From Asterionella formosa (taxonomy: Eukaryota): a stretch of DNA of 41,730 nt. Below, in pieces: positions 1 to 41,730 of this stretch. The first letter of the stretch is position 1; the number at the start of each line of letters is the position of its first letter. Made by a program: the position numbers and the translations under genes. The stretch spans positions 1 to 41,730 of the forward strand of contig NKIB01014652.1 in assembly GCA_002256025.1 (NCBI GenBank), written 5' to 3'. The notes under the pieces are model-generated. The model saw only the letters and a list, made by a program, of their open reading frames with translations, was not told where the DNA came from and made no database searches.

Positions 1-93
1 GAATGTATTAGCCTCAAGAGCAGGATCTTAGTTGAACTTTCAAATGAATTATTTGAAACATCAACTAATTCAGTCTCGCGTTCAAAATTCATT

Positions 94-160
94 GTGAAAA
101 CTTCACATGAAACAGTTAAAACTTAACATGAAACCGTTAAAACTAAACATGAAACCGTGA
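94..160. repeat. 21-bp tandem repeat, about 3 units
   Basis: catgaaacagttaaaacttaa / catgaaaccgttaaaactaaa / catgaaaccgtg start at 106, 127 and 148, with a partial unit at 94. Confidence 0.8.
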
Positions 161-253
161 AGAGTGGCATTAATGCATGTGAAGTACCACATAATTAACA
201 CTCGTACGTAGACGAAATTTCGAAAAGTGGCGTATTTCGCGGCTTAGATGTGA

Positions 254-1401
254 CGTGATTTTACAAGACCGGGATACTCCAGCCGATCTGGAGCAGGTGA
301 GTAAATTCAATTCAAGCAATCAGAATAGTATGTGTTGTGACGCGGAAACTCGCTCTGGAGTCTTTTCGGACAGAGAATTATTCAGCAAAACATACCTACG
401 CAAGACTCTAAGTCTACGAGAACGTTTTTGCACTTACTAATTCCGATTACAATATTTTGGCGACTGTTGAAAAACCCGATCGGGTCGACTTTTTGGAAGA
501 GGATTGCTCTACATCTACGGGGTTTCATGACGATTAAAATAGATAGCCGTGTACCCTATAATGTCAGAAATTAACTTCTGGAGAGAAGTGGCAGCTATGT
601 ATCATAGATTTTTTGGAAAGCTTCGTAGCCCTTTTTTTGACTAGTTTTGCGGTAGTTATGAATCTATGATACATAGCTGCCACTTCTCTCCAGAAATGGG
701 GTCCATACCATATCTGTATATAGATCATACCACTAAGTCGAGCAATGACAGTATCTAAGCATATGCAAAGTGGTCGTAATGGTGAAAGCTAATTTTGCCT
801 TAAACTATTATATTTACTTGTACATGATGTGTGGATTGATGTACATCATAAAAGTATTTTGGGAAGAAAGGACCTCACAATTTGTAACTGCGGCCCCGGC
901 TAACCCTAGTTTGGAGCAATACATCGCTAGGATTGTAAAAACGACATGGAACAAGGAGTTTGATTCGATGAATTCCCATGATTAGAGTGTCCATTTGAAT
1001 ATTTGAATTGAATAGGAATCCGGCGCCAGATTGATAGAGTTCTATTTTCAACAAACAAAAATGATTTTTAAACGTTTATATTGTATCTACGTTGATGGAT
1101 GTAGATATAATTTTACTCCACGCCAAAACACATATACAAATCATGGGTTTGCTGATATGTATACTCATGGTTCTTGTTTAAAAAGAATGGTATCATTTAT
1201 ACATTTATATTGAATCTACATTGCTGTATGTAGTGTAATATTACTCTACGCCCAAAGGCTATATACAAATCAGTACTGGAGTACTGGTATATTTATAATC
1301 TTGATTCATGAAGATGATGGAAGGCAGGATGAAACTAGTATTGATTTCACTTCCTGGTATACAGTACATCTATTACATGTGGTTCAAGTGTGGCTGGCGT
1401 G
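254..1401 (+). mobile_element. Circularly permuted copy of the non-autonomous TIR element at 32739-33854
   Basis: 258-893 matches the reverse complement of ~32749-33381, and 889-1401 matches the reverse complement of 33382-33851. A 46-nt block at 383-428 is identical to rc of 33214-33259. CGTG occurs at both ends (254-257, 1398-1401). Confidence 0.85.
576..695. repeat. Perfect 35-bp inverted repeat with 50-nt spacer
   Basis: 576-610 ttctggagagaagtggcagctatgtatcatagatt is the exact reverse complement of 661-695. Confidence 0.97.
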
Positions 1402-1790
1402 CAAAGTATATAACCAGAGCATTGTCAGCCCACTCCATATGAGACAAGCAAATTTGGCTTGTGTTATTGACCCTGCACATCAAATTCCATGTTAAGACCA
1501 GGAATAGGTGACCCCAAATGCCATCATCAGTTCCTAACTCAATGAACCAAGTACAAGGCAGGTGATGTATTTGATAGGTCATGGGGTCCTTACCCTCACA
1601 AACCTCTCCTAACCCATCATGATTCTCAACTGCAATTATCCGAAAAAAACACGCAAAAGATGGCAAAGTTCCTGCTCAATTTGACTGGGAGGCCTGTGCC
1701 ATTATAAAGCCTGAATAAGTTGAATAGAGCTGATTGAATATAGCTGGGGGCTCTGGAGATATACCATATATCCTGCTGGAGTGATTACAG
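1402..1790 (-). pseudogene. Crypton-like tyrosine-recombinase transposon remnant (N-terminal to middle part)
   Basis: Minus strand gives YSTYSG, IEQELCHL (other frame), RIIAVE..EGKDPM and HLFLVLTWNLMCRVNNTSQICLSHMEWADNALVIYFA. This resembles the WNLMCR catalytic-Arg box of stramenopile Crypton recombinases. Frameshifted and truncated at 1402. Confidence 0.7.
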
Positions 1791-2916
1791 AGAGCATGAT
1801 GAGGGCTTCCTCTGCCTGCAGCATGCTGAATCGATTCAACAAATCTGTTTGTTACATGATTTTTCCCTTCCCTTGTACCCATGCCTCCTGCCTCCATCTC
1901 AAAAAGAATCACCTTCTTCTGTTGGGAATATGCTGTAAGCCATCCTGCTTTGTGTTCAACACGCCAGCAAAAAAATGCCGAACTGTCAGAAATGTATGTG
2001 TGGTGTGTCCCCCCTGAGACTGTATTGTCCATCATCATCTGCTCATTGACTTCCTGTAAAGGAATGCCATGTGAATGAGGAGGAATATCTGAGATCATGA
2101 TGGTGATCACAAAGGGAAGTGGATGCAACCAAGAATATACAAACGAGCAATAAATGTGATGATGATTGTGCATGCAAAAATTACAGTAGTCGTTACAATA
2201 ATTTTTATGTACCATACTTGTGCTCACAGAAATGGTATCCGTTATACGTGTGTTGTTAGAGTGATGCTGGGCGGTGCAAATTTAAATAATAGTTTGTGCA
2301 GCCACATTTGTATCACACTTGTACCCTTTTGCCTGGTACTTGTAATCGTTCAATCAGAATTCTAACACCACAGCTTGATTGATCGATGCGGCTCTGACGT
2401 TAGTATCGAACAAACGGATCCGCAATTGCCATTGGTCGGAGCAGTCAAACAAACACCCTTACTCAATGGGTTATGACAGTTTTTTACTGGTAAATGGGAC
2501 AGAGAATCCTGGTACCAGGTACCAGGTACTTTGTCCGGTAGAACTGAACTACCGATAACTGATGACATTACCGGTAGGGAGATTTTTCGGACTCCCCGGT
2601 GTAAAACTGCTCTGTTACGTACTCGGCGTACTGGTACACGGTACCTGCTCATACTTCCGGATGGGTCTACCTGCTACCTGCTACTAGGTACCAGGTACCG
2701 AAGGACAGTATAGTCTCATCATAATCAGCATATTAAAAACGTTTTTGCCTGAGTCACACTTAGGGTGTATCTCACGTAGCTATACCGGCCTCTCACTTAT
2801 TTCCCATTTATCTTAAGAAAATGTTACTCGGGGAATCGTTTTTTCCATTTATACAAAGGCCTTGTAGTGGTCATCACTCATTTTGAGATCACATTTTAGA
2901 AATCATTCAATTCATC

Positions 2917-3594
2917 ATGGCAACAAATTCTTCCATCCGCCCACTACTTTTGGCTTTGTTCGTGATAAGCACTCTGGTTTGCGGGGGTTCACAAGTACAT
3001 GGTTTGTCATTCACGAAGCTACTGTCATCAACTACTAGCAAGAACAATGCCTGGATTACTATTGTTCCAGCACTTATTCCAGATGATCTAATCAGCATTC
3101 AAGAGTGTCGAAATTCTTTCACGACGGAAACAAGAAATTCATTTAAACAACGAATCTCACCTCGTTTTCTTAATGCCGACGCTTTATCTCAGCAAAATGT
3201 GGTTTGTATTCTGGCTCGCGAACGGCTGTATCCATGGCGTGTCCTGGGTACTGCTGACTTGAAGTGGAATGACAACACAGGGATTGGATATGTGATGAAT
3301 GTGTATGTGAGAGAAGAGGCTCGAGGAAAAGGCGTAGGAAAACGAATCATGAAGGGCGTGGAGGATTATGCCAGTGACAGGCGCACAGAAGCTGTGAGGT
3401 TGGAGGTTGATACCCAGAATATGGCAGCAGTATCTCTATATCGCCAATGCGGATATACAACTCCTGGTATTCACTCTATTACATCGCTGTTAGGACAACT
3501 GACCGGTCTCAATCTCAGAATATCCATGACAAAGAAGATACTGTCAGTATGTGACGGTGATTTCAGGCTGGCACTCATTAGCGAGGTGGAATAA
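2917..3594 (+). CDS. GNAT-family acetyltransferase with N-terminal signal peptide (possibly plastid-targeted)
   Basis: Acetyl-CoA motif A VMNVYVREEARGKGVG, followed by LEVDTQNMAAVSLYRQCGY. Hydrophobic N-terminus LLLALFVISTLV followed by an S/T-rich stretch. Confidence 0.88.
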   Translation: MATNSSIRPLLLALFVISTLVCGGSQVHGLSFTKLLSSTTSKNNAWITIVPALIPDDLISIQECRNSFTTETRNSFKQRISPRFLNADALSQQNVVCILARERLYPWRVLGTADLKWNDNTGIGYVMNVYVREEARGKGVGKRIMKGVEDYASDRRTEAVRLEVDTQNMAAVSLYRQCGYTTPGIHSITSLLGQLTGLNLRISMTKKILSVCDGDFRLALISEVE

Positions 3595-3884
3595 GCAAGA
3601 TTGCTGGGTCGATGGATGTAGTGGTATCTTGAATATAAAATGACTAATAATATTCGTACCCAGTCGAAGAGTATATCCCTTATGACTTTCTGCAGCAAGT
3701 CTAGGGATTTTGATTAGTTACCATTCGTCAAGATTAGTATACCAAAGTTACCCCGCCTGATAAAATTGCAATTTATTACTGCCTCAGCCAGGTGTAGGAA
3801 GGGTCGTATCTGAGATTTGAATCATTCGGGAAAGGTCAAAAAATTAATCAAATCAAAAAGTACAAAACCAATATTAATGTTCTT

Positions 3885-6800
3885 TCACTCAACTATTCGA
3901 GCAACAAAGAGTGAAACAGGAGGATGATGTCTCAATATGGAAGCTGAAAGTTCAAGTGATGTATCGCCGTTCGGGGATGCAAAGGAGCGATGAATGGACT
4001 GATCACTTGTTACGATTGTTAATAATTCGGCATGCATGCCGCTCACTATTGTATGCAACACACTTTCCGATAAGAATGTGTTCGTCAACGTCTGGAATCG
4101 ACGGTTTCCATACCGATTCATTGTTTGTTGACAACATACCAAATACCCAACTTGAGATCTTTCAGGCGAGAGGTTCTCGAACACTTCTAACATGTCACAT
4201 ACATCCTTGGCGTATTTTTCTCTCTCTGACCCACCAGACACGGTTTTCATGATCTTGTCAAAGCCTTCACGTTCAAAAACATCAAACTCAAAGACGAATG
4301 GGTTCTCTGCGGTGACACTTAATAAATCACTCACATCCTCATTCTCCTCTATTGAATTGCGTTTTGACGATAGCTTTCTGATTAAACAAGGCGAAGATTG
4401 AATACTAAAATCACGAGCCTTTTGAGTTGTGGTGAAAACCTCGGTATGATTGTCCTTGTCCATCGTGTGGCCTTCGTCAAGTTTCGTGACAAACGCCCCA
4501 ACAAAGAAGGCTGTCAAACAGTTCAGAAGGATACTGACACTCAATAGGTTAGCAATCACAAAAAATGGATAGACAAGGTATGGACTGGAATTGCGAGTTG
4601 CAAAGAGATACACCTGTGCGATGGCCTGCCAGTCGTTGCCCACTAAAACTTGAAACATTGTTACCAAGCCTTCCCAATAGGAGTTGAAGTTGTTCAGATC
4701 ATAGAGTGGAGTAATTTTGTCTTCGTTCGCACCGACATTAATCGAACCACCCCAGATTGCCATGCCAATGTAAACAAAAGTATGATGACAAGACAATACT
4801 AATGCCATTGGACCGGCGAGTGCAGGGAAGACATCTTCACTTCGTCGAACAATGTCACGAAAGATACGAAAAAATCGCATGACTCGAATCATGTCGATCG
4901 CTCGACCAGTCAACAGCAGCTTCAATGCGTAGTCCTTATGGCGACCGATGCCACTTAGCGAGACTATGCCAGCTAGTAGCGCTAGCCCATCAAATGTCCC
5001 ATTCAGTCGCGTAATTGGATTGTAGTCAGGCACAAATTTCATCGGATTTGCTCGCAAGAAGAGTTCCAATAGACCCAAAAAGGTGATGGAGCAACCTGCT
5101 GGGAAGGTAATAACATTGAACCAATTGGCTTGAAATTCGGAAGTCAACAAAATAACGTAACCAAAGTTTGCCACGGCAACGAACCCTGCCAAGAATTCAA
5201 TTAGAATCGCCAACAATGATTCTGATGGCGGGGATCGAATGGAAGCATTTAGTGCCAGCCGTATTCTGGTTCGAAAGCTTGGAAAATCAATCAATCCATG
5301 ATCAGAAGGATCAATCAGCTCAACAAGGGCGTGCACCTTCATAGCGTTATAGTGAGGTCGAAGCAGGCGCAAGGTTCGTTGAACGCTTTCTGTGTCAATC
5401 ACGTCATTTACCACAGAATCGTCTTCGTCATATGTAGCATTCAAGAGGGCTTGAAAGGCGAACCGAATCGCGTCTTCTCTGTCTGTAATGGAGCAATCAT
5501 GAATTTTTGTCGATGCTTGCATGTAGGTTTGAAAGACAACTGAGAGTACCAAGGAATGGGAGTAAAAAGTTGTTGTTATGACATAAATGATGAAGAAAAA
5601 TGCAGACTTTCTATCCTCTTTATACATTGGCATCCACATTGACGGGTTAACAACCGTAGTGGATACTATGGCCAATTTTGGTTGGTTAGCAACGAGAGGT
5701 CAAAACGAGGTGGAACAACCAGCAATTTTTTTCTTACACTGAAAGAGTGACAGCCATGAAGTCGACAAGTTGCGAAATGAATCAAACTCCGTGTACAAAT
5801 GTGCAGCAACTGCTGCAAAGCTCAAAATCAAAAGCAGTTCAATTCCCAAAACCTTCAATGCGATTGGTGCAATTCTTCGCAAGGCTTCCAATGCCTGGCG
5901 AGACTTTTCCGAAACGTAAAAGAGACAAATTGGCTTCAACAAACTCGACCATAGGAATTGAGGACACGATGGCAGAAAGAGCAATATATATAACATTTCA
6001 CAAGATAGGAAAAACAAAAGAATACTTAGTGGGAGTGTCCATTTGTAGGCACGAGAATATATGTATGGATCATCGTCTTGCAATGATGGATTGACCAATT
6101 CTTGCAATAATATAATATCCACGCCAAAAACTACAATGGCATACATATTAATTCCGAAGGGTATTGCCAAGGATGCACTGTCTCCTTCGTAGCAAGAGGC
6201 AATCAAAAAGGCGATTATGGCTAGATAAATCATGACTTGCCATGTCCACGAGTACTTCCATTTGTGAATCATCAGCATGTATTCCAGTCGATTTGAATCT
6301 AAGAAATTGTGAGGCAGAGTGGGAGCCCTTGCTCGTTCGTAATCTCTTAGGAAAATGGCAGATATTTGAATGGCTCGTTGCAGCTCGACTGACTTGTTGT
6401 GAACGGATGAGTCGACTGATTGCGCAGCAATACTTCGCTCAGACAGGTTCGGTAGCTTACTTGATTTGCTAATACTGGAATTACAATCAAGTAGCGGTGA
6501 TTCTTCGGAATGATTATTAATCTCCAACGTTCCGTTGTGGTAAGCATTCAATAGATTCATTCGATGGGGATATTCGACAGCGGCTCGTTCCGAACCTCCT
6601 AACGGTATACGTCGGTGGACTTTCGGTGATCGAAAAGGGAGGAACTTGTTCCAAAAAGACTCTTTTGATAGTTTTTGAATAGGTGCAGGCGGAGGTGGAG
6701 TCGCAGTATTATCTCCTTCCAATTCAAATATATTTGATCCACCTTTGGCTTTAAATCGCACCACTCGCGACGAGTGAGTGCCCTTGCCTCCTCTTTGATA

Positions 6801-6896
6801 CCTCGACAATTCCAGATCAACACTGTTGAGCCTTTTCTCAGCGCTCAGCACACTGGGGTTTCCATCATTAGCAGACAGTCGTTCGATGTCTGCCAT
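3885..6896 (-). CDS. Two-pore channel (TPC-like); exons 6896-5738 and 5665-3885
   Basis: A GT..AG intron at 5737-5666, with a CTAAC branch-like site, joins LFQL-STTVVNPSMWMPMY (pore 1). Second pore FQVLVGNDW, S4-like RAIDMIRVMRFFRIFR, and EF-hand-like DPSDHGLIDFPSF between the two channel domains. Confidence 0.9.
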
Positions 6897-7053
6897 GGTT
6901 GTCGTATATTTCACTTGAGACTATTGTTCAAACTGCAAGAACGTAAAATCGTCAGAAAGAGCACCACCGGAGACAACTGAAACCTTACTAGCATAGAGCT
7001 TCAGAGCGAAGGACGTTTCATTTCAAGAAGCAACACCGTTGTATTATTGTCTT

Positions 7054-7112
7054 GGTCGTGGTCGTCGTGGTCGTGGTCGTGGTCGTGGTCGTCGTCGTCG
7101 TCGTCGTCGTCG
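7054..7112. repeat. (GTCGTG)n/(GTC)n microsatellite upstream of the channel gene
   Basis: Direct reading of the sequence. Confidence 0.9.
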
Positions 7113-7863
7113 TTTGTCGTGAGTAATAAATACAAGTCAAGCCAACAGTATAATATTAGTTACTATAATGTAGTCTATGCACACAATTCTGTTTGCATGC
7201 ACCAGTCTGTAGACTACCGGTATTTATTAACACTTCCAGTAGATAAGATAAAAATAACCGCGACGTGGCCTACCGTTATTCCGTTTATATGATATATGCA
7301 CAGCTGTCACTATGCTGCTAAAAGTGCCGGTATATACAGTATGTCATTTGGTGGTATATACATACCAGGAAGGAGATTATAAACTATGTTCGGCCTCGTT
7401 GATTACATTCAACGAACAGAAACATATCATAAACCGTGCATCATTTAGTCGTGAAGAAATCGATCGATTCACAAAACATGATCATATATATATACTAATA
7501 ATAAAATGTATCATAACAAAGTGCAACATGCATTCGACCTTCCAAAATACAGTATAATTTAGAGCTTGCGCAATGACGATGAAATAGACCATGATAACGG
7601 TACATAGTGATGCCCTCAAAAGGAGGCACCAGGTACCTGGTAGTAAAAATATAAACGATAGCCCTGTATATATTTTTTTATCTGTACATATTAACAATAT
7701 CAGTCATTTGCTTTTGTACGAACAGCATCATCCACATTCTATCCTCTTGGTCGCTATTTTGCGTTCTCGCTCACGATCTCCTACAATAAACGACAGGAAC
7801 TTACCAGAGTTCCAAGGATGGAGATCAAAACAGAACTAGTTCATACATATGTAGAAATTAGAA

Positions 7864-8460
7864 TCACCACGAAACGAACGGGAAAAGTTCAATCGGTTTG
7901 TTTTCAAACCCTTCGGCAAGGACCACCTCGATTGACCCGTCAAGTCCTGCTTCCACGCGGTCAAAAACCATATTCTCCTCAGACAGCTGAAGAATCGGTG
8001 TACGTGCATCTGCATCCCGCGCCTTGCCTCTCATGACGAAAAAATACTTCTTGCTCGCTCGTGTTCCATCAGACAGTGCGGGCTTCAATTCCCTAATCTG
8101 AAAATCGGAACCGTTTTTGCAAGTGCTGTTCATTTCATTGATAAGGTCCTTCAGCGTTTGCTCGTGAACCTGATACGAATCTTTTACTTTACGAAGGACG
8201 CCACTTTGAACAAAAAGAGGCTCCGTGTCATTGAAAGAGATGCGCACGTTGTCACCAAACAAATTCGATGCTGCCTTTTGGATTGTGTTGGTGTATCGTT
8301 GCTCGTCGGCATCGCTGCAAGGGATAGCGGACCATGTTTTGGCCTTCATTGTTCTTATATCCTGTCCTAAAAGCTGCCTGGCTTTGATAGCTTCACGACT
8401 ATCAGCTGCGAACGGGGCCTCCGCAACAGCTTGTCGTCGTCTCATGAAACTTGGCGCCAT
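7864..8460 (-). CDS. Hypothetical protein (~198 aa)
   Basis: ATG-started ORF (MAPSFMRRR...) with globular-protein composition; no recognised motif. Confidence 0.6.
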   Translation of the reverse strand: MAPSFMRRRQAVAEAPFAADSREAIKARQLLGQDIRTMKAKTWSAIPCSDADEQRYTNTIQKAASNLFGDNVRISFNDTEPLFVQSGVLRKVKDSYQVHEQTLKDLINEMNSTCKNGSDFQIRELKPALSDGTRASKKYFFVMRGKARDADARTPILQLSEENMVFDRVEAGLDGSIEVVLAEGFENKPIELFPFVSW

Positions 8461-9412
8461 GATTATCACGGTCAATAAATATTTCTAATATGACACGACC
8501 TTTGTCCCAAATTTAAAAATTCAAACTTAACACGGCCGCTGATTGGATTGTCGGAGTTGTTTTATTATTAATCAACTGATGATGAATATATTTCGATAGA
8601 CACAGGGCTACAGGTAGACTGCCAGTAGACTATGTTACTACTGACTCATATCGTTGCCAGCAGCAGTTTGAAATGCATTTTTGGAATGACTGAAGAGAAT
8701 GCGGCCAAGAAAATGAGGCAACTGCCGTGGTAAGTGCCGATGTATCCATCTACGGGTATGGTACCATGTACTGTGGTCTACATTCTACATCATTTATGCA
8801 ATTCAAGCGCGCGGTACATAGAGACGCAGTAACATGAAACTGGTTTCTTAGTCGCTGAGCGTGTTGCAAATATGTACCGGAACAGAGGGAGTACATGGTA
8901 CATTGAGTCGGCCCATAAGAGTTGACACCTGTTCCAGCACATTGGAATCAGTAACTCGATTCTGCTTGGTCAAGGAGCCTGCACAAGTCTTACGAGCCGG
9001 GCCAACAATTTAACAAATAATTGGTTATGATATACTCCGTGTTGAAGGATCATACCTGGTACCCTGCTACTATTGCTCTCCCGCTGTAGACGTGGTACCA
9101 GGTACCGGTGGCTAAGAACTCGGTAGTACATATCGTTTACACGAGGGAAAACCAAGTAACTACAAAATGAACACAACGGACATCATTACTCAGAGCTAGG
9201 AGGGGAATTATAGATTTGGCAGGGTGGGTTAACCAATTTATTTATACCAGCCAATGTTGAGTGTAGTGGAAGGGTATCTCGCCAACGACCCCCTGTGAAA
9301 ACAATGCAAAAAATACAGGGGCAGTTATGCAATTCTGCACCACGAACGTGAGAGAGAATTCAGTGGTTAGGTCCAGCATCGCTTAGCTAAAACCTAGTCG
9401 CTGAAAGATGCG

Positions 9413-11116
9413 CTATTTCGCACATTGCTTTCCAGCAAGTTTGAACTCTTTCAATGTATCAATAAAGCTAAAGCCATAAGTTCCATTCAGATCTGGCTCA
9501 ACTTGACTCCCCTCCCACCATTCGTTCCAAGTAGTAATGAATATCATGGTTGGCAAACTCCCATCATACCATGACGGTCGACGCAAACAAGAGAACTCCT
9601 TAAGTTGTGCAATGAGCCCAGCCGAATCACCCGTCAAACGCTCATGGCCTCGGAAATCGAAATATTTGGGAAGGACATTCGGAAAAAATATTGTTTCATT
9701 GGACCACCGCTTGAATATAGGTAGTCCTTCGCGAAACATGAAATCTTTAGCACTCTCCCCTTCCTGCACTAAGGCATCTTCAAACATGTTGTACGTAGTG
9801 TAGCTCTCAAATACAGGTTTTCCATTCTGGACACCATTTCTGGCCTTATCTGGCCATTGTTGATCTGCTATGAATGGTTCATCCGCAATAAAAAATATAT
9901 TTTCACCAACTTCCTCCCTGACCTGATCCAACATGGACGATTTAAATCCATTCCATGTCCGAGTAATATACAAAACCACCACCGGGCGTTCATTCACACG
10001 GTAATAGGATGGATTGGAAAAATATTCACTTTTGAGGAACTTCATGTCGGCAATGAAATCGTCTATGGCTATGGTCCCATTTGAGAAGTCTCTGGTGGAC
10101 AAAGCAGCTGTAGATTCGTAATTCATGCAGAATTTGATTGGGTTTGTTGCTTGGAGCATACCTTCGCGAAAAAAAGTTGCTGTTGGACTATTTGGTTTTC
10201 CCCATGATACTACCCATGCGTCAATACCTGCCCGTCTCGCCCATTTATTGTGCTGTTCGGCTACTACTTGATCATCGCTTCCATAAAGACCCAACAGGGG
10301 TGTATCAGCATGGCCATGTTGGCTCCAGTTGTCTCGAAAATACCAAGGGTAGTAATATGCAAGGAAAAGTAACGTATTGTCAACAGTCACGGCCGAAGGA
10401 TTTGGAGAAGGAACTTTTTCAATAACTGGGGCAGAAGTTGGGAGTGGCGTTTCAAGTACAGATGGAGGCATTGATGGTTTGATCGATGCAATAGGGTCGG
10501 AAGATGGGTAGGTCGATGGTGTCTCAAGCTTGGACGGAAGAGTCGATGGTTGCAATGAAATGGATATTGTAGGGTCGGAAGATGGGTTGGTTGAGGGTGT
10601 CTCAAGCTTGGAAGGAAAATTCGATGGTTGCAACGAAATGGATACTGTCGGGTCAGAAGATGGGTTGGTTGATGGAATCTCAAGCTTGGAAGGAAAAGTC
10701 GATGGGTGCAATGAAATTGATATTGTAAGGTCGGACGATGGGTCGGTTGATGGTGTCTCAAGTTTGGATGGAAGAATCGATGGTTGGAATGAAATGGATA
10801 TGGTAGGGACGGAAGTTGGATTGGTAGGTGAGGTTGACGGGTATCCAGTCACAGGAGCAAAACTTTCATCACTTGGTTGCAGAGTAGGCGAAGTTGATTG
10901 AACAATTATAGAAGCCACTGAAGGAGAATAGCTATTTGATGGTGGCCACGTCTGAGAGGGGGCGGTGTTTAATCCAGTCGAGACGTTGGAATCATGCTGT
11001 TCACTATCATCAAAGGCAAGCTTCCATACTGTGACGCCCACAGCGACAGAAACGAGCACCAGCAAGCAAATCACACCAAATGTGCCCTTCCGACGGAGAA
11101 CCTCGGATCCTGGCAT
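9413..11116 (-). CDS. GH99-like endo-alpha-mannosidase/mannanase, type II membrane protein with Pro/Ser/Thr stalk
   Basis: N-terminal TM segment (VICLLVLVSVAVGVTVW), AYYYPWY, IDAWVVSW, and ITTWNEWWEGSQVEP matching the GH99 catalytic NEWxEG motif. Confidence 0.85.
   Translation of the reverse strand: MPGSEVLRRKGTFGVICLLVLVSVAVGVTVWKLAFDDSEQHDSNVSTGLNTAPSQTWPPSNSYSPSVASIIVQSTSPTLQPSDESFAPVTGYPSTSPTNPTSVPTISISFQPSILPSKLETPSTDPSSDLTISISLHPSTFPSKLEIPSTNPSSDPTVSISLQPSNFPSKLETPSTNPSSDPTISISLQPSTLPSKLETPSTYPSSDPIASIKPSMPPSVLETPLPTSAPVIEKVPSPNPSAVTVDNTLLFLAYYYPWYFRDNWSQHGHADTPLLGLYGSDDQVVAEQHNKWARRAGIDAWVVSWGKPNSPTATFFREGMLQATNPIKFCMNYESTAALSTRDFSNGTIAIDDFIADMKFLKSEYFSNPSYYRVNERPVVVLYITRTWNGFKSSMLDQVREEVGENIFFIADEPFIADQQWPDKARNGVQNGKPVFESYTTYNMFEDALVQEGESAKDFMFREGLPIFKRWSNETIFFPNVLPKYFDFRGHERLTGDSAGLIAQLKEFSCLRRPSWYDGSLPTMIFITTWNEWWEGSQVEPDLNGTYGFSFIDTLKEFKLAGKQCAK
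10495..10805 (-). repeat. Four 78-bp (26-aa) coding tandem repeats in the GH99 stalk
   Basis: TISISxQPSxxPSKLETPSTxPSSDP x4; ctcaag recurs at 10523 and 10601 (78-bp period). Confidence 0.92.
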
Positions 11117-12082
11117 GGCGATGCTAGCAATCAAATGATCCAATCCTAGAAAATAAATTGAGTTGCTGCAGATGAAGCATCAACATATCCTAGTCTGTGA
11201 GAGAGAACGCTGGAGATTCTTCACCTTGAGGGGGGAATAAAGCCAGTTGTTGTATAAAAACGGATTTTGCGTTTGTATGCATTCTAATAACAAAATGAAT
11301 TATGATTTGTTCGCGTAATTACTATCTCATATAGATAGTCTTTGGAGCATACCGGTAGTTTATTTACGGAGCATAGTGTCCGGCGAGGTGCCTGAATGCA
11401 CCTGGTGCCAGGTACTGGAGAATTTACCGGTATGACACGGCTGATGGAGGAGACTGTCTGCAATTGTCCTTGGGTGCAATTCAAGGGAGGCGCATATTTA
11501 TGTATTCGTACATAAGAAATACATAGGTTTCCGTAATAAACGCGAGCGGTGCCGACCTCGGCGCTGCGAGACATCGAGGGATAAATACCCCCACTGGACT
11601 ACCCGCGACCTGGTACCGTAGCCAGAACTACTACCAGTACACCAGTACCCTACAATGTACATGCTTTTACCACTAGACCAGTAGTACCATTACGGTAGGA
11701 TGTTTAGTATACGTTATATAATTGTATATATGTTATCTAATAAGCGGTATCAGGGTACCCGAAAGCCAACAATTCAAAAACTGGCGGGAGCAGTGTGAAA
11801 GGAGAAATCTAAAAAATATACATGAACACTTGTCAAACCTTATTCCTGTATAATAACTACCGGGTATACATCAGACCAGATATCAATAACTTCTGCTAAC
11901 CCAGCCGCTATTCTATCAATTTATAGAAAGACCGATGTTGAGTATAGCGGTAGAAGAAGCAAAGTATCGCCATAGAAACCCCAAGTGGAATGCATTGCAA
12001 AAAATATATCTACAAACTTGAGAGAGAATTTAGTGGTTAGGTACAGCATCGCTTAGCTAAAACCTAGTCGCTGAAAGATGCG

Positions 12083-13255
12083 CTATTTCGCACATTGCTT
12101 TCCAGCAAGTTTGAACTCTTTCAATGTATCAATAAAGCTAAAGCCATACGTTCCATTTAGATCTGGCTCAACTTGACTCCCCTCCCACCATTCGTTCCAA
12201 GACGTAATGAACATCATGGTTGGCAAACTCCCATCATACCATGACGGTCGAGGCAAACAAGAGAACTCCTTAAGCTGTGTAATGAGCCCAGCCGAATCAC
12301 CAGTCAAACGCTTATGGCCTCGGAAATCGAAATATCTGGGAACAATATTGGGAAAAAATATTGTTTCATTGGACCACCGCTTGAATATAGGTAGTCCTTC
12401 GCGAAACATGAAATCTTTAGCACTCTCCCCTTCCTGCACTAAGGCATCTTCAAACATGTTGTACGTAGTGTAGCTATCAAAGACGGGCTTTCCGCCTACG
12501 ATGCCATTTCTCGCTTTTTCTGGTGATTGTTGACCTTTGATAAATGGTTCATCCGCAATGAAAAATATATTTTCACCAACTTCCTCCCTGACCTGATCCA
12601 ACATGGACGACTTAAATCCATTCCATGTCCGAGTAACGTACAAAACCACCACCGGCCGTTCATTCACACGGAAATAGGATGGATTGGAAAAATATTCACT
12701 TTTGAGGATCTTCATGTCGGCAATAAAAGCATTTATAGCAATGGTACCATTTGAAAAGTCACGGGTGGGCAATGCACCCATACTTTCATAAATAAAGCAG
12801 AACTTTATTTGTTGCAGGTTTTTCGCCTTGAGCATACCTTCGCGAAAATGAGTCGCGGTTGTGCTCGTTTGCTTTACCCACGATACTACCCACACATCAA
12901 TTCCTGCTTGTCTCGCCCAATCGTTGTGCTGTTCGGCTATTTTTGTTTCGTTGGTGCCATAAAGACCCAAAAGTGGCGTATCTTCGTGGCCATGTCGACT
13001 CCAGTCGTCTCGAACATACCAGGGGTAGTAATAGGCAAGGTAAAGTAGAGCATTGTTCGCTGTGTCGACCGAAGGATTTTGAGATGTAAATCCTACAACA
13101 ACAGGTGCGGTAATTGGAAAGAAGGATTCAAACACGGCTGGAATATTTGGTCGGAATACAATAAAACTTGTAACATTGATAAGAACAGATACGACCGCAA
13201 GCAACCAAACGAAACCCCTTTTGCCCATTGGACGTGGATCGCGATGCATCAGCAT
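12083..13255 (-). CDS. GH99-like glycosidase paralog with short stalk
   Basis: Same motifs (AYYYPWY, ITSWNEWWEGSQVEP) and N-terminal TM. The 3' half and 3' UTR are near-identical to the 9413-11116 gene. Confidence 0.87.
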   Translation of the reverse strand: MLMHRDPRPMGKRGFVWLLAVVSVLINVTSFIVFRPNIPAVFESFFPITAPVVVGFTSQNPSVDTANNALLYLAYYYPWYVRDDWSRHGHEDTPLLGLYGTNETKIAEQHNDWARQAGIDVWVVSWVKQTSTTATHFREGMLKAKNLQQIKFCFIYESMGALPTRDFSNGTIAINAFIADMKILKSEYFSNPSYFRVNERPVVVLYVTRTWNGFKSSMLDQVREEVGENIFFIADEPFIKGQQSPEKARNGIVGGKPVFDSYTTYNMFEDALVQEGESAKDFMFREGLPIFKRWSNETIFFPNIVPRYFDFRGHKRLTGDSAGLITQLKEFSCLPRPSWYDGSLPTMMFITSWNEWWEGSQVEPDLNGTYGFSFIDTLKEFKLAGKQCAK

Positions 13256-13870
13256 AGCGCGTTGTTGGTATCAATCAAATGATCCAATCGTAGAAAAAGC
13301 AAATGATTCGTCTCGCGTTTTTTGCTGGACTCGCATATATTCGTTTCTGATGTAGGTGAACTTGGGCTCTCTTCAATGAAAAGTAAAAAGTGGATATTAT
13401 GTAGTTATGATTACTACTCCTGTCAACTAATTGACAAATTATGATGCAAAACAAAAAATGAAGAAATGAAAAAACGTTGAAGAATACCGGCCGGTAGATT
13501 AATTGCCATGCGAACAAGTAAGAGCATTCAGGACCTCGTATGAGTATGTACAGTATGGTACCTGGTACCTGCTTGCTGCTTACTGCTGCCTGTCGTAGTG
13601 GTAGTACAACAATTCGACTGGGTTTGCATAGTTAGAGTTTATACCGGTATACGGGTACGGACACAGTAGTATTCATTTACCGGTAGGGGAGTGAAATTCA
13701 AACGTAAAAGAGGCAGGGCCAGCTACCACGAGGGCCCAGCAAGTTATTCACATCTTTTTAGTTCCAACTCACTCGCGATGATGAATTGAATTTGCTGACA
13801 ACAACAACGACCGCCTCGAAATTGCTGAAGGCAATACCGGTACACGTCCGAGGTGGTTTCATGAGTCCGA

Positions 13871-13992
13871 GTATACATGTGTTCGAGGCTGGATGGCGCG
13901 AGTAGTTGTTTGACCGTACGAGTGGCGCCCCCGGCGCAGCGAGAAGGTCACCCTACATACGAGTGCCATCCAAGCCGAGTACACATGCATAC
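13871..13992. other. Imperfect long hairpin, possibly a small non-autonomous element
   Basis: Nested stems catgtgt/acacatg, ggct/agcc, ggatggc/gccatcc, tgacc/ggtca and gcgcc/ggcgc, separated by purine-rich internal loops. Confidence 0.6.
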
Positions 13993-15435
13993 GAGAGGGC
14001 ATGTAGCCACCGAGAAGGGTATTATTGAGGCAATTTTCGTATCAGCTATCGTCGCGACATTCGCTTACCTACTGCCCACTCATTGAGCATAAATGTCATT
14101 TTTAACTTGCTATAGCCCATCATATAAAAATTTCAGTTTGTAGATTTCTTATCTTCACAAAAAACCTTGCCAAAGGTCCGATATTGCCCATCATCAAAAT
14201 AAATTTTGTATATTTCGTATGTTCGCATTTCGCCAAGACAACAGACGCCAATTGCCCCTCGGTTTTCCAGCCCAGGGATTGCCGAAATCGGCAAGGGGTC
14301 TACTTAAAGAAACCATTTTATATACTCTACAGATTTGAGTATAATATATTTAGTATTCCCCCCTGTGTTACAGCAATGTAAATCGATTTTGTTTGTTTCC
14401 AAAATGTGAGGGCGGAAATAGAGCTTTGACAGAGTCAATCATTGACCATCATGCCTAATCTGAAGCAAAATGTGTTCATTGATGACACTAGTAGCGACTC
14501 GTCTTCAAACGGATGCGGTTGGTTGTTGGATGACTCGTCTTCTTGTGGGATTCATGTCATGATATCATACCTACTTCGTTGCAGTGGTGCCAACATCGCT
14601 GTTCCCAATTCTATTGATCTCAAAAAGTCTCATAATTTATCATCCGATCTGTTGGATACTGACGAATCGGATGGTTGCTAATCAATAATATCGTTGAGTG
14701 GACTTTTGGGGACCAAGATTCATGTGACTGTCACGATCCACAACGGACCTGAGGAGACGCCACTGAAAAGCTACGCCTGTCTTATTCGAGCCAAAAAAGT
14801 ATCCGTTAGTGGTTCGTCGACATTTTGCACCCTTCCGGTTCTGGTCAATCGTGAGGGTATTGGATTCATCTTTAGAACCAAAAAGCACAACCCTTTGGCT
14901 GTCAAAGCAGCAACGAAGTATGACAAAATTATGACGTGGAAGGTTCCTCGTCTGGCAAAACACTTGATATCACGGCTAAATAATATGCAGATCCTTCGCT
15001 GGCTACGAAATCAAGATGCACAAGCAGGAGAACACATCATTGGTGAAGAACCACTCATTCCACCAAGATTACCAGGCACCAAATCTGTAATTCAGTAGGA
15101 CCTTGAATAAAATGGATATGTAGCAAGTAATAAGGTGACATGTTGTGGAATTTATTGCTGTGTACATCAATAAGTTTTTACATTACTGAACGAAGTGCAT
15201 TGACGGTAATCCACACAACTAATATTATCACAATGCACAAGGCTTCTGGGCGACGTTGGGTCCAGCAGATTACAAATCAATGACTTGACCATGATGATAG
15301 ACAATCGCAGTAACTAACTAGCTCTCACGAAGCTTCTGGGGCCTGTAAACAGATTTGAAGTTTGATTTATGTAACTATTCTGGTCAAGACAGGTGGCAAT
15401 GTCAGAGCCCCTCCCACATTGAGATTTCTACATTT

Positions 15436-16694
15436 CTACATCAATACACATCCTCTGCCATTCCCAAACGACCTGTTAAGTTGTTTAAGGTCAATCCATG
15501 GTCCCATTGCCTTCGTTACTGGGTTCCATTGTTTTGACTCTCGTTGGAGCAACATCTGTGTCCCAGATAGGAATCCCTTCCAGTCTGCATGAATGTTTGG
15601 AACAGACGCCATACTTTCTTCCCCAAACAAGAAAACAAAGTAATCCCTCACTTCATCCTTTGTAAGCTTTCTTTCATCCATGAGATCAAAGAGTCTATGA
15701 TGATAGCCCATTTCTCGACAACGATGTAACGGCAAGGCATAGTTGATCCACTTGTTGTACTTGTACAGTTCTTTTGCTTCTTGTAAGAAATCGTCCAAGA
15801 CTTCTAGTGACAACTCCAATTGATGGTCTAAATCGTTGTAAAAATCCACAACATCCTTTTCATCTGTACACAAGCGAATGACAACCCAAACTGGCAATCC
15901 TTCTAATGCCCGCAGTGCATTAACAAATTCATCCTTGGTATACGTCGAACAACTCCCATTTCGATCCGTTGGAAGCCCATCAGTGGCAATTATAATGGCA
16001 ACCCGCGTTCCATCTTGTCGGAGTTTTGGTGCAAGCTGCACTATATTGTCTCGAATTTCCAAAAGACGTGCCGATAGTGGCGTGACACCGGCAGGATGTG
16101 TATTGCTAATGATCGACCTGGCAATCCCTAAATCACGAGAAATATCTAGTTTGGATTCGGCAACACTAAATTGTTGATTGCCCACGCCATTACCTGGTTC
16201 ATTCAATAAACGAAAGACAGTGGGTGCATGGAGAAGGGCAGCCAATTCAGCATGATAAATGACAGTCTGTTGCATTTCTGCCCATCGTGTACAACTCACA
16301 ACCTTGACCTCACTTTTCGACAACACCATGCGACTGCCATCTGAAATGTTCATGGAGCCCGAGTTATCCACGACCTATAGAATTCAAGATGATAATGAGT
16401 CAGCAATAGTATCCGTGGAACATCCAGCAAACACCGTATCACCCTCACCCAAATTCTCAACGGCAAAGACGCCGTGTTTGTATTCATAGCTCGAGCCAAA
16501 CCAGAGGGAAAACCTTGCTCTATGAGTGCTTTAATTTCTGGATCTAGCAACTTTACCGACTTTTGAGTAGGAAGAGAGACAACGCTGCCACCTTCAGCTA
16601 CACTAAGATATGGGTCAGCATCAACCAGAGTTGCTTGCGCAACGGGGAACTTCTTCGCTCCTCCATCTCCAATAACAATTTCAGGGTCTGCCAT
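15436..16694 (-). CDS. vWA-domain protein with C-terminal CaaX; exons 16694-16449 and 16374-15436
   Basis: A GT..AG intron at 16448-16375 restores LRIWVVDNSGSM (MIDAS DxSxS). GVTPL and IIATDGLP supply the other MIDAS residues; the protein ends GRGCVLM*. Confidence 0.9.
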
Positions 16695-17546
16695 GATGAC
16701 CAAGTGACTGGTTCTTCTACGGACGTTTGTCGAACGGAAATAAAACTATGAAATCACTAGAGTAGCAGTCAACAAGCTTTTTGATTCAAGTAGATGTTTT
16801 CGCGAATCAAAACAGGTTCGTGTTGCAATTCTCAAGAGAAATCACGAGATTCGATCTGGTTGCGTTGCGTTTTGTTTTATGTGCAGGAGGAAAACGAAAG
16901 CTCAGCTCCTTCTGGTATTTGATTCGTTGCTGACAAATCCTACACCTTTTATCGTAAGGGACAACCTCTTTTGCGTGAAACGGGAATACCGGGTATAAAT
17001 AAACGAAGTACTTATACATGAAAACGAATGGAGCAAAGCAACAGTGAAACCCGAGGGATTGCTGATGCATGACTAATAAACAAAGCAAGCGATTACCGGT
17101 TTATGTAGAGAAGACATCATACATATATGTATACATATAATAAATTATTTAAAACCGATACTCCCTAAGCTCTTGTTGGTCGAGTTTACCGGTACCTGGT
17201 ACCAGGTACCAGGTGAGCGATCCCGTGCATCAACACAGATATATATAGGGTTGGAGTTATTTACTATAGGTATATCAGAACTCAATATCGAGAGAACTCG
17301 ACTAACACTTTTATTGCATACTTTGGTGTCAGTGAAAAAGCAATCGAGTTACCGGTGTATATATCAAGATTATTATTACCTAGAATTCTCAAACAGTCAA
17401 CAGATTCTACTACCGGTACTTCTAGTGGACGCGCTCTGATAATAAAAAATTATTATATCATGTGTATTACAACACAAATCGTTGTACCCATAACCCCAAA
17501 ATTTGTGTTTGTGTTAACCAAATTTGGTAAACCTGGTAAGCACCTC

Positions 17547-17820
17547 GATTCTTATTACAACAATTCTTATAACAACAACAATTCTTATAACAACAACAAC
17601 TCTTATAACAACAACAAGAACAACAAGAACAACAAGAACAAGAACAAAAACAAAAACAAGAACAAAAACAAGAACAAAAACAAGAACAAAAACAAGAACA
17701 AGAACAAAAACAAAAACAAAAACAAGAACAAGAACAAGAACAAGAACAAGAACAAAAACAAAAACAAAAACAACAACAACAACAACAACAACAACAAAAA
17801 CAACAACTACTACTACTACT
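17547..17820. repeat. Compound AAC/AAG/AAA microsatellite with (TAC)n end
   Basis: Three tcttat(t/a)acaacaa units, then mixed (AACAAG)/(AACAAA) units, then (AAC)n and (TAC)n. Confidence 0.97.
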
Positions 17821-17835
17821 TCCACTCTTAAGGAA

Positions 17836-18135
17836 TCTATACTTACTTGGTATGATGAGGAAGCTAAGGGAAACAGATCTCTGCTAGAATCCAAAAGGAA
17901 TTTGATTGCTCCAATTCTTGTGTGGGAATTCATGAGGTAACAATTTTTCCATTGGCATCTACACCTTGGACTGAGGATGAAGTGGTGACAAATTCAGGTA
18001 TTCATTGGGACCTTGATTGTTAATGATAGAATCAGGATTTGATACATGCTTGCAGGATGGCCAGAAACAGCACGCAACAATCGCATATTTGAAAATTTGT
18101 AGTTGTTCTTTCAGAAAGGCGTGTTCTTTGACGAG
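17836..18135 (+). pseudogene. PIF/Harbinger-type DDE transposase remnant
   Basis: Across frames: LTWYDEE, KEFDCSNSCVGI, TIFPLASTP, and YSLGTLIVNDRIRI*YMLAGWPETARNNRIFEN. This resembles the CVGxxDG...GWPGSxHDxRVF pattern of DDE_Tnp_4; stops and frameshifts present. Confidence 0.75.
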
Positions 18136-18259
18136 TTTCTACCTGTGTCTAACTATTCAAATTACGTTTTAATTCGTATGATCCAATGACACTTATTCTG
18201 ATTAATTTCATTTAATGAAATTAATTGGGAAAGTCACCTGTCTATTTATTGATACAACT

Positions 18260-19504
18260 TTATTCCATCTGTGTCCAATGGTCTACTCTTCGATCGTCTA
18301 CAATGATTTCGTCTCCAATAACGACACGAAGCACATTCGGATGCTTGGAGAAGTCCTTGGTGCCAGCTCCAATCCCGACACATCGAATGGTAAAGCTTGG
18401 TGCACGACCAGGAATTTTTGAATGATACGAAGCTGTCAATACCTTGAGCAGGGCTGCTGCTGTGGGAGTCACTAATTCTCCTGTTATGCCTGGTGGTCCT
18501 GGACATACTGGCATGTCCACCATTAGTCGGAGTGTCGCTGGGGCTGGAACTGGAAGGAGGCCATGAGCCGTCCACACCGTTCCTTCCCCCAACGGAAGAC
18601 GACCGCACGAGACAGTCGTAACACTTAAACAATACAGGGCCATCAAGGTTCCCACAGTGTCGACAATACTATCAATGGCTCCAACTTCGTGAAAATGAAC
18701 TTCTTCTTTGGAAGCAGCACCATGTGTCAACGCCTCTGCCTCTGCTAGTGCCGTAAAGGCACGAATAGCATTCGTCTTGACCCAGTCGGGAATATAGGAT
18801 ACCGGTGCATGTTCCAAGAGACTTTGGATTTGGGATAAGTTGCGAAGTGGGCCATTGGTGGCAGTGTGGTAATGTGCATGACCATGACTATTAGTTGACA
18901 TGTTTGCATCGTGGTCATCGCTGTGGCCGTCGTTTTCGGACACATGAGAGTGGGAATGCTTGTGCTCAATATGAGTAGAAAGAAACTCAGAATGGGAGTG
19001 CGAATGCTGGTGATGATCATTCACCTTGTTGATGTTTTGCTCATTTCCGTGTCCAAAATCATCAGAACCATCCCTGGAATGTGAGTGGTTGTGATTGTGA
19101 TGGGCGTTCTCGGGTACATGTGAATGTTCATGTTCTGTACAGCTACCATGAGAGTGTTCGTGATACTGATAGCTTTCGTGGTCGCGTTCGGTCAGGTGTG
19201 CTTTCGTTGGTACTGGCGCTGCTTGGTGGTTGTATTTGCTCATGACTGTGACATGGTTAGCTGCAATGGATCCTGTCTCGCTTCGCCACACTTGCTTTTG
19301 GCTGATGCTGAATTCTCCCTTGAGCTCCGGCATTCCCTCTTCTATGCAATGCTGTATGTAAGCAAGAAGTCTATCCGATTCTCCAGCCGAATTTAGGCAA
19401 GCAGCCAACATCATGTCACCCGCAGCTCCACTAAAGCAATCGAAATGCGCGTGAAATGATCCCTCTGGACGTTCCCAGGATGGCGACTTGGATGATGCCG
19501 TCAT
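18260..19504 (-). CDS. larC: LarC-family nickel insertase, N-terminal (LarC1) part with long His-rich linker
   Basis: HFDCFSGAAGDM, VHFHEVGAIDSIVD, TAHGLLPVPAPAT, GELVTPTAAA, GIGAGTKD..PNVLR; about 30 His in the linker. Confidence 0.9.
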   Translation of the reverse strand: MTASSKSPSWERPEGSFHAHFDCFSGAAGDMMLAACLNSAGESDRLLAYIQHCIEEGMPELKGEFSISQKQVWRSETGSIAANHVTVMSKYNHQAAPVPTKAHLTERDHESYQYHEHSHGSCTEHEHSHVPENAHHNHNHSHSRDGSDDFGHGNEQNINKVNDHHQHSHSHSEFLSTHIEHKHSHSHVSENDGHSDDHDANMSTNSHGHAHYHTATNGPLRNLSQIQSLLEHAPVSYIPDWVKTNAIRAFTALAEAEALTHGAASKEEVHFHEVGAIDSIVDTVGTLMALYCLSVTTVSCGRLPLGEGTVWTAHGLLPVPAPATLRLMVDMPVCPGPPGITGELVTPTAAALLKVLTASYHSKIPGRAPSFTIRCVGIGAGTKDFSKHPNVLRVVIGDEIIVDDRRVDHWTQME

Positions 19505-19925
19505 GGCAGCTCACCGGCGAATTGATAGTCTCTGATTACAGCAGAGAGTTGAAAGTGTTGATGAAATGCCAAGAACACTAAGAAAGCAAAAAAATGCAGT
19601 AGGATAAATAAAATGGTGACAGGTCCATACGTCGTAACTGTGTAATGATGAATTAAGATTTCGTCGACCTCTATGTACCGGTGACAAAATGATGAACTTT
19701 ACTTCTACTGTACCGGTACATAGTAAATCTGATTCGCTGACGAAGATGAACCATTTATTCGAAGTAATCAATCAACGCGCCAAACCAATGATGGTGGCCA
19801 CGAACAAAAAATAGTAACGACATTATGTAATGATGGTCGTTATGATGTGATTCGTATATATACTCTGCAATATGTTCGCGTAACTTTGAAACACTCATAA
19901 CTTTTGTTCTTTCTCGAAGTTTACA

Positions 19926-20759
19926 ATGTTCTTTGACAATTGCTTTCTCACCAGGCGCAGCAAGTATCAGCCTCCTTCTATCGTTGTCGACCCTGGCTCC
20001 TATGTGCCGCCCGGCAAGCAAACATCTTTTATTCCTGTCGAAATTGCGAACATTGATCTCTATGTCCCAGCACTCATCAATGCCGATAACGCCAATATGC
20101 AGCAAGATTCGCAAGATTTCCAAACTAACCGGCTTGGGATTCACCCACCACCATGTAGATACAACAGTCCTTTCGAGGGAATCAACCGTGTATTTATACA
20201 AACAAATGTACATATCCCTGTTAAAGACAATACATCCATCAAGGCCCCGGAAATGCCGTCTGTGTCCTTAGGACTCTTCGATACCAGCATAGACACCACT
20301 GCTACTAATCCATATTCGAGTCCAACCAAGAAAAACCAGTCAACAAGCAGAATGGCTCAAATGTCCCCAATTATCTTTGCTCCCCATGTGAAATCCACCA
20401 AGATTTTGGTCCAAGAATCTGTTGAAAGGAATATAGGATGTTGGCGCCCTCAGTTTCTTCGTGGTTTTTGTCGAACCGTAGAGGCTCCCGTGCTGCTTCG
20501 AGCCTACGATCCTAATTTTGTAGACCAAATTATAGTGAGCCAAGGCAAGCAATTTCATCGTGACAGGGGAATTTGGTTTTTGGCCATGGAACCTGATAAC
20601 GAAAACAATAGCTACGTCACGTTTCCGGATGAAAGCGCGGATGGGAGTCACATAGGCACCTACTCAAGCTTCGACAGCTTGGAAACCAAGGATTCTAGAT
20701 CTCCACTGTCCTTTCTCCGTGTCCTCGAAGAAAATTCTCGATTTGAGGGTCAAGAATAA
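19926..20759 (+). CDS. Hypothetical protein (277 aa), divergent from larC
   Basis: ATG-started long ORF, S/P-rich; no recognised domain. Confidence 0.55.
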   Translation: MFFDNCFLTRRSKYQPPSIVVDPGSYVPPGKQTSFIPVEIANIDLYVPALINADNANMQQDSQDFQTNRLGIHPPPCRYNSPFEGINRVFIQTNVHIPVKDNTSIKAPEMPSVSLGLFDTSIDTTATNPYSSPTKKNQSTSRMAQMSPIIFAPHVKSTKILVQESVERNIGCWRPQFLRGFCRTVEAPVLLRAYDPNFVDQIIVSQGKQFHRDRGIWFLAMEPDNENNSYVTFPDESADGSHIGTYSSFDSLETKDSRSPLSFLRVLEENSRFEGQE

Positions 20760-21942
20760 ATCAAAACCAGCCAAAGTTGATTCAACAGATTGAAAGAAGC
20801 CAATAAATATATATATGTATATATATATATAAGAAGTGGAAGGCTTTCACTCGTTTGGATAAGTCATTTAATACACGATGCGAGATACGCCGTGTTGGTG
20901 GATAAATGCATTCCGACAAAGACTTTCAAGGGGATCATAACAAGAATGACTGCAAGGTAGAAAGGTCTGTAAGATAACAAGGGTTTGTCTAACCAGTATA
21001 GCTGTATTCAATTGCGGTCCAATTTTTTGATTGCTGGTCAGTTGTTACCATTTGCTCGCCATGACTGCAATGCGGACCTCCCATATAAAAACATCACAAT
21101 CGAGCGTCCATTTGCTGTTTTGCAATCATTCGCCGATGCTCACCACGTGTCCTTTATCAGAATGGCTACGCCCACCGGGATTAGCAAAACAACGACCTGC
21201 TTGTCCATGTTCTTGAAGTTGTTAACGAAGGAGTTTGATGATGATTGGCAGTTGGATTTTTCATTCCAATTGTTGGAATGTATGCCTATGTATTATTTAC
21301 CCGTACATAATATTCCCACCGGTAGTACATACTATATACAGTATTGCGTCATTACTGCCAACTCGAATACTGGCGGATAAGAAAAGGCAGACGAAGTGTT
21401 AACCGGTCACTCACTGTACCAGGCACTCCGTACCAGGTAGTCAGCCTTCCGTTGTTCCTTCTTCGAAATAGAAAAATATTCCGGTTATTTAAACATCATG
21501 CACCATCTATCTCGACATACTGTACACTGTACAATACATAACGGTCGTATACTCGGTATAGTGACTCAGTTTCGGAGTGTATATATTTACCAATTAATTA
21601 ATCGAAGTAGGAAACATAAGTCATTGCGGCCATTATACTACCGGTACCAGGTAGTCACCGTATGATGAGTGACGATCCTCGATGACGAGGATCGAGAATT
21701 TAGGAAGTACTACCTGGTAGGTGCTAGGTACCAGGTAGCTAGCTACATTGGGAACCGTGCTACGTACATATGTAGCGCTTAGGTTCCCGCTTTGTTTCTT
21801 TTTGTTCCAGTCAGCGTTGTTCGTACCTGCATTTCAGGTTGACAAAAATTAGCATCGCTCTATTCCACATTGCTTTCCCAAAACGCATCGTTGTGCAGTG
21901 ACAATAACAGCAAGTACTTCCGACCCAGCTTGAAAACGGAGA

Positions 21943-24360
21943 ATGCATTCCTCAGCTACCACGGCGACAGCACTGCTGTTAAGCTTACTTTCTTCTAGTC
22001 ATGCCTTGTACATTCCAAAATCCACCACTCGCTCGTCAGTCGTTATGCACATGTCGTCTAGAGCGGAGCTGTCGGCGCAAATGAATGACATTCGAGCACA
22101 AATTGCAGAGAATGAAGAAGCCAACATGATGATGCAAGCTCTTCGTGGTCAAAATCTCAATGACGACGACTCAGCCATGGTTGGACTTGAAATGAAGCTT
22201 GTCAATGTCGGTGACGGCGTCTTGCCCTTGTACTACGATCCGCTTGTTCTCCGGGCATTTTTTCGTAAACGTCCCCTGGCTGTCCTAACGAGAATCATAC
22301 AAGTCACGACTGTGGGGGGTGGTGTTTTCCTGAATACTTTCCTTGACAAACTATTGGGTCGGTTGGAAAAGAATCCAGATTTAGAAGTCCAACGTGCCGC
22401 TGAGTTGCGAGATATAATCACATCCTTGGGTCCCTTCTTTATCAAACTTGGACAGGCCTTGTCGATTCGTCCAGATGTTTTGTCACCACGATCCATGGTG
22501 GAACTTCAAAAATTGTGCGACAAAGTACCATCGTTTGACTCTAAAATTGCATTTGAAACCATTGAACAAGAATTGGGAAAACCTGTCTCGGAACTATTTT
22601 CAGAGATTACTCCTGAACCAGTGGCAGCGGCCTCCTTGGGTCAAGTTTATCAAGCAACACTGCGAAATGGCGGAGACGTGGTGGCGGTCAAGGTCCAACG
22701 ACCAGCTGTTCTGGAAACCGTTTCCTTGGACCTATACTTAGCTCGAGAATTGGGGATGATAGCCCGCAACATTCCTGCTTTGTCAAGTCGATTGGATGCA
22801 GTCGCGCTGCTCGATGAATTTGCTTTTCGTTTTTACCAAGAATTGGATTATAACAAGGAGTGTGCCAATGGGATACGCATCAAGGAAGAAATGAAGGTAC
22901 TGCCGATGGTAGTTATTCCAGGGAACTATCCTGAGTATACATCACGACGAGTGCATGTTGCAGAATGGGTGAATGGCGAGAAGTTGTCTCAAAGCAAAGC
23001 AGACGATGTCGGTGCTTTGGTTAATTTGGGTGTGATAACTTACCTTACCCAATTGTTGGACAGCGGCTTTTTTCATGCAGGTGAGTTTTTTTTAATTGTG
23101 TGATGGTTGCTTTTGTTACAAATTCATTGCTGACCCACTCTACCCTTTTTCTGATTTCACGACACAACAGACCCTCATCCAGGGAACATGATGAGAACTA
23201 CAGATGGAAAGCTAGCAATTCTCGATTTCGGTCTTATGACGGAAATCACGAACGATCAAAAGTATGGTATGATCGAAGCTATTGCTCATCTGCTCAACCG
23301 TGATTACACTGAGATCGGCCAAGATTTCATCAACTTGGATTTCATCCCAAAAGGAACCGACACTACACCGATCGTTCCAGCCCTCACCAAAGTATTTGAT
23401 GTAGCTCTGGCAGGAGGCGGAGCGAAGAGTATTAACTTTCAGGAACTCGCTGCAGACTTGGCACAAATAACCTTTGATTATCCCTTTTCCATACCTCCGT
23501 ATTTTGCATTGGTAATTCGTGCCATTTCGGTTTTGGAAGGAATTGCCCTGGTTGGTAACCCTAACTTTGCAATCATTGATGAAGCGTACCCGTATATTGC
23601 TCGTCGCTTAATGACAGACAACTCTCCTCGTCTACGGGCGGCATTGCGATACATGGTTTACGGACGGGAGGGTTCCTTTGATGCCGACAAGGTGATTGAT
23701 TTGTTGCAAGCATTGGAGAAGTTTTCGTCCATTCGAAATGATGGCGATGGATCAGCATTTAAGGTGGACGGAGTGAGAGGCACTCGCAACATGGGATCAG
23801 CCGGTGATTTTCGCGGATCCAAAAAGGTGGACACATCTGATCGTGATACTGACGTTGGTGATGGCAAGTTTCGGATAACAAGCGCCAATGGCGTCCAACA
23901 GCAATTTCAAACCGAGGAAGACAAGCGTACAGCCCGAGAAGCACTTCGGTTCTTTTTCTCTCCTGAAGGGAAAGTTTTCCGTGAATTCATGTTGGAAGAA
24001 ATTGTCACTGTTGTGGATGCTTCTGGCCGTGACGCAATTCAAGAGCTCGCACGTACATTGGGTTTGGCAAATCTTCCTGTCCCTTCATTTTTCCGAGCCC
24101 TCAATCCAACCTTAACAGACGGAGATCGCCGCATGGTCGAACAGATTCGAATACTTGTTCAATTCTTACTGGGTGATTTTGATGGAGCTGCTTCACAAGC
24201 TTCAACAAACGATCGCCTGCGTAAGTTGATTCCCGTCGCTCGCGAGTTTGCACCGCAATTACGGGACTTTGGTACTTTGTTGGTGACAAGATTAACTGAA
24301 AAGGGCATTTCTAGAGGGTTGAACTGGGCGTCAAGTCGATTGACCCGTGTGGCAGCGTAA
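21943..24360 (+). CDS. ABC1K/UbiB atypical kinase, probably plastid-targeted; exons 21943-23080 and 23171-24360
   Basis: FIKLGQALSIRPD, AAASLGQV, VAVKVQRP. An intron at 23081-23170 restores FFHADPHPGN; LDFG follows. Signal peptide ends SHA-L. Confidence 0.95.
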
Positions 24361-24921
24361 ACTAAAATACAGAGAGTGAATAAAGGATTATGACGGGGCA
24401 CTTTTCAGAATGCTCTTGTGTAGTTTTTAGGCAGAGTACGATGGTAGAGTACTGCAAAATCAATCCAATCTAGTTTTGCTTGTCGGGCAATGATCATACC
24501 AGTTGGCATGGGGGACATTTTGGTACCGATAGATAAAGTGGAATTGATTGTATTCGTTTCTCTGCTGCTTGCACTGCCGTTAGGAGTGTGAGAATCTGGT
24601 GTCCTAGGTAAAGGTTGAAATGGGCTGGTCGCTTAGTAATTCTGACGAAGATTCATGCATAATTTTATGACTTGGAAGAATGCAGCTGAGGAGAAGAAAT
24701 TTAAATGCAATTGCTCGGATTATTCCAAGGGCTGACACAGTGATTTAGCTCTGAGAGGCTGTGCAAGTTGGTGTTTGCTTGAAAAAAAAGGGGTGAAGCA
24801 GACGATGGAACCACAAATATTACTTCGCCTTCAGACATTTTCATGTCATCAAACCTGATGAATGGATCAAATGGTAGGACTGAATAGCAATTGCGTTCAC
24901 TCACGTCATTCAACGTCAACC

Positions 24922-25383
24922 TCAACTCTGCCTTTTCGGCTGTAGTGCATCCGTCTTACCCCGAGCTTGGTTTTGATCGGTGGTCTGCCAATATCCACGA
25001 CCCCAAGCCAAATAGGCGGCCCAGGAAATAATAACGCTTATCATGTATCCATATGGTCCATGAGGGTGTGGCTCCATTGTAAAATGGGCACGCAAAAATC
25101 CACCAAAATGAAATACAGAATAGAGCGCATTGGCCCAAAGAACAGATTGCCTAAGGACCAAGTTAGTTGGATGTGACAAAACTGCCCAACTCATTGCAGA
25201 AAAAATGGCATCTCCAGAAGCGGCAATGGTGCACCAGAAAATGGCAGTTGGCGACGGCGTTCCTCCAAAATACTCTACCGTGCCCGCAGGCAAGCAAACG
25301 TAAAGCGCAATGGACGGCATGGGGCCGAGAAAGCCTAACCAAAAATACACTTTTTGGAGATCGGTAAGTCCTTCTTGCTCCAT
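24922..25383 (-). CDS. Small multi-pass membrane protein of unknown function (start uncertain; frame open to 25518)
   Basis: About four hydrophobic segments with intramembrane Asp/His residues (ASGDAIF, VFHFGG, AHFTMEPHPHG). Confidence 0.6.
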   Translation of the reverse strand: MEQEGLTDLQKVYFWLGFLGPMPSIALYVCLPAGTVEYFGGTPSPTAIFWCTIAASGDAIFSAMSWAVLSHPTNLVLRQSVLWANALYSVFHFGGFLRAHFTMEPHPHGPYGYMISVIISWAAYLAWGRGYWQTTDQNQARGKTDALQPKRQS

Positions 25384-25899
25384 GATAAATGCTGATGATG
25401 ACTTCTTGAAAATTGGAGTGAAGGCAGTGGATATATTTGCTTCACGCGACCTTGTCCCGTTTCTCGTCATTGTAGTACTGAGTGTATATACTCCCATCTG
25501 TAAAGCATCATCTATCACTTTTTCTGCATCCTGAGTTGAATAGCAACTTATACCTCTCTGCCCATCGTGGATACTCCACCACTACTACTAACTTCCTGTC
25601 TCTTAACAATCCTGCCAGGGCTGTTGTTTCTCCTCTATTACTATTTTCTTGTCCCACAACAGTCCTGTCCAACAACAGTCCTGTCCATCGTGGTTATTCC
25701 CCTACAAACAAGTTCCGGTCCCACAACAGTCATGTCCATCGTGGTAACTCCACTATTAATAATTTCCTGTCTCTCAAACTTGACTGTTGTCAACTGGCAA
25801 CAACTCCTAGCTTCTACTTTTATCATTTAACATTTAGCTCACTTTATTCCAAAACATAGAGTCTACAAGCCTTCATTTAAGTTACTATTCTTCAATTAT

Positions 25900-28075
25900 C
25901 TAGAGTTTCCATAACACTTTCAAGTTCCTGTGGGGAGCTATTGGTAGTATAAATCAAAGTTAGTTTATAAAGTATTACCCACAGTTTGATGCGTCCTCTC
26001 ACAAACTGCATTGGCTTGATGGGGTTACTCACACTAATTGGTGCATTCCTTATGCCCCATTGCCATAGAAGTGCTTGGAAAATTTCTCCCATATATTCTG
26101 TTCCTTGATCACGGGATAAAATGCACTGGTCTGGGATACTTAAATAACCAATTCATTCCAAATGCTTTTGCTGCATCTTTTGCACTTGTTGTGCCCACTT
26201 GTTGAATTTCCACTAAATTAGTAACTGTATCAATCATTGTTAATGCATAAAATTTTCGGTTCTCACGGTTAGCCAATTCAATGTCCCAAGGTCCAATTGT
26301 GTCAATTGCCACTGCATACCATGGTGCAAGTACTGCTTCTCTTGGAGCTAGATGTCCATATCCATGATCCAGCAGTTTATGATTTTGACAAGTTTTGCAG
26401 CTTTGCACATAGGTATCAATCTTTTCACATAGTTGAGGATGATATAAAATTCTTAACATTGTTGTATTGTTGAAAACAAATTGTCCCATCCTGTATGATT
26501 CAATTTCTTGTGAAACCACAAGATCGTAGCATGTACCCTTTTACCTGGTGGTATCATTATTGTAAAATTGTGAGTTCCCCTCTGTTTATAGCATACCAAT
26601 TATGCTTCACCAAATATTTGATATGTATAGCACCTTGGATCCACATTAGGTAAACCCCATAATGCTTCCTGTAGTTGCTGCTCTCTCATTAACATTAAAT
26701 AGTTCACTGGATTCCATTCACCTTCTGGCTCCACATTCAAATGTTCACGTAAGCTTACTTCAGACAAATAACACTCTGGAAACACTTGATCATCCAGCAC
26801 AATAGAACAATAAATGATAAAAGCATAAAATTCATCACTGTCCAATTACTTTAAATCATCCTATCATATGTGTGTGCCGGACCATATGGACCTGGTGCTT
26901 CCTTCCCTTCCGAGAGGGGTGCTCGGCTGAAAAATCGCAATAATATTGTCGGAACCGTTGACAATTACAAAGCCGCTTGCATTCTTTTTTAAATACTACT
27001 GAATGTTTGTGAGGTACTAGGAAAGGTATAAAGTGTTCTGGTTTTGTACCATCCTTCATTTCCAAATGAATTTTCTTCCATACAAATTTCTTTAATTATT
27101 CTTTAAAGAGATTTTCAATCCTTGAAAGGTTGCTCTCAATTGCATCATTTGAGTTTTGTTTAGATGTTTTTGTTGGAGAATCAAGTCATCCACAGCAATA
27201 CGCTCATATGTAGCCTCTTTAATCTCTCCCAAATTTAATCTCTCTCAAATTCAATCTCCTCCAGTTCTTCATCTGAGTGATCATTATTGACGAAAAAACT
27301 CGGTGTCTCACCTTTCTTTTTCATTAAAACTCGGGGTCCTTCCATTCTTATTGTTTTGTCAGAATAGCAAATATCAATTTTTAACTAGTGCAACCAGTCT
27401 CTTCCAACAATTGTATCATAGCACACATTAGGGTTGTCAAAAACAAATATTTCCCCTTTCTAATTTCAGAGATTGCGTAAATTCTGAAAACTCTGGAAAA
27501 ACTAATGTTTTGAAGTTTCACTGAGCGGTTTGTCCTTGTTTCGCCACTCAACGTTGTGGCTCTCAAATTTTCACTATGACATGATGGCATTGCTCCAATA
27601 GGCAAAATTGTGTTGTTCAAAAATGATCGTGTGCTTCCTGGATCGTAGTATCATGAGAGATTTCTTCATTTCTTTTCGTTGAATATTCTGTACTTGTTAA
27701 TTGTGCATGGTAAATCTCCATTAAAATTTTCAGGTTCTTGTTCTATTTCATTGTTATTCATTGTACAATTTTCATTCACATGAAAATGTTCACATAGATA
27801 AGTCTTATCGCATGTATGTTAATCTTTACCTTTGTTATCATCTTTTAATGTCATTCCTGATTCCAATCAGGCATCGTTCCCGATATCATCCAAATAATGA
27901 TCACTGTTGATGTTTCTGCTTCGACGATCCCTGTCGTCTTATTATTGGAGATCGTATTTGAGCCATTTACTTGACTTCTTCCGCAGCCATCATTGTTGTT
28001 TTCATTATTATAAGAATGGTAGGAGTCACCGATCCTTGAGCCATTTCCTGGACCCAGGCTGATATTATTTCCATT
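25900..28075 (-). mobile_element. Degenerate Ty3/Gypsy-like LTR retrotransposon: gag C-terminus, protease, pol remnants, integrase
   Basis: Integrase CKTCQ..YGHLAPRE..PWYAVAIDTIGPW..ALTMIDTVTNLVEI..WLFKYPRP at 26109-26519. Protease-like DPGSTRSFL near 27645 and pre-RT segment near 26960-27065. Many frameshifts; no RT core seen. Confidence 0.8.
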
Positions 28076-28079
28076 ATAA

Positions 28080-29759
28080 TTATAAATAACTTCATTTCTT
28101 AAGCGTCTTAAAACTACACAACTTTGAATAGTGCAGCTCGCATGGCGCTTCCTGGCGTCGCCAGCCTAGATTCCGAAGTGAGAATCAACCCATGATCAGC
28201 CCAATAGACGTGGTGACAAAGGGCGCTGGTACGCGGGGAAAAGGTGGATACACTCCCTCGAATTGGAGCCATATTAAGTGTGCTTATTGCTGCCTGTGGT
28301 GATAAATGTTGATTTGCCTTTCCCTTGTCTTACAGACCTGAAAAGAAAGTGGATAACTTGGTTTGAGTTGTCGGAGGCTGGGCTAGGACCGGGGCTTCTG
28401 CAGACTCTCTTGGTGGTACTTTGGTGCTGGGAGTCGTGAAAAAAATTTGTGGATAGATTGCTGGCTTGTTTTTGGCCAACTCTGATGATTCTTTGAACAG
28501 AATATCTGCCTTTTCAAGAAACCTACCGGTATGTTCCGTTCCCAGGCGTGATTTCAGAATATCAATCAGTGGATGCATAAATAAGTGAGCATCTCTTACA
28601 CAAATCTCATGTTGATTTGCATAAAAATTATCTGATGCGGGCGTCACTATCCGATTGGGAAATGGTTGTGTTGAGGGAATTGTGGAGAACCTCGTTCCTC
28701 TCTTTCCGTGCCTTCTTTGTTGCCATTGACCAGAGCTTTATAATTGCCTCTGAAGTCCAATTGTGAGCGGTCTGGAGGTGGTGCTCCTCTGATGCTGCCA
28801 TTATAGCAGACCCCTATCTAGTAGATAGGTAACCCCTCAGGGTGAAGATACAGCCTATCTGACGTTGCTGCTGAATTGCCTCCTGAATAATAGCTTTTTC
28901 TGATGGATTTGTGCCGGGAACAAAATGTTCGGGAAAATGTTCCATTGGTGAATGCAAAAGATGAGTGGAGTGATCAGTACAAGGAAGTCAAGAAAACAAC
29001 CTCGACTTACTGTCGAATTCAATGATAATACAAAATCGTTTATAATTCTCGATATTCCTTTTATTAACCAAAAATAGTCAAGATTTGAAATTTATTTAGG
29101 AAAATATTTTATCATTGATATTAACGATTATTCATTTTATAGGTTTTTAGTTTAAAAAAGTAATCACGAGTTCCCCAGACCAACCCATTGTGTATATATA
29201 AACACTTTTGTGCAAGGATTGTATTTTCTCCGCCTGGACCCTTTTTTGGGAAGCCAGCCATGGATAAATTTGGATAGCACAATTTTTCCCTTTCCTTTCT
29301 GCTTCCTGAATGCGGTAGAAAACTCCTCCCAACTAATATATTTATATCGAAACAAAATCCTGTGTTTCTGTATGAAGAATTCCCTGTAGTTTGCTTCTTG
29401 AATACTGACCCGCATCCAACTAGAGGTGGCGCTATGAATTTGTGTGGTGCCCAGCAACCAAGAGGCTAGCTTGCATTGTTGGAAAGTGAGAACTGTTGGA
29501 CTCCGGATGGCCCAGAGTCCCTTGAGGATTAGTATTACTCAAGTAAGCGTCGGCAAGCTCATCGGTGTGGATATTTAGCTTTGCTCCTTTTGTCCATGAT
29601 GTATTCCTAGGATTTCTGTCTTGATGTGACCGAACCCATGCAATTTTTGTGGAAATGGGTAGTTGGTGGATTAATTGAGCCTATTGAGACAACACTATGT
29701 CTGCATTGTTGGGGGGGGGGGGGGGGGGGGGAGACCGGGGGCNNNNNNNNNNCCCCCCC

Positions 29760-29801
<42 letters not shown>

Positions 29802-30225
29802 TTCCCGGGGCCAGGGCCTGAGAGAGCTTCCCTATATGGCCAAGAGCAGCTACGCTATCGCTCCAGATTTTCAGTTTAATTCCTGTTTGAATTTGAAAAC
29901 GATTTTATAAATTCCGAGAGAAATGTGATAACCGATGCTATAGCAAAAATTTCTGACCATGTAGAGCTATTCCCCTCCTTTTCCCCATCAATTGGGCCCG
30001 CACAGAAAGCAATTTCATCAGGGACGAGAAGTCCATGCAAAAGAGGCTGCTCCCTGTTAAGGGGAACCATCTGCACCAATGTACCATGGTATGAACCCCA
30101 GTGAGAGATGGCGGCATAAACGGGTTTTGCTGGCTATCGGTAAATTCAGGGAACCCAACAGATTTTGGGAGATCTTCGGTAGCGACTGAATATGGGAACG
30201 GAATGTCAGCCGAATCTGGTCCCTG
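28080..30225 (-). mobile_element. 5'-truncated non-LTR retrotransposon remnant with RNase H (Ambal-like)
   Basis: RNase H motifs AGPIDG..SSTWSEIFAI and KIAWVRSHQD..AKLNIHTDELAD, downstream WEEF..KFIHGWLP, and an AT-rich 3' tail near 28080-28100. Clade assignment is inference. Confidence 0.7.
29711..29801. other. Assembly gap (10 N at 29743-29752) flanked by poly-G and poly-C
   Basis: N run with homopolymer flanks. Confidence 0.95.
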
Positions 30226-30229
30226 GGGT

Positions 30230-30754
30230 TTCCCCACTCTCTGCAGGTAAATCGTTAGCATACAAGCAAAGAATCTGTGCAAATCTAGACAATTTCATCA
30301 CAAAAATTGATCTAGTTTTAGTAGTAGAATGTAAATAATCCAGCAAAGTGCGATACGCAGTTTCATCCACAAGTGATGCAACAAAGGACCTGAAAGTGTC
30401 ACGAAAAGTATTCTCTCTGTCAGCTTCCACCACTTCCTCAGACACCAAATCCCAAGCTGAGCGAGCATGCCCACGCAAAATATCACGGTAAAATTCAAAC
30501 CACTCTGCTCCATCAAGTGTTAGCTTCCTTGCTGTCTCCGTAAACTCATGAAAATAGTATAGGACCTGTTCCACATTCTCCAGATCATGTGTTGGAACTT
30601 TCACTTTCTTCTTTTTCCCGTTGTCATATGATGTTATTAACAATTCCACTGTTGGGAACTCATCCACCTCTAATGCTGTAACAAAAAGCAATGGTGAACA
30701 TGTCTCCATCTGAATCCTCTTCTCATAGACCTTCCTCCCACTCATGGTATACAA
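30230..30754 (-). mobile_element. Gag-like N-terminal remnant of an LTR retrotransposon
   Basis: FEFYRDILRGHARSAWDLV..LLDYLHSTTK..LYANDLP resembles retrotransposon gag; same strand as, and upstream of, the pol remnants. Confidence 0.6.
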
Positions 30755-31499
30755 ACAAAATGATGTTTAAACAACTGTACCTTGTGATTTCTTTGTCTGA
30801 TCAGAATGCACAACCCTAAGGTAATACAGTCTACAAATGATTTTGCAAAACATAAATTATGAGAATATAAAATAGTTTGCAAACCCAGAGGTGAACCTCA
30901 ATTCGAGAAGCCAGAGAAGTTTACGTGAAGAAACCCAGGCCGCAAGAAGGAGTACGGATCTTTTCAACAGGGTATTTGTTGTGTTCATCCAAGTAGTAAT
31001 ACTAAGCATCCCGGATAAGGAATGACTTGGAGGACTCAAATATAGTAGCAGACAGCCGATTGCTTTGCCGATTCAGCGGCCAGACCGGACAGTGCTGTCG
31101 CCACTCACAATATGATGATGGATTGGCATGAAATTATATTTCATACATCAAAATTAAAAATCACGATGAATGGAGTGAATATCATAAATGCATACCCTAT
31201 TGGCAATAACCCCAGTTAGGTGCAGCTTTGTCTTGCGTAACATGTGCAGTAGATGATAATTATCTGTTGGCTTGCTGGTTGGATGAGTGGCTTGCCTGTA
31301 TTCAAAGTGATGCGCCGCGTCTGCGTGATTTTTGCCCTTCAAATTTGAGGGGCCAATGCCAGTGATTTGGGAGGAGGGTCTCATTTAGGTGGGGTTGATG
31401 CCCAAAGATGGGTGGGTGTTGTCTGCTGTCAAGGAAGTGGCTCTGTTGATGCCTGCAAGTGTTGGCATGGCTGACCCCTCAAGGTCCTCAACTGGTATT

Positions 31500-31660
31500 A
31501 TACATGAACTCCCATATTTAGCAGCCCCCTTTCTTATAGAATACATTCCTAAATCCTCCCAGGAAATCCCAAGATCAAGAAGCTCATCCTTATGGTTCCT
31601 CAAAACCTGTTTTAATAAATTGGCAAATCTCCTGAATTGGTGATGGCCTGGACACAACTG
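31500..31660 (-). pseudogene. Crypton-like tyrosine recombinase C-terminal fragment
   Basis: PGHHQFRRFANLL..DLGMYSIRKGAAKY resembles the GTHSIRKGAATY (HxxR) box, with the His replaced by Tyr. Confidence 0.7.
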
Positions 31661-32738
31661 GCTGTTACTTTCAAGATAGATAACCGGGTCTGTTCAGTAG
31701 ATGCCTGATGATGGACCATGCCTGTTAGATATGTATGTACCATTATATTTATGTACAGCAGCCATCACTAGTACCAGTACCTCATGGTAGTCTACCAGTA
31801 TCAGTATAAACCAGTAGTCTACTATTTGGGATCACTCAGAATGCAAGTAGAGTATTTATGAAATGTGTGGTATGTATGTACACTAGCTCAGGTACCTGCA
31901 AGTAAATTTGATTTGTACTGCTGTAGTAGGGGGAAGATGAGACAGCAACTCCATCTAGACCATGACGAAATTAATGGACTGAATATCTCCAAGAAAATTG
32001 TCAATAAATCATTCCAACTTCACATGTATATCTAGCCTAACAAAGAAGAGGTAATCGTTCAATACGAAAATTTCTTGCACCAGTATTGACAACAACAAAT
32101 CATGACGTACCATTTTAATCTTCGGAACCATGAGGCGGCAATGAAATTTTCTGAGTACGGACATCGAAGATTTTGCCGTAGTAGCTTTTGAATCTTCGAT
32201 CTTCATATTCCGGTCAATGTAAGCATCAGCCTTAAAGTAGCAATTTCGCTGATTGTGTTTTGCTTAAGTAGGTTAACTTAAATTAGTAATTTTGCTTATT
32301 TTGTGACGTAACGCAAACTGCCATGACACACACCTACAACCTATTTGTTCTTACTGTAGCTGATTAAGATACTAATGCCGGTAAACTTATTTGTAAGATG
32401 AAGTGGCTGAACCATCATGTGTATTGCAAATTTATTATACCTCTAGCTAGATTCATGCACAGGATATGTATACCAGGTACCAAGATAACAGGCTAACTAT
32501 TATTATTTAGATGAAAAAATGCTATTCCTTTGTATATAGAATAATCCGCTATATTGTCGCAGTAGTCGTAGTTGCAAGCGGCTGGAGAATCCTTCATCAA
32601 CATGTTGTTGCAGCAGGATGTACAACTGAATTAAAGACTATGTTTGTCTAGTTTAAGCAAAATGTTAGTAGTTTTAGAAAATAATTGCTTAAAGTTTTTG
32701 CTTAATGTGTGTTTGATTCAAGTTGTTTTTTTGCTTCA

Positions 32739-33854
32739 GGTTGCGGCCCCGCAGTTACATATTGCGAGGTCCGTTTTTTCCCAAAATAATTTTATGATGT
32801 ACCTTAATCCACACATTACGTACAAGTACATGAAATAGTTAAAGGTAAAATTAGCTTTCGCCAATACGACCACTTTGCACATGCTTAGATACAGTCATGG
32901 GTCGACTAAGGGGTATGTTCTATCTTCGGATATGTTAAGGACCTCATTCTAGAAAGAAACTGCAGTTATGTATCGTAGAATCGTACCTATCGCAAAAATA
33001 GTCAAAAAAAAGGGCTACGAAGCTTTTCTAAAAATCTACGATACATAACTGCAGTTTCTCTCCAGAACTTAACTCCTGACGTAACAGGGTACACGGCTAT
33101 CTACTTTAATCTTGATGAAACCCCACAGATGTAGAGCAATCCTCCTCCCAAAAGTCGACCCGATCGGCTTTTTCAACAGTCGCCAAAATATTGGAATCGG
33201 AATTTGTATGTGTAAAACGTTCTCGTAGACTTAGAGTCTTGCGTAGGTATGTTTTGCTGCTTAACTCTCAGTCCGAAAAGACTCCAGGGTACGTTGCCGC
33301 GTCACTGCACATATTCTGATTGGTTGAATTGAATGTACTTACCTGCTCCAGATTGGCTGAATTATTCCGGTCTTGTAAAATCACGCCAGCCACACTTGAA
33401 CCGCACGGATTAGAAGTACCATACAAGCAGGTAAAATCAGTGCCGGTACACCGGTACTAGTTTCAAGCTGTCTTCCATCACAATGAACCGAGAATATGTG
33501 GTAACGGTACACCGGTACTCTGGTACCCAACATGGAGCAGCGAAGATTAGATATAACGTATAAACACGAACCATGAGCATACATGTTGGCATACTCCTGA
33601 TTTATATATGTGTTTTGGGGTTGAACAAAATCATGTCTACATTCGGCAATGGAGATATAACACTTGCGTTTAAATATCATTTTTGTTTGTTTCAAATGGA
33701 ACTCTATCAATCTGGCGCCGATTCCTATTTAATTTAAATATTCAAATGGACACTCGAATCATGGGAATTCATAGTAGGAAACTCCCTGTTCCACGCCGTT
33801 TTTACAGCCCTTAAGATATTTTCTCCAAACTAGGGTTCAGCTGGGGCCGCAACC
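32739..33854 (-). mobile_element. Non-autonomous TIR DNA transposon (1116 bp), Kolobok- or Harbinger-like termini
   Basis: TIR GGTTGCGGCCCC at 32739-32750 and its reverse complement at 33843-33854. Flanks are TTCA and TTAA (TTAA duplication with one mismatch). A second copy lies at 254-1401; no convincing ORF. Confidence 0.85.
32947..33067. repeat. 35-bp inverted repeat homologous to 576-695
   Basis: Arms 32947-32981 and 33033-33067 are complementary at 32 of 35 positions. Confidence 0.95.
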
Positions 33855-36041
33855 TTAAGGTAAAGTCCATTCCCTGAAATTAGAAAGTCCCTAAGTACTT
33901 TAAACAAAAATTACAATTCGTCAGAACCTGTTTTCCCCTAATTATCTGAGTTTATCTAATGTTGTCCAGTTGTCTCTCTATGGCCAGCGGGCGCAAACCG
34001 TTAGAAGTTTCATACTTTGATTTAGTAATGGCTGACGAATCGGGAAAGGGAATGTGTACATGAAGAAGCCAAATTGCAACTTGCAGCAAGTTTGCGGTCA
34101 TTTTGCTGAAATGGATAACGTGACGCAGGACAGGCTCTCAAGAAGACTAAATAGAGAGCATCATCAATTCACTCTTTAAAATCGTCTGTGTGCATGATCA
34201 CCACTTGCTTAGTGACTTCCTAGATTGCCTTTCATGCTAATTTTATCCAGGCGAATGTCAAGAAAACACAACAATGACAAGGGCAATTGAGGGGCGGCCC
34301 AAAGGAAAGTAAGCAATAGTAAGCAAGTCTTGCTTACTTTGCTTAATTCTCTCCAAACTCAAAATCGTTCTCCTTTTCCGGCCGAGGTTGTGAAAAACCT
34401 CACATAATTAACTGTTTTCAAAGTCCTTCTTGGGATTGCAATTCCGTAACTGCCAGCATCATCATAGCAATGACCCAATATAAGTATTATAAACTACGAT
34501 ACTGGTATGTATCTACAGTACCTACGCATATTACTTTTACATGTATACTATACACTACCAGCCGGTATATTGATTTTCGTATAACAATTTTCGTTGTCAA
34601 TATTAGTGTTATTACAACTATTCTTTAAAATTGTATTTCTTTATTATGCTCAATATATATACTCAATAGCAAAGCGTCGTTCTTATTTTTCAAGGAGACA
34701 CTTGTTATTATCATCATGGTCAAGGCTGAGATGACATGATGCACCATGCATTCTCCAGCCAGCTCTCAATATGACTACACAGTTACTCCGTAGTGCTGCA
34801 CCGGTAAACATATTATATATATATAAGAATCGAATAATCTAAGCTCAAAAATACAAGTGCTTACGAGTGCTACCTTGGGTATCTGATACCTGAGCAGCAG
34901 CATGAGTCCAGCCACCAGTATGCATATGGTATTATTTGAAATAGTTCATATATAAATCAAATCGTGTCGTCCCATGCCGCTTCCTGTGTTTGCTAGTGGC
35001 GCTAGTCATGGCGGAAACAAGGCTATTTGAGTGGCATGGGAGGATGTTCTGTTGTTTAGTAAAGCAACAGAATGATGACAACATGGTGGATGTGATTGTA
35101 CCATGCCAATCAAAGCGCGAAACATTATATACCATAGGTTTAGGGTTTATGCTAATACTATGCCGACCGGGTCTACCCAGTGGCCCCAAAAATTGCATCC
35201 AGCCATAGTTTTTACTGTTTCATCCCGTTTTGGGAGAAGTCACTTGAATAGTCTACCTTGTGCCATATACCCTCTATACACAATCTTGTGAAGTACCTTG
35301 TAACTGTTTTTTACCTCCTACAATCATTCTGTAATGTTGCTGTGGTCGGAAGATCAACTGCAAGTTGCGGTAATTATGCTACACTAAAGATTTAGATATC
35401 TTTATCCTAGATTTAATTGTCTTTTTAAGCAAAATGACCGCAACTTGTTGGTATGTACCACCGGTATATTTCTAAGTCTACGAGTAAGTATTTTTTTTAG
35501 AACGCAACTTCGCTCGAACAACGCGGCATCATGGCTCCAGAGAACAAGGGAAATGAAAGTCTCAGACATATTACAGTCCGTATCGCAAACACGTACAGTT
35601 ACACTGGCACTCTTACCAGGCATCGGGTACTACATGGTCGGTCACATACAAAAAGGTGAAACAGGATCAAGTCACAATACGGAGTAGTACATTTGTATCT
35701 CCTTGTACCAGGTACCTGTAACCAGGTGGTATGTTGTTCTCGTTCTTCGTCATTCATTTATTTTATGCATGTAAGGAGTACCAAGTGCCGGTGCCGGGAC
35801 CAGGGTACCTGATACCTGGTAGCCCTAGTAACAGTACTTGAGCGGGAACTACCGGTAGGCACAACCTGTACTGAACAGTTTTCATGAAACGCACGTGGAC
35901 ATGAAGTTGCGCAATGCGTCAGTGTTCCTTGGACGGAAAAGGCCAATCTCACAAATCTTGAGGTACAGACGAACAGTACAACCTGCAAAAACTGAAAAAA
36001 ATAGAAATATTGACCACCACTTCGAACGACCACTGTCGCAA

Positions 36042-36473
36042 ATGATAAATAACATGACCAACCCAAACGAACTCAATACCTGCATCACTCCATCGCAGTC
36101 CTTTGAAGAAGTTGAACTCATGTTCCTACAATCCGCTCCCGAGAACAAGCGCCCCCGTCGTTTTCTGCATGGATTCGCGTCGCACGTCTTCGAGCTCAGC
36201 CATCGTTCCCCACTTCCGCTGCTACCCTATCTCAATGACGACGTTGTATCGCTCGAATCTGAGGATGACAAACGAATCATGTTGAAAATGAAGCTATTTG
36301 ATTCCGTCAAACAAGGTGGGTTGTACATAGAGTTCACAGAGCGATGGGAGCAACGAATTGATCCGATATATGCAAAGGAAGTCCCTGTGGCAAATAGAGG
36401 CTCTACAATCACTCGTAAACGAAGGTCCATCCATAATAGCACTCCTGACAATTACTTTGCCAAGGCTGCGTAA
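36042..36473 (+). CDS. Small hypothetical protein, member 1 of a local motif family (frame open from 35895)
   Basis: TPSQ..KRPRRFLHGF..SPLPLLPYL..KRIMLKMK, colinear with the 37359 ORF; both ATGs are preceded by ctgtcgcaa. Confidence 0.7.
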   Translation: MINNMTNPNELNTCITPSQSFEEVELMFLQSAPENKRPRRFLHGFASHVFELSHRSPLPLLPYLNDDVVSLESEDDKRIMLKMKLFDSVKQGGLYIEFTERWEQRIDPIYAKEVPVANRGSTITRKRRSIHNSTPDNYFAKAA

Positions 36474-37358
36474 CTCTGAAGTCTACGAGCAGGAATCTCC
36501 ATCTCCTATATTTTCAGACCACAATGCAATATGAATCAAATTGTACAAAATGTATCCATTTCATAAGTTAAAGAATTGCTTCCTCGTTTTCGCCATCGAT
36601 TTTTAACATAATTTAGAAGGAACCACCAGTAACTCATTGCAGCAGAATTCAGCATCACACATGGCTTTCCTTCTATAATTTAAACTAGCAAAGAATATAT
36701 TTTCAAGCAGTACTAATGGCAAATTAACGATGACAAAAAGCTAATACTTGACCCCCAGGTTGGTTATCTGAGGAAGCCGGCAATCAACTGATGGAGTTTC
36801 ATATTTTGTACTGTTCAGTGGACACGATGACCTACCGTAGCTTGTACAGTAACTTCCTTATTTTTCCTTTTGCTTTTGTACACAGAAAACTTCAAGTCGC
36901 TCATTTCGCGCGACAAACTATGGAACAAACCTTAAGTGTTTCAGTTATCAGTCAGGAGATGTGGGGTTACCGTCGTTGCATTACGGGAAGGATATCTTGC
37001 CAACAAACTTGGAACTGTACTTTACCCGCCCCAGTTGTTCTCTATTTATTTAAGGCGTATGTAGAATATGTATTGTGCACTATCTCAATACATGACACTC
37101 CAGCACATCCCGGTATGTGATATGCCATCCAAAACTGTCATAACGGTATGAATGTAGTAGTTGGAGATGAGGATCATTGACAAAATTGCGTGACATGCGT
37201 GACAACAGGCCGTATAGTCGTGTACCGCTATCACTGAACCAGAACATACAAACACGATTGATGGGTAACAAACTGAAGAAAACATACGAAGTGGTCACAA
37301 AGCTCCTACAAGCAGAAACAGTAATACCTACTTTGAACCCAAATTGCCTGTCGCAACC

Positions 37359-37796
37359 ATGATCAATTCCAACACCAGCCTAGAGGCATGTAACATGTAC
37401 CTTACCCCAAATCAATCCTACGATGACAAACGCCGCTTGCTAGATGTGCCGAAGTTGAAACGTGCCAAACGGGTTCTTTATGGATTCTCGTCCCCCCTAG
37501 GGAGTAACCCCCTTTCCCCACTTCCTTTAATACCAACTCTCGATGGTGACTTTACATCCCTTCAATCTGCGGCCCAAGGGAGCAAGCGATTCAAACTCCA
37601 AATGAAGCAGCTATCGACGCCAACATCGCTCCATCATCACAACAATAATGAGGACAGAGATCGCTTTGATCTGACGGTTACCTTCGACAACTTAGAATCA
37701 AACATCAAGAGCTTAATCCAGCTTCGAGACTCTACAACCAAGCTTAATCTAGTCACCAACACAGAGAAAAGCAATGGTGATGGCTGTACTGCCTAA
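37359..37796 (+). CDS. Small hypothetical protein, member 2
   Basis: TPNQ..KRAKRVLYGF..SPLPLIPTL..KRFKLQMK. Confidence 0.7.
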   Translation: MINSNTSLEACNMYLTPNQSYDDKRRLLDVPKLKRAKRVLYGFSSPLGSNPLSPLPLIPTLDGDFTSLQSAAQGSKRFKLQMKQLSTPTSLHHHNNNEDRDRFDLTVTFDNLESNIKSLIQLRDSTTKLNLVTNTEKSNGDGCTA

Positions 37797-38171
37797 AGAG
37801 GATTTCACAACACTTTCGTTCACATTCATGCAACGTGTCCATTTTGACTTGTACAAGATTCATCTTCACAAGGGAAGCAAGGCAAGAGTGTTCCGCATAG
37901 CTCTCCTTGAATTCGTATTTTCTTTCTGGGTGTCAGAACCCATAGTGCATGGCACTTTACTTACTTCGTCCCAAGTGAACTTTGAAATCAACAATGAATT
38001 CACGAAAAAATAGTCAAAACTACGTTTTAATACATAATTGCGCTGCGGCATGACTCCGATATTTTGAAGATTTATAGCGTTATAGGAACAGTTCATAGAC
38101 TCTTTTTGAGCTTACATGGCTTACACCAAGAGTTCGCCTCAAGAACCATACCATCGCGATGTCCTCCCTTA

Positions 38172-38936
38172 CTATTTCGTCGCATTCACAACCTTTTCCT
38201 TTGCTTCCATGGTTTCAATCATATAGTGGTCATTTGTATAGACGCACATGTCTGTCGCAATCTTCATTGCTTTCTTTGCTACATCTTCCGCAGTCAGGGA
38301 ATCCACTTCCAAAAGAGCCCTTGCCGCAGCTGCGAATCAAAAAAGAGGAGTTAAAAAATGAAACTCCAATTCAGGCGGCTAACATTCAAAGAAGCAAGAA
38401 ATACACTTACCGATCGCATACGGCGATCCACTTCCAATGCCCAGCACGCCATCATGGGACTCAAGAACATCACCATTGCCTGTCAATTCTAATGAGATGT
38501 TCTGATCCGCCACCAACAAAGATGCTTCCAATCGTCTCAAGTACTTGTCCGTTCTCCATCCTTTGGCTAATTCTACACAGCTCCTTGCAAGCTGTCCAGG
38601 ATATTCGTCTAACTTTTGTTCCAATCGTTCCAAAAGTGTAAATGCATCCGCTGTACTTCCTGCAAAGCCAACAATGGTGGGTCCGAATTCCCCGTCTTTT
38701 GTTTTCGCTTCTATCTTACGAATTTTCTTGGCGTTGGGCTTGGCAACCATGCTTCCCATAGAAACTTGACCATCGCCCATCATGCAAACTTGGTTGCCCT
38801 TGCGAATGCAGACAATGGTGGTGCCGTGGTACTGTTCTTTGTCACTCGTGAGCGGAGTGCAATGGAACATTGCCGCGCCCTTATTTGCAATCGCGCTAGG
38901 GCGCAGCGCCTTGCGGGCGATAGAGTTCATCATCAT
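38172..38936 (-). CDS. hslV: Mitochondrial HslV (ClpQ) threonine protease; exons 38936-38411 and 38329-38172
   Basis: Basic presequence, then [34 protein letters not shown] and GIGSGS. An intron at 38410-38330 restores AAARAL..CVYTN. Confidence 0.96.
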
Positions 38937-39344
38937 AATTGATGGCGGAGAGGTACGTGGTTGAATGAAGGTGAGCGATGAGGAATAGGTCGCTGCGACG
39001 ATCTATGAAAATTTGAATAATGCTGATCGCCCTCTGGTGAATGCCATGGCGAATCAGGGGAGAAAATGTCACCTCGGTGCAGCGAAGCAAGAAATGTGGA
39101 CTGAACTAGTTAAATCCTTTTTCTCGTCTGACGTTTTTCCCTTGTCGTTTCCTGACGTTACATGGTAACAGGTACCTGGGGGTACCACGTATGTGTCGTG
39201 TGAGCCTGTTTTTCTACTGGTTCACGACAACACGCACCACCTGGTATTTTGTAGGATACCAGGTACCGTTGACCATGACTATCGGTAAATCGAATGAATG
39301 TGACGGAAACTTGCAAAACAGATAACTGTTTCGTATCTTGTAAC

Positions 39345-40156
39345 ATGCGACCTTACGGTTTAATTGCAGCGATTTTATCCATCACGGCAAGTGGAGCTTT
39401 TGTTCCGCTCGCTCGTCCAACTATCTCGAGAATACAGCTTCAAGAAAGCGTGACAGAAGTGTCGATGGAACCCAAGGAAGCTGTCAAGCTCTTTGGCAGA
39501 TTGGCAGAAAAGTACATTATGCTCGATGCCACTGGTGGTATGTGTTGTTACAGCGGCTGTACTGGTGAGTCACCTCTTTCAAAATCACTGGAATTGGTTG
39601 CTCCTTGCCATGTTGGTGTAGTTTTGTCTTGATACGCTCACATTGCTAGCTTTCAGATTGCGAATATAGAGAACCTGGAGGGGGATATCGAATGGCGGAT
39701 CAAACTGCAAGTCGACCAAAGTGGATTCCAGTGTACCAGGAGAGAAAGTTTGAGAGTCAGGGGAAGGAACATGCGTCCAAGTGGTCTGTAGAGATTTTTA
39801 AACATGGGCCAGGTGGGTCATGTTGGGACTTGTACTTGAAGTCCCTTTGAAATATCATATACGTTTTGGAAAAAAACTTTCTCACCATCCATTCTCCCTT
39901 TATAGCGGTATCGAAAGAAGAATTCGTGACCGCCGTCACTGAGCTAGCATATGCGCCACCCTTGGGTGGACCATATGTAGCAGCATCTGGCGCGAAAATG
40001 GACGACCCATCCGCAGCAGAAGCATTGTTTTATTTGCTGGCCGGAGAAAAAGAGAAGCTTACGAAGCATCGCATGGGACTTGCACTACGACAATTATCGG
40101 GAGGAGAAGAAGGTCTATCTTGGAACCTGTTTGCTGTGGCTGTAGGAGCAGAATAA
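39345..40156 (+). CDS. Plastid-targeted protein with CCxSGCxxC motif; exons 39345-39564, 39657-39812 and 39906-40156
   Basis: Signal peptide followed by SGA-FVP (ASAFAP-type). Two GT..AG introns keep the frame; splicing gives CCYSGCTDC. Confidence 0.85.
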
Positions 40157-40362
40157 AGGAAGAATCTAACTATAGTGCCTTGCTAGAGATTTCCAAAGAC
40201 GGTCTCTTTGGATACAATTTATGACCTCGGAAAATATGTTCGTATGTCAAGGTTATCAGGAGTATCCTACATGAACCTCACCTTTTGCAGCTTACGACGA
40301 GGTACGCTTGGAAAATGCAAAATTTATAAATTACACTTGTACAAAATCGTTTCTTGTTTCTT

Positions 40363-40695
40363 CTATGCAGCCATGGCCATTTGCAGGCCGGGTGAACAAG
40401 CAGTTGGTCGTGCAGAGTTCGTTGAAGCCTCCAGGCGCTGTTTGGCTATTATTGGTGTTTGCTCACCAATACTGATCGTCTCGCAAACATCACCCAATCG
40501 TTTTAACTTCAAATTGAAACGCGGGCGCGTTTTTGATTGCATGTCGGGCTCTTCAAAGGAAGGGAGGAAAGGAAGCGCCCTGTCCGCTTCGAGAAAGGGG
40601 ATGAATTGCGGAATTCTAAGTGGCCTTTCTGGAACCATGAAAGGAGTTTCCCATGACAACTGATTTGGGGTTTCGTAGATATTGCTGCTATTCAT
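40363..40695 (-). CDS. Small hypothetical protein, diverged member 3
   Basis: TPNQ..PERPLR..LPFLPSF..RFNLKLK. Confidence 0.55.
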   Translation of the reverse strand: MNSSNIYETPNQLSWETPFMVPERPLRIPQFIPFLEADRALPFLPSFEEPDMQSKTRPRFNLKLKRLGDVCETISIGEQTPIIAKQRLEASTNSARPTACSPGLQMAMAA

Positions 40696-41730
40696 GACAG
40701 AGTGGTTTGCTGTGATGCAAGAATTCAAGTTTCTCGGGTGATGGCAATGTTAAAATGTTCGAAAACTATGACACCTTTGTTCATCACTGTACCGGTACCA
40801 GGTATGGTTGGTTGGTGAACTGCCTATGATACGTATAAGTATGCCTTCCTTGTTCATGTGCGTACCGGTATTCGTGTAGAATAGTTGTTGATCTCCCGAA
40901 CTGTTGTTTGGCCTTGGTCGCAAACGATGGTCATGTCACCGTAGACTACTACGGTCCTAAGTACTACACCTTCCTCATGTCGTAGCTATGTCGTCTAGAA
41001 ATGACAAATGATAAAATGTCATCCACATGTCAAATTGAATGCATGGCTACTGTTACATATACTACAAAAAATCGGTTCCCGCCTTCCAGCTGGATCGATC
41101 AAGTTCCTGAGAAGTCTTTACGCTGTTGAAGTGCCGACAAAATTGTGTCAACGTCCTGGTAATAGTGCTTTGTCGATATTTAGCAAACTGACAAATTCAA
41201 ATATTGAACTGAAGACGTTCTCTGTAAAAGAAATATGATCGTCGGTCAGGTGCCACAATGTCTGTCTCAGGAAAATGACCGCAGCTTGAAGGTTCCGATT
41301 GGATATGTATTCAATTTATTAATTCAATCCCATGTGGTATGACCCGGCCCAGCGAAGATGTTCAATGTAGCCTACCGGTAGCACTCCCTAGCTGCTACCA
41401 GGGTACGAATAGGAACATGTGTGATAGTCATTATGTCATCATTACGACCGGTCCCTAGTACCAGCTACCAGTACTCCAAGGGCCTGATACCGGTATCATA
41501 TAAAGTCAAGTAATTAACACAGCCATTCAACCTTTGCCGTGGTAAAACATTTGTAAGAAGCCGGATTGTTGAAGCTGTTTTTTGTCTTTTAGTTGAGGCA
41601 TTCGACAAATGCCTACAGCACTTTATGCTCCTCCTTGCTTCTTATTTGGAAAAATTGGCCAGAAAAAGAAACAACCAGAAACCCAAAGCAATGTTCCATC
41701 AAACAGCTATTGATGATGGGATGGGGGGGG

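Follow-up and report, generated by a model that had tools for sequence, protein, structure and literature searches.

Two copies of a repeat element of ~1.1 kb are present in the window, i.e., the whole 41,730-nt stretch of Asterionella formosa DNA that was analysed. A run of 10 N at position 29743 marks the window as a scaffold and not a continuous contig. One copy, termed c2, is a canonical copy bounded by terminal inverted repeats (TIRs). The other, termed c1, is located near the left end of the window and displays the two segments of the element, A and B, in rotated order. They are the two copies of the family that could be aligned with each other from the collections searched. The features of c2 are:

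32739..33854, minus strand: canonical TIR-bounded copy c2, 1116 nt, segment order B then A (blastn and TIR search)
32739..32750, plus strand: 12-nt TIR GGTTGCGGCCCC of c2 (motif search)
33843..33854, minus strand: 12-nt TIR GGTTGCGGCCCC of c2 (motif search)
33382..33385, minus strand: CGTG at the continuous B/A join of c2, CACG on the plus strand (motif search)

The sequence GGTTGCGGCCCC forms a perfect 12-nt inverted repeat and has two matches in the whole window, which are just the ends of c2. The expected number is 0.08, and two matches were reached in one of 100 shuffles. Read in the orientation of c2, the letters next to its ends are TTAA and TGAA (or TAA and TGA), a pair with one mismatch known from a single copy. 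The c1 span 254-1401 carries no open reading frame of 120 amino acids or more in the ORF list, and Pfam detects neither a transposase nor a recombinase among the 13 window ORFs scanned. The element has TIRs and many dispersed copies, and it represents a family of non-autonomous TIR (cut-and-paste) DNA transposons of ~1.1 kb.

Both copies contain an internal hairpin, which in c1 is the following feature:

576..695, plus strand: internal hairpin of c1 with 35-nt arms, 100% complementary, and a 50-nt loop (repeat search)

The hairpin of c2 is found at 32947-33067, and its arms are 94% complementary over 33 nt. Eight arm-pair positions differ between c1 and c2; five of these are compensated on both arms and three are one-sided. 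Other copies of the family have deletions centred on the hairpin (joints 593->673 and 587->685). The hairpin could be a maintained structure, a product of palindrome homogenisation or a nested foldback element. Segment B of c2 also displays three 15-nt copies of GGTACC / CGGTACACCGGTAC-like motifs (33440-33530), and these recur at 2500-2700, upstream of a GNAT gene.

The copy c1 occupies window positions 251/254-1401 on the plus strand and is a circular permutation, by one unit, of c2 (33854->32739). Segment A (c2 470-1103) comes first and segment B (c2 4-473) second. Its parts are:

252..253, plus strand: GA, either two filler letters or diverged c2 positions 468-469 (alignment; TE-R ends, see below)
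254..257, plus strand: left CGTG of c1, c2 470-473 (motif search; alignment)
254..888, plus strand: segment A of c1, c2 470 to about 1098 (blastn 85.9%; alignment)
889..893, plus strand: TGCGG common to both termini, the fused TIR-TIR junction with 18 nt missing (alignment gap; overlapping blastn matches 251-893 and 889-1180)
894..1397, plus strand: segment B of c1, c2 9-469 (blastn 82.6% and 70.3%; alignment)
1067..1272, plus strand: two copies of a 129-nt-spaced sub-repeat within B, the second mostly absent from c2 (repeat search; alignment)
1398..1401, plus strand: right CGTG of c1, c2 470-473 (motif search; alignment)

With the reverse-complemented c2 (1116 nt) as blastn query and the window as subject, three matches are found and these are rotated in order. 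Positions 467-1106 of c2 match window 251-893 (85.9% over 645), positions 4-294 match window 889-1180 (82.6% over 293) and positions 375-473 match window 1315-1401 (70.3% over 101). A repeat search of the window gives the same permutation as seven inverted pairs. When c1 is aligned end to end with the rotated c2, there is a single 18-nt gap and it falls exactly at the TIR-TIR junction. The earlier note had read A then B in c1 and B then A in c2, and blastn, the repeat pairs and the end-to-end alignment all bear this out. The longest exact run common to the two copies is 34 nt. The stretch 1181-1314 of c1 aligns poorly to c2 because c1 has the second copy of the 129-nt sub-repeat.

At the junction, the end of c2, ...AACTGCGGGGCCGCAACC, meets the start, GGTTGCGGCCCC..., and what is left at 889-893 reads ...GTAAC TGCGG CCCC... 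The alignment gap agrees with the earlier description of fused termini and an 18-nt loss between TGCGG microhomologies. Neither TIR is whole at the junction, and neither TTAA nor a target site duplication (TSD) is left; these may have gone with the deletion.

The two outer ends of c1 map to one point of c2 (467/470 and 473), such that exactly one unit is visible, plus 4-7 nt. The ends overlap by 4 nt exactly, or by 7 nt if one mismatch is allowed (TGaCGTG / TGGCGTG). The motif CGTG had been noted as present at both ends of c1 and once at the B/A join of c2. The positions are correct, but the motif is not unique within the element: there are five in c2 (positions 60, 287, 448, 470 and 760) and three in c1, and the whole window has 94 in 41,730 nt, about one per 440 nt. 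A weak resemblance of ~16 nt left of 254 to the end of segment B does not stand, as it is at the level of chance, with 1999 and 1066 of 5000 shuffles reaching an equal or higher score. A likeness between the flanks and the absent halves of the element was likewise rejected, as it too is no better than in shuffled sequence. The ~16 nt left of 254 belong to the neighbouring repeat.

This neighbour is a second repeat family, termed TE-R:

1..251, plus strand: terminal part of TE-R, cut by the window start, with its terminus at 250/251 (contig ends; seven metagenome loci)
97..158, plus strand: 21-nt tandem sub-repeat in three copies, inside TE-R (TRF)

The earlier note had considered that window 1-253 might be part of a longer member of the same family as c1. 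This is not so, as the sequence is that of a different repeat. The left edge of c1 lies 0-3 nt from the terminus of TE-R, which is also the more abundant of the two repeats. The left flank next to c1 reads ...GGCTTAGATGT(GACGTG), and the sequence right of c1 starts with CAAAGTATATAACC.

The copies in sequencing data give both the terminus of TE-R and the usual form of the c1/c2 family. Parts of window 1-2400 are present in 20 of 24 listed runs, from algae and from freshwater and lake metagenomes. Contigs from four runs of four studies (X1, X5, X6 and X7) were aligned to window 1-2400 at 80% likeness. In X1, 52,920 contig pieces aligned; X1 may be the source sample and hence is not independent. 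Summed depth over window 1-240 of TE-R is 3.5-4.3 million in X1, three to four times that of the c1/c2 element, at about 1 million. Contigs diverge behind position 250/251 into unrelated sequence in 82 cases in X1, in 10 in X5 and in 12 in X7, and their flanks agree at a level of just 0.44-0.45. There are also loose ends before position 156 in 154 X1 contigs, which suggests that the copy number of the 21-nt sub-repeat varies.

A 23-mer of TE-R is found in seven metagenome contigs (L001-L007) and has no matches in the genome contig and viral contig collections. Six of these loci have 94-96% identity to window 7/32-228/256, with 77-100% over short pieces, and L002 is more distant (80%). From the seven loci, TE-R is a repeat of at least about 2 kb. 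Variants have internal deletions of about 600 nt, and a 228->40 tandem sub-duplication is present in L001, L003 and L004. Identity among TE-R copies, L002 apart, is 94-99.8%, against 70-86% between c1 and c2, and TE-R is therefore the younger family. Its end can be read in four of the seven loci: at 251 in L005 and L006, which have unrelated flanks, at 247 in L004 and at 256 in L007. The L007 sequence ends ...GATG-GACGT and is followed by unrelated sequence; at this place the window reads ...GATGTGACGT. This is a hint that GACGT at window 252-256 might be the tail of TE-R, although a coincidence of 5 nt among five ends has a probability of ~3%. The ORFs of TE-R are on the minus strand, and one of them displays a CxxC...H...C motif (L006 700-1224). 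An inverted-repeat partner of the TE-R end was found neither in the window nor in the seven loci.

For the c1/c2 element, summed depth in X1 is 0.5-1.8 million over the core bins, against about 750-1000 for single exact contigs. With summed contig depth as a rough guide, the copy number of the family is of the order of a thousand or higher. A joint 1397->254, with a step back of 1144, is found in 8, 4, 6 and 2 contigs of X1, X5, X6 and X7, respectively. The join of B to A is thus continuous in 20 contigs from all four runs, and near variants are seen among the joints listed (1392->260, 1394->251 and 1395->261). In 32 X1 contigs that match from position 254 on, the end of segment B precedes, with an agreement of 0.91. 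Other copies are represented by pieces that break off at 869 or begin at 901, with unmatched contig beyond (X5 records 12 and 13, X6 record 22, X7 record 30). Because B continues into A in other copies, the TIR-bounded order B-A is the normal one and c1 is the odd one. A core pattern of the element has no matches in the metagenome, viral and genome contig collections, a second core pattern and the c1 junction 26-mer have none in viral contigs, and the seven TE-R metagenome loci contain no element sequence.

Contigs nearly identical to window 1497-2398 (3-6 differing letters in 315-631 nt, or 1-2%) are also present in X5, X6 and X7, which are lake metagenomes from three further studies; this organism, or one very close to it, is therefore widespread in fresh water.

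To the right, c1 is followed by a sequence termed X and then by a host gene:

1402..2886, no strand assigned: right flank X, moderately repeated (contig depth; Pfam; the GNAT ORF comes after)
2887-3594: GNAT ORF, an ordinary host gene (Pfam)

X has a summed depth about 4-90 times that of single exact contigs of X1. It is not similar to the TE-R loci, and its ORFs have no Pfam match. In the Pfam scan of TE-R and X ORFs none is above threshold; the best is Zn_Tnp_IS91 with an E value of 0.014, below its cut-off.

It is possible, with a probability that we put at roughly 0.4, that c1 is a dead one-unit copy derived from a closed circular form of the non-autonomous transposon. In such a history the element would first have excised. 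Its ends would then have been joined on the TGCGG microhomology by end joining, with the loss of 18 nt, and neither TIR would have stayed complete. The circle would have been broken at or beside CGTG (c2 470-473), and illegitimate joining, either non-homologous or by microhomology, would have sealed it into a break in the chromosome with neither a transposase nor a recombinase involved. The chromosomal break would have been at the end of a TE-R copy that was active and already resident, and this would explain the position of the left junction, 0-3 nt from the TE-R terminus. The circle itself, the order of events and the joining pathway are what we infer. Capture of a circle at a break made by an active TE-R end is plausible, if wholly inferred, and a TE-R copy landing at this point later is unlikely.

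Several observations are consistent with a circle. The permutation is of one unit, and ends in phase are expected of a linearised circle; for a randomly truncated dimer, simple arithmetic gives ends in phase within about 0-7 nt at ~8/1116, or about 0.7%. The other copies of the family are canonical, both by the 1397->254 joint and by their ends at 869 and 901, and window 1-253 is not of the same family. The form of the junction matches that reported for transposon episomes of hobo/Hermes, and the illegitimate re-insertion of a Ds circle provides a precedent (both in the accessible part of PMC2803484). On the other side, the left junction coincides with a TE-R terminus, and if TE-R came later this is as unlikely as a dimer being truncated in phase. 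Nor should a plain linearised circle have a terminal duplication of 4-7 nt. This would be tolerable if the break was staggered and filled in, or if the left CGT is the tail of TE-R, as in L007, one of the four readable ends. An empty site, a second permuted copy or a circle has not been seen. The assembly is a short-read scaffold with an N run, and the sequence left of TE-R is outside the window. The earlier proposal that the element circularised and re-entered the genome thus agrees with the unit permutation, the crippled fused termini, the in-phase ends and the normal order of TIR-bounded copies. It fits less well with a left edge on TE-R, which may be secondary, the result of a TE-R insertion into a longer array of head-to-tail units.

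Such an array is the basis of the next explanation, which is somewhat unlikely: c1 would be what is left of a dimer or short array of units in the chromosome, [B A][B A], placed head to tail and cut by TE-R. The dimer might have originated by double insertion into a regenerated target site or by unequal exchange. The TIR-(TSD)-TIR palindrome would have been shortened by about 18-22 nt through slippage from one TGCGG repeat to the other, the young TE-R would have entered the left unit at c2 about 467-470, with the remainder beyond the window start, and the right unit would have been cut at c2 473. The left edge of c1 is exactly the TE-R terminus, and a nested insertion of the younger TE-R family needs no coincidence there. 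DNA transposons commonly form tandem dimers, and the tandem junctions of hobo mostly have small deletions (PMC5932611, accessible part). The c2 flanks TTAA and TGAA would fit a fixed target of 4 bp, restored on either side of each insert. The right edge is the difficulty, as it lies within 4-7 nt of the TE-R insertion point in the element, which by chance has a probability of about 1%. In addition, no TSD is left in the junction, exactly one unit is present within the window, and the joints listed include no other head-to-tail junction of the family, although absence from that shortened list carries no weight. The history of a circle and that of a dimer both fit, and each needs one coincidence of about equal size.

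An improbable alternative is that the assembly has followed a scaffold path through real junctions (TE-R|A, head-to-tail and B|X) that belong to different loci, and that this order exists in no single molecule. The window is indeed a scaffold containing a gap of 10 N, and the family is highly repeated, as the number of X1 pieces attests. Logan contigs of the best run break every 150-300 nt inside c1, and the pieces listed include none that spans c1 or positions 251-254, 889-893 or 1401-1402, although for these three junctions absence from a shortened list is uninformative. Against a chimera, c1 is 14-30% diverged from c2 with no common exact run above 34 nt, and letters specific to c1 at 1285-1304 are at about single-copy depth in X6, X7 and X1. 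In-phase ends would still need an explanation. Of sampled 31-mers of window 1-2400, 87% are present in X1, which is possibly the source sample and hence not independent.

More improbable still is a tandem of higher order. Here a transposable element T, with its ends in TE-R and in X at 1402, would have inserted at the CGTG of an array unit with a duplication of 4-7 bp; unequal exchange would have duplicated T together with A-junction-B, and the second T would later have been truncated. No coincidence would then be needed for the ends being in phase, for the repeat of 4-7 nt (which would be a TSD) or for the TE-R terminus, and the ORFs of TE-R and X are on one (minus) strand. However, X is dissimilar to about 2 kb of TE-R in the seven loci, the end of TE-R has no inverted-repeat partner, the depth of X is 50-1000 times below that of TE-R with no high-copy loose end at 1402 among those listed, and host genes begin 1.5 kb after 1402.

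Crypton and other tyrosine-recombinase elements integrate by a crossover between circle and chromosome at a short common core, and the core is then present at both ends. That CGTG is such a core, and that c1 came from a Crypton-like circle integration as a second, regular route of mobilisation, is hardly to be credited. A 4-bp identity at both ends of one copy, c1, is all that speaks for it. The c1/c2 element has TIRs, has no long ORF, transposase match or recombinase gene, and no recombinase is detected by Pfam in the 13 window ORFs. CGTG is a common motif; the joints listed at this site in other copies all continue from B to A, and a foreign transposable element ends 2 nt away from the left CGTG. 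Three successive inversions, or gap repair with template switching, were rejected as the origin of c1, since neither yields a TIR-TIR junction.

By either history, that of a circle or that of a dimer, c1 fits known kinds of events: excision circles with rare illegitimate re-insertion, tandem dimers of transposable elements and re-insertion of extrachromosomal circular DNA (eccDNA). The closest case is that of Ds in Arabidopsis, where an abortive circular transposition intermediate was re-inserted illegitimately (Yang, Ma & Makaroff 2004, Plant Mol Biol 55:905, as cited in PMC2803484). There, as in the circle explanation of c1, the circle of a TIR transposon re-entered by illegitimate recombination and not via its TIRs. 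From what that citation conveys, the Ds case is from an experimental line, whereas c1 is an old natural copy in an alga, is located beside the end of another transposable element and is known from an assembly alone.

Circles of the hAT elements hobo and Hermes lacked one inverted terminal repeat (ITR) or both in 50-60% of cases, with variable deletions (O'Brochta et al. 2009, PMC2803484, accessible part). As with the c1 junction, the episomes described there are formed by end-to-end joining, and termini and sub-terminal sequence are often deleted. Re-integration in that account differs from c1 in that it is carried out by transposase via intact ITRs, and the product is a normal copy that has a TSD of 8 bp; c1 has no complete TIR, and its entry point would be internal.

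Tandem dimers of transposable elements may form by double insertion, or by a circle with rolling-circle replication and re-insertion (McGurk & Barbash 2018, PMC5932611, accessible part). They resemble c1 in their head-to-tail TIR-TIR junctions, those of hobo often having small deletions, and according to the same text a deleted junction such as that at 889-893 can arise in the chromosomal TIR-TIR palindrome of a double insertion. In contrast to c1, which has no TSD and one visible unit, a double insertion as described there leaves a TSD in the junction, and dimers have more than one unit. A further parallel is found in the Cast satellite DNAs of Tribolium, for which dispersal mediated by eccDNA has been proposed, with microhomology at some junctions (PMC11610590, accessible part). 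As in the circle explanation of c1, circular repeat DNA would insert at new sites; the Cast satellites are short tandem arrays, with the mechanism inferred in that report too, whereas c1 is a single whole transposon.

A word search of open-access text found no genome-wide report of circularly permuted DNA-transposon copies. Excision circles are usually regarded as dead-end by-products. In the open-access literature searched, as far as its accessible parts extend, re-insertion of circles in the germ line is represented mainly by the one experimental Ds case. Should the circle origin of c1 be true, as long reads might confirm, c1 would represent the natural, fixed re-entry of a DNA-transposon circle without the use of TIRs. 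If c1 is instead a dimer cut by a nested insertion, it represents ordinary decay of repeat DNA. In either case c1 is one inert copy with no evident effect on genes. It is very improbable that excised circles belonging to other transposons are captured at breaks formed by the ends of the active TE-R family, or that CGTG is a true crossover core, such that permuted copies without TIRs are made repeatedly. If one of these were true, there would be a regular circle-based and TIR-independent side route by which DNA-transposon sequence spreads in this alga.

Two further repeat regions are present among the genes of the window. Direct-repeat blocks at 9342-10440 and 12012-13116 are 2670-2676 nt apart and display 96% and 76% identity over 300 nt each. 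They fall within a pair of adjacent minus-strand ORFs, both of which match GH99 / WbsX-like domains, and the pair looks like a tandem gene duplicate. One of the two copies holds a 78-nt internal repeat, present four times, at 10482-10871. At 17520-17840 there are dense periodic repeats of 9-12 nt (19 overlapping copies of a 114-nt register), which overlap ORFs on both strands.
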